From positions 366,193 through 430,192 of the forward strand of contig RDEW01000011.1 of the NCBI GenBank assembly GCA_011109175.1: a DNA stretch of 64,000 bases. Direction: 5' to 3'. This document shows, piece after piece, positions 1 to 64,000 of this stretch. Below the pieces are notes generated by a model, which was given only the letters and a program-made list of their open reading frames with translations, was not told the DNA's origin and did no database searches. The stretch comes from Dicyema japonicum. Taxonomy: Eukaryota > Animalia > Dicyemida. The position numbers and the translations under genes were made by a program. The first letter of the stretch is position 1. Every line of letters starts with the position of its first letter.

Positions 1-99
1 ACGATCATTGATAACACAAAATCCTCCAACTCTAAGCTGACCGATTTCGACAGAAGTAGTCCCCGCAGTTTCAATTGTATCGAACTCGTAATCAGACAT
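1..99 (-). CDS. EIF5A: eIF5A-like translation factor, 5' end (runs off the window)
   Basis: Reverse strand from ATG at 99 reads MSDYEFDTIETAGTTSVEIGQLRVGGFCVINDR, resembling the eIF5A N-terminus (M.D..F.T..AG...(L)R..GFVVI..RPC). The hypusine motif lies outside the window. Confidence 0.6.
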   Translation of the reverse strand, partial: MSDYEFDTIETAGTTSVEIGQLRVGGFCVINDR

Positions 100-324
100 G
101 ACCACACCACACACGTGTTTTAATAATTATATTTAAATGATAAACCGAAGTTTAAAGTATTTAATAAATAATATTATAATTAAAGCTTTTCATTAATAGT
201 ATGATTAAATAAATAAATTTGCTAATATTTTTCACAATCTTATTTTGACAGTATTTTTCGCTTAGAGGTTTGCACTCTAAAGGACATAAAGGATATATAA
301 GTGCAGGTTTGCACTCTCTAGATT

Positions 325-675
325 GTTGTTGGACGAAACCACCTCCTTACACTAGAAGACTTACGTTTTTTACGGGGTTCAACAGAATCGACACTATCCT
401 GTCGGAGTTATCGATAAAAAGGAATGGCAACTAATTTCTCCAATTCTGTTGAGAGAGGTAATTCACTTTTATCACGTGGTCTTACCTTAGACATCTATTC
501 CCCGCCGACTTTCAGTGTAGACATAAGTGCAGTCACTTTCAGGAAACGGAGAGGCCCCAATAAGCACAGGATGAAACTTGCAAGGCCGATGAAGGGAACC
601 GGGATCACTTAATTAGTTTGGTTACTATACCTTCTTTCTCGGTGATTCCTGGGGTTATGCAAATAAATATTTTTG
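325..675 (+). mobile_element. CR1-like LINE 3' fragment with terminal hairpin and AATAAA tail
   Basis: Degenerate CR1 ORF2 C-terminal motifs (HLLTLEDLRFLRG ~ L.SLE.RRLRGD; RGNSLL..LDI...FSV ~ RGHSLKL..LD.RK.FFS). The ORF ends GTGIT*, followed by stem CCGGGATCAC/GTGATTCCTGG, GGGGTTA and an A/T tail. Confidence 0.55.
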
Positions 676-779
676 GAAATTTAAAAATTTGACTCAAATA
701 TGCCACTCTTCAGTTGGTTCGCGGTTTACAACTTTAGGAGAGACCGAATCTTTATCCTTATCTCGATAAGGGGGAGGTT

Positions 780-1310
780 CTTTCAGAAGAAACCCTAAAG
801 ACAACGAGTCATCCTACTTTAACAAAATAAAGAAAGAGGACATAAAATTGCATATTAGAGGAAGGGACATCAATCCTTCCTCGAAGACTTATGATTGAAT
901 AATGGCCAAACTAATTAAAGATAGAAACCAACTCAAAACATTTAAGCCAAACTCAAGATATCAGGAAAACAATCGATCTTTGGAAAAGGATAGCGGAACT
1001 TTATAAAAACGCTTCTAAGACTTAATAAGGAGTCATTGGGTTTCATATATTCCTAATATATCGAATCAACCACCATCTACGGTGGTGTCCATTGGGAACA
1101 AATTGGGTAAAAACAAAACGAAGGTCGAGGAATCCAATCCAAAGCTACCAAAACTCTATAAAAGTTTTACTGATCTGCGGCTGGTCCTTGCTGCAAAACG
1201 GCCATTAGTTTTTTACTTCTTAAATAAAGTATGAGTTCTGCCTAAGCTGAGTTGAGTATGGAATCATTATTACTTCTCGGCGAAAGGCTGAAATAATAAA
1301 ATAAATCTTG
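780..1310 (+). mobile_element. degraded CR1/L2-type LINE 3' fragment
   Basis: Residual LYKTLLR and VEEIQSKATK-like peptides. The end GAGTTCTGCCTAAG.TGAG...GAAAGGCTGAA.TAATAA recurs at about 49880-49955. Confidence 0.4.
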
Positions 1311-1326
1311 TATTTCTCTTTTTCTC

Positions 1327-2430
1327 ATGAAAAACGCTTTATCAACGCAGAAATTAAATTACGTCCTTCGAGGAGCTTCATGTTACCTGAAAATGCAACA
1401 ACTCGGGGCGATTGACTCCCTATTCCGGTCTACGACCGAACGTATTACTAATGTCGAATTCGACGAACAAGGATGGGAACAAGCAACCTTGCCCGTTCGC
1501 TTTGGTGGACTCGGAATTCTCTCACCATCTGATTTAGCACACCCGGCATATCAATCCTCATTGGACTCCAATCAGAATTTGATCATGATGATTCTCCAGC
1601 TCCCATCAGAGTCGTCAAAGATCGAAGATTTGGTACACCCTAAAGTCAAACAACCCGGGCAGAGAGACCTTTATGAGTCTGTTGCGAGGATAAATACGAG
1701 AGGCTTTTGAAAATATCTAACCAACACCGACGAGCCTGTCTTTTAACTGCAAGATGCGAGTGGAGCGGGGCTTGGATCAATGCCCTACCCATTGGAAACG
1801 TGGGAACTCACCTAGACGATGAAACGGTCCGCACCGGAGTCTCCATCAGACTTGGATTGAAAGTTTGTCAACCCCATGAGTGCCGATGCGGCCGGAAGGT
1901 CGACTGCTATGGACATCATGCCCTTTCTTGTCGAAAAAGCGCAGGTCGATTCGCTAGACACAAGGCTATAAATGAAGTGGTGAAGCGCGCCCTCGAGTTG
2001 GCGGGATACCCATCCATTCTAGAGCCAACGGGCTTGAGTAGGGATGATGGGAAGCGACCCGATGGAATTACTGTCTTCCCCTTCTCTCGGGGCAAATGCT
2101 TAATTTGGGATGCTGCCTGTACTGACAGCTTTTCCCAGTCGAAACTTTTGAGGTCGGCAATGAAAGCGGGAGAGGCCGCCCGTTTATATGAAAACTCAAA
2201 AATAAAGAAATACAGCAGCCTCCTAAACCGTTTCCATGTACAGCCAGTGGTCGTCGAGACGAGCGGAGTCTTTGGCCCCAAGACGGTCTCTTTCCTTAGA
2301 GCACTTGGGTGTCTATTGACCAAAGCCTCGAGGGAGCGTCGGGAAACCGAGTGGCTTTTCCAAAGGATATCCCTGGCAGTAGTCAGAGGTAACAGCCACT
2401 CGATCATATCTGCTGGACTCAGTAATTAAC
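1327..2430 (+). mobile_element. CRE-clade (restriction-like endonuclease) non-LTR retrotransposon, 5'-truncated
   Basis: ORFs 1327-1710 (WEQATLPVRFGGLG) and 1707-2429 carry the CCHC knuckle CRCG..D..GHHALSC, the RPDG/WD..C.D endonuclease core and the terminal RISLAVVRGN. Confidence 0.9.
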
Positions 2431-2689
2431 TACTCATGTTTCCTAAAAAATAACTAAAAACTCAATCTTGCATTTATACGGGCTAAATTTCTATGAGAAA
2501 TGAACCCTAACTCATTTCTCATGAATGATGTGAGCGAGTCAAAATCGGACTTCAATTTCCGCAAGAAATTGTTTAGTTGTTAGGATGTCACGCCATAACA
2601 ATGGTCCTTGGTTCAATTCTTCACCTTTGGTTACTTAGTTGAAGGTTTTTTTTCTTTGTCTGTTTATTTTCTTTTCTTGTTCAAATTAG

Positions 2690-2830
2690 AGTTGAGACAC
2701 GTGATCCACTTCTTATCTGACGGCAATTAGATCATTTTTCCCTCAATCAATTGGAGGGGTTCCCACAATTTCTGAATGATTTCCATTTTCACTAGTTCTG
2801 AAAGGATTTCTGTGTTACATTGGAGATCTC
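2690..2830 (+). mobile_element. diverged copy of the ~330-bp non-autonomous element family
   Basis: CACGTGATCCAC...GATCATTT...TTGGAGGGGTT.CCACAATTTC aligns with 16015-16130. Confidence 0.45.
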
Positions 2831-3298
2831 TCTGCCTCTGCGATTACTGGAACTGGTTAATAACTACATTTGACATTACAATTAATTCAGACTCATTGAA
2901 GCATCCGACATTGTTTTTGAGAATTTGTTTTTGCTCAATCGTGGCAGACCAAGACGTTCATTTTCACTTTGTCGGTCGTTTTTTATCACTATTAAGGGGG
3001 CTTTCCGAAGCCCTGAATGTGACCTGAGACCAGTGAAAACTAAGGGACGGTGAAGTATCTAGTATGCGGAGGCTGATATTGAACAGGAGAGGGTGGGAGA
3101 GACTGGTATAATGTTATTTCGGCAGTGACACACCATCAATTGATTGCTCCTTATTAAAGAAAATCGTAGTAACAGCCGTTTAATGTCAATAATTGATATC
3201 AAGTTTGTGGCAGTAAATCGTTCGACTCTTTAAATATGAGCTGATATAGATTTGACGCCAATATTTGTTTTGCTGTAGATTACCTGATTCTCCGGGGG

Positions 3299-4853
3299 AT
3301 GAGTAAAGGATATTTCCTGGCATTTTGTTTATTCGGATTAATCGTCACTTCCAATTTGACTAACCAGAATGGTTGGACTATGGTTAATATAGTAGAGGAG
3401 CACAATCTTATCCACGACCTTTTCATTAAGAAAAAATATAACTCCTTGGTGAGACCAGTGGCCAATCATTCGACTACTCTGCACGTTCAGTTCAGTCTCG
3501 CCTTTCAGCAACTGATTAATATTGTGAATTAGTTGTATATATTTAGGATGAGAGAAACCAAATCATGAAATCGAACGTTTGGCTTACATTCGTATGATAT
3601 TTTTTTTAAATAGAACTGGAAGGACATTCAACTCACGTGGGATCCGAAACATTACAACATGGTCAGTTCTGTGAGAGTCCATCACTCATATGTATGGACT
3701 CCTGATGTTGTTCTCTTCAACAAGTTCTCTTATGATTGATCTTCTCAGTGCTGATGGAAACTATGAACCATCATTCATGTCAAATGTGGTTATATACAGC
3801 ACGGGACTGATTCTGTGGGTACCTCCAGCAATTTATAAATCATCCTGCACAATCGATGTCGCATTCTTTCCATTCGACCAGCAAATATGCGAAATGAAGT
3901 TTGGATCGTGGACCTATAACGCTGATGAGTTGGATTTCGTTGACGTGAACGCGGATCTAAACGACTACCGAATATCTCAAGTGTGGGATATCATCGATTA
4001 CGAAACAAAGATCAAACGAATAAACAGTGGACTAGGAAATCACGTGGAAGTTGTATTTCGTTTTGTAATTCGTCGCAAGTCTTTGTTTTACTTCAGCAAT
4101 CTAATTGTGCCTTGTGTCCTCATCGCGCTGCTCAGTGTCACTGTTTTCTACCTTCCAGCCGATGCAGGAGAAAAAATAACTCTTTCAATCTCCATTTTGT
4201 TCTCAATCAACGTATTTCTACTTCTTGTCTCGAAGATTCTGCCACCATCTTCCACCATTCCTCTTATTTCCACGTATTTACTGTTCACATTCATCCTCAA
4301 CATTTTCACAATCTTTATAACAGTGATCCTCATCAATTGGAATTTCAGGACTCCAAGGACCCACCGTATGTCCAAATGGTTTAAAATCATCTTTCTGAAC
4401 TATCTTCCACGGCTCCTCCTCATGGAAAGACCTGATCATATTAAACGATATGAAAATGCGATGAATCGACACGATAACTACAAACAACTCGATGGACAGA
4501 CTCTGGCTTCTTCAGTTATAATTCCTGGGATGAGTAAAAGCAAACCACCTTCAGTTGGATCTTCACAATTTTTGGCTGTAGATCCTACATTGGAAAGAAG
4601 AGACTCAACTACTGAGGACGCGCTGAACTCAATCAATTTTATTGCCCATCATTTGCATGAGCAGGACGAGTATGATGCCGTGAGTGAAGACTGGAAGTAT
4701 ATAGCCTCCATATTCGACAGACTTCAATTATACATATTCTTTCTAGTCACAGCAATTGGAAGTATTGCGACGTTAATGAATGCCCCGTATGTCTTCGACT
4801 TTGTGGACCAAAAGGAAATTATCAATGAAATTATTCAACGGAAAAGCACCTAA
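3299..4853 (+). CDS. nicotinic acetylcholine receptor subunit, non-alpha type (Cys-loop cation channel), 4 exons
   Basis: Exons 3299-3523, 3547-3591, 3614-3723 and 3749-4853 joined by GT-AG introns of 23, 22 and 25 nt give a signal peptide, DERNQ, WKD..LTWDP, WTPD, Cys-loop CTIDVAFFPFDQQIC, WTY, M2 GEKITLSISILFS and M4. No vicinal CC in loop C. Confidence 0.95.
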
Positions 4854-4943
4854 TCCGACTTTTAAATAATATTTTTACTAAATATAACATTTTTTGAAAA
4901 TAAGACATATTGGTAAGAAAAGATTTTTTAGTGTTTTTTGACA

Positions 4944-5261
4944 CTAAGCGCCACCAACAATAGCTGAAATACATGACATCGTGCTAATATATGCAAGGGA
5001 TAAATGTATATTCGGATTGACTTGTGAACATTGATGCTGAAAAGACCGAGAATACATACATACAAAAAGAGGACGACCGAACAGTAAGAACTTGGGAGGT
5101 TGAAAATGTGAAAATAGAAAAACGTTAACAACAATTGCTTTGAGCAAATTAAGACGGATTTTGTCACCAATTTTAGTAAAAAACCCGACTGAGGGTATAT
5201 AGGGCACTTGTAACCCCAATCCTAGCCTACACTTGGGGATACTCAGAATTGAATTTTCCAA
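4944..5261 (-). CDS. possible small hydrophobic protein or 3' part of an unknown gene
   Basis: 105-aa ORF convergent on the nAChR gene with an in-frame candidate 27-nt GTATGT...TTTTCAG intron. No recognised motif. Confidence 0.25.
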   Translation of the reverse strand: MENSILSIPKCRLGLGLQVPYIPSVGFFTKIGDKIRLNLLKAIVVNVFLFSHFQPPKFLLFGRPLFVCMYSRSFQHQCSQVNPNIHLSLAYISTMSCISAIVGGA

Positions 5262-6012
5262 AATGGATGCGTTCCACCAAAATCAACTACGAGCCCAATA
5301 TCCCTCCTCAACTGGGCCTCGTGCATGTCGCCTCTTACAAAAGCTACAGCAATTTGAAAACACATAGCCTTAAGATCTATAAGGACTGTTTAAAAGACTC
5401 TCCACTTAACACCTACTCTAGGAAATAAAAGTCTTGCCATTGGGGATCACCTCGAAATGGGGAACTAATTATATCTCCAACAATTACTAGACATAATTAT
5501 CCAAACTTCTCGCTATTCAATCCACTAACTGTGAGTTTATCCGTAAGATCCTTACTCACCTCCCAAAAGCTACAAAAATCTTCCTACCAAAAAACCGATC
5601 CTGAACCGAAAGAATTCACGATTTCGCATCCAACCGTGTCTCATGGGCACTTGAAGACAATAAAATATTGGAGTGCAGACTTTATGAGATTAGCATTTCA
5701 AAATCGTTGTCCCAAAGATGGGGCTCGTCAGCCTACCGTGTAAATATCATCCATTTCTGACTGGAAGAGAAGTTAGTGATCTCTTTGCTCGCTTTGAGCC
5801 ATCTGTACTCGACCATGAAAGTGGAAGATCTTTGGGAACGATCTGAAAATAATTTCACCAAAATAATAAACGTCAAAATTTATTTTCATACGATTAATAG
5901 TCTTCTTTGGTTTGGATGGCTTTTGAACAAAGCAGATTTTTCGTGCGTCAACACCTCAGTATTAAAACAGAACAGCCAATTGGCTAGGTGATCCATTAGA
6001 CGTGGAATATAA

Positions 6013-6383
6013 TTAATTTATTAACCCCGGATACACCGAGAAAGATTAAGTGTATCCAGTTTCTACTTCCACAGAAACAGAGTCCATCGGAATCAACACA
6101 AAGAATAAAAGACGACCATCCTTGCAGTTATGAAAACCCCTCCAGTGGAGTGGGAGAAAGCAAATGATTTTTCGTGCCGGCCAGGCACTGGGCGCCACCT
6201 GGACAGGTGGATCACATGACGCCACTCTAATGAGAAGATAGATGAGAAACAAACAAACATAAAACTTAATTCAATTATTAAGCCAAAAATTACCAGGTAA
6301 ACTAATTAAAAGAAAAACGCCATCAGGTGATCCCGCTAAAACTTAATCCTATTAGCCACGCAGGATCACACAGCGCCACGTGC
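6013..6383 (-). mobile_element. ~370-bp non-autonomous retroposed element (E-box-containing head plus CR1-type tail)
   Basis: Reverse-strand homolog of 15917-16247. Flanked by direct repeat AATATAA (6006-6012 / 6384-6390). Tail stem CTGGATACAC/GTGTATCCGG. Confidence 0.8.
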
Positions 6384-6468
6384 AATATAAATAAAATTAT
6401 AAAAGTAGTTATTAGTTAAATTTATATTAAAGTTTAATATTTTATGAGAATTTGAATATAAAAATCGA

Positions 6469-7207
6469 TTAATCATTTTTCGCTATAAAATAGTCCCCAA
6501 TAGCGGCAATTCCTTCTCTGCAAACTTCCAATGGGGGTGTACGAGAGGATTATCGTCTAAAATCGCAGGAATATAATAATTTATTCCGTCTTTGTTCCAT
6601 TCTGCTTTTGATAGACAGGATATTTCATAGGGAAGTTTTTTAATGCGGTTTTTTCCAAGCCATAAGCATTTAAGTTTGAATAATCTGCCGATACTTGGTG
6701 GAACATTACTTATTTTGTTGTTGTACAAAAGTAAATATTGCAAATTAGTCATATTTCCAACAGAATTGGGGACAGACTCAATGCAATTGTTGCTTAAATC
6801 AACAAATCGAACTCCCAATTGAGTAAGTGGTTGAGGAAAGTCAGTTAACTCGTTATTTGCTAAATGAACCGACGTCAGGTTTTTCAGAAGCACAAAGCTA
6901 TTGGGGATTTTTGTGATTTGATTGCTGCTTAGATACAGCCGTTCCAGTGACTCAAAAGGCCAATCGTGTTTGGGATTTCCTTCAAGTCATTCAAGTCCAA
7001 AGCAAGCTCTTTTAGTCTATGAAACTTGTGAATATTCGAATCCAATTTCACTGCCTTCAAATTCATGCATGCTTGGTAAGTTGGGAGTAAATGCAGAACC
7101 TCAACATTATAGGATTCAATCTCCCGAACATCAAATTTAAGCAGTTCTCTTCCAGTGATTAGTAATGAGCGTTTCTGGGAATTGTAGCGACCAGTCTGAT
7201 GCATCAT
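6469..7207 (-). CDS. leucine-rich-repeat protein (SHOC2/LRRC-like repeats); may extend 5' to about 7600
   Basis: ORFs 6929-7207 and 6483-6893 give LxxLxLxxNxLxxxP repeats. One-base corrections near 6953 and 6535 join them (ESLERLYLSSNQITKIP...NPLVHPPLEVCREGIAAIGDYF...*), stop at 6469-6471. Confidence 0.8.
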
Positions 7208-8199
7208 TTGGCCAAACTATAAATATTATCAAGAATGACAACATTTAATAATCGTAATATACTGTCAACAAACGACACAGCATGCAATCTCATATGTAAT
7301 GCTGGAGTTTTCTCGAAATCACTGACTTTTCTCAAACGTTCATTCAGTAAAATTCGATCATGTCCCTTACTTTGAAATTCCACGTGCTGAGTTGATTTCG
7401 AGTGTGAGATAGTTCAATACAACTAATCCATACTTTTGTCAATGGAGGAACTGATGAACTCTGGAGGGGTTGGATGCACCATGTTTAGGAACGAGGAAGC
7501 GACGGGTACCTCTGTAGTCAGATTATTCGAAAAAAGTCTTCGAAGAGGAACAGGAGAATTTGTAATTACTCCCCGAAGATTGTTAATATATTTTGACATT
7601 CTTCGAGTAGGATCAACATTGTCCTAAAAATAAAGTTCATGGTTTATATAATTAGTCACATTTATGACATAAAGTGCACAACTTTACAATTAATGAATTA
7701 TCACAAATTCAGTTTGACTCCTAAATTTATCTTAGTCAATGACTTGTTAATTAACTCCATGGGAAATTGTTACAAATAAACGAATCTGTACCCAAACCAA
7801 ATAAAGGCGGCTGTTAAATCTTGAAGATAGTAACATTTACTCCTGATTGGTCCTGTATATTGAATAAATGAATGTTTATTGATGCAAGAAATTAAGTAGG
7901 ACTGCACGTGAGAGTCTGTTGAAATACCATAGGTCCTGCCTTGCAGCCTAGACTTTTGAATATAGTCTCTTCCTCACTGGTTTATCCATAGATAGCTGTA
8001 TATATGATGACGGTTATCGGCATTCTTGCGGAAAAAACATAATCTTCTCCTCCACAGTCTCTCTAACAGTTTTCTTACAGCATGATATATGAGACCAGTA
8101 AAATTATCAGTGACCAATAATCATATAGTCACAAAAAATGATTTCACTATGTCAGACATATATATATATATAAACAAAATATTTTTTTAACAATTAAAC

Positions 8200-8395
8200 A
8201 AATTAAGGCATCTAAATGGCCATGCTATTTCCCCTAACAATAGCCAACGAGATACGTTCTCGGAACCAACCAGTCTCTCGCGGATCCTTGGTCACAGCTT
8301 GAATCATGGAGCCGATCTTACGAACCAACTCGTCTGCTTGGGGCCAAGGATTCCTGAAGTTTCCACCGCGAATGGAACAAAAAGATACTATTTTG
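8200..8395 (-). mobile_element. CRE-clade 3'-end fragment
   Basis: Reverse strand reads FVPFAVETSGILGP..ELVRKIGSMIQAVTKDPRETGWFRERISLAIVRGNS, the same C-terminus as 1707-2429. Confidence 0.8.
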
Positions 8396-8454
8396 TATAT
8401 ATATTAATCGATAGCATTAAGTTTTCATAGAAGAAAATATTTTATTTTAAAATA

Positions 8455-9577
8455 ATGTGTATAAATTATATTTTAAATAAATATTTATTTTCAGTTCTAG
8501 TAATTAATGAAAGAGACGCAAAAGCCGGTTGTAAAGAGATTTCGAATCCACCAGACAAAATTACTCGACTCCAATTCAACCCTCAATATTCAAACATTCT
8601 AATGGTCTCCTCTTGGGACTCGTCTCTGCGGCTGTACGACGTTAACGCAAACAAAGAAACTTTCAAGCGTGACTTCCCTGTTCCTGTGCTGGACTGCTGC
8701 TACCAGGTAACTGCATATAGATTTTTCAGGATGGAACCACTGCTTGGGTATCTTGTCTTGATGGATCCGTGAGAAAAGTCGACCTTTATGACAATTCAGG
8801 TATTTCTGATTAGCATAGTCAAGAAATAATGTTTGAACAACTTCACTCCAAACCTGCCAGTCAGATCTGCTACTCTCAAGATTCTGGGGTAGTCATTTCC
8901 TCCAGTTGGGATCGATCCATGAAAATCTGGGACCCAGGCTGGATGCTCCCATCCACGAGCTGCTACTTCCTGGAAAGTAAACTTTTTTTCTTAGCTTGGC
9001 ATATTCGATGAGGACCAGCCAAAACAGACTGCTGGTTGCCTGTTCGGACCATCACGTGGTCTTATATGACGTTAGGAATCCATCTGTCCCTATTTTTAAA
9101 AAGCAGCCACCAGCTACATCATTCCGTTGCGTAGGACTGTCTGTTGTGAACGCTGACGTTTATGCATTGGGGACAATCGAAGGGAGGATTCAGGTTGAGT
9201 TTCTTGACCGACCTGATGAATCAACACTTTCTCGCTACTCGTTCAGATGTCATAGAATAATTCAGGAGGACACCGAACTGATATACCCAGTCAACACGAT
9301 AGTATTTCACCCTCAACACAACTACTTATTAGTTTCCGCTGGATCTGATGGAGTGGCCACCCTTTGGGACGTTAAACACAGAAGGAAGTTGCATGAATTT
9401 GAGGTTGATAAATTATCGTATTGTAGATTTCCTGTCGGGATATCCAGTCTGTCTTTTAGTGGAGACTCGAGTTTACTTGCTGTTGGATGTTGCTACCAGT
9501 ATGAGTTTGGAAATGTTCAGAATCCTCCACCAACTCATATTTATGTGTGTGATTTTGTCGCTAAAAATAAAATTTAA
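8455..9577 (+). CDS. BUB3: mitotic checkpoint WD40 protein BUB3
   Basis: LMVSSWDSSLRLYDV, SSWD..MKIWDP, YALGTIEGRIQVEFLD, YSFRCHR...IYPVN.I.FHP, SAGSDG...WD, ISSLSFS...LAVGCCYQYE (BUB3-type rather than RAE1-type C-terminus). Introns of 23, 24 and 18 nt. One homopolymer frameshift near 8935. Confidence 0.88.
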
Positions 9578-9639
9578 TTAGTTTGTGTATATTTACTTGT
9601 TTCATGGTTTAGCTAAATTGTTTGTTTATTTGTAACATT

Positions 9640-10230
9640 GCTTATTATGTTATGTTATCCAATTAAGTCGTTTCCTATCCTTGGAGATCTCATGAACGAG
9701 TTTCCTCCACTTTCCCAGATCCGTTGCAATTTGGAGTAGCCTTGATATAGGCATTCCCGTGACGTCTTCCACCGTGGATAGCCGCCGAGTCCTCGGTCGG
9801 CCAGGTCTTCTCTTCTCAGCATAATGGTTCTTTCCAGGAAATCAGAGCGGACAACATGCCCAAAAAACGCCAATCTGTGTTTTACGATTCTTCCTTCTAG
9901 CGAAATGTCCGTCTCCACCCGTTTGAGTACATCGATGTTTGTTATTTTGGAAGTCCAAGAAATTCTTAGTAACCTCCTCCAGCACCACAGTTCAAAAGCA
10001 TCAATTTTTCGTCTATCCGCATTTTTCAGTATCCATGATTCTGCGCCGTATAGAAAAACCGGGAACACGATTGCATTAATCAGTCTGCATTTGATCCTTA
10101 AGCAAATATCTTTGCTTTTCCAAATTCTATTCATTCTCTGGAAGGTGTCTCGTCCCATGGCAATTCGCCTCTTGATTTCCAATCCTCCGTCACCATTAGA
10201 TATCCCAAAAAAACAACATAAATATTAATA
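9640..10230 (-). mobile_element. RTE-clade (BovB-like) LINE 3' fragment
   Basis: ORF 9655-10182: EIKRRIAMG...IVFPVFLYGAESW.LK..DRRKIDAFELWCWRRLLRISWT.K.TN..VL...FFGHVVR. Confidence 0.9.
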
Positions 10231-10599
10231 AAAAATAATTTTCACGTGTTGTTGCTTTTATTACTTGGTTTAATTAAATTATAGTTAGGGAGAAGATCAG
10301 GTCAAGCTGAGGCCTCTGTTAGAGCGTGCTGGGGTCACATGAGCAGTTAATTTGGTGTTACCGCGGCTTCAGATTTCATTTCATTGGTATTTAAGTTCTG
10401 TGCAGAAGCCTCCCCAACTAATATTGCCCCATTTAACTTAACAACCACTGGCCACCTACAAGTTAGTGAGGCCGAGGAGACTAATTAACTCTCTTTTGAA
10501 GACTGACAGTAATTAATTTCATTAATATTTACCGCAAAAAAGTAGACAATTAAATATATCCAGTTTCCATGATTGTATACGCAGATATGGGTTTAATGA

Positions 10600-10760
10600 T
10601 CGATATAAACCTTTGTCTTTCTTATTTTGTGAGCATGAACGAGACGACGGAATTGGGAGACATCGAAAACCAGAAGTTCTGAACAAAGGAGGTATCTGAT
10701 ACATGTAGGACCCGAGTTCGAATCTCGTCCAGCTCAAAATTGAATGAATTTGGATTTCTT
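10600..10760 (+). mobile_element. tRNA-derived element (B-box half), homologous to 56780-56900
   Basis: GAGTTCGAATCTCGTCCAGCTCAAAATTGAA matches GGGTTCGAATCTCGTCTAGCCCAAATTGAA. The upstream AACCTTT...GAGAC.ACGGA segment is also shared. Confidence 0.4.
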
Positions 10761-10834
10761 GGGATCTCCTGTTTGTGTAGAAATAAGCAAGAAAATAACC
10801 AGCGCTCATGGGGATCTCCTGTTTGTGTAGAAAT
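10761..10834 (+). repeat. 24-bp direct repeat pair (GGGATCTCCTGTTTGTGTAGAAAT)
   Basis: Exact copies at 10761-10784 and 10811-10834. Confidence 0.85.
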
Positions 10835-11019
10835 CCGATTCCCTAGAGGACTCAGAAATTCCAGTGTTGCAGACGTAAGCTGGACATTTCAACCGCGAGC
10901 GGAACAAACAGAAAATCCTCGTGTATGACCGTGTACTTTACTAGTTTGACCTTTCGGACTTCAGTTCAATTGTAATGAGTCAATACATTTCAGTTTATTT
11001 TTTTTCAAATAAAATATCT

Positions 11020-11190
11020 TTCATTAAAAAAAATCACACACCGGCCGCCAAGAGACAGAGGACACTTGCGAAGGCGAATGATAACAAAACCAACGCTGCT
11101 CACGAGGAACTCCAAGCCTTGACGAGGTTGCGCTTCCAATCTCTTGGATAACACCTCTGGTAACAGTCCCGGTCCCTAAAGTCTCAAACA
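11020..11190 (-). mobile_element. CRE-clade 3'-end fragment (reverse strand)
   Basis: Reverse strand FETLG....RGVIQEIGSATSSRLGVPREQRWF...LSFAF resembles the RLE C-terminus (VETSG..G....L..IG.......PRE..W...S.A). Confidence 0.55.
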
Positions 11191-11191
11191 C

Positions 11192-11640
11192 GGCCTATGC
11201 AGGGAGGTTCCCCGTGCCCGTACCATTTTTAACTTTTCCGTTAATTACCCATCAACCACGGACCCTGAAACATTCCTACGTCTCATCTCTGAATTACGTT
11301 CTCCACAGACTATCCCTGTGAGGATTCCCAAGGCCGTACGACCTGTCGTTGCGGAGGCCCTTTCCAAAACGATCGAAGATGCCTTCCGGACTAACGCAGT
11401 ACATGATTGGATGCGCTCATTCAGTTTTGCGCCTTCCGCACTGGGACTTGATCAAGATGGTCACGGAAAGGAGTCTCTCGCTACCACCATGAGGACCAAA
11501 ATTCGTTTTTTGGGAGGTATCCACATCCCCAGTTGTCCCATGGATTCTAACCGTACGAGGGAGACACACGATTGGGATGATTCGAAGACAATTGAAAATA
11601 TAAAAAATAGTAACACATCATGCTCCAGCTGCCAAGAGAC
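11192..11640 (+). mobile_element. CRE-clade internal 5' fragment
   Basis: High nucleotide identity to about 16490-16930 (CGGCCTATGCAGGGAGGTTCCCCGTGCC...). ORF RIPKAVRPVVAEALSKTIEDA. Confidence 0.85.
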
Positions 11641-12399
11641 AGTAGGCGTCACTCGTCAACCCATTTTGCAAAATCGGAAAAAAATAATTAAAAAATCGAA
11701 CAAAATGCAAATATTTTGATACTCATAAATTGATTAATTTATTTAAAAAAATACCAATATTAAGTAACTAAAAATCTACTCAAAAGATTAATGGTATTTA
11801 AATCGATATCTTCAAGTATTTTGCTAGAATACATAAAAATAGTAAATTTGCTAAATATAGAAACGATCGCGGCTATCGGGGTGATCTCTTCATGCTCACC
11901 GAATTTTGTTTTTCTGCGAATTGGAGGATTCTTCATTATTTTTGTTGCATCAATCACTTTTTTGTCATCCAGCATTATCGTCATGCTGCTTCACCTCAAA
12001 AAAGAATTTGATTCAAAATACATCTCATATGTGGTACTTTGCATTTTTTATTTTTGAATTTAATATTTGGATTCTTCATGTATTTCTGCTATGCTATTTC
12101 TTTGATAATCTCAGTCTCCCACGTGGCTCATAAGTACGTTGATATTCAAGGCAATTCGTTTTCTTCTATTACAGTCTACGCATGTACTGTATTAATATTA
12201 CAATGACGTTGTCAGGCATTTGTAGGACTAGAATACCTGATTCAACTCGTGTGGTTTATAGCCAAACTAATAAACTTTCATAAAACCAAATCATAATAAA
12301 TATTATTGTCTTTTTTATTTAAAAAATCAGCTATTATTAGCAGAAACCATAAATAAGTCTAATAAGCTTCTCTAGCACTCACCACAAAAATCGATTAAA

Positions 12400-13010
12400 G
12401 CTAAAGTACTATACCTCGGGAAGTTAGAGTCCATCTAGAACCTCTCTGATGTCGACATGATCCTACCTTATTTTGAATAGTCGACCCGTCATTTGCTCTT
12501 TTTGCTTGCTTAACGATCACAAAATGGACCACCTCTCCTGGCTCGCCTGCAATTTTCCAGCCTCTTCAAATCTACTTAACTGGGAACGGCCACCTTTGGT
12601 TGCTACTTTGAATTAAATTTATTGAACTAAAAAACACCTTCATAGACAGAATGAAAAAATTCAGGTGATCCCGGCCTCCCTCATAAATCTTCTCATGTTC
12701 GGATTTTGGGGAAGTGCCGTCCAGGGGGAACTCCTCCGGATGGTTGTTGACTAATGTCTTTTTAGGATATAATTTAGGACTTATCTGGCGCCACCATAAA
12801 TGGTGAATCACATGACACACGCTGACCCATCGGTTTCCCTTCATTTGAAAAATCCTGGGGTAAATAAATAACGGCCATAACTTCAATACATATGTCTCAA
12901 ACAAAGTCTTTTTCTTTGCTAGGATTCAAATCCTAGGCTTTTTGTTATCTTATACTCAATTAATAAGGCAACATTCCCTAAGAGAGTGCCATCATCTACT
13001 CCAAAGTCAC
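12400..13010 (-). mobile_element. highly degraded CRE-type RT fragment
   Basis: Reverse-strand remnants DDGTLLG and G.LNPSK match the YLDDG...GLELN.SK region of CRE RTs. Confidence 0.35.
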
Positions 13011-13149
13011 ATCAATTTGCCTGTTAACAGTTTGCTAATGTAATATGCATCATTGATAGGTAGCATAAAAAATTAAGAAAAAACCACACAATAGTTATAA
13101 TAACCTTCGCACGTGTAATTCAATTATTTATAATTAGTATTTTTGTAGG

Positions 13150-13900
13150 CTGTTTCGAATTGTTCCTCCAAGATTTTTTTGTCCTTTGTTAGTTGTTGCT
13201 ATGGTAAAAACACGTGGTCACTATATCTACTTCATAGGTAGCTAGTTTCTCTGTTATGTTAGTAACGACAACAGATATGCAATTTTTGAGATGTCTTACC
13301 TGCTGAATCGGATCAGTTTCCGGCAGGTATAGAATATCTGCTCCAATTAGTGGTGTTAGGGGATCTAGGTTAAATTCGTAGCTACTTATTTCGATGGATA
13401 AAAGCTTCAATTCTTTCTCGAAAGACTCTTTTATTCCTTCGACTTCACGAACTCGTCTGCTTTCAAGCTTTTCATTCAGTTTTTCCAATTTGGTTATGTT
13501 TTTTCGACATTTGTCGTGAATTTGGGAATCTGCCAATTTTGATCTGTACAAATCGACTTGCTGGAGTAAATCAAAGACAAACCTCACACATGTGCAAGTG
13601 CATTTTGTGTATGTTAAGAAGTTGGTCCTCCATAAGAAAGATATTGTCTTGTAGGACTTTCACCTCCAACACAAATAACTGAGTACCTTTTTTTCCAAAT
13701 CAGAATGTTCTGGGTTTTCATTTTCAAATAAATTTTTGAACAAATAACTTAATTTGTCCATCTAAATCAGAGTATTCTGTTACATTTTCTGAAATTTTGT
13801 CTTTTATGAAGACTTGTGTATTTTCCTCATTATCTGTGGAGTCATTTTCAGCTACGTCACCATGCACTAAAATAGAATGACTCAGGGCTGCAACATTTTG
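13150..13900 (-). CDS. uncharacterised coiled-coil-rich protein, intron-containing
   Basis: 132-aa open frame 13189-13587 rich in K/E heptads, with upstream acidic exon-like sequence. No family recognised; boundaries approximate. Confidence 0.4.
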
Positions 13901-14639
13901 CCACTAAATTTTGCAAATTTGTCAAGCACTCAGTTAACGAATTCATTAATGTTTTTAAGCATAAGTGTTTATAATTAAAATAATTATCTAAATTAAATTT
14001 ATTAAAAACAGATTTTAAATTAAAATTTAAAAAAAAAAATTAATAATTAAAATATGTTCTATTGGGGTAAATTTAATATCAACTTCACTCGGATCCTCCT
14101 TAAGGATTTCTTCAAGGTCGAGCCGTGAGTAAAACAGATTTTTCATTAATTTGGTTATAACTAAGGAAATAAGAAAATTGCAATTTTCAAAATAAAAATT
14201 GCAAATAAATAACTTTTAATTGTAAAAATTGCATTATTGAAAAATAAACGAAATTATTTATTGTAATACGATATTAAATATTCCTAAGCATTTTCATGTT
14301 TAAAGTTTCGATCTTTAGTAATTATTTTCGTCAAAAGAGATATCGCTCTTTCAAATGAGGCTGAGCATCCACAACAATTTCGAAGGTATTAGTAAATTTA
14401 TAACGAAAGATTTTTATTTGTAAAATCAAGAATATTTAGTATCCTAGATTTTTGAAGCTTTTTTGATATACAATTTTTTTAAATTGCACCGATCTGATGA
14501 AAATTCTATGCTCTTCAGATCTGCATAAGATTTTTCAATTGAATAATCGAGTAGTTCGGTATTTGAAAGTATTTTAATTAAAACCAAATAGTTTGAGCTG
14601 ATTTCGGTTAAACTTGAAAACAACGTGGGAATATTAACT

Positions 14640-15860
14640 AATTCTTTGGCCTAAAATAATTAAGAATCGAAACATTTTTGATCAATGAAAGGCACCTTTC
14701 GGCAGCAAATGGGAGTATCGGAACCTGGTCCCCAGCACTGTTTAAAAAATATATACATCCAGATGTTCTCACCCTTATAAAACAAATTTTGAAGTCTAGA
14801 AAAAGATCCACCCAGAAAACCATAAAGATTTTGAATAAGAAGCACGCCACTAACCTAATTGATCTAAGAGCTGCAGAAGTTGAACAGTTAAAAAACTCAT
14901 CAAAAATGTTCACTGCAATCCGTCTGCTCAACAGAAGAAAACAAACGAACAAACTCAAACTCCATGACGGAAATGGAAGATTCTTAACAAATCCCAAAGA
15001 TCAGGCTGAATATATTGCGTCGTATTTCGAGATATATTAACTGTCCGCGGAGAAATATCTGATCATACTTGTGGATACGCCACCCAACTTGATAAAGCTA
15101 TCACACCTGGCGAAAATCTCAAATGCAGTGGTCAAACTTAAGAATAATCGCTCCCCTGGACCGGATGGAATCAATTCAGAACTTGTCAAATATGGGCCAC
15201 CTGCACTAACAGACAAGTTGGAAAAACTACTCAACTCTATGTTTATAAAAAAAGAATACCCAGCTCTTGGATCCGGACTATTAATACCAATACAAAAACC
15301 TAACAAGCATGCTGGGCCTGTTTAAAACCTACGTCCAATAATCCTGCTAAACACCTTACGGAAACTTCTGGCATTAGTTACGCTGAACCGAATCAGAGAA
15401 CAAGTGGACACTATCTATCCCCTAGTCACAGCGGATTCAGGACAGGAAGATCCACTGCAGATGTAGTATGGAGCTCTGCGCTATCAACCAGAGATTCGAA
15501 AGTGCAACAACAGTCCTGGAATAGACCTCTCTAGGGCCTTTGACACGGTCCGTCGTGGTCTACTTCCACTGAGTCTCGAAATTGCTAATATGCGCTGGAG
15601 GCTATTTGGACATATCTTGCGTATGGACCCGGGCGCTCAGCAAACATAGCAATGGAGGACTACTTTATGAGAAAGGGACCATGCTTTCGGGGACGCTGGC
15701 GTATTGCACTACCTGAAACACTTAATGGAGATCTAAAGCTCGTGTACAAACGTCTAAGAAGTGGGACGACCTGAACGAGTTGAGGAAACTCTCCTATGAT
15801 CGAGGAGGTTGGTTCGGAGGATTGTTTTGAATGCTGCACAAGTGAAACTATAACTATTAT
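14640..15860 (+). mobile_element. RTE-clade LINE, degraded with internal deletion
   Basis: KNNRSPGPDGINSELVKYG, LIPIQKP.K......RPIILLNTLRK, SGFRTGRSTAD, GIDLSRAFDTV, then RWRLFGHILR and GRWRIALP. Confidence 0.85.
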
Positions 15861-15916
15861 GATTTTACGAATGTTGCTTATAATAATAACTATTTTGGCG
15901 CGTGTTATGTAAACGG

Positions 15917-16247
15917 CGCGATTAAAAAACTGCGTGGCGCCATGTGGTGCTGGTTAATTGGTTAAAGTTTTTCTGCTTGCTTGTCTGTTCCTCCTCTCTT
16001 TTCTTATTAGAGTAGCGTCATGTGATCCACCTGTCTAGGTGGCGCCCAGTGCCAGGCCGGCACGAAAAAGGATCATTTGCTTTCCCCCATTCCACTGGAG
16101 GGGTTTTCACAATTTCATGTAATGGACGTTTTACCTTTTATGTTGATTCCGGATGGACTCTGTTTCTGTAAACGTGGAAACTGGATACACTTAATTAGTT
16201 GTTTACTTTGACTTCTTTCTCGGTATATCCGGGGTTAATAAATAATA
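15917..16247 (+). mobile_element. 331-bp non-autonomous retroposed element with 10-bp TSD
   Basis: Flanked by exact ATGTAAACGG (15907-15916 / 16248-16257). Contains TCATGTGATCC, tail stem 16181-16190/16223-16232, GGGGTTA and an AATAAATAATA tail. Confidence 0.85.
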
Positions 16248-16257
16248 ATGTAAACGG

Positions 16258-19200
16258 TCGTTGTTGTGATTATGCCTGTTGTGAGAAAAGCACCTGAAAA
16301 GAATGTTCCCACTTCGAAGAAAAAGGTACCAGCCAAGTCAACTGAGATGTGTTCGTCCTGTCGGCTTGTCAGAACTCGGAAGCGTGGGATCTCCTGCTCT
16401 GCTTATGGAGATTTTTTCCACCTCGGGTGTATCAAGCTATCCCAAGCCGCACCGAGCGTGCTTGGAGTATGGCACTGCCAGTCATGCCTCGGCCTATGCA
16501 GGGAGGTTCCCCGTGCCAATGTTAACTCTCCAGTTAATTACCCATCAACCACGGACCCTGAAACATTCCTACGTCTCATCTCTGAATTACGTTCTCCTTG
16601 GACTATCTGTGTGAGGATTCTTAAGGCCGTACGACCTGTCGTTGCGGAGGCCCTTTCCAAAACAATCGAAGATGCCCTCCGGACTAACGCAATACATGAT
16701 TGGATGCGCTTATTCAGTTTTGCGCCTTCCGCATTGGATATGATCGAGATGGTCACGGAAAAGAGTCCTCGCTACCACCATGAAAACCAACATTCGTTCT
16801 TTTTTGGGAGGTATTTACATCCCCAGTTGTTCCATGGCTTATAACCGTACGAGGGAGACACGTGGTCATAACAGGAAGTCGAAGTGCTCCGAGAACTGTC
16901 CGGTCGAAGTTAATCGAAGGTGACACCCGCGACGCCATCAGGGCACTTTTCTCAATGGACAACGAAAACCGACTCCAGACGCTCACAATATTTTACTGAA
17001 CAAGCATCCACTGTCACCCCTAAACCTACGCTCTCCCCATCCGGAGTGAGTCCTCTGATTGCATCAAACGATGAAGTTCTCGCAATACGGAATTTTGCCC
17101 CTAGTAGCAGTGGCGGGATTGACGGAATGATACATGGCTACCTGAAGGATCTAACCTCTTTGTTTGTAGGAGACCAGGTACTTCGTCTTACGAATTCAAT
17201 TACTTCACTTATGAATCAGATCATGTCAGGAATTCTTCCCGAAGTTATGCGCCATGTCCTGTTCTCCGCCAATTTGATAGCCTTCGATAAGAAGGAGGCG
17301 GAGTACGACCAGTTCGGGTTTGTCTTCAGAAGACTGGCTGCTAAAATTGCCTCCAGACATTCTATTCACTCGTCACAAAATTCTTGAACCCCTCAAGTAG
17401 GCCTCGGTATTCGCTTGGGATGCGAGGCCGCTGTCCATTCAGTGAGGACATTCATAAACCACAGTATAGAAGATTCCCGGGGACATGTCCTGGTCAAACT
17501 GGACACCAAGAACGCCTTCAATAGTCTAAGGAGAGACAATATCCTAGGCGTGTGTTGAGAATGCCCTAATATTTTCGAATTTGTGAATCAGTCATACAGC
17601 CTACCTTCATCCTTACTTTTCGAGGACTACCTAATCCGTTCTATTCTGGAGTCCAACAGGGAATCCCTTACCCCTATTGTTTTGTCTTGCAATAGAGAAA
17701 ATCACCAAACTTCCGCGCTCGCTCCTCAACCTATGGTATCTGGATGATGCGGTCCTCGGAGGACCCCGGATACTGTTTTCCGGATTTGGAAGTGATATTC
17801 CAGCACTGTTGGAACAGGATTGGAATTAAATTCCACTAAATGCGAAATCTACAATTGCGGACTTTCAGAAAGAAGTATTCAAAAGCTTTGTCATGTTTCG
17901 GAAATTTACTGCCTGGAAATATTTCCACACCCGATAAAGAACTTATATTCTCGGATCCCCAATCACCATAATGCAATGGGAAGAGCTATACGTGAAAAAC
18001 GACTGTCACTCGGAGAGATTTCGACCGTTTGTGTCTACTTGACATACATACTGCATTATTCTTCCTGAAAAACAGTCTCAACGTACAGAGGCTTGCATAT
18101 GTCCTGAGGACTGCTCCATATTTCACTCTATGACAACTCGCACAGATTAAAGATCTTCTGTACGACTGCGAACGTATCTTCAACGTCCGGTTTGAGGATT
18201 ACTCATGGAAGGAAGCCACGCTGCCAGTGAGACTCGGAGGACTTGGAATTCGGAACCCTGTGGACCTTTCCCTCCCTTCATACCTATCATCGTAGTGGCC
18301 TGTAACTCTCATGTCATGAGGATTCTACACTCTCTACCTGAATTCTTTATTGACAAGGACGCCGGCCATGCTTGTGAGGCCTGGAGCCGAACTTATCAGC
18401 TTTCTTTACCTTTCTCGTATTCTTAGCAAGGCTTGGACGATGCTAATGCTGGAATTCTTCAAAGATTTGCTAGTGTCATCTAGCCAACATCACCGTGCCT
18501 GATTGTTGTCGGGGGCGTCTTCTGAGAACGGTGTCTGGCTTAACGCCATTCCCAATGGAGTTCTGGGTACCTTCCTATGATGAATGCGTCCGTATTGGGA
18601 TTCATTGCGACTGGGATTAAAAGTCTGTGTTTCACATCCGTGCCAATGCGGAGACAAGAGCGACTGTTTTGGCCTACACCCTCTCCTGAAGGAAAGTGCA
18701 GGCAGATTTCCCAGACACATGGCCTTGAACGAAATCGTTAGGCGAGCTTTGGACGCCGCCGGACACCCTTCCATGCTCGAATCAGCTGGTCTTTGCAAGA
18801 GGGACGGGAAACGACCAGATGGGATAACAATCTTCCGTTTTGAAGCCAGGAAACCTCTTGTCTGGAACGTTATCTGCACCGACACATTTGCCTCTTGCAA
18901 CCTACTCCAGAGTGCTACTGGAGCCTGTTTCGCCGCTGAGAAGACTGAGAAGATGAAACGGGAAAAGTACGTGGTCCTACTCAAGGATTTTTTGTTTGTT
19001 CCACTCGCCGTTAAGACCTCTGGTTCCCTTGCGCCTGCGACGCTGGAATTCTTGAGTCGTCTAGGAAATCGGATGGCTGCACGAAAAGGAGACCCTCGTG
19101 AGCGCTGCTGGTTATTTGAGCGAATCTCGCTCGTTATCCTGAGAGGGAATAGCCACGCATTCAGGGCAGTTTCTATATAACCGTTTACTCTATTTTATTC
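16258..19200 (+). mobile_element. near full-length CRE-clade non-LTR retrotransposon (PHD finger, RT, CCHC, RLE), frameshifted
   Basis: N-terminal C..C..C..(Y)..H..C..WHC..C PHD-like motif, SSGGIDG, VKLDTKNAFNS, GVQQG, WYLDD, WKEATLPVRLGGLG, CQCG...HPL, RPDG, RISLVILRGN. Confidence 0.92.
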
Positions 19201-19559
19201 AATAAAATTAATAAACTTTATTATTTATCTAACTTTTATCAAATTATAATTAATTGCAATTTATTGCTATTGGTTGCCCTAGTTATAACTTTTCTTTTCA
19301 AAAGGGACGTCGATATTTATTTCCAATTATGACATGAAGTCCACCAAACTACCGGGATTTTCCGAATAAAAGCCCTACCGAAAATAGGCCTATGGTTTTG
19401 CTCATTCTCAAGATATTTTGTTTTTATTTAAAAAATTCTTAAAAAGTCTTAATTTATCACATAATTTTTATTTATTATTTATTATATTTTTTATTCTAAT
19501 AAAACTATTTTAATGGAGAACCATCAATTAGAAAGACAATAAATATCTCAGAGTTTATA

Positions 19560-20389
19560 ATGGTGAGATCATCAAGTAGCTCATTAAATGTAGGATTATC
19601 CCCTGATCAAGAAAATAATATCCACTTCAAAATCAATGAAATTGTAGACAAAGTAACAAACATCAGTAACTACTTTTTAGAGTCTCGAAAGCACTAGAAG
19701 AATGGTAGAAAATAGCAATAAAGTGATAGATAACTGATAATTGGTAGAGCAAAGATGCCGGTATTAGAACTTTGGTGATGATGGATGAGCAAGGAGGTCA
19801 ATAAACACTATTATTAGAGACTATAAATATAATTAAATATTTATGACGTCATAGATCAATTGGACAAAATTGAAGAGGGAATGACCAGGGTCAATCAAGG
19901 AATAGAAGACGCAGAGAAAAATTTGGAAGGTTTGGAAAAATGTTGTGGGCTTTTCGTTCTACCGTGGAAAAAGTGAAGTTATTTATTATCTTAAAGGAAA
20001 AAAAATTTTCAGAAAAATTCCGACTATAATGAGACTTGGAAAAAAGACGATGACGGGATCCTTGGGACGGATGGTTTCAGAGTAGCAGGGAATCCCTCAA
20101 AGATGGGGACAAATGAATGCCGATATGTTACAAGGTAACAATTAGTCTCTTCTTAGAATAACAAACGACAAGAGAGAGGACGAAATGGAAGACAATATTG
20201 GAGAGGTGATTGGAATAGTGGGGAATCTGAGAAATATGGCTATAGATATTGGATCAGAGGTGAATTCCCAAAATAAGCAAATTGCAAGAATTAATAATAT
20301 GGTTGCCGTTAATATTACTTTAGGCAATATCCAATGAGGCACGAATCGAACTCGCTAATAAAAGGGCTAACAAAATACTTAAAAATTAG
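19560..20389 (+). CDS. SNAP25: SNAP-25 t-SNARE, 7 exons (not in the ORF track)
   Basis: Removing GT-AG introns of 28, 25, 58, 24, 22 and 22 nt gives [111 protein letters not shown]. Confidence 0.95.
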
Positions 20390-20689
20390 TTTTAATTAAT
20401 TTTTATTTTTCCATTAAATTTTCAAGTGTTATTTCTCTTTTGGCGCGTTATTTCACCTTGAATACTCTGTATTCTACGTTCCCTCAATTCCAGATTATCG
20501 CGATTAATTCGAGTTAACTACAAACACTAGTGGAGCCTCGTCTCGTTGGGAATCTATGTCATAAAAATTCAAGTGCCACCTTCTGGAAAAACTCAGAACT
20601 ATCAACAGTCTTATTAACGAGGATGACAACGGTGGATCGCTCAGTCGATTAGAGTGTATCCACATTCACGTGAATAGACTAATAAACAC

Positions 20690-21830
20690 TACGTTGTCAT
20701 AATCCGCAAGAACTTGGATCGTTCCCTACAGATGGAGTACTGCAATTTAAAACCCACACCTCAATTACTTTCTTCACCACGGTTGACGTGGGTGATGCCG
20801 TTGCTTCACTACGCCAACCCTTGCATGTTGCCCCTCTGTTTCCTTTTGCAGAGAACCAAGAAACCCATTAAGCGATGCGATTGCTCCGCAGAGGAACGCC
20901 GATCGGTCCTATAAAAAACAGCCCAATCGAGTTCCTTTATAGGCATTCGCGGAGACTCTACCGTTCTATAGTTGGAACACTTAAGATCACGTAGGAGATC
21001 ATTGGAAACTGAGATCACTTAATTAGTTGTTTTTAATATCATTCTTAATGATCTTGGGATTCTTTTACTCGCAATGTTAATAAAGCCATGACCAGGGGAT
21101 TCAAAAGTAGAATGCTTCTATTGCGCAGAAAAGTCCCTTCCTGTAACCTCGATTAGCAGATTTTATCAGATAATTGTTCCGACCATCGAATACGCTTGAA
21201 AACCTGGAGATTTACCCTTTTCCTCGAAAATTGAACATATCAACTCCTTCCGGTGGAAAATCACGCTTCTTATCCCCTCACACGAAAATGCATCGACTGC
21301 ACTCTCCTTCAACCCGAAATAATGACCGAGGTTTCCTGTGTTTCTGCAAAAAGTCAGGAAAACAACATGGAGGAAAAATTATCCATGCAGAGGAATCCCA
21401 ATTAGTTTTGAAGAAAAACACCCCGATCGAGTTCTGGAGAAATTCGAGAAGATACCCCGGAAGACGATGGGATCACTGAAGGACTACTCTAAGAGAATCG
21501 GAAATTATTAGAAGTTGAGCTTATTATTTAGTCCGGTTTGCCACTTCTTTCTTGGTAATCTTTCGGTTTCTTAAATAAATAATTCACACCGAAGCTACAA
21601 CCTATAGATGCGGAGTCGAATTCCTTCGTTTTTGCAAAGAATGTAGAAACACGTTTCACCTATCTCTCCCGGTCAAAAGGAAGTCGGTCGACCCATAGGT
21701 TTTATTCCTTAATCGATTTCTTGTGCAAACACATGAGAAGGCTCATCAGGGCATCATTGGATACAATGGAGAACCATATACGTATGATAGCGCTGCTTGA
21801 TGAGGGAACGGGAATCACTTATCTGTTTTA
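20690..21830 (+). mobile_element. cluster of about three CR1-like 3' fragments in tandem
   Basis: LEYC-like (MEYC) and IVPTIEYA peptides. Ends read ETEIT* (about 21005-21021), GATGGGATCAC (about 21465) and GTGIT (about 21785-21800), each followed by the shared pyrimidine-rich tail. Confidence 0.5.
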
Positions 21831-22745
21831 CTATACTTTATTCTTCTTTATTGGTAACCCCTCGATTTTAAAATACCCGTTACGCTACTCATGGTTTGGT
21901 AAAATAGTGACTAAAATATACGTAATTCATCAATCCTCAGTATGGTCCCGGTACGGAGTGTAAACCTTAGGCCAAAGGCGTTTATGACTTTCTACAGGAT
22001 CGGAATTTTTTCTGTGGTCATTCGGGGTCGTGTCCATGCCGTAATCAAAAAATAAAAACCGTTAAACAATTGGTCTTTTAGTGTGGCAGTATTTACGACA
22101 ATACGTGGAGGTATTACGAAGTAGTACAGAGTATCTACCGTATTTGTGGACTCATAAAATCAGTCTGTTGTTTAAAATGCAAATATAAATACAACAATAG
22201 AAACTTCACTTGGTATATATCTCAATAACCAGATAAGTCACAACGAGAATAACCAACATAAAGATGGACACTACTCACCGAGATTGTTCGCAGACAGTGG
22301 ATCTATTTTTTTTGCAGACGAATTGTGGACATTTTCAGGGGGTACTTGAGATGGTTACAATTGATTGGAAATATTCACGTTACTAACAAGCGCCTTCGAA
22401 TGTGTCACCTTCCCATATCAAAAAATGAATGCTATGTCCTACGACACGATTAAAAGACACTACTACTAATTCCTACATTCCCCTCTAATGCAGACCCAAG
22501 TTCCTCCAAATTTTGTACCAAGCTTCTAAACTAATTCGTTTAAAAAAATAGCCCGCCATTTCGTCCATCTACACGAGAAATGTAAAGAGAGGTTAAATCC
22601 ACTTTGAGGAAATCAAGACATTCTTTGCAGTAAAGGTAGATCTCCACTTCAACCTTCGACAATTAACCACTTTACCGAGCGAATACATCTACTAATAAAA
22701 AAAGTGAAACAATAATTTGTAAAAATAAACATTTATGTTAAACTT

Positions 22746-25101
22746 TCAAAACTGAGAAGGTTTAGAAGCCATATCAGTAATAGCACTATTCCCTCCATCC
22801 ACAGCCTTACTCAGATTAAACACACAGTTATCCGTACTTTTATTCACAAATCCAAAATAACTGCGTCTTCTACGGGAAGGACCAACCACTTCCACACTCT
22901 CAGACATTTCCCTCACAAATGAATCGACCACTTTTGGCATATTCTCTGACAAAATAGGAAAACATGGAAGATTGTCACTCACACTAATAATACTCGTAAA
23001 CTCCGTGACGTAAATCTCGCTTCTCAGTTTCTTCCACAAATTCTTAAAAGCAAACACCTTTTTTACCGCCAATATACCATCAAAGAATCCCACCTACAAA
23101 TATCAACCAATCAAACTGTGTTTGGGAGGTACAACAGAGTCATTTTCATATTATATTCATCAATTACTGTGATAGTTTTATCATCATATGACACAACTAC
23201 AAACACTCCATCAAATTCCTCAGGAATGTCGGATTTGATAACCTCATTTATTAGAATCGGTCTTCTCTCCAGCGCTTCAGTATGACTGATCACTTCAATC
23301 CGTGTCCTTTGAGTAGACCTCAATTCCTTTCCCCAACAATCTCCTACTATAACTTCTCCAAACAATATCAACAGATCAGATCCTTCAACAATGGAATCAA
23401 CCACATCCAATCTAGCAACTAAGGAGTAAGAACACTAAGTACTAATCACTGCTGTGGTATCCCTCAGCAAAAGGACATGCTTATTATCCATGGCAGCCAC
23501 ACAATTTGAGTATTTTCGCACAACTTTCACACAAACACAACCGACTAATCCAGACTGCATACAATCAATAGTAATAAGGGGCGGTCTCTGATCAACTTGA
23601 AACCCCAATTTGATGACCTTCCCACAATACTTGGTCAAATTATACCTCAATTCGATTACCTTTAATTAATCAACATACAAGCAAACCTCACCAATACAGC
23701 AGCAACACAGAAACTTTGATCCAACCATAAAAGATCCCTTATCAACGTCATCAGACAACCACTTATCCATAAATGCCTCACATTTATTCCAACCATCACA
23801 GACAACAGCGGTATAACCCTAAAACTCAGAACAATAACAACATCATTGATTCGCTTTCCCACAGCACACAACACCAATCCTACAACCACCCAGTCACGTC
23901 CTATATAACACAGAGCTGACCTTCGCCCCTCAATCACTTCCCTTCCGTATCTGCAATGCAACTGAACCACAATATCCACCGCTAGGCGATCACATTGCTG
24001 CCCTCTTTGTTTTCTAAACCTCTCCTTTGCGATAATGTGATCAAAGTGACGTCTAACGAAAGAATCTCCAGTTTTCTCAAAATTCACACCAGACATGTTC
24101 AGAAAGGCACTAAAATCAGCAGAACAGCCATTACTGCTTAATTTCATTAAATCCGACCCGATTGTAGCAGTTTGGGTGGATTATAATGACTGGGGACTGT
24201 CCATCATAGCACACAATTTGCTTACTATTCGATGTGAGATAATAATCATCACAATTGTCGTAATAGTAAAATCCAGTCCACGTGTTCTAGAACTTCGACA
24301 AAATAAAACTGATTTCGCCAGATTCAAAGGAATGAAAGGAATATTTTGTGGTGATTTGCTTCCTTGCTTTGAATCCAACTGTGACTCGGCGTTTTCGCAC
24401 GTGTTATAATTAATTTCTCGTTCGGGGTCAAAATTATCCAACAACTGATCAGCAACGTCCGTCACGTCAACCAAATAGGAACTGTCATCCAACTCATCTT
24501 TCAGTAAGCTGCGAACAAGGTTCAAAGACTTTTCAGAAACACCGACTTTTCTCCCAGCGGCAGTCGAAAATCCAAACGAACCGGTAGCCACGTGACTCAT
24601 TTCCTCCAAAAAAGGACTGCTAAATTTGTCGGAAATAATATCATTAAAGTCTGGCGTCAAACATTGACTGTGATTTTGTGAATTTTGTTGACAAAGGGAA
24701 ACAATTTCTTGACTCTTTCGTTTACTAACAATAACAGGAGAAGTGTTGTAAGTTTTAGGGGTCATATGCTTATTGTTGGGAGTCCTTATTAAGGCAGAAA
24801 AACAAGAACGGAGTTTTGTTTTGAATCGCTTCTTTGACTTTAATTTTCTGTAAAAATTCAGAATGTGATGACATTTCATCCTGGGACGTATTTTAGGACT
24901 GAACTTGATAGATTTCATTGAATTTCCTACCAATATATCGTTTCTGTAATTATGAAGTGAAGACAGACAACACAAATAAACAGTTTGCTTGAATATAAAC
25001 AATTGTTCGTGTTTGTGAGGATTAGAGAATAGATTTAACATGATAAATGACACATTTGGAAGAATCTGAACAATTGATAGGAAATTAAATGGAAATGACA
25101 A
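22746..25101 (-). CDS. BRCA2: compact BRCA2 (one BRC repeat, helical domain, OB folds), multi-exon
   Basis: BRC repeat FSTAAGRKVGVSEKSLNLVRSLLKDE; helical-domain VVQLHCRYGREVIEGRRSAL...LVLC; OB1-type KLGFQVDQRPPL...GLVGCVCVKVVRKY matches BRCA2 KLGF...RPF...GNVGCVDV...R.Y. Exact exon ends not resolved. Confidence 0.85.
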
Positions 25102-25424
25102 AAGGACTCTGGGTATTTTTAAATCTATTTAATAGTTAATTGAAATTATATACGTTTTAAATAAAATTTCACACATTTTAGTTTTCTTTTTTTACTTTCA
25201 ACATAAGTTAAAGACAATGCATTCATTGCCCACAAGAAAAATTATTATATTTACCGCCAGATGTATTAAATTAATTTAAAAAATTATTTACACTAATTTA
25301 CTTAGGCAAAAACAGAATTTAAACTAAATAATAAAATTTTTCGTTTATCAATTGTACGGAGAGATACTGGCCGAATCCCTATGATTCAATTGGAAAGTGG
25401 ATCACGTAAAAATCGATTTTATTT

Positions 25425-25880
25425 GTCATTAATGTATATGCACCACATCTTCAATATATGAACTTGGTGAGTTTTATTCGAGTCTTTCTGAAATATATTC
25501 TCAACTCTATTCATTCAGACTAATTTTTGTCGCAGGAAACTGGAATTCCAAAGCAGGATTTGACGTAGTAGTGAAAACTCAATTGGAAACCACGTAAGAG
25601 GATATCATAGCTCATCTGGAAACTGCCTGTAGACTTCTGAAATGTCTATTATTTTTTGTGCAATGGGTCTTTCAGCACGCTGGTTTATGAAAATTGAAAA
25701 TTCATTTAAAAAAGCTCGGTTCACTTCTTGGAGATACTGAGGACATTTCTCGTAAAAAAATGCTTGTAGAATAAGTATTTGGACCCGTAGAAAGCACGTC
25801 TATCTGAATTTCATGATAAGGCAATTCAATGAGTTCATAAAACTGATCCTATTGCGTGCTCAATGTTTGCAGGCCATAAT
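25425..25880 (+). mobile_element. internally deleted RTE fragment
   Basis: INVYAP and G.WNSKAG (APE) directly joined to KWFMKI..KKLGSLLGDTEDISRK (post-RT), similar to 46290-49245. Confidence 0.65.
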
Positions 25881-26625
25881 GGAGAAATTGTCCTGAAATT
25901 ATTATTATCCCAGGATCACCTGGTTAAATGAAAAGAGAGAAAGTTCCTAACTAACTAAGATACCCTAGACCGGTACATGGGAGTTCTTATCCGACATGGG
26001 CGAGAATCCTGGATGGTTGAATAGACTTTCTAATTCCTCATAGAAACGTAGGAATCCTTGACCATTTTCAAGCTAACTTCTGAGGGAGAGAGCAAATATT
26101 CTCGTATTCGAAGGTTAGAGCAAATAGTTTGCTAATACTCACTGTAGGAGGAAAGGGGATCTTATTTATATTGATCATCACAATGTTCGACTTACTAAGC
26201 TAGTTTCCTCAGTATGGCTGGAGAACGTTATAATCGTTTCGAAAGTGACTCCAATAATCTTCCGACATCGCGTAGCAAATATTGGAACCAAGGAATTTCA
26301 AATTCACCCTTAAATCTCATGTTCGCAGTAAACAAGGTGAACAAAGATTTGAATGTTAGTTGAGTAGCAACCAGCCTCACTAAGTTGTAGGAGACCAACG
26401 GCTATTAGTAGAACGCAGCAAATGCCGGTCGCTCAACTGAGATTTGTGTGCAGATAGAGAACAAATTGGCAGATACACTAGGCAAGTGTGTGACCCGAAC
26501 ATTAATGACTATTATTCATTGAATAGTGTTTAAAATAATAAACGTTAAAAACAAAAATTTAGCAATAATATTACAGATATATCATATAAGTTACAAAGTA
26601 ACTTAAATTATTTCACAAAACGTTC

Positions 26626-29600
26626 TCAGTCAGACATATCCGAACTTAATTCCAAATCATTTTCCAACTGAGAATGATCCATCATAGTTTCGGTTTCCTT
26701 TTTTATAGTATCTTTCTCAGGCAATTTTGATTTATAATCAATTCCGATCTAAAATAACATACAATAACTTACATTCTCACTAATTGGTTTCATTATATCA
26801 AACGAATCCTTAATATTGGGCTGAGATAAATTCAATTGCTCAGAGTTCAACATATTAAATCGAAACAACCTTTGCCAAACTCTCATCGCACACAGTAGTC
26901 AGCTGTTTCGCAATAATCGATAATGGATGATCCTTTCCGTTGTAAATTATACAGTTCATGTAAATTTGATTGACGTCATCCACAAACTCATTCACATTCT
27001 TGTATTCAAACATTTTCACTTTCTGTAATATAACATTACTAGAACAACCTTAAGAATAGTTGACAAATCCATGGGACGAAGAATTATGCTGTAGTAGTCC
27101 AATACTTTTTTCTGTTAACGGGGACGTGAAATGGATATGACTGAACTAATAAACAGAGAATACCCCATTTACTGCCTTCATATTCTCAACTACCTTCTCG
27201 AGAATAAACGCAAAACCAACACGTTCATCCTCATGGAGTAATGGATTCACTGACTTTTCAAATTTTATAAGCTTTGCTTCTTTCTACGAATAATATTAAA
27301 ATAAACCATAGCTATGCGTTGGAAACAGTACTCAGCCATCTTTTTCGCTGCAAAAGTCAGTGCATGGTCACCCCCTAAAATAATAACGCAATCACAACCG
27401 TTATACTCCTCAGAGTTTTTAACAATTTGTGAAAAGTCGACAAGGAACTGTTCCCTCGACTGATAAGTTTTCGCCCTTACGTTCTAAAATAACAAAATCA
27501 AGCCTACCTCTCTTAATGTTTGCAAGTCCATTGGTTTTTTGATTACAAAGTGATAATCAGGGACATCCTTAGCCAACACAGGAGTATGAAATGGATAGGA
27601 CTATAAATGTAGCAAAGACAGTACGCAAGGTAGGTCCCTTATCTCTTTTAATATTCCCTCGAATATTATACTCATTGCTAGCAAAGGATCTCGAGAGCAT
27701 CTTTGAGTACGCTTTGGTCTCTGCAAGTCGATACAAAATAATACGCTGTAAATATCTGTCGAGTCAAGTTTCCTCTTTGAAGAAGACAGTGATCCAGCAA
27801 AAGTCACCTTCTTGGCTTTATTCTTGGCAGCTTTACTCTTACTAGCGCTGTCCCTATAATCAAAATACTATATTACTTGTGACTCTCTACAATGGAATTA
27901 GGAATAGCAATCCTAGTTCCCTCCACTCTAATCAGTTCTTTTGCATCAGACATGGGTTCGTTTGGAGTTTTATTAAAATTAGTGTTAATGACTGACTTAA
28001 TAGCATCCTCGCTGTATAAAGGACATTCTTTATTTGTCCTCATATGACCAACTTGACCACAAGCACCACATCGTGTCTGAATGTACAAAATCAGCAACCT
28101 TTATTTGACTGATCTTTGTCTTGTAGCTTTTATCATTATTTACTTCAACAATATCTTTATGGTTGACCCTTTTGTGAATCCGTCTCAGCTGTTCTTGTAG
28201 CCTTCTCCTGACTCTGCGCAGTTTGTTCCTCCTTTCCTCTTCAATTCCGACATATTTGACACTATCAATAACAATTAGAATAACATTTCCTCGTGACTCT
28301 TAGACTTGCGTATGCGTACATAATACTCAATAACTTTAGGTTGCCTCACAATTTCCTCTTGCGAGTGCACAACTCCGTTTTCATCCTGGAATTTCCGTGT
28401 TATCTTAAGAACACTTCCCCTGTTCTACTATTAATATAAATTTTACTATTAGTTCATGCAGTTGATCCACATAGGATTTACCATCAGCAATTGGGGCGTT
28501 TGTCATTACTATTTTTTCTAATTCCTTCTTCTCCTTCTCCTCTCGTTTCTTCTTCAGTTCTTTCAAGTTCTTTGCAGCATTCTTGTTTTTCTTGTTTATT
28601 AGGAAATCCAAGTTCTTGTCAATCTCGGCCACCTCGGAGTCGTCACCATCAGAACTAGAATCATTGTCGGTCAAAATGACTTCATCTGACGCCAAAAGTC
28701 TAAAATGAGGTTGAATAGTAAAACCTATTCTGCAAATCAAATATACGCTGACACTCTCCCTCATATCGTTCATTGGTGTCCACACGTGATAAACGGGAAG
28801 ATCTCGCAAATTTAGAAAAGGCTAAATTGATAAGACGGTAGAACCATCAGTCTCTCCAGATTTTACATTTTGTGTGGAAAGCGACCTAACAAGGTCAATA
28901 ATCTTCCATCTTTTCATTTCTTTTATCTCTTTTTCTGACACTCCAAATTTTGAGAGAACAGATCTTGCATCCCTCAAATAAAGTCTTCGTAGGTCAGCAT
29001 CAGTCCCCGTTACTCCTTTCTTTGACATTTGATTATCATCCTATTATTAAACACGATGGGGGTAACTCGAACTGAAGAAAACTTAAAAGGAACTCGTGCA
29101 TACGAAAAAGCTTCCCCACAGCCAGTAGGGTCTGCAAATCCTGTCAGCTGAAGGAGGCACTTATTACGTGTAGCATCCAGAAAGGCGGATGTTGTATTCC
29201 ACGGAGCAGTTTTAATCTTAAAATCAAAGAATCTCAGACTTCGTCATCCATTTTGTCGTCGTTCTTAGTATTAACATCGTCCAATATAAACAGTGACTTT
29301 TCACCATAGCCAGCGTCCTTCAGTCTTTGATCAGCGCATAACATTGAGTATTGTGCACAACATCGCTCAGGTGTGACCATTGTTCTAATTTCTTCTTCTG
29401 TCGGTATTCGAAACTCATTTCTAAGAACCCACCAATTAGAATCCCTTCCTAAAAATAATTCCTCACATAAGACCGGTCCGTCTAAAAATTGCGCACGGTT
29501 TAAGACGCTTGCGTATACTCCCTTCTGCATAACTTGGGAATGCCCGCCTAATTTCTTCCATTTTTATTCTTCTAGGAATGTCATTGCTTTTCCAAACAGT

Positions 29601-31774
29601 CGATAGATGAATACTTGCAGAAACTCTCTAATAAAACTTCCAGCTTTCTTCGAAGTTGGATTTGGAACTTCTATTAGTGGAAGTTGTTGACCGATTGCAA
29701 AAAGGGCTGACGCCTCCCTTATATAATATCTAAGTATAATGTAACTAATATACCAGTACGGAGCCTAACTACAAGGAAGTCAGTTTTGGGAGTTTCATGC
29801 TCGTATATTGGAGCCCTGAACATTGTCGATTCAATGGCTTGAATAGACTGACCAGGTGAGAGCAATCCAAGAAACGGAGATTTATATGAATAGGCCAACT
29901 CTCCAAACTTAAACGAGGGAACAAATGTGTCCCCACTTGTTCTCTACCAATATTGGTTAGCAATACAGGTTTATAATAATTCTTAATTCCACATGCCATC
30001 CCAGTCTGAGGCACCAGAAGAGGATGTTCTTCACTATATTCAGCCAATATAATTGTCCCATCAGTAGCAGAGAGATCCTGCATAGTTCGCATCATAAACA
30101 CATCCTTCTCTCCCTCTTTCTTATTCTGCAATATTTACATAAAATACCTTCATCCTCATTTGAATCCTTCTGGTAAGTGGTATTATTGGGTGAGGCCCTG
30201 GAGTTGAAAGAAGTCCAGTAAAGTATTTCTTTAGAGGGACTCTATAAAATGTTCTGAGAATTGACGGCGTGAAATGAGTAAAAAAGAATGGTTGTTGCAG
30301 CATCATTGCAGGAGTAGAATGCTTGATTTAGTCATAAAGTTACCAAAATAGTCTCCTCTGAAACCAACTTAAACCCACTCTCAGCAGTTATGGACGGATT
30401 ATATGCCTCGTCAATTGAATTTAGCATCGCATATTCAGTTCGTTCATCTTCATCCTTTTTATCTTTGTCCTTATTAATGTCCTGAATAAATAGCTAAGAA
30501 ATACTTTATTTCTCTCGTCAGTTTCATTAAATATATTAAAGGTAACATCAACGTCGTTCATATCGATTATGGGAAGTCTGGGTTTGGGAATTTCGGGTAC
30601 ATTCTGAGCTTGTTATAACAAAATACGTTTGTGTCCCATATTATTTCGTCCTCCCAGGGAGAAAAAATAAGGTCATAGTTCTCTGTGGGAAATATCATCA
30701 TTCGACAGATTTTTCCTTGAGTAGCTATATGTAATCCTAAAGCAAACCAGGCTTCACGTGAACAGGGACCGAATTACTTCTTATTTCAGTAGCAGTCCAC
30801 CCACAGTAACGTTTGCCACATGGTGGTGTCACATCCCTTTTTGAGTCGTTAATATCCCACACAATGTTGGTTTCCCAACTCTTCTGAGTAAGCATCAAAT
30901 AGCTGTGCTCGTTAAATGGTAGAGATTCAAATTTTTTTACATCCAAGGTCGGTCGGTGAGAATTCTGAGTGACTTAAAACATTACCTTGGTTAATTTTAG
31001 TCCATATGTAAGATTTGAACAGTTAGCATTCACTCCCAACTTATCATACCAGTCACAACACATTCCATAACGAGTTTGATTTTGCCCTGCATTGTCTCCA
31101 GTCTTCACTTTTTCTTCTAAAGGTTTCAACATTGTTTTGGGTATCTTTAGCCGGTCTAGCCCATCCTCCACACACTCCCAAGGAAGAGGGTTACGCAAGC
31201 GACAACCCCGACTATCAATTTCTGTCAGTTATAATAATGAAATACTGAGACTCTCCAATGGTCTATAATCATAGTCAAAAAATTTGGTAGAATTTAATGT
31301 TGAGAACATTATGGGGGCCATAAACTTAAATTGGGGAAATATTTTGTTGATATGAACTCCTTTGAGTGCATTGGGCATCAGCATAGCCAAAGGATTGTAT
31401 GGAGTGGCAGAAACAGACTGAAAGTCGGAATAGGGAATATTAATGAATCGAGGTTGGGACACCAATTGATAGGAAGATTCATAATTATCATCACAAACTT
31501 CATCAATGTCGAAAAAATCAACAGCATCGTCACTTTTAAGCAATAAGTGATCTTACATTAGATTAGGAACAAACCTGGTGGTTCATCGCTTTCGCCAGTT
31601 TTCGGCAGGTAGTCAATGTTAAAGACATTCTTAAGGAGGAAATTAACATTGTTATCATTCTTTAATTAGGAGATTATTTAATACTAAATTTGTTTTTTCT
31701 ATTAATTCTTGGTGAGACTCTGTATCATCTGTATTTCCCAACATGAAAGATAGAAGATCGAAGTCATCACACAT
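26626..31774 (-). CDS. TAF1: TFIID subunit 1 with zinc knuckle and tandem bromodomains, many micro-introns
   Basis: Start [14 protein letters not shown]; [10 protein letters not shown]; [18 protein letters not shown]; SPFLG...FRAPIY.H; [21 protein letters not shown]...[10 protein letters not shown]; GTDADLRRL; [20 protein letters not shown]; two bromodomains at about 26850-27800; stop at 26626-26628. Confidence 0.95.
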
Positions 31775-32884
31775 CACGGAAAAATACGGATTGGATGTAG
31801 TTACAATATATTAAATTTTTAAATAAAATTTATTTATTTTTTAAATAAATTTATAAACCCTAAGATTCAATATATTCTTAATACTTCGATTTGATTATTA
31901 AAAAAGATGTGATTAACATTCTTGAGTCGCTGCTGCTACAAAGACAACAAAAGCACTTGCTTATTAGCTAATTTCTCTTAGATAAGTGAATTACAAAATT
32001 TTTGAACTAAATGATTTGTTCGAGCTTCGATTGGCCCAAAAATTTGAGGACGCTGAACAGTAATTGTCTGCTTCTGCCGAAACAAGAAAGTTTCCGTTAG
32101 ATTATTAATATATCCTCGAATGTGTAGCAAAAAACACAATTCTGAGTTCTAGACATTTCCTCAATTGTCAATCAATCTAAAAACGAGATAAGTTCCTCAT
32201 GTACTTTTAGAAACCTTTGAAACTAAGACTATTTTTAACTGAATTCCGGTAAATTCAAATTGAATTTCACTAGAAAAGTATGCTTATACTTTGGATTTAG
32301 ACATATTTTTCTTGAACCACCATAATATAAAATTTTAAATATACTTTGACTCATTTTCTTAGAATTACTTGATCCTAAAAATAGTGTCTAATGAGAACAT
32401 TACGATATTTTGGCAAATTCTTGATTATTTTATTCCTTGACAGACGAATGCCGTCCCAGCTTACTCAGATGAAACTTTTGATGTTCTCGGATTTAGGAAA
32501 CTGCATTTTGTTGATAAAGTTGGAACTTACCAAGAAGTGACGAGATAATAACTTTTCTATTTATTAGAATAATAGTTTTTTGGTAGTAAAATTAAGTAAA
32601 TTAAATTTTTATTATTCTTGGTGCCTTAAAAATAATCATTCACTTGATCTATGTAATTCTGAGTTGAACTTTTTAGATTCTTCATTAATCAGGTTAAATC
32701 GTCTATCAGCCATATGGCCATTGAGCTAATGATGTGTCTCTGGTAAACTATACCATGGCTATAATAAAATTACTATCTTTTCTTCTCAAATTAGATGTAG
32801 CCTTTCGTATTTTTTCTTACAGGATCTATGAGACATCGAAAATCCTATATTTTGAAATACTAAATAATCGGATGCGCCAACGTC

Positions 32885-32970
32885 AGGATTATAATAATAA
32901 TAATAACACCAGAGACCACGGTTACATAAACTAACTAATCACGTGATCCCAGCACGCACTAGCAGGATTA
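32885..32970 (-). mobile_element. short retroposon 3' tail (TCACGTGATTAGTTAG...AACCGTGGTCT..GGTGTT + (TAT)n)
   Basis: Matches 54385-54450 on the + strand and, more weakly, about 10330-10375. Confidence 0.5.
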
Positions 32971-33234
32971 AAATTCCGTCTGATCTAAATAAAAATAACT
33001 TGATACTCTATCTTGAGGAAGAACAAGAAAATTATTAATTATTCTCATTGTTTATAATAATAATATCGAATATTACGTATTATAAATGCTGTAATAATAG
33101 ATTTTGAAAACATCATCACAATTTATTATTTGAGCAACTCAAAATTTAATGTGAATCAAATTTTACCAATCCAAGACATCATTGTCTTTGTCGGTGTGAA
33201 ATCACTTAAATGGAACATTTTTTCAATAAATAAA

Positions 33235-33665
33235 TTGTTAGGCGAGCTTTGGACGCCACAGGACATCCCTCTATGCTCGAACTAGCCGGTCTTTGCAGGC
33301 GTGAGGGTAAACAACCAGATGGGATGACCATTTTCCCTTTTGAAGCCGGGAAACCTCACGTCTGGGATGTCATTTACACATTAGCCCTTTGCAAACTACA
33401 CCAAAGTGCCTCCGGAGCATGTTCTGCCACTGAGAAGACCGAGAGATCAAAACAGGCAAAGTACGCTGTCCTACCCGGGGATTTTTTGTTTGTTCCACTC
33501 GCTGTTGAAACGTCTGGTTCCCTTGCACCCGCGACGCTAGAACTCTTGTGTCGTCAAGGAATCGGATTTCTACACCATCGGAAGATCCCCGTGAGCGCTG
33601 CTGGCTATTTGAGCGAATCTCTCTCGCCATCCTGAGAGGAAATTTCCACGCAGCTTGAGCGACCG
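33235..33665 (+). mobile_element. CRE-clade 3' fragment
   Basis: ALDATGHPSMLELAGLCRREGKQPDGMTIFPFEAGKP.VWDV...FVPLAVETSGSLAP, similar to 18730-19180. Confidence 0.9.
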
Positions 33666-33834
33666 CTAGATGACCTTTTGTTTATTTTATTTGTTTTTAT
33701 AAAAATTTAAAAGTCACAAAAAATTAAATAAAACAATTAATATGTATAAATAAATATGTATAGTTCATTGAATCACAGACGTTCTGAAATCATCATAATA
33801 TCCGGTTCATTAAAAACAACGGCTCCGGTTTCAT

Positions 33835-33912
33835 CGGTCTGTGAATCACTTAATTAGTTGGTTTACTTCTTCTTTCTTGGTGTTCCCTTCTCGGGGTTAT
33901 TAAATAAATAAA
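33835..33912 (+). mobile_element. isolated CR1-family tail
   Basis: ATCACTTAATTAGTTGGTTTAC..TTCTTTCTTGGTG..CGGGGTTATTAAATAAATAAA. Confidence 0.6.
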
Positions 33913-34094
33913 TCACAATATGCAGCTTGAACAAAACTTGCCAACTCCGTTCAATCCAGTATGACCAAAACTATCTCTCAAATTACAGGACTAGCGATCA
34001 GGACTACCCCATTTTGAGGTTCTTGTGAGGAGGTCAGGAGGCATATTCTCACAAAATGGAAAACCGCTAGGAAAACGGTGTTATTATGGTTCTA

Positions 34095-34216
34095 GGTAAA
34101 TTCATCGCCGGTAAATTCATCGCCGGTAATTTCATCGCCGGTAAATTCATCGCTGGTAAATTCATCGCTGGTAAATTCATCGCTGGTAAATTCATCGCGA
34201 GGTAAATTCATCGCCG
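34095..34216 (+). repeat. left TIR array, about 8 x 15 bp (GGTAAATTCATCGCC)
   Basis: Direct reading of the tandem units. Confidence 0.95.
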
Positions 34217-34561
34217 GTTAATTCAAGCGACCACGTGGGTTCTTAAAAAAGAGGTCGAAATTTTGATTTTTTATATTATCATTAAAATGTAATTTTGGAG
34301 ATTAATTTGACGATATGAGTCACGTGGCCAGATCCCCAAGATAGAAGAAATTTGAAAACCTCAATTCTCCAAATAGTGTTAAATTTACTCAACGATGTGC
34401 ACCACACGTGTGTGTATTGGTTAAAGTGATAGAAAAATTATTGATTATCTTACTGATTATTGATTAATAACAAAGGTCAAACTTTAAGTGAATATTTATG
34501 ATAATATAATTTTTAGAAAACAAGTTTATGACAATTATTAACAAAAACATTGTGTTAATTT

Positions 34562-35960
34562 CTAAAATGCTAAATTATAGGCAATGCCTTTTAAATAGTC
34601 AAGAATTTCGCGATTATCGAAGTCATTTACAATGCGTTGAATTCTTAAAGCATTATCTCTGTATTTTTTCTTTTGTGTAGGACCTTCCCCACCAGCAATA
34701 TACTGTTCAATTTTAATTTCATTTCTTGCTTGTTCTTTCTTCAAAACATCAATAAACTTCCAAATCGTAGGATGACACGCTCCAATTAAAGAATTAAAAG
34801 AATGATGCCATCCTTCGCAAGAGTTATTCGTTTTAGGCCCAGCAACTCTCGCTGCTTCAAAACAATTCCACAATTCATGGGCAAAACGTGGACAACGACG
34901 TACTTGACGGCGGTCGGGACGTCCTATCCAAATATCTTCTACATAATCCAGTACAGGTTGAGCTTCTTCTGGGAAACTGTTGTAATCACACAAATGTTCA
35001 AAATAATGAACAACGTGTAATGTTGGGACAAATGCCAGCGCCGCAATCATGCGCATTTTCAGAGCGAATTCTGAATCTCTTTGATATAATAATTAATCCT
35101 GTGATTGGATGCATCTAAATATGGATTGGGACAAATGAAAGAAACAGCCCTTCGTAATAGCATCAGGAAATATAATATTAAATCCATTTATAGCTGCTTT
35201 TTCGAAATCAGTCATAATTGTCCTTGGTGATAACGATGGCTCCAATGATTTTAATTCCGAAAAAAACTTTTTTATAGCTTTCTTCCGTTCTTTTACACAT
35301 TAAAATGTATATAAGTGGTAAAACATCATTATTTACTAGTCCATGAATCGTATATAATTGATTAAACAAATATGGGACTGTCTTAAAAGTACCATCCGCA
35401 TACCAAAAGTTTGTAGTGGAAAGCAAATTTAGATTTTTTCTCGTTGTAAAAATTATTGTTCTGTTAACACTGTCTTCACTATCAAACAATAGAAAAGGTT
35501 CATTGGCATAAGAGTATCTGTATTCTGGAGGTATTCTTAACTGGTCTATGTTAAGTGGATTAGGAGGAGCTTGATCTTTTGTATTTCTTGAATTTCTAAT
35601 GTTTCTTTTAATTAAAGAAGCTATGGGTAGTCGGGCAGACACCTCTAGTGGCAAACCCACACACACTTCAGTCGTAATAATATGTGGATTATCTTGTGAT
35701 GCAAGAGCTCTTCTTTTTATTTCTTGAGTAATTCTCTTTGATTCGACATATGCAGCATCACCAGCATGATTGTGTTCGTTGACTCTTTTAATAATGATGT
35801 CTCCCTTGGTGTGTACTCTCGCTTTACATTTAATTTTGTAGTAGGATTCACATTTCCATAATGACTTCGCCATTAAATTTTTCAAAACAGTAAATGTATC
35901 CATCTTCAAAAAGTTTTCTCTTATTTCTATCACTCATTACAAATTGCAAAGCCATGCTGT
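34562..35960 (-). pseudogene. MULE transposase with FLYWCH domain, frame-disrupted
   Basis: GYIY...WKC......CKARVHT (FLYWCH), WYADGTFK, LYTIHG, IMTDFE, GCFFH, TNNSCEGWH. Catalytic D-D-E retained; at least two frame disruptions. Confidence 0.85.
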
Positions 35961-36239
35961 CAAGATATAAGAAATTAGCGAAAAAATATCACTTTATAGT
36001 AATCAATTATGATAATGACGATAAAGTACAAAAGAATTCAAGGGCATTATCACCACATTACAAAAGAATTCAAGGACATTATCACAGATTATAAGCTACT
36101 TTATCAGTTAAAAGAAACACAATTACATGCAACCATTACTCTTGTGTTTAAGATAGAGATGAATACTATCCTCAGCACTAAAGAAAACTGGCAATTTTAT
36201 GTTTCAATCGTCGTATATAGATGAATACTGACAGAGTTA

Positions 36240-36480
36240 TTTATTTTATTATTTGTAAGCCACAGGCGTACAATCTTTGGTAAGCCTAGCAAAAACAGTC
36301 ATTGGTAATTAATCCAAGGAGGGAACGCAAAAGAGAACGTCTGCTTGTGACAACTAAATTGATCCCGCCAATAATACATGGCAGGCATACGTCAACTTCT
36401 GAAGAGAGGTGAAAAAATAGGTCCTCTCTCTTCAGTTTTCATAGGTCCTACCGTCACGGATACATGATTCCTATCGCCGA
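36240..36480 (-). mobile_element. LINE 3' fragment inside the MULE
   Basis: TAATCCAAGGA.GGAAC..AA.GAGAAC.TCTGCTTGTG...GAAGAGAGGTG...TAGGTCC...CCTACCGTC.CGGA shared with 36801-37010. Confidence 0.65.
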
Positions 36481-36577
36481 ATAATCTCCAAAATCGCAAT
36501 TTAACTATAATATAAAAAATCAAAATTTCGACCTCTTCTATCTAGACACCAGCCACGTGGTTCTTTGATTCAACTGG

Positions 36578-36785
36578 GATGAATTTACCAGCGATGAATT
36601 TACCGGCGATGAATTTACCGGCGATGAAATTACCTAGCGATGAATTTACCGGCGATGAATTTACCGGCGATGAATTTACCTCGCGATGAAATTACCGGCG
36701 ATGAATTTACGGCGATGAATTTACCGGCGATGAATTTACCGGCGATGAATTTACCGGCGATGAAATTACCGGCGATGAATTTACC
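36578..36785 (-). repeat. right TIR array, about 14 x 15 bp (reverse complement of the left unit)
   Basis: Tandem GGCGATGAATTTACC units. Confidence 0.95.
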
Positions 36786-36800
36786 GGTTACCGTTATTAT

Positions 36801-37010
36801 TATTAACCCCAGGCTTACCATTGTATGCCAGCACAAAGTCATAACTAACTAATCCAAGGAAGGAACCAAAGGAGAACATCTGCTTGTGCCGACCAAATCC
36901 ATCTTCCAATACTTCATTACAGGCTTCCGAAGAGAGGTGGAGAATTAGGTCCGCCCTCTTCCATTTTTGTCCCACATCCTACCGTCGCGGACATCACTTC
37001 ATTCTTTAGC
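36801..37010 (-). mobile_element. LINE 3' fragment abutting the MULE
   Basis: Reverse strand ends ATTAGTTAGTT...CCTGGGGTTAATAATAATAA (same tail type as the CR1-like family). The MULE TSD lies in this (TAA)n tail. Confidence 0.65.
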
Positions 37011-37119
37011 GGAAAAGTTTTCATAATGCAATCTTCATCAGAGGGTTTGGTCAGGGTTATCGAAAATGTATCGGTTCCCGAGAGCAACACGGGAAGAGAT
37101 GAGAATGCTACTGAGCGAA

Positions 37120-37245
37120 GCCGGGGTCACCTGATGACCTTTTCCTATTAATTAGTGTTTACCTGGTGATTTTTGGACAAAATAAACATCAACCAATTAG
37201 CCACGTAGCACCACATGGCCCCACGCGGCATTATTAAAAGGTATT
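37120..37245 (-). mobile_element. head fragment of the ~330-bp element family
   Basis: Reverse complement GCGTGGGGCCATGTGGTGCTACGTGGCTAATTGG matches 15931-15960 and 6345-6380. Confidence 0.6.
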
Positions 37246-37489
37246 GTTTAATAACTTGCTTATTAATAATCTAATTAATGCTCCCAAAGACCGTCAGTTT
37301 GAATAATTCGCCTGTGATGTAGACATCACCAATCCATTGGTGGGAAGGAAGTTCAGGATCTTTTCTCTTGCTCTGCACCACCAGGACTAGGTTAAATTAA
37401 GTTATTTACCCCATCCTAACTACCATGTAAAAAGCCGACGGCCAATAGAAAATGAGTTGCGTCAATGAGTCGCTCCCAAAGATCCAGTA

Positions 37490-38110
37490 TCTCTATTTTA
37501 GGCGGGCCCAGCCAGGAGAAGAGCGTCTCTATGTCTCCGTAGTTTTTTTAAGGGAGGGTGATCTCCACAGCATAGTTGTGAGAGGGTCACTCTGAATATT
37601 CTGGGCAGAGAGGATTCAGAATGGTCGATTAGGGATGGTGGGTGGTCGAGGAGTTCGTTAACAATTAGTTTTCTGATTGTTTGATAGATACAAAGTTGTG
37701 TATTTGTTTGTCCACATCTGCCCAAAACTCGATGTTAGGGGTCTTTATTTATTTACCCTCCGTCCCTTCAAGTGAAAGAAACCGGTGGATAACAAAAACG
37801 TTACAGCTAAGAGTGGACGCTCCTAGAGGTCAGACAGGTATATTTATTCTGTAGAGTCGTGACTGAGAAGGGTCACTCTCTGGGATGGTTTTTAGAATCT
37901 GAATTTGATCACCAAGAGTAGGGATAATTCTCCTATTGTTTTTGGAGACCCAAAACAGTGAGATGTTTTTTACACTTGTTAAGAAATTGTAGAATGAGCA
38001 TCTTGAAATAATCCCTGATTGGGAGAATTTTTGATTCCCAATGTAGGTGGTCAGTTGCTGTGGAGACAGTCAGTAATTATTCATAAAGCAGTATGAATCA
38101 TTTGTAATAC
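37490..38110 (-). mobile_element. non-LTR retrotransposon C-terminal fragment (post-RT region)
   Basis: TDHLHWESKILPI...L..QFL and SESSLPR..RVTLSQL..G motifs are typical of LINE ORF2 C-termini. Confidence 0.5.
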
Positions 38111-38378
38111 TTTGACGCTTGTTATTGATAAACAAGGACCCTAGGCAAGGACCCTAGGCAGGAAAACCATAGTTCATCGTTGTTCTGATATAATTTATGT
38201 AAATAGTGGTCAAGCTCTCTTTACTATTGCAAAATGACGTACCCGCTACGGGGGTCTTTAAGTTCACACGGCATAATGAATTTTTATTTATTACATTTAT
38301 TTATTCAATTAACTTGGAATACTTAATAACTTTTAATTTATAAATAAATAAATTGCAATATTCTGGGATATTCAGGTC

Positions 38379-40286
38379 ATGTCTGGTGAACACTACTTTA
38401 TATCAAATCTTCCTTTCAAAATGGACTACGGGGTACACTGTTAATAATTCTTTAGGCAATAAGAACTTTCTTTAATAAAAAGAAAATTTACCCGTCTAAA
38501 ATTATCCCTGCAGGAAAAAATGCCCATATATTCTTCAAGTACGATAAAAATAACATTTCAGAACAGTTGATGAGGGGGAAGAATTCATGGAAAAAGTAAA
38601 CCAGGGACTGAAGTTTAGAAAAAACGAAATATCCGTTAAAGTTATAATTTTGATAATTTCAAGATGATTAAAGACCAAAAGAAGGAAATTTCACGAAGAC
38701 CTCTCCGTTTGAACTCTTATTATTTTAGAAGATAATTTTGAAGAAAATATGGTACAATACGAAGATGAGTTACATTTTTGTGTCATTTAGGCTTTTAAAG
38801 GCGGTTGCTCCACTTTATTCCATGAATTATACTGATCAACTTGAAGTGATCTTTTTAATCTCAAGGCCTCAGTTAAAGCAAAAACAAGTCATTGATTTTT
38901 TCACTTTTGATTTAAAAACTGATAAAATGCTGAATAAGGAAGCGGTGGATCAAATGTTGCTGTGTTTATTAATTTTAGGAGCAAAATAAATTTCCTGCCC
39001 ATAAAATCATCGGTTATTTCCTATTTTTAATGTAGCCTGTAATCGAAGGGTACCGGAATAAGTGTGAATTCACCATTGGAAGAGGAATTACTGGAATGAT
39101 AGAAGTGGGCTTTAGACTGTCAGAGCACTGTAAAGGCGTTGAAACAATGTCCCCTTCACGTTGTCCTACCGTGTGAGTCCGAATATGAAGAGAATTGCGC
39201 AGGTATTCGTTGTTTGTATATTCAGTTATTTACCGAATATTTAGTTGAAGTTGAGGGCTCTTCAGGCAACTTAACGATATTTAATCCAATTGACAATTCT
39301 GGACTTTTGAAACTTCTCATTGTGAGAGAAGTTAAACAATCAGAGATTATGATTATATTCGTGATGTGCAGACAACAACTATCTGATGTTTACTTTACTA
39401 GTGACTTGTAGGATGATTTGGTTACTGTCAGGCAAGATTTAATCAAATTTGTTTCATCCATCGAATTTGACGTGAAATCAGTACATCTTGCCATTTTGGA
39501 ATCCAAGTATTTATTGGCTTCAGTTAAAGCAATCGGCAATTCTCTCATGACGTACCCACAGAGATATTGATGGGAGATGAACACATAGTAGAGTGCGTAT
39601 CTGGTATGGAGTTTGAAATATCCCATAACTCGTTTTTCCAGAGTTAGCATATTTGTTTTTATTGCAGTAAATACCCCTGCCAGTGAAATATTGTTTAGGT
39701 CAGTGGCAGAATTAGTGCTGGAAAATAGAGAGGAGGGTGATTTTGTTTTGTTGGATCTTTGCTGTGGTACAGGCACATTTGGTATAATACTGTCGAAAGT
39801 ATCATTTAGCTTAAGTTTAGTTGCTAAATCCATTGAAGACTGTTGGGATTGAACTCTGTCCTGCATCCGTTAAAAATGCACGTGTTAATTCTTTAAGGAA
39901 CAACGTGGAAAATATTGAATTTATAGCGGAAGATGTGCGTTCAGCTCTTCCACGCGTTCTTGCTGAAATGGACTGTAATGCCGTTGTTGTTCTCGATCCT
40001 CCCAGATCAGGAGTCCGTAAGCAGTTATATATACGTGTTAGATAAAGATGTAATATCGAGTATTAGAGGACAGCCTCATATCACTACACTATTATTCGTA
40101 AGCTGTGCTGTTTCTAAAGCTCGATCAAATATTGTTGAGTATTTTTTAATACTAATGATTAGTTTGCTAAGAATGAAATCAAACAAAATGCCAGGGAGTC
40201 CATTCACAATCAAACATTGTTCTCCAGTTGATATGTTCCCCCACACTTACAACTCTGAGGCTATACTTTACATGACAAGAAAATAA
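38379..40286 (+). CDS. TRMT2A: tRNA (uracil-5)-methyltransferase, TrmA/TRMT2 family, multi-exon
   Basis: LLKLLIVRE, LLDLCCGTGTFGIIL (SAM motif I), VGIELCPASVKNA..N...N..NIEFIAEDV, VVLDPPRSG, LFVSC, PVDMFPHT.N.E. Start inferred (MSGEHYFISNLPF, RRM-like). Confidence 0.9.
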
Positions 40287-40317
40287 AAATGACTTTATGA
40301 ATAAAATTCATTTCCTA

Positions 40318-41430
40318 TTAATAATCACTATTTGAAGGATAAGCCGTGTCATCCTTCTGAAAGATAGGTGGATCACTGTATTCAGATGCAGCAGGAACGT
40401 TCCTTAGGAATTCAAAGGACATTAACTGCTTAAAGTAATAAAGAGTACTTGACAGGCCGAAGGACGACTGTCTGGGTTAATCTGAAGCGCAGCGTCAGCA
40501 ATAGAGATTAAGTCGATAGGAGTATTCGGAAGAACAAGGTGGAGGGATACGCCCGCGTTGTAAGTCGGTTCCAAGTAACCGGGATATAATCGACAATTCT
40601 TAATAAATAAGCACACAAACTGGCCACGTTTGGTTATTAGGAGATCCCCGAATAGTAAATATTTTCTCCAGTTGGTCAATCTCTGAATTTCCAGGGAATA
40701 ACGGATTCTCCACATTAAACAAAAACTTACCTTAGTACAAAATTCTCCCACAATGCAGCCAAATGACCAAATATCAACCGTAGTATTGTAGTGTCGAGCT
40801 CCATATAGCAATTCAGGCGCTCTGTACCATCTAAAATGAACAATAATCCGTACAAAGTAGTTGCTGCAGGAGAAAATTGATGATTAGTGCTTTCACGCTT
40901 TCTTGCCAGCCCAAAACCAGATAGTTTTAGAACTCCGCCTTTGTTTACAAGAATATTTCTCGGTTTAATGTCCTACCAATATATAATGACACTGACTCTG
41001 TGCAATACTCGCTTAGATTGTAAATAATCCAAGGCCAGTAAAATCTGGTGCATAAAGAATTTAATGTGGGAAAGCGACAAATCCTTGTTTTTTATCATAG
41101 ACTTAATTGATAACATACAAATACCTCCAAATTGTAGTCCATGTACTCCATTACTAAGTGAATGCATCCCCCGTTGTTAAATGTATCTGAAATCTAAAAT
41201 AATGAGGGAGACAACCGTGATTATGTTATTATGCTTGAAATCCCTAAGATATTTCAGTTCCCGTAGTGAGGTTAAATGAACTGCCTCTTTTTTTGGAACG
41301 TAGATTTCGTCAAATTCCCCAACTCTGTATGTTTTGAAAACCAGAGCGTACTAATCTTTTGATATAATATAACTTGTTCTTCACTCATGACTGAAGCACA
41401 TTCACAGTCCGATTGGTGCTTCCGCTTCAT
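40318..41430 (-). CDS. cyclin-dependent-kinase-like protein (CDK7/10/11/20-like) with pseudokinase substitutions
   Basis: Spliced reverse strand: MSEEQ|[42 protein letters not shown]|[22 protein letters not shown]|[38 protein letters not shown]. One homopolymer frameshift at about 41290. Confidence 0.85.
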
Positions 41431-41723
41431 CACAATGACATCTCAGATAAATTTAAATCGATTGTGAAATTTAAATTTTTTAAATATTTAAATTATTTTA
41501 TAATTTTAAAGTGTATTCTATTTTCGATTTGTCCTAATAATTATTCGAGCTCCTAATTCTTTCCAATACATCAAAATCTGATGTGTGGGATTTCGTGAGG
41601 AATGCCGAGCGAAGGTGAGAGGCAACTAATAGTACCTGTAATCATCTAATGGACATGGTTTTTCTATTTCTTAATTTATTGGTGATTCTTAGTCTGAATA
41701 AAAAATAAATCAATAAATATGTA

Positions 41724-42800
41724 GAGTAAAAACTCTCTCAAATATGCCACTCTTAAATTTGCCAATTCTGACATTTGCTATTTTTCATCGATTTTTTTCT
41801 ATTTTTCAATGATATTTGCCAATTCTGAAATTTGCCATCATTTAAAAAAATTATTTTATTATTTTAAATATTTTTAAAATTTAAATAATTTAAAGCAAGC
41901 ATGGGTTCAGATTTTCGTTTTGGAGGTACACCAGACTTTCAATTGCTCAAAAAGTGAAATATTGTGGTATAAAGAAACCAATAAATCAGCTTCATGTCAG
42001 ACGATATGCAACAGATTTTCTTCTATTTTTAAATAGAGAAATCTCAAGAAGGACAGTCATGCAATATTAATGAATTCAACTTCGCTTTATTTTAGTTTCA
42101 AGAACAGAAATCATAAACTAAAAACTTGTAAAAAATAAAATACCCGGAGCTTTATGAAAATCTGATTGGATGGATTCAACAGAATCAAAAGGTACACTAT
42201 TTACTCTAACTTTAAGGTGTTTTATTGTACGATTCTCTAATATTACATAAGGCAGAATTTCTTGCTAAAGAACTTTTTAGCGATATTTGAATGTGAGAAG
42301 AACTCTGTATATAATTCATATTATTATTATCACTTTCACGGGAGCCATAAGCCCCGCACGTGCAGATGAATCATATAAGAAGTTAAATTTTAAGGATATT
42401 GTATTGTTTGTAAAAATGGCATGGAAGATGTGAAATCCAAAACAATTTCGTACTGTTTTAAACGTATAAAACGTACAGAATGCGAATCATAACTAACATA
42501 AATGTACCAGATGAAATCGTATCCAGAACAGATATTTATGATCTTATTGAAATATAAGAATTTATTTCAATTGACTACAGTGAAAAGGAGGCAATTGATG
42601 AAAAAGAGAAATTAATTTCTATAGAGGAACGAGAAGAATCCGGTTGTGTAGAAGTACATGAGTCATTAAACAAGCTGAAATGCTTTTAAAATTAAGAGAG
42701 ATTGAAATTTATCTTGTAGAAAACATTGAAAATGACAATGATGCTCAATTCATTATTTCAATAAGAAGATATAAAGAAAATATTAAAAATTCTAATAAGA
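41724..42800 (+). mobile_element. pogo/Tigger (CENP-B-like) DNA transposon remnant
   Basis: TA+GAGTAAAAACTCTC terminus, subterminal AAATTTGCCA repeats, degenerate R.SIAQKV / KYPELYENLIGWIQQ / DSLILHKAEFLAKEL HTH peptides. Confidence 0.7.
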
Positions 42801-43299
42801 GGGAATTGGGAATTGAGTATTACTTTAATAAAATTTAATTAATTTTTGTTTCCTTGGTTAAAAATATTGTTTTCAAAAAAATGTAATTTAAGTTTTATTA
42901 AAATAAAATGTAATTCCTAATTGTTTTTTCTTCCTTAAATAATACTTGCTTTGTACTTTCTTATTGAAGAAATTAGAGAAACTTCATGTTCATTCTCAAC
43001 ACGGCTAAGATTTCCCTCCATTTTGTCTGTATGCCTTGTTTTTTCAGATTCTTGTTTATTATTTTCTGAATCTTCTAAAGAATTTTGATTTTCAATAAAT
43101 GTTTAATTTTCCGTGTATTCAATATTTAAAAAATTTTCAACTTTGAAACAATCGAAAATGTCTGTTCTTTTGATTATTGTATCATTAATATCAATTTCAA
43201 GAATTTCCTTATTGGAGATATTAAAAACTTTGAAAAATTTCCTGATCGTCTCTTCGGATACGTCTTCCCAATCCATTTTTGTAAAAAAGACCGTATCCT

Positions 43300-44083
43300 T
43301 AAATTCAATTTCTTGTAAGAATTATACACCGAAATATTTTGAGTTTCCAATAATTCCGTAAATAGATTAACTTGCGTCTGGTGAAATTACTCTTGAAAGA
43401 TTTTATGATGTCAACATCCATGGGTTGAAGCAACTCGTACTATTTTTAGAAAGAAACAATATTTTTATATATTCCAAATTCGGCAGGATACAATGCGCAG
43501 GGCAGTTGTCAATCAATAGTAAAATATTCTTGAGCTGAATACCCAAGAATGCATTAGAATTGTTGAAATTACTGAGTAAATACTGCCTTAGTAGATATTA
43601 AAGCATCATTCACAAAACCACCTAAAAAATTGATTTTTCGAAAAGTACCTTTAGACTCTATTACCTCCATCCATTCAATCAACTCTTCAATCTTTGGAAA
43701 CTTTGATTTATGTGCAGTTTTAAAAGTCGGTTGATAATTTTTTGAATCTTTCAAAATAGTGTCCTTCTTCAGTAAAATATTATTTATTGTTTTTCTAGAT
43801 ATTGTCTTTCGGAACATGCTATCAGCTAATCGCTGGCACGAAATATCATCATTTTCTTCATATAATTAACAATTTAAGTTTTTTCATTAAAAGTAAGCCG
43901 AGTATAGCGTCCACGAGAAAAATTGAAAGACATGTGTTAATTAAATTTTTATTTTTTTTTAAATTTAAAAATTGTTGCCAATTTAAAAATTGCCCTATTA
44001 ATAAGAAGAATAGGATTTTTTCTAAGAAAAATTTCCAAAATGTGGCCAATTTAAAAATTTGGGCAATTTGCGAGGGCCGAGTG
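43300..44083 (-). mobile_element. second pogo/Tigger remnant, opposite orientation, internally deleted
   Basis: Terminus CACTCGGCCCTCG with TA at 44084-44085. CENP-B HTH (ISRKTINNILLKK..KFPKIEE..IEW) fused to DDE_1 core ILLLIDNCPAH...LQPMDVDIIKSFK. Confidence 0.8.
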
Positions 44084-44289
44084 TATTACTTTAATAGTAA
44101 ATATGCTGATAGAAAATTTAACCTGTATAGACCGCGTCCTCGTGAAACAAAATATAGTATTATATTTTAAATTTTTCTTTGTTATATAATTGATTTCTTC
44201 AAACTTAATTGATGCAACGATGCCTCATTACTACTCTTGGTTGGAAATTGTCACTGATCATTCCTGTTAAAACAGTAACAATTTATTAA

Positions 44290-46218
44290 TAAACAGTTAA
44301 CAACCACTGACTGCTTAGAACGCAATTCCCCTGAAGATCTGAAAGGAAATGCGCTCGATGAAACAGCTCCTTTTTATTCTATCCTTTTTCCTCTTTTCGA
44401 TCCGAATCTGTTTAACAGGATCAATGACCTGCTTCCTATGGCTCGTGTCAAATAACTTTATTTAAATTATTTTGTAAAAATGTCATTTTATTATTTTATT
44501 TATAAATTTTGATACAAGTAAACCAGGCACACGATAATTAAGTCTTTTTAAAATATCATCGACTAATTCGTTGATTGATGACTTAGTTTTAAGTTGGTCG
44601 AACTAAGATTATTCAACGTAAATCACCTGAAATGAAGGATTTGAAGATTTAATGTCCTCCAAAACATCTTAATTGCAGTTTCGATAAAATCTTCCTTCAA
44701 TGCTCTCCAATTTTTACGGTCGACAAGTCTGTCAACGAACATTATAGCTTCGTCAGGAGTACTACCAATGAATGATCTGTTTTCTTCAAATGCCTCGACA
44801 TGTTATAATATATTACAAGAATAAACACGTGTCTAGTTATGGCTTTATTGTATAGCAGAACAGATAATGATCCAACAAATAAGGCCAGTTTCTCACTCAA
44901 ACATAAGACAGACAAAATACATATTAGAAAAGTCACGTGGTATGTTTGACAAATTAAATGAAGACGATCGGAGCAAATGACTAAATAAAAATGGACCAGG
45001 CAAATCAAATAAACTCAAAACTTTCATAAAAAACGCAGATACGTATGGATTTCGCTACGAAAATGATAAAAAAACGTAACTGTCACTTCAACGGCCTGGG
45101 AAATATTGAGTTCCCCTTTACTAGTCAAATAATCGCGGATCTCTTTATTTGAACGAACATCATGGGTCGAATCAAAGTCCGATATATCTAAAGCAGGTAA
45201 GTTGGTCTCAGGCACAAAACGATAATCATAACCATGGTCTTTGTATCTAAGGAATACAGTACGTCTGCCATCTCAAAGAATATTACTTATTGATATCTTC
45301 ATATGCTCTGGTCTCACTTATTAGCTGTCCACCGTCGTCCAACAACTCCCTCTGTCTTCTTTCCTCAAATTCTATTTTAAGTTAACTCACAACCAATGGC
45401 TCTTCGGATGGAGAGAAGACTGTTGAGGTTCTTAATCTCCACTCTTTTCCCAGTAGGCCCTTCTTTATCAACAGACACGTTCACGTCCACTCTAATCTCA
45501 CCGTCTTTTGGATTACATTCAATGAATACTCTCAAATCGACCATGACTAACACCAGTTGAAATCAAAATGCTCATTAACTCCAAAATAAAGCCACAGACA
45601 TGTTCAGAAGATGTGAAGGAAGGTTCAGTGACAATTTCAAGTAACCCAACTCCTTCGTTTACAATAAAAATCACCACATCGATTCATATCAATAAGTTTG
45701 ACAGAGGAAGAACCAGCATAAACAGTTTTAGCCGTGTCCTGTTCAATAACAATACTCTTAATGTGCCCGTGGAGTGGAGTCATCCCTTTCTTTATCGTGT
45801 AGGGGTAGTACTCAATGGATCCATCGACTGCGAAGGGGGTCCTCATTTGGGTAATTTGATAACCTTGCTACTAAATAAAACCACAATAAAACAGGTAAAT
45901 CTCTATAAAAATACTGTTTCCTGTCAAAATATGATTTTGTATTAATTTTTGCCTTAAGGGCTGATGATATCGCCATAGCAGCATCAACACATCTTCTATT
46001 CATGATCTAATAGCATACTCAGTTCATGATCAACAAACCGGCATAGTTCCAGGGGTTGCAATGTCAAATAGACTCACGTGGGAGTTGGGAGCACATCGGC
46101 TTAATGGAGTGACCGTAGCTTGAGAGAACAGTTTGCTGTCAGATAATATTTGTGTGTGAATTTCCAACCCAATTGATGTCTTATAAACATGTGCCCAACG
46201 ACGAACAAAATATTTCAT
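44290..46218 (-). CDS. GATB: glutamyl-tRNA(Gln) amidotransferase subunit B, mitochondrial type (PET112)
   Basis: [43 protein letters not shown]|QGYQITQ, I.IEQDTAK, LIDMNR.G; micro-introns. 3' end approximate. Confidence 0.92.
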
Positions 46219-46289
46219 CTTTAAATTAATTAACTCAAAAAATATTTTGATAAATTAAGTAAATGGCATATTTAAATTCAATTAAAACA

Positions 46290-49245
46290 AAAACAATGAC
46301 CTCATTTCGTGCTTTTCTTCGGGATCTTTCACTATTAGCTCGTTCAATGTAAGAGGATTAAAGTCGGATACTAAAAAAGAAATTTATGCGTGGATCTTGG
46401 ATCGTACAAGGTAACCGTGGCGTGCTTGCAGGAAACGAAAGCAAAAGGCGGACTAGATGAAATCAACAATGATTTCCGCCTGATTCTGCACCCTTCGAAT
46501 TGCCCACACTACTGCATGGGACTTTCAATAAAAAAAAACTGAACAATCGAATCCACAAGACGTGGAGGGTGAGCGATAGAATATGTGTTTTACAATTAAA
46601 ATACGGTGAAAAGAAGAATTCCATAATCTCCGTTATTAATGTATATGCACCAACTGCGGTGAAAGTATCAATCAATGGAGACGAACTAGACGACTTCTAT
46701 TCCTCCTGTCGCAACTATATGCATCTTTGGAAACATCGTTCATGACTTACATGCCGGAGATTGGAACGCAAGGGCAGGACGTGGGAGTAGTCACGAAGAA
46801 TTCATGGGAAGCCATGGAAGAGGGATCAGGAACCAGTCAGGAGAATCGCTTATCGAATTTTGCAATACATTCAAACTATTTCTATGCAATACTGCTTTCA
46901 GCCACTCAGCAGGACATAGGACGACATGGAGCTGCTACCGAAAGGACAAATCTGGGACTATCAAGCCTATATATAACCAAATAGATTACATTGTCTGCAA
47001 ACAAGCCTACAAGGCTCCACTACTAACAGATTCTCCGAGCTACAGTGTGACACTAGTAGATAGTGATCACAGATTGGTTGTGGCACGTATCCTTTTCACA
47101 CGATATTTTGGGGTTTTCAAAGCGGCTCGCATGAGGATATCAGAAAGGAAGTTCGTAGTGGAGCAATTCTGCATTGATGGACCGATTCGGGAGAGCTATC
47201 AAAATACAATGAGAGAAAAGATCAGAAAGTGGAATAAAGAAAAAATGCCTGTGGAGGTGTGACAAGACACCATCGATGCAATTAAGTGCGCGGCCCATTC
47301 AACAGTTGGAGTAAAACCGAAGCATTTCAACGGACACTATGACCACGAGCTTGAAAAACGATCCAAATTGCAGAGGAATCTACGTTTGCAGGGCTAAACC
47401 TGTCAAAACCAGGCAAAAGAAAATACTCCAAGAGTCATGCGGAATTAAACCCTGTACAAAATAAAAAAAAGAACGAGGGAAATAAAGGAAAATAAACTTG
47501 TTGAAATGGCTAAAGAAGTAGAAACGCTTATAAAACGGAGCGCATATGTTCAAGACTGTTCACTTACTACATAGAGACACGCAGTCATCAAATATCACAA
47601 TAGATGATCAGTTTGGGAAGACTATGTAATACAAAAATGAAATTTTATAGACCATATATAGCCATTATCTGCTGCCCTTCAATAAAAACCTCGGGGAAAA
47701 CATCAAACAATTCAATGGTGAAGCAAGAGAACTAAATTTTCAGATAACGATTCTGGAAACAAAAAAAGCCCTGGACAAACTGAACAACAATAGAGCAGCT
47801 GGTCCTGACAACATATAAATGCAGAACTTCTCAAATATGCATTGACCGAGATCTCTGAGCTATTAACTGGGATATACAACAAAACATTCAAATACAACTC
47901 ACCCTGGATGTGGGTAATGGCACACTAACTGCACTACAAACACCGGGCAAAGCTAAAGCCCCTTTAACGAATTTAAAACCCATCGTACTATTGACGACTC
48001 TACGCAAGACACCATCACTTATAGTGCTGAACAGGATTGGACCTGACATCGAGAACTTTCTCTCTCACGGTCAAAGCGGATTCAGGTCAGGGAGATCTAC
48101 AGCTGATGTGGTCTGTAAACATCGATGGCTTTGTGCAACACATCAAAAGTACAAGGGGCTACTGGCATCCTTGGCATGGACATGTCCATAGCCTTCGACT
48201 CTATACACAGAGGGAGACTTTTGGATATCTTGGAGAAGTTGGTTGACGAGGACAGTGTCAGAATGATCCGTCTATTACTTGGAACAACGCAGCTAAGTGT
48301 ACGTTTTGGAATTTGGAGTCTGTCCTATTCGAGACAACGTTCGGGGTACCGCAGGGAGATTCCTTGTCACCGGTACTTTTTGTGACATATCTGGAGGCGG
48401 CACTCAGAGACTTCAGACTATTAATTGGCGATTTACCTCAAACTGAAGTGATTTATTCAGATGATATCGACTACATATCCAGCGACGAGAAAACATTAAA
48501 CTATATACGGACAAGGATGCCAGATGTGCTAGAAAAATGGTTCATAAAAATCAATACGGAAAAGACGGAGACAACTACCATACGCCGTGAATTAACTCGA
48601 ACTTATGAATAATGGAGATACTGTAAATAATTGGGGTCGTTTCTCGGAGACGCTGAGGATATCACTAACAGGAAGATGTTTAGAAAAATGGGAGTAGTCT
48701 GGAATCATCGTAAACAAATTAGCATACAATTACGTGTGAGACTATACAATGCCTTCGTGAAACCAGTCCTAATGTACTACGCTGCAACCTGGGGTGTCTC
48801 AGAAGCGGTAATGGACAAACTAGATGCCTTCCATCTTAAACAACTCCGACTATTGCTTGGCATCAACTGGCCAAAAAAAGTTACAAACAAGAATCTATAC
48901 AAAGTATGTAATACAAGACCATTGAGTCTGGATATCCTTGAATCGAGATGGCGTCTATTTGGTCACATCCTTCGGATGAGCCAGATGACGGCTGCTAAAA
49001 TAGCAATGGAGAACTATTTCTGCCCAGAAGTGAATACCTCGTTTCGTGGAAGACCTCGCATTACTTTGCCAGAGGTTCTACACAAGGACCTGACCAATGT
49101 AAGACGAAAGCTGAAAACAGGAGATAATCTGGATACGCTCAGAATAATTGCCAGTAACCGTGGAGCATGGAGGAAGTTAGTTAAGAGAATTGTGGGAGAA
49201 AGAATAACCTGAAGAAAAATACAGCACCTTAATTAAATAAATTTC
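46290..49245 (+). mobile_element. near full-length RTE-clade LINE (APE + RT), many frameshifts
   Basis: SFNVRGL, VINVYAPT, DWNA..G, YNQIDYI, DSDHRLV (APE); LKPIVLL, SGFRSGRSTAD, DMS.AFDSI, GVPQGDSLSP, YSDDID; ESRWRLFGHILRM, FRGRPRITLP. Confidence 0.92.
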
Positions 49246-49429
49246 ATTTTTGGTTCTTCGAAAGTGCTATTATTAATAATGACCTCATCCCCGCTTACTA
49301 AAAATTTCGCGTGACTCACCTGCTCACTTGAAGTGTTGGAAAAGAGTCGCAAACTTCCTATCCCGAGGTGATGGAGACGCTGCTGGTGTCGTATGCCCAC
49401 TTACATCCAAATTATGAGAGGGTCAGCTT

Positions 49430-49960
49430 TTGGTTATGACTTTCCTGTCAGCTATCAGTTTCCTTCAATTAAAGGGACCGAGGGTAAATATATACATGCA
49501 AATCGGGGTATCAAAAGACCATGGTATGCTCAATTGATGTACAAAAGGATTTTGACTCAATCCTGAGGAAATTACTTACTAAGAAGATCTTTTGTTCGGA
49601 TATTTCGAGAAAATTAAAACGATGAGTTGGGAGTTTTTATCAGCGGACTGAAAAGAAAGGTCGTTTCAAAAACTTACTATCCGACTGCGTACCACAATAA
49701 TCCTCAATTTTCCAAGCAGGTGGTTTGACACAAATCTAAAAGTGGAGAAAAATCTTGACTACTCTCCTTACAATACCTGATGGCGCAGTGTAATAGGCTC
49801 CGGAAGTTCCATGCATCTAAAATGCTTTTGAGATAGACGGGTGTATTGGATTGATTAGCATAACTTTATTTCTTTAAGTGGGAGTTCTGCCTAAGTTGAG
49901 ATGACTAATAGGAACATTACTAGTCGTTGGTGGAAAGGCTGAATTATAATAATAAAATAT
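49430..49960 (+). mobile_element. degraded LINE-like 3' fragment sharing the GCCTAAG...GAAAGGCTGAA end with 1235-1310
   Basis: Nucleotide similarity of the terminal ~75 bp only; internal coding remnants unclear. Confidence 0.4.
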
Positions 49961-50413
49961 TGACCGACTCTGCTCTGATTTGTTATGAAAGGGGAACAGA
50001 TTCAATGTCGATGTCGAACAATGTCTTCACTATCAAGAATCTTCCACTTCGTGAAATGACTTATTATTCTTTGATGTTATGAATCTATACTATTAATTAG
50101 ATACCTTTGATGATGGTTGGAGGTTTCTAAATGTTTATAAAAAGGGTTATTAGTGCTGATAAACGGAGTTAGGTTTATTAGATTCAAATCAGATTCTTAT
50201 CAAAATAGCCAAGGGATTTTGGTGATTTTCAAAACCAAGGATTTCCACCTACTTTGATTTTTTTTATAATTTCTTGTACACTCGAAATTTTTCAAGTGTA
50301 GACATTAAGATCATCTGAGATATCTCTTGAGGAGCTAGATGCGAGATCCTGGAACGTTCCACTTAACAAAATGCCAATAAATCAATTTAAATTAACTAAG
50401 TCAATAACTCTAA

Positions 50414-53207
50414 TTAGCTTTCTTTTTGAGTTTGGTTTTTTCTGGATAATTTGCTTGATAATTTGTGAGCAGTAATTATTTTGTATGCTCTCTGTGGGTT
50501 ATTAAACATTTATTACAAGACTAATAAATTGAATCACTGAACTTCTCCAAAAACCTGATTGTGATTTTCGAATTATTGGGATGAGGGCGTAATACATCCA
50601 AATTTCGGTAATAAAAATGACAACACACAAACCCATTCCACTGTACAACCAAACGAATGTACCCACGTGGTCTTCACTTGATAATTGCAAATTAGCGATC
50701 TTCTTTTTTTGACCACAGTCCGAAAGTATTTCGTATTTGTTAATCAGAGTCTCATAAAATCCTTTCTCGTTATAGTAAATCAGAATATTCTCGATCAGTT
50801 TCTACTTTGATTAAAAAATTCACATTTTTTTCATCGTTTTTTCTAATGGCAATTCCGTGGTGATTGTAACCAAAATATCCGTTCGTTCGGAATAAGCAGT
50901 CTGAAAATATCTGCCCGGCCTTGGTGTATGTCTCGTCAGTCAAATACACGTCAATTTCGTTATTTCTATGTCATTAGCTCATAATGTACTCCATTGCTTT
51001 GAATCCCTCAGAACTTTTAGTGAATAAGTTTTTTGGTTCAATTCTGTTGTACAACTCCGGATTTAAGTCTTTCAAAAGAGCGGAAATCGAAGAATTTTTG
51101 ATAAGCCCAGGCCTGTATTTTAGCAACTGGAGTTTGTTTAGAAAGCTTACTTCTTTGTCATAAATCCCATTAAAGTCAGGCTTCTCTGCTTGATAGGCAA
51201 AAATCCCAGCCAAATTTGCAGTGTATTGAGCAACAAAGATAATACAGCTTGCAGCCCAGCATGATTGAATAAATTTCGTGGACCATGCCTTAGGAATTTT
51301 GATTGGAAAGTTTCTTCCAGTCAGGACGGCTACTGCCATAGTGAATGAAGACCCTTTAATGAAGAATTGACGAGATACCAAGAGTGTATTTCCCTTCGTT
51401 GTCCCTATCAGGGGAATTATACCCATAAGGACTATTCCATTCTACTATCCCCATAACGATTGTCACAATAATCAACATACAAAATATAAGGATCCAGGCT
51501 TCTTTTGAATAAGGCTCGAAAATGACAGTAATTGGTGGGGTTACGGTTACTTTTCGTGTAATAAAAACATAACGAGAAGGGAATAAAGGTCGGATAAAGT
51601 CAACCGCCTTAAATCCCTACCAAAATAAACCATTTTTCTTTCGGGGTGATCGTTAACAAGGCAATCGATAAGTTAGCATTTCCGTTGTGAATCTCTTGAA
51701 TGAGTCCGTTCCATCCGTTTGAAGTAAGTGAACCGTAAATATTGTCTGTTTTGAGATATAATTGAATTCTTAATAACTTAACCTTAAACCTCTTGTTTAA
51801 GTCAACTTCAAGGCTTTCTGAGAATTCTGCAAAGACACCAGTACAGCACATTACTGTGTAATTTGCGGAGTTGATTTTTGTTCCAAAAATAGTCAAGGAA
51901 TATCTCGTTTAACTCTTGATTTGTGGGCGAATTGACTCTAAGACATATTTTTCCATTTTTGCAGCTATCCGGGTCAGTCACCTTAGTAACAGACATGAAT
52001 GGAGCCTCGTTGATGGTCACAGCCCTCAAAGCTTTCCAAACTTTCATTAAGTACCCATTAAGTATGTTGTCAATATTTATTTTACTGTTGCTGGCATAAC
52101 CATTGATAGTCCCAATATCAATCCAATTTAGCAGAGAATCACTACAGAACCGAACAATCCCTTTCTTGTAGGCGATATTCCCATTAATATCGAGTTGGAT
52201 TGTGATTTTGTCAAATTTATAACTCGTAGTCGCACTTTGCGTCCCCCGAGCCCAGGAGTATGGGTACGAACTGTTAGTCAATTTCCACTCCAGGTAATTT
52301 TGTTTAAAAATGTGGCTTAGAAACAGCGATAGTCTGAAAATCTCTGTGATGTTGGTTGTATCACTTAATTTCTCAATACCGATGATGGGGTGATAGCAGT
52401 CGATCTTCTGGAGAGGCTCCCCGATGTATAGTAAAATCGTGTTGTCTGTAAGAAATCCTTTAGTTTTCAGATAACAAACCAGGTCGCTTATTTTCAAAAG
52501 ATCTAATTGGAGGATGAACATAAAGTTGATTGAATTCTTGAGATATCGAATGAGGATATCATTCCGGATTGACAAAATGCCTTTTGATTCTGATACTCGT
52601 ATGATACTTACAGTTAACCCACGTGCTTTAGCTTCGTAGAATATTTGAGTTCCGTAATCGTTGTTATAAGCATTATCCATAAGGAACATTATTGGACTGT
52701 ACTTTGGATTCATTGCTATCATAGTCACTATCGTCTCAATGTCTGTCGATATTTGGTTGTTTATTTTGGTTACAGACACGTCCTTAATTTAAATATGTGA
52801 ATTACAGGAGGGAATGGAAAATCAACTTTGTCAGTCGTGTAGGAGATAAGGTGGATCCCAAAATAGTGAGTCATTGTCGAAACAACCTGCATTAACTTAC
52901 TTGGCCCAATAATGCTTCCGGTTATAAAGTCCTGATTTTTATTTAAGTTTCCAAAATAAGTGTTTAAGAATGGTAGAACTTCAAGGTAAGAATTATTGTA
53001 AGCAATCTCGACTGAATTTGTGATACAATTAAAGGAACTCGTGTTCAGTGCTACAAGAAGAAGAGGTTGAGCAATAGACTTTGTGACAATTGCCACGTTG
53101 GATGGTTTGATTCCACTTCCCTTTATAGAACAGTTGGACGTTTGAATTAAATAAATTGAATTGAATGAACACAACCGTACAAAAATACCTAACACAAATA
53201 TTAGCAT
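50414..53207 (-). CDS. GRIN3: NMDA-type ionotropic glutamate receptor subunit, GluN3-like
   Basis: ATD; LRAVTINEAPF; CCTG; GWNGLI; EWNSPYG; pore AVLTGRNFPIKIPKAWSTKF ~ GluN3A LLFGRTVAIKPPKCWTGRF; QYTANLA; M4 ...EIWMYYALIPIIRK ~ EHIVYRLLLPRIK. Introns of about 22-26 nt; stop at 50414-50416. Confidence 0.85.
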
Positions 53208-54009
53208 TTATTTGCTCTTTTCGTGACTATTTTATATCCACAAACCCCAAGAGACTAATTTGTAAAAAACTAATAACCACTTTATTATCCTAACCGTTGG
53301 AAATCATTCTTCCCCTCTTAAAAAATGTTAAATGCCGACTGATCTTTATCTACTGATACAAATAAGCTTCCTCCACCAAGATTTAATGTAGTGTCCTCAT
53401 AATAATCGCATGTAAGTTCCACAAAGCGATCGTGTTATTTTCATTAAAAATATTTTTATTAACGTATTAATAAATAATTTGATCGCCTTCGTGATGAGGA
53501 TGAGAGATAAGCTAGAGGAGATGGTTTATTGAGCCTATTTCCTTACAAATTGTGAGAAATGTGTTTTCAATTCTGAGAGCGGCCACCTTTTTCAAGTATT
53601 TTAAACAAAAATAAATTAGCCGTAGACAAAAGGTAATTCCCTGGATGGTAAATTTTCTCAGAACATATAAGCTTTTTCCTTTTATTCAAGAAATAAAGTC
53701 AATCATGTCCTGAGTTCTCAAGATATCAATGTCTTTAGTTTCCTAAAGAGAGTTATCTCATATCGCTTCTGCAAACACCGTTGATTAATCTTCCATGCTC
53801 TCCTTAATACGGCGATTTTTCGAAAAACATCTAGGTCGTCTGCATTTAGAGTTTCATGAAGTACTATTTATCATAAAATAATCACAATGTCGCATCTGCT
53901 ATCTCAAAAAGTGCATACTATTAATGAGTTCAATTGATAAGATTTAATTTATCCTGCTATTTACCTGATGAAGGTTTCTTTTCCGCTCTTTGCCTTCTTC
54001 AATTCCTAC

Positions 54010-54190
54010 GAGGTGTCATGAGATCCATCTAACTTGGGAGACGTCCAGTTCCTGGCGGCATCAAAAATACCCTCTTTCTTCTCCAGTGGAGAGGTTCCCA
54101 CAATGGCGAATATGGATCGACGTGATAGTTGGAAAGGATGCATCTCACTCCTACCGTTGGAACCTTATATACCTTAATTAGACATTAATA
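54010..54190 (+). mobile_element. diverged copy of the ~330-bp element family
   Basis: GTCATGAGATCC...CCAGTGGAGAGGTTCCCACAATGG...GAAAGGATGCATCTCACTCCTA...TATACCTTAATTA aligns with the reverse copy at 57247-57430. Confidence 0.6.
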
Positions 54191-54384
54191 AACTCTTAGC
54201 TTTCGTCCTGTGTTTCCTGAGTCTCTTAACTTTTTTCCGGTTATCGTATAATAATTGATTTGGGGTCAGCAATAGACTTTGTGACAATTGCCACGTTGGA
54301 TGGCTATCTTTCTCCTATAGTATCTTACCTTTCTCCTATCTTCCTCCTACGGTTCGTATTTGAGTCCTTAATTAATCTCCATAA

Positions 54385-54450
54385 AAGTGAAGGTCACGTG
54401 ATAGTTAGTTTTTGGTTTACCGTGGTCTTGGGTGTTAAATAAATAAATAA
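54385..54450 (+). mobile_element. short retroposon 3' tail (same family as 32885-32970)
   Basis: GTCACGTGATAGTTAGTTTTTGGTTTACCGTGGTCTTGGGTGTTAAATAAATAAATAAAA. Confidence 0.55.
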
Positions 54451-54599
54451 AAGAGAAGGTCTTTTCATAGCCTCCGATATGTTATGACGAGATATTTTAT
54501 GACTTGTACCTCAAGGGATGCTTCTGGTGAACAAAGGAAATATCCCAGGAGTTCTAATTAACACACGTAGAATATAATAAAATTGAATTAACAACCGAC

Positions 54600-55384
54600 T
54601 ATCAAACCAAGGTAACTATTATAGCATCATTATGCAACGAACAAGTATCCTCAGTCACATCAGTGAATGAGTCCAAATCTACACTAAAGTAAATGGTGTA
54701 CTCTTTAAAAGCTGATATCCTTCAAATTTACAAGTTATATACAAATGACAGCATCCCTCAATATAACTCATTTTCAGGCACCCGAATGTGTCCGTTTGCT
54801 CTGTTCGTTTTCTGTATAATTTTTTGAAACTGAAATAATAAACGACCCCACCATGGTAATTGTGGCGATAACAGTATGTGAGTTATCAAGTTAAATAGAT
54901 TCCGCTTTGATTGGAGGTCAGATTCTGCCTGAAAATAGATAAGAGACCTACATTTTCATCGGCGACAACGTGGAAGATGCACAAAATCAGAATTACTTCG
55001 ATTATCAGCGTTGATGTGAAAATAAATAAGCAAACATAATGAAAACCATTTACCCTATTTCCTTGTATAATACAGTCACGTGGGGATGAAAATATAATAT
55101 CCTGTTGATACATTCACTATTATACAAAATGTTGTAGCGATCAACAGAAATACAACAAATTGCTGACAATTTCTTATACGTGGCCAGTCAGTAACTTCCA
55201 AATGAGGATAACTACAGCTTATCAGTCTTCCAGTACTCTTGATGTTATCATCATGAATGGATTTATTACTGCTTCCAAATCTACAATTTTTGTTAATGTC
55301 CATCAATAATGAATTTTTGCTACATTCCTTAATATGATCAGCTTCTGAGGTTGATATTCTTATTAAATAGCCGAAGGCGTACAC
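54600..55384 (-). CDS. possible multi-pass membrane protein of unknown family
   Basis: ORFs 55076-55384 and 54886-55113 each end in hydrophobic TM-like stretches; no motif recognised. Confidence 0.25.
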
Positions 55385-55849
55385 AGTGAATGATAGGACA
55401 GAAATATAAAAGTTATTTCCTAAAAGATAAGTGATTTGGGGAAGACTGCAATAATATACATTTGTACATTAAAATGTGGTATAGTGAGACCGTTGTTATA
55501 AAGACGATCCATATTAGACAAAAATGCAAGACATCCAAATTGTATGATTTCATTTATACTTTTAGGTTTGAATATTTATTTTTAATTTTTATACAACATG
55601 TTAAATAAAATAATATTTAAATAATTCAAAAATAATTTTCGCTACTTAATTTACTTTTGAATCAGGCGGTATATTGTGTCATGGTCAGTATGTGCGCTTA
55701 TGTCGTTATGGAGTAATTTTAATTGCGTTTATAAGGAATAAATATATGATTTCATGTTCTTCAACTGCATTATGTGTTTTCAAACACCAAAAATTAATTA
55801 ACGAATCTACAAATTTTTTAGTAAATTTGGTTGCAATATCATAGATCCT

Positions 55850-56037
55850 AAGCAGAACATAGTATTTGACGGTATTGATTTAAAGTGATAAAATATGATT
55901 GCTCAAAAATACAAGCAGAACATAGTCCTGAAGGTATTGATTTAAAGTGGTAAATATGATTGCTCAAAAATACAAGCAGAACATAGTCCTGACGGTATTG
56001 ATTTAAAGTGGTAAAATATGATTGCTCAAAAATACAA
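55850..56037 (+). repeat. minisatellite, 3 x ~62 bp
   Basis: Unit AAGCAGAACATAGTCCTGACGGTATTGATTTAAAGTGGTAAAATATGATTGCTCAAAAATAC starts at 55850, 55913 and 55974. Confidence 0.95.
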
Positions 56038-56707
56038 AGAAAATATTGGAAAAAGTTCATATTCGTATTCCTTAGGTATTAATTAACTAGTCTACAAATT
56101 TTTAGTAAATTAGTTGCAGTCGAGACACTCCAACTGCATAGGCACACATACGGACCGTGACACATTACTTTACATTTATATGCTTTTGAACCAACCACAG
56201 TCGAAACATCATGAGTCATTGAAAACAGATCACTGACCCTGCGAACCGCATTGGATTGCTTATCGAAAAAAGGATAAGAGAGAAAGGATCTGACCTATTG
56301 AGCGCATATTAGGGTAAATTCTATGTCAGCCTCGACTGAACGGAACTTCCAATTGTTTTATATGTTTTTATTTTTTGATCTAATAATATTAAAAACCTTT
56401 TACATGCTTATAATGAAAGAATCTGCTTACCAATTCACTTTGAAGGACTTAAGGGACCGTCCAGAAATCGCAATGGCCACAGGCCTTCCGCTGGTTAGTG
56501 AAATTGGGGTTATTAACTAACTTTCACTTCCAACATTGTTTTGTCACCAGGAATTTTTGTGAACCATAATTATAATTTGTTAACAAATATTGATAATGAC
56601 GTATTTTTTGATTGAAATAGTTCCACTTTTTAATCAATCTCACCACAATGGCATTCTATGATGATTATCAACCGTGTATATCTAAGCATTTAGCTTAGTT
56701 GTTTATT

Positions 56708-56900
56708 GGGCGGATCAGCTGGTGACATAGTTGTGGTGCACTTCGGCCTACCTCTAAAACACTTAATGTCGTAATCTTAATTTGGATGTAACCTTTCGTT
56801 CCTCTTCTTGGACTCATGAGACAACGGATACAAAAACCAATATCCTAATGCCTGGGTTCGAATCTCGTCTAGCCCAAATTGAAGAACTTGGATATGCTAA
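56708..56900 (+). other. tRNA-like element with A-box and B-box separated by a long insert
   Basis: CAGCTGGTGACATAGTTG (A-box-like), CACTTCGGCCTACC, then about 110 nt, then GGGTTCGAATCTCGTCTAGCCCA. Confidence 0.45.
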
Positions 56901-56924
56901 TTAACCTTGAATTAAGGTATTGTG

Positions 56925-57130
56925 GCCAGCCATTGTGGCATAGTGGTTAGGTGTCGGGCTTAAGTGGCTTAGGCTACGGGTTCGAATCTCGCTGCTGTTC
57001 ACCTGGTGGAAGGTTCCATGCATCTACGATGTAGAAAGGGTTTGACAAGTGACGCCGTCATCAGTGGATACTCACTGTGGAACTGGATTGTCTAGAAAGG
57101 ACACTCACACAAAAAAAAAGAAAAAAAGAA
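56925..57130 (+). mobile_element. tRNA-derived SINE
   Basis: A-box TGGCATAGTGG and B-box GGTTCGAATC at tRNA spacing, but the acceptor stem does not pair. A ~110-nt body and an A-rich tail follow. Confidence 0.65.
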
Positions 57131-57246
57131 GTGAAGATCATTCCTTGGTTCTACGATTAGTTAAAATTAACTGTTCTTTACTTAAATAAAGTGTGTGTCC
57201 TGTCTATGCGGAGCTATAAATACTATGGCTCTCGTGAATAGGCTTA

Positions 57247-57430
57247 TTATTATTATTATTATTAATTAAGGTATATCCAGTTCTCATGATAGGAGTGAGA
57301 TGCAACCTTTCTAATCATCGCATCCACCATTGTGGGAATTCCTCCAGTGGAGCAGAGATATCTTTTTTTGATACCGACCAGGCATTGGACGTTCTTCTAA
57401 AGCAGGTGGATCACATGACGGCAGTAAAGA
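57247..57430 (-). mobile_element. copy of the ~330-bp element family with (TAA)n tail
   Basis: Reverse complement GTCATGTGATCCACCTG...CCACTGGAGG...CCACAAT...GAACTGGATATACCTTAATTAATAATAATAA. Confidence 0.7.
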
Positions 57431-57629
57431 TCAGGGAATCCTTTGACCAGGTAAGTAGCGCTATGTGAATCGAATCCACAACTAATCACGACATGGTAGT
57501 TTTGAAATGCCAAAAAAACAAATTAATTATGGAAAATAGTTAATATTTATCTTCCTTAGATATTTAATCAACTAGTACACTGAGTTTTAATAAATTTGGT
57601 TGCAGTCGAGGCACACCATTGGCCTAGAC

Positions 57630-60600
57630 CAGGGGTTCCCAAACTTATTCAGGTCATCGCCCCCTTTAACAAACTTTTAAAAAATATCGCCCACCAAGAA
57701 AACCTATATGGTAACGAGTTGGAAATAAAAAAATTAATAATTAATATGAACACTTATGTTGCAAAAAGTTAGACACAAGTTCAATTTTTGGGTTCATGTT
57801 TGTAAGCCTAATTCGTAGATCTCCTCTTTCAACAATGTCCAAGCGGTTTTTCCTTTTGGTAATTAGCTGTCTCAACCAGCAAGAAGTGGAAAGCAATAAA
57901 AAACAATTTTTATTTTTCCATAACATAGGATATTTTTCAGGAATATCTTTTTGTAACCAAAAATCTTGATACGACCGGTGTTTAAAAGTGGGTTTAATTT
58001 CAAAATCGTTTTTTAACATAATTAGTTCCTCTTGACAACAAGATTTAGCGTCATCTAATTCTGAAAGGGGTCTACTACCCAATCTGGAACTTTGAGTTCG
58101 CATAAATCTTTGAAACGTTTCTTCATATCTTGTTCAAGAGTGATCAAATGTTCAATATAAATTTCGAAATCATCTTCAGAAAGGAAGCATTTAAGACCGT
58201 TGAGACGTGGAAATGAATTAATTCTTTCCTGCCAATATTCCTACAAAATAAAGGTAGTTTCAAAATAAGAGCAGAAATAAGTGACTTTGCTTAAATTAAT
58301 TTAAAAAATAAAACCTTGATTAAATTAATATCAGCAAATTGTAATTTCACATTAAGTTCATTAAATTTAGCAAAAATCCAGGCTCCGTTGATTTTTTTGT
58401 TCCCCTGAAATTTTTGGAAAAACGTCAGCGGCTGGTTGGAATTATTTTGATGAACATATATTTTAATAAAATATAAGAACCCTTCGTAAATGCTGACTTA
58501 ATCTAGAAGGCTTCATAGCCTCGTTAGCAAATGACTTTGAGCACAATAAACAGAAAGGTCTTCTTCCATCACTAGGAGATTGTTGAATAATACAAATACA
58601 CCGCAAATCACGCTAGTGTCAATTTAAAATTACAGGTTCACAATACTGAAATTCTATTATATTAATTATTATTATCAGCACTGCCGAGAACACATAAAAA
58701 AACAAAAGTCAATTAAGGTTCCCTTGTGCCGCGCCGGCCACCCTTTGCACCAATCGCATCCAAAGGCCTCTCCGTTTCGCAAGATCTCTTAGTTCATCGA
58801 GGTCATCCATTGTTTTCAACTCCCTGCCTATGGCTTTTAGGTCCTTATTTAGCGTGATAGGTAAGGTTATTCTAGGCCTTCCTCGGACTGATTTTGTTTT
58901 TTCCATGAAATATTCATCTATTACGTGATTTGCCGGTACATCCAGGTGACCGAACAGTCTCCATCTCGATCTTCTGATTTCCATGGATAATGGTTCTGTT
59001 TTGCTCAACTTATATAATTGTTCGTTTTTGATCTTCATTTTGTAGTGAATATTAAGTGCCTTCCGAAGCATACTGCGGTCGAAACTGTCAATAGACTCCA
59101 TTGCCCGTTTAGACAAACCCCATGTCCCACAGTTATATATTAGGATGGGCACAACAAAGTATTTGTATATCATAAGCTTTATTTTTCCACAAGGTCTTCT
59201 TCCCGAACTCCATATTTTAGATAGGCTTCTGAAAGCACCAGATGCAAGGATTTTCCGTCGAGCTACATCTTCCATGTCTCCCAAGAGCGATCCGACCTTC
59301 TTATGTCTTCTCCACGTCTCGTCGGATATCCTCTCTGCACGGCTGAATGATGTAAATTCCGTTTTGTCAGTGTTTATCTTCAAGAACCATTTTTGGAAAA
59401 TGTTAGGAAGATGTTCGTTTATGTATTTGAGAAATTCAGAATCATCCGATACAAAGTCCAGATCGTCTGCGTAAATCAACTCATAATATTGTCCTTTAAT
59501 GGATAATCTAAAATCCCTCAGTGCAGCCTCAAGATAAATAATAAATAGAATAGGAGACAACGAATCCCCTTGTGGAACTCCCCGAGTGGTTTTAAAAAAA
59601 TTGGAAGCTTTATTGAGTATGATGGTGATTATTTCACCCAATTCAGTGGGTCCACATTTTATTAACTCTGCAGGTATATTATCAGGACCAGCCGCTTTCC
59701 TGTAGTTTAGTTTTCCTATTGCCTTGATAGTTTCCGCGATAATAATGGGGCAGTTAAGAGGAGCCGTTGATGTTATTGGAGATTTGTTTTCAATTTCTTG
59801 ATTGTTAAAGATGTCATAGTAGTGTGAAGAGACTATGTTCGCCTTTTCAATAACATTCAATACTGATCGTCCATGTTGGTCGTAAATAACAATATTCCCT
59901 GGTCGTTTCTTTTTGCTAATAATCCGAATGGCTTTGAACATTTTGGATCCGTTCTTATATTTCTTGATTTCATCGACCTGTTCCTCCACTTCCTTTTTTA
60001 CTTGATATTTTTGAAGTTTTTTGATTTTTGTTAAAATTGAGTTACGAACTATCCTTAGCTTTTTTTTAGACTCGGTATATTTGAATTATTAATTCTAATC
60101 CTCAAATTCTTTTGTTCTGAAGATAAGTATGATATTTCTTCGTTGTTATATTAGAATTTGTTTTTGTGAGTAGTCCCCAAAACCAACGACGCGGTATTCT
60201 TCATTGCAACTCCAACGTCATTCCACAAATCCTGTGCACTATTGTTTGTATTCATCTTGCTTAATTCCTTTCTGAGTTTTTCGTCATACTCTTTATCTTT
60301 ATTTCATTGCTTATTAGAGTTTCTGTATCCAATCTTTCGAATTCCGTTTTTCCATATCTTCCAGATTTGTACAAACTTCCCAGAGATAACCGAGTGATCA
60401 CCAATTTGTGATCACTTGATGTTTCAAGCCCATCGTATGATCTCGAGTTTCGTATTAGGTTTTTGTTCCTTCTTCTGCACAAGATATAATCAATTTGATT
60501 ATATATTTTAATCAAGTTGCCATTTTTGTCCTTTCGTGAACCAGTCCAGGTAGTTTTATGTCTTGCTGGGTGTTCAAAAGCAGTGTTGTAGGATTCGCAG

Positions 60601-61284
60601 AATTGAACCAATGAGACACCAGAGGAATTTCGACGATTCCGAGCATGTGATCCAATACAAGTCTCCCCATTCCGTACTTTACCAACTCTGGCATTCCAGT
60701 CTCCATCAATAAACGTCAGATATGACGACGAAAGTGAGTCATATGTCCCTGTCAAACATGAGTAAAACGCACCAAGTTCTTCAGGATTGGCATCAGCCGG
60801 ACAGCGGTCGGAGCATAAACATTGATGATAGAAATAACAGAGTTGGGCTTTGTTCCAAACTTCAGTTGCATGACTGCAATACGATCCGAGACAGCCCATA
60901 CGCGTGTCACACGGTCGTAAAGATCCCTGTGAACCGCAAATCCAAGACCATAATGTCGGCAGTCAAGTCCAAAGTGATCATGTAGTAATCATCCAATTTC
61001 GTAATAAATATGCTGTAATCTTTGTCTCTTGAATGCAGCAAATACTGACACCATGGATAGATAAATCACGTGCGAGTTGATGTTTTTTGGTGATGAACTT
61101 CAAGCCTCGAGTGTTGAAAATACCAAGAGAGAATGGGCAACGGGTAATTAATATTAATTAGATGATTGATATTAATTTTAAGAATAATTTATTATTGCCC
61201 CCTTGAAATTAAAATCGCCCCCCGCCCCCTTTGAATTTCTTATCTCCCCCAAGGGGGCGATATCGCTCACTTTGGAAAACCCTG
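57630..61284 (-). mobile_element. hAT (Buster-type) non-autonomous DNA transposon, about 1.16 kb without the nested LINE
   Basis: Exact 8-bp TSD GCCTAGAC (57622-57629 / 61285-61292) with central TA. TIRs CAGGGGTTCCCAAAC / CAGGG-TTTTCCAAAG. C-terminal transposase FWL..KYP.LW...ITK.KNRLDIVERGDLR.RLT. Confidence 0.92.
58669..61150 (-). mobile_element. RTE-clade LINE nested in the hAT element
   Basis: 10-bp direct repeat ATATTAATTA (58659-58668 / 61151-61160). APE (FNTRGL, QETK, DWNARVG, YNQIDYI, SDHKLV) and RT (GVPQGDSLSP, YADDL). The middle of the RT is deleted. Short TAA tail. Confidence 0.93.
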
Positions 61285-61392
61285 GCCTAGACGCATCATT
61301 GGACCGTGATATAATAAAGGTGGCAATTCTGAATGGAAAGATCCGTGAATGAAACCATGATTATTATTAAAACAATTATTATGTTAGTGTTA

Positions 61393-64000
61393 TTAGGTGG
61401 GAACGACTGATGACTTTTTTTTCTTGAGATATTTCCGATTAAATTTGTTGAAGCTTCTTTTAACACTTTTTTTAACGGTCTCTTTATTTCTGCTGTAAAT
61501 ATTTTCCAGAATATTAACTATAAATCCAACAATTATTCCAATAATGGCGCTCAAGAATACGCCTTAATAATATCAGCAAAAACCTGCAATCTGATTAAAA
61601 TCTCCGTTTTTTTCTTTAAATTGAATCGAACAGTTGTTTTCTGAAAACCTCAAGTGCCACTTTATTTCGAGTTGCTTCATTTGGGTTTCTAAGCATAATT
61701 GCAAATGACTACTTATGACATTCTTCAATAATAAATCGAAGGAAGATTTGTAAGAACTATTTTTGACAAAAGCGACTGCCAGATTGTGCTCGGCGAAATT
61801 AAATTTCAGTTGGTTGAACCTGCACTCTTTGTAGCTTTCATAAACGAGGCGTTCCTTTGGCAAAATAAGTCCATCGATTTGTCTATGTGAATGACAACCC
61901 ATACTTGTTTATTAATGCCTTTATTGCATCTTCTGTGGAGTTGTAGGTCCGTTTTAGCTTATAGAGGATTTCAAAATATTTTCTTTCCGATCGGAGTGAA
62001 TCAATAATAAAAGGGTCGTTCAAACTCCCAAAAATTAATCCCTGTAATAAAATTCCGTCAAATGAACTTGTTTTCCTGATTTTGAAATTTGTAAAAATTC
62101 TGAATGTTGAGTGACGAGAAATCCGGCTAACTGAGCGGTGTAGGAAGCCGAAATTATCATAGTCGCAAATGCCCAAACCAAACTCAATGTCTTGGCTGAA
62201 AAACTTCGAGGGATTCCTATTTGTATCAAATACTAAAGAACCTTCTCCAATAGCAGAGTTTACACCGACACTCAAAGTGAACCAAAATCCACTCGAAAGG
62301 TTCAGAGCATCCTTAACATGAGTTTCCTCAGATTCAAAAGAACCGAAAGGAGAAATTCTATCGAAGATATAAAATACCAGAGCAGTTGATAATATTGAAA
62401 AAATAATAAGCATCCAAAGGTTGAAGGAAAAGGGGTGTAAAAAGTTTGTAAAATCAATATTGGTAATTTCCTACAAAATTGATTGTGGTGTACCTTATTT
62501 TGTATTAGCACACTCTCTTGACTCCGAAATGAAATGCTATATGACACAAATTTTGCACGTTCTGCTGTGACGTACAAAGGAGCCAGAATAATATCTCTTT
62601 TCCCATAAATGAGGTCCCCTATCAACCCATTCCAGTATTTGAAGACAGAATTATTGTGCTTTGAATATTACAAAGTAATCACGTTTTTGTACGATCCGCC
62701 AACACCAGTATCAAGAATTAGTCTCATTGGAATCTTGACTTGGTTTTTGTAAAGTATTAAAATATCAATTAAAAATCCATAACAGCAGTAAAATACATTG
62801 GTTTCTCCCATAAAAATACATGTTACTTGCAGCAGCATCATAATGGACACACTCCATCTCCTGGGATGTACATTCTGTGTCTCTCATCCTCTTCATTGTG
62901 TACGGGATTATTTCAGGGGATGAAACCTTAGTCAGAGATACAACTACTCTAAGAATTTTATGTTTCTTTATTCCTGCGTTCGAACACGTGGTACAATTAA
63001 GTATTGATTCTGTGATTCCAGGTAGTAGATTAATATTCACATACATTTGGCTCTTTCAATTTATAGTTTCAGATACTGTACTAACTGCTGTCCCCACAAT
63101 TTCTATGCTGCTATTTTGTTTATTTACCAAAAAGTAGTTAAATGAAGTGCGATATCCGATGTCTGAAAACATAATTCTCCCGGAATATCCTACACTGTAG
63201 CTTACGATCATAAATCTGTACTACAAGCCAATAATACCTTACTAAAATTGATTCAACGCTGGAATAGCAGTGATCATATCTCGGATAGACCTTGTTAATT
63301 ATTTTCGAATGGTTGAATGCATATCTCGCATATGTAATGGCATCCTTGATGTATGCAAGCTCGTCAGTAACTTTTAGTTTGAACGAAAATGTTCCATTGG
63401 GAGTTTCCTTCAGATTTATCAAGGATTCATGCAGAAGCCAAATGTAAGAATCCAGCAAATTGAATTTTTTAGCCAAATCGAATATTATTGGAGCCACTTC
63501 AGGTCTGAGACATAAACAGGGGAGTTACTTGAAAAATCCAATAATCACGCCAGCAGAGATTGATGACATTTGAGTAATTATTTGGTCCATTTGTGTCATC
63601 CCTAATCTAATTACAATATCCTGATCAATCTGAAATTAGCATAAAATTTACTTCAACTTTCTTACGTTTCAACAATTTCACCATTTCAAGGCTCATACTG
63701 TCCCCACTGTTGATGAATGCTACTCTCGTCCACTTTAGCTTCATGATTAGATTCGTCATCAAATTTATCTCCTTTTCTACTGAGGAATACATGTGGAGTC
63801 GGTGAATGTATTTCTTAGTAAATAGGATATTATACATTAAAATACAAGCCGGAATTAATGCTGTAATAAGAACCTATGGAGACTGACGGAATAGACATAG
63901 ACGACAGTAAAATGTTGGTATAAAATTGTTGCGATTTATGATAACTCACAATTAGCAAGTTTGGTTTCACTTCTCGGATGGTTTGGCACATTTGTTGTAA
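61393..64000 (-). CDS. GRIN1: NMDA-type receptor subunit, GluN1-like (5' end beyond the window)
   Basis: [11 protein letters not shown]...APL...[18 protein letters not shown]|IPRSFSAK (GluN1 LNSGIGEGAPRSFSAR), [12 protein letters not shown]4 DFNQIAG|VFL...GIIVG; micro-introns; stop at 61393-61395. Confidence 0.9.

Follow-up and report, generated by a model that had tools for sequence, protein, structure and literature searches.

The window, i.e. the whole stretch of 64,000 nucleotides of the Dicyema japonicum genome analysed here, carries on its minus strand a gene (locus C13b) predicted to encode a functional paralogue of the GluN1 clade of NMDA receptor subunits with a rebuilt glycine/D-serine pocket. 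In the predicted protein, the orthosteric pocket has been remodelled while the rest of the iGluR machine, comprising signal peptide, ATD, clamshell with its C744-C798 disulfide and M1 to M4, was kept. We consider it most likely that this subunit would operate independently of agonist in heterotetramers with GluN2- and GluN3-like subunits, a reading that we rate at about an even chance. Few neurotransmitter-receptor subunits are as conserved as GluN1, and across all our references, which span jellyfish to birds, glycine contacts and SYTANLAAF gate hardly vary.

The gene model contains 13 exons separated by twelve predicted micro-introns of 21–26 nt, all of which have GT-AG borders (Table 1). 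The start codon is located at ~64171 in window numbering, 171 nt past the end of the window, and 2,502 of the 2,779 nt are coding, leaving 277 nt of non-coding sequence. The frame is uninterrupted over 833 codons or 2.5 kb, in a genome with a GC content of 36 %. Introns were picked by homology to GluN1 and to the paralogue C345, which has the intron positions in common with C13b. Colinear matches to a GluN1 HMM cover the protein from the ATD (HMM positions 6–356) to M4, whose hydrophobic peak is at residue 778, and only one frame matches in each HMM region. An automatic model using the minimum of introns was rejected: it reads through introns 9 and 10, whose combined 51 nt leave the unspliced frame open, so that M3 is read in the wrong frame and is lost. 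Four sequencing runs, all from one study, matched the locus; these are DNA contigs containing 92–95 % of its words, introns included, and no joints. No part of the window resembles human sequence.

Table 1. Predicted features of the GluN1-like gene, its GluN3-like neighbour and its two paralogues. Exon, intron and codon positions are given in window numbering.
Feature	Position	Strand	Content	Basis
GluN1-like iGluR gene (C13b)	61393..64000	minus	13 exons, 833 aa, single open frame; stop codon 61395-61393	predicted model
Exon 7	62683..62804	minus	early S1, CC motif of loop 1; F484G codon 62700-62698, TGVGGSY vs KTYGTF in C345	alignments, codon positions
Exon 8	62494..62658	minus	S1 core (lobe D1); APLYVTAER 62583-62557; P516 kept; T518Y 62574-62572; R523 kept, 62559-62557	PF10613, PDB GluN1
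Exon 9	62242..62470	minus	pre-M1, M1 and M2 pore loop; N-site N616 kept within VNSAIGEG, codon 62260-62258	PDB GluN1 match
Micro-intron 9	62217..62241	minus	25 nt, GT..AG	
Exon 10	62068..62216	minus	IPRSFSAK, then M3 gate SYTAQLAGF, then shortened M3-S2 linker; N650Q 62133-62131; A653G 62124-62122	PF00060, PDB
Micro-intron 10	62042-62067	minus	26 nt	
Exon 11	61905..62041	minus	first S2 half, within SLNDPFII; S687P, S688F and V689I 62014-62006, F codon 62011-62009	hhalign, three-paralogue alignment
Exon 12	61584..61882	minus	second S2 half, LILPKERL; W731L 61863-61861; D732P 61860-61858; C744 kept, 61824-61822; C798 kept, 61632-61630	alignments, codon positions
Exon 13	61393..61562	minus	M4, short lysine-rich C-tail, stop	GluN1 HMM positions 797-839
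GluN3-like iGluR gene (C13a)	50400..52800	minus	~10 kb downstream of C13b, same strand	
GluN1-like paralogue C345	~1413.7-1416.5 kb			
GluN1-like paralogue C113	~521.6-524.5 kb			

The domain order is that of the iGluR superfamily, i.e. a bilobed S1/S2 region split by a channel with M1, M2 loop, M3 and M4. Pfam detected PF10613 on the S1 exon (9.4e-9) and PF00060 on two exons, of which exon 10 scored 1.6e-9. In phmmer searches against PDB sequences, GluN1 was the best match of exon 8 (E 1.3e-9) as well as of exon 9 (4e-14 vs 1e-3 for GluA2, the next family) and exon 10 (3e-8 vs 1e-4 for GluA2), placing it ahead of the next family by 25–30 bits for the membrane exons. The S2 exons 11 and 12, taken singly, yielded no match with Pfam or PDB phmmer and required profile methods; profile-profile comparison by hhalign aligned the S2 region with that of GluN1 at a probability of 99.9 %. 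An exhaustive phmmer search with the M1-M2 exon in a library of 1.8 billion proteins returned 109 matches, and among those of at least 450 aa for which the M2-M3 stretch was displayed, all carried the GluN1 signature NSGIGEG.PRSFSA except three AKDF-type proteins. Conversely, when Lingula GluN1 was searched against the whole Dicyema genome, C13b was the top match (6e-18). Finally, phylogenetic analysis grouped three dicyemid copies, C13b among them, in the GluN1 clade with a support of 99/99 and apart from AKDF and the dicyemid GluN2/3-like loci, in a tree with GluN1 and AKDF references in which these loci serve as proxies for true GluN2 and GluN3 and very long branches lead to the dicyemid proteins. 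The assignment to GluN1 made in the preliminary description, which had called for such a tree, is thereby upheld. The data support that the predicted product is a GluN1-type subunit, representing a paralogue within the GluN1 clade that is specific to this lineage.

With GluN1 of bilaterians and cnidarians the protein shares, in addition to domain order and exon-wise best matches, the pore signature N-S-x-I-G-E-G-x-P-R-S-F-S-A (here VNSAIGEG with the N-site, followed by IPRSFSAK), the residues P516 and R523 and the cysteine pair C744/C798. In contrast, the set of residues contacting glycine and D-serine (F484, P516, T518, R523, S688, W731, D732) is not preserved. Compared to rat GluN1, five of these seven are replaced (F484G, T518Y, S688F, W731L, D732P), leaving P516 and R523. 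We take F484 to be the aromatic lid of the glycine site, T518 in lobe 1 and S688 in lobe 2 to provide hydroxyl contacts to the ligand, W731 to narrow the pocket, D732 to hold the amino group of the ligand and R523 to bind its carboxylate. In C13b the two hydroxyl residues have each given way to a bulky aromatic side chain. Among 12 reference GluN1 proteins, position 484 is F or Y (V in one case), 518 is T or S, 688 is mostly S or A, 731 is W and 732 is D or E; when three AKDF proteins are included, W731 and R523 are invariant where covered and 732 is again D or E. As far as the sequence can tell, canonical holding of glycine or D-serine by this subunit is ruled out, because the contact set is gone. 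The gate differs as well: SYTANLAA is found in 12 of 12 reference GluN1 proteins, whereas C13b has N650Q and A653G, the latter at the Lurcher position, so that SYTAQLAGF retains seven of the nine residues of the SYTANLAAF-type gate. Moreover, the M3-S2 linker is 6–7 residues shorter and lacks DRPEER, as seen in the three-paralogue alignment and by hhalign.

These observations bear out the sequence readings of the preliminary description. APLYVTAER with T518Y and retained R523, SLNDPFII with S688F, LILPKERL with W731L and D732P, and the gate SYTAQLA together with the kept N-site in VNSAIGEG are all present on the minus strand in the middle of exons. Three changes, namely F484G, A653G and the linker deletion, come on top of those listed there. 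Plain MAFFT with all references put a serine at position 688 along with a deleted helix in the first half of S2, but this placement was overruled by the three-paralogue alignment and by hhalign. The preliminary description had further pointed out that GluN1 is normally the obligatory co-agonist subunit, and proposed that this one is a ligand-blind structural partner or has switched ligand. The loss of contacts stood, but C13b is one of three paralogues rather than the single obligatory GluN1 of the animal.

A search of the assembly retrieved no canonical GluN1. None of the three GluN1-like copies has a normal glycine site, and in place of an intact second GluN1 two further remodelled paralogues, C345 and C113, were found. 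All three copies have GluN1-like exons, intron positions, S688F, the loss of T518 and W731, and the retention of R523 in common. C345 shares SYTAQLA and the short linker with C13b and keeps Y484 as well as an acidic residue (E) at position 732. C113 keeps SYTANLA and a linker of full length, and carries G516, H518 and D731-L732. Glycine at 484 and proline at 732 are confined to C13b. Since all copies carry S688F and have lost T518 and W731, remodelling of the pocket is family-wide and old, with C13b as the most extreme of them.

How could such a subunit work? According to the model that we favour, the GluN1-type subunit encoded by C13b would join heterotetramers with the GluN2/GluN3-like subunits of this genome, the product of C13a among them, and ligand gating would fall to the partners. 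N650Q, A653G and the shortened M3-S2 linker may retune the coupling of the silent clamshell to the gate. The closest functional analogue is F484A+T518L, an engineered variant of GluN1 of which the subunit would be the natural equivalent; in this glycine-blind form, glycine binding to GluN1 is abolished and desensitisation of GluN1/3 receptors is prevented, yet it still assembles with GluN3A (PMC10125900). Of the two engineered versions, F484A+T518L and F484H+R523K, it is the former whose positions, 484 and 518, are both replaced in C13b too. The engineered subunit is gated through its partner without desensitisation, and in the case of C13b a GluN3-like gene is the neighbour. However, C13b is natural and has three further changes in the pocket and additional ones in gate and linker. 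The neighbouring gene is a candidate for the partner subunit: its M2-M3-S2 exon matches GluN3A best (8e-11 vs 4e-7 for GluN2B) and it falls outside the GluN1 clade in the tree. In its S1 the arginine position reads K/E, under a provisional splice junction after TITPKEK.

Alternatively, the clamshell might still close, but on a small molecule other than an alpha-amino acid. R523 would then anchor a carboxylate in a hydrophobic or aromatic pocket formed by Y518, F688 and L731 and devoid of an anchor for the amine, making the subunit a chemosensor for an organic acid of the host in cephalopod renal fluid. We regard such a switch of ligand as possible but doubtful. Retention of R523 in all three copies, together with Y518 and F688 that are identical in C13b and C345 despite only ~41–43 % overall identity, argues that the pocket may still be used, and fits a switched ligand better than a silent site. 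Likewise, the exons of the ligand-binding domain are conserved between these two paralogues no less than M1-M2 (identities of 59 % for S1, 44 % over 104 aa for S2, 33 % for M1-M2 and 51 % for M3), and purifying selection acts on the gene (see below). Acid-sensing insect IRs have kept the arginine and lost the T and D/E positions. On the other hand, the arginine could have been retained for structural reasons, and sequence by itself names no ligand. F484G removes the aromatic lid, which nearly all ligand-binding iGluRs keep and which persists as Y in C345. P732 and the positions at which C13b departs from C345 (484, 687, 689, 731, 732) suggest relaxation rather than tuning. In favour of a switched ligand, dicyemids are described as having no nervous system (PMC2222250), which makes a sensory role outside synapses plausible.

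Could C13b instead be a recently silenced or unexpressed copy, i.e. a redundant duplicate drifting towards a pseudogene, with the pocket changes reflecting lost constraint? The runs matching the locus are indeed DNA contigs, C13b has lost more of its pocket than its sister C345 (G484, P732), and dicyemid proteins evolve very fast (PMC6543705). However, we consider this explanation improbable. Allelic differences in the DNA contigs comprise six synonymous and one non-synonymous change besides one in an intron, and a 6:1 ratio has a probability of about 0.001 if 25 % synonymous changes are expected. In the modelled frames, every synonymous polymorphism sits at a third codon position. In comparison with C345, pN is 0.30–0.36 and pS 0.76–0.87, the latter being saturated and therefore informative only in that pN is far below pS. 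A dead copy is unlikely because the frame is intact over 833 codons and polymorphism is six to one in favour of synonymous changes; in addition, all twelve micro-introns have correct GT-AG borders, and conservation extends to the cysteines, N-site, PRSFSA motif and M3. Thus, on the evidence of the DNA, the gene is under purifying selection rather than decaying, and it looks functional.

An artefact of modelling or alignment, by which other exons or frames would restore T, S and D or the protein would not be of GluN1 type, finds some backing in the serine that plain MAFFT places at 688 and in the minimum-intron path skipping M3, but is largely refuted and highly improbable, given that the key codons lie within exons, that a single frame matches per HMM region, that F at 688 is backed by hhalign and the three-paralogue alignment, that the synonymous polymorphisms obey the modelled frames, and that 277 non-coding nt out of 2,779 leave no room for an alternative exon.

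Dicyemids are parasites of cephalopods with a body of ~30 cells, and C13b differs from GluN1 of bilaterians and cnidarians also in that the gene is triplicated in its genome and resides in an animal without neurons. It is conceivable, though rather unlikely in our estimate, that the NMDA receptor toolkit was turned into a non-synaptic sensor here, in which a glycine-blind GluN1 and the adjacent GluN3-like subunit would make up a channel that does not desensitise and is opened by glycine or a host metabolite, and the three remodelled copies would provide different fixed or carboxylate-tuned co-subunits. The variant IRs of protostomes offer a possible functional parallel. These are reportedly proteins of iGluR fold that lost parts of the R/T/D triad and serve as non-synaptic chemosensors, in many cases with the arginine retained to recognise carboxylic acids (Benton et al. 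2009 and later work). IRs descend from the AKDF/kainate (non-NMDA) branch, and an ATD is missing from most tuning IRs. C13b, in contrast, possesses an ATD and groups with GluN1 rather than AKDF, and is not a member of this family. If the reading as a non-synaptic sensor were true, C13b would be the first natural GluN1 to give up co-agonist binding, and evolution would have led from GluN1 to a chemoreceptor of IR-like kind independently of insect IRs. The family may thus show that iGluRs were recruited for IR-like chemosensation a second time. It also provides a natural experiment on what GluN1 contributes without binding the co-agonist, which has so far been approached only through engineered GluN1/GluN3 mutants.

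A dicyemid survey by Pfam domain only counted "two iGluRs" (PMC6543705), and the main text of the dicyemid genome paper does not mention "glutamate", "NMDA", "neurotransmitter" or "ion channel" (PMC6736024). We found seven NMDA-type loci in the Dicyema japonicum assembly, a concrete set of genes for probing glutamate- and glycine-type signalling in dicyemids. Two of these, C323 and C333, are GluN2/3-like, keep the T and R of an LTISSER-type motif and are, besides C13a, candidate partners of C13b.

Three-frame translation of the minus strand recovered every motif that the preliminary description had listed for C13b, the GluN1-like gene near the window end. The predicted model comprises 13 exons and 12 GT..AG micro-introns of 21–26 nt and forms one open frame of 833 codons; junctions were picked by homology with GluN1 and with a paralogue. 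The start codon lies just past the window end, in the flank L001 (window coordinate = L001 coordinate + 59899). From N- to C-terminus, the product consists of a hydrophobic N-terminus, ATD, S1, M1, M2, M3, S2, M4 and a short basic tail. Non-coding sequence accounts for only 277 of 2,779 nt and therefore leaves no space for alternative exons that could restore the canonical T, S and D residues, a possibility considered in the preliminary description. A minimum-intron path was rejected, as it reads through introns 9 and 10 and misreads M3: these introns (25 and 26 nt) sum to 51 nt and therefore the unspliced frame stays open. The read-through frame would yield an M3-less protein, and gene callers that rely on ORFs or on the fewest introns will model C13b incorrectly. 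Genome-wide searches covered the assembly of 67,542,437 bases in 377 contigs; the published D. japonicum assembly has 67.5 Mb, 377 scaffolds, a GC content of 36.7 % and a mean intron of 38 bp (PMC6736024).

Positions of the D. japonicum iGluR loci and of features in and around C13b
Feature	Description	Position	Strand
C13b	GluN1-like, gene under study	ATG at window-equivalent 64171; stop at window 61395-61393	minus
Read-through frame	Open frame of C13b across introns 9 and 10, 195 codons	window 61886-62470	minus
C345	GluN1-like, sister paralogue of C13b (tree support 100/100)	~1413.7-1416.5 kb	
C113	GluN1-like	~521.6-524.5 kb; locus L019 4670-7450	minus
C13a	Neighbour of C13b, same strand	window ~50.4-52.8 kb	minus
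C13a S1 exon	TITPKEK, then stop	window 51600-51660	minus
C323 copy	GluN2/3-like (L021, L022 are the two C323 copies)	~474.2-474.9 kb	minus
C323 copy	GluN2/3-like (L021, L022 are the two C323 copies)	~362.6-363.3 kb	plus
C333	One iGluR locus		
Upstream flank	Stop-free stretch, past window end	L001 4400-5600	
Downstream flank	Stop-free stretch	window 60500-61300	
G/C-rich oddity	Downstream of C13b	window 61215-61265	

Five lines of sequence evidence identify C13b as GluN1-like, as proposed before. Pfam assigned PF10613 to the S1 exon and PF00060 to the M1 and M3 exons. When single exons were compared with all PDB chains by phmmer, GluN1 ranked first every time: the S1 exon matched with 1.3e-9, the M1-M2 exon with 4e-14 (first non-GluN1 chain GluA2, 1e-3) and the M3 exon with 3e-8 (GluA2, 1e-4). 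Exhaustive phmmer searching of 1.84 billion representatives returned 109 matches to the M1-M2 exon. Among the matches of at least 450 aa listed with an M2-M3 stretch, all but three AKDF-type proteins carry the GluN1 signature NSGIGEG.PRSFSA ... SYTANLAAFLVLDRP; those with a name are GluN1 of bird, mite, jellyfish, acoel, Lingula and Schistosoma. The best identity was ~55 %, and C13b is therefore without a close orthologue in this library. The GluN1 HMM matched colinearly from ATD through M4. Finally, in a maximum-likelihood tree (LG+C20) of 21 rows, C13b, C345 and C113 grouped together (94/96) within the GluN1 clade (99/99), to which neither the AKDF references nor the other iGluR loci of the genome belong. 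Branches in this tree are very long, the composition is odd, and genuine GluN2 or GluN3 references are missing. Long-branch attraction should draw all dicyemid sequences together, but the tree shows otherwise.

Five of the seven glycine contacts are replaced in C13b (rat GluN1 numbering, i.e. bird reference P0116 plus 2). In the HMMER alignment APLYVTAER faces APLTINNER of GluN1, which keeps P516 and R523 and replaces T518 by Y, and alignment of TGVGGSY with DGKFGTQ and with KTYGTF of C345 gives F484G. For the second S2 half the alignment is unambiguous, fixed by the conserved cysteines C744 and C798 together with the Y-x-S...A-I motif, and shows W731L and D732P. For the first half, plain MAFFT left the alignment ambiguous. 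C113 aligns gap-free to GluN1 here, the three-paralogue alignment places a phenylalanine of all three copies in the S688 column, and profile-profile alignment by hhalign agrees on this column (probability 99.6–99.9 %); S687P, S688F and V689I therefore stand, and with them all pocket substitutions of the preliminary description. Across 12 GluN1 and three AKDF references, W731 and R523 are invariant and position 732 is D or E wherever the columns are covered; position 518 is T or S among the 12 GluN1.

The retained pore N-site (VNSAIGEG, asparagine and following serine) and the altered gate were likewise confirmed. The gate reads SYTAQLAGF, which includes N650Q at the fifth residue, ranked among the motif's three most conserved (PMC6307864), and the previously overlooked A653G at the eighth, "Lurcher" position. 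Moreover, C13b lacks the DRPEER motif, and its M3-S2 linker is 6–7 residues shorter than those of GluN1 and C113.

Searching the genome with Lingula GluN1 detected C13b first (6e-18), then C113 and C345, and no further GluN1. C345 is 59 % (S1) and 44 % (S2) identical to C13b and has Y518, F688, SYTAQLA, the intron positions and the short linker in common with it; it differs in retaining Y484 and in carrying E at position 732. C113, on the longest branch of the three (2.58), keeps the SYTANLA gate and a full-length linker and carries G516, H518, F688 and D731-L732. The pockets of C345 and C113 are thus altered as well, and none of the three copies has a canonical glycine site. By this comparison S688F and the losses of T518 and W731 are older than the triplication, and C13b is the most derived copy.

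Pfam-family searches found seven iGluR loci in the whole genome. Judged by their matches, the loci other than C13b, C345 and C113 belong to the GluN2/GluN3 type: C13a matches GluN3A with its M2-M3-S2 exon (8e-11), and C323 matches GluN2B with its M3 and GluN3B/GluD2 with its S1, in which LTISSER keeps T and R. Within the reach of these searches, the iGluR complement is wholly NMDA-type. The two C323 copies have identical S1 exon translations, lie inverted ~112 kb apart and share the gate motif AYYTAFLAA; the M3 match of the plus-strand copy is weaker or partial. In C13a no in-frame GT-AG intron of at least 18 nt leads from the TITPKEK exon to the next exon, AVDFIRPLF; therefore its binding-site arginine column holds K or E, or the assembly is in error there.

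C13b is a GluN1-clade subunit under selection. Its pocket can neither contact the amino group in the canonical way (through D732 and the T518 hydroxyl) nor supply the aromatic lid (F484), and we infer that the glycine/D-serine co-agonist role is lost. Our preferred reading, held with about even confidence when these sequence findings are included, is a silent clamshell: C13b would pair with putatively ligand-binding GluN2/3-like partners, and its gate and linker changes might offset a lack of ligand-induced clamshell closure. It would then mirror engineered GluN1 F484A+T518L, both of whose mutated residues are also replaced in C13b; with GluN3A, loss of GluN1 glycine binding in this mutant removes desensitisation (PMC10125900). 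A ligand switch, in which the pocket would accept a carboxylate without an alpha-amino group, seems less likely to us; R523, kept in all three paralogues, and the conserved Y518/F688 suggest that the pocket is still used. Acid-sensing insect IRs, with their carboxylates lacking an alpha-amino group, provide a parallel.

DNA contigs of four runs from one study contained no splice joints but revealed eight allelic differences within C13b: six synonymous third-position changes, one non-synonymous change (K126Q, in the ATD) and one in intron 2. Six of seven coding differences being synonymous supports purifying selection and the chosen reading frames (probability of at least six ~0.001, assuming that ~25 % of random changes are synonymous). 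Between C13b and C345, pN is 0.30–0.36 and pS, which is saturated, 0.76–0.87, and the LBD exons are conserved at least as well as M1-M2. C13b may have been silenced very recently; judged by these substitution patterns, a long-dead gene is excluded.

By descent C13b belongs to the GluN1 clade, yet its sequence lacks the functional hallmarks of that class. We found no literature report of a GluN1 whose glycine site is dismantled. For dicyemid iGluRs nothing beyond a number has been published: a Dicyema sp. transcriptome held two Lig_chan proteins (PMC6543705). "Glutamate" and "NMDA" are absent from the main text of the D. japonicum genome paper (PMC6736024), as are "dicyem" and "mesozoa" from a large metazoan iGluR survey.

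Long stop-free stretches without iGluR similarity flank C13b on both sides and may be left over from repeats or transposons. Downstream of the gene there is also a G/C-rich oddity.
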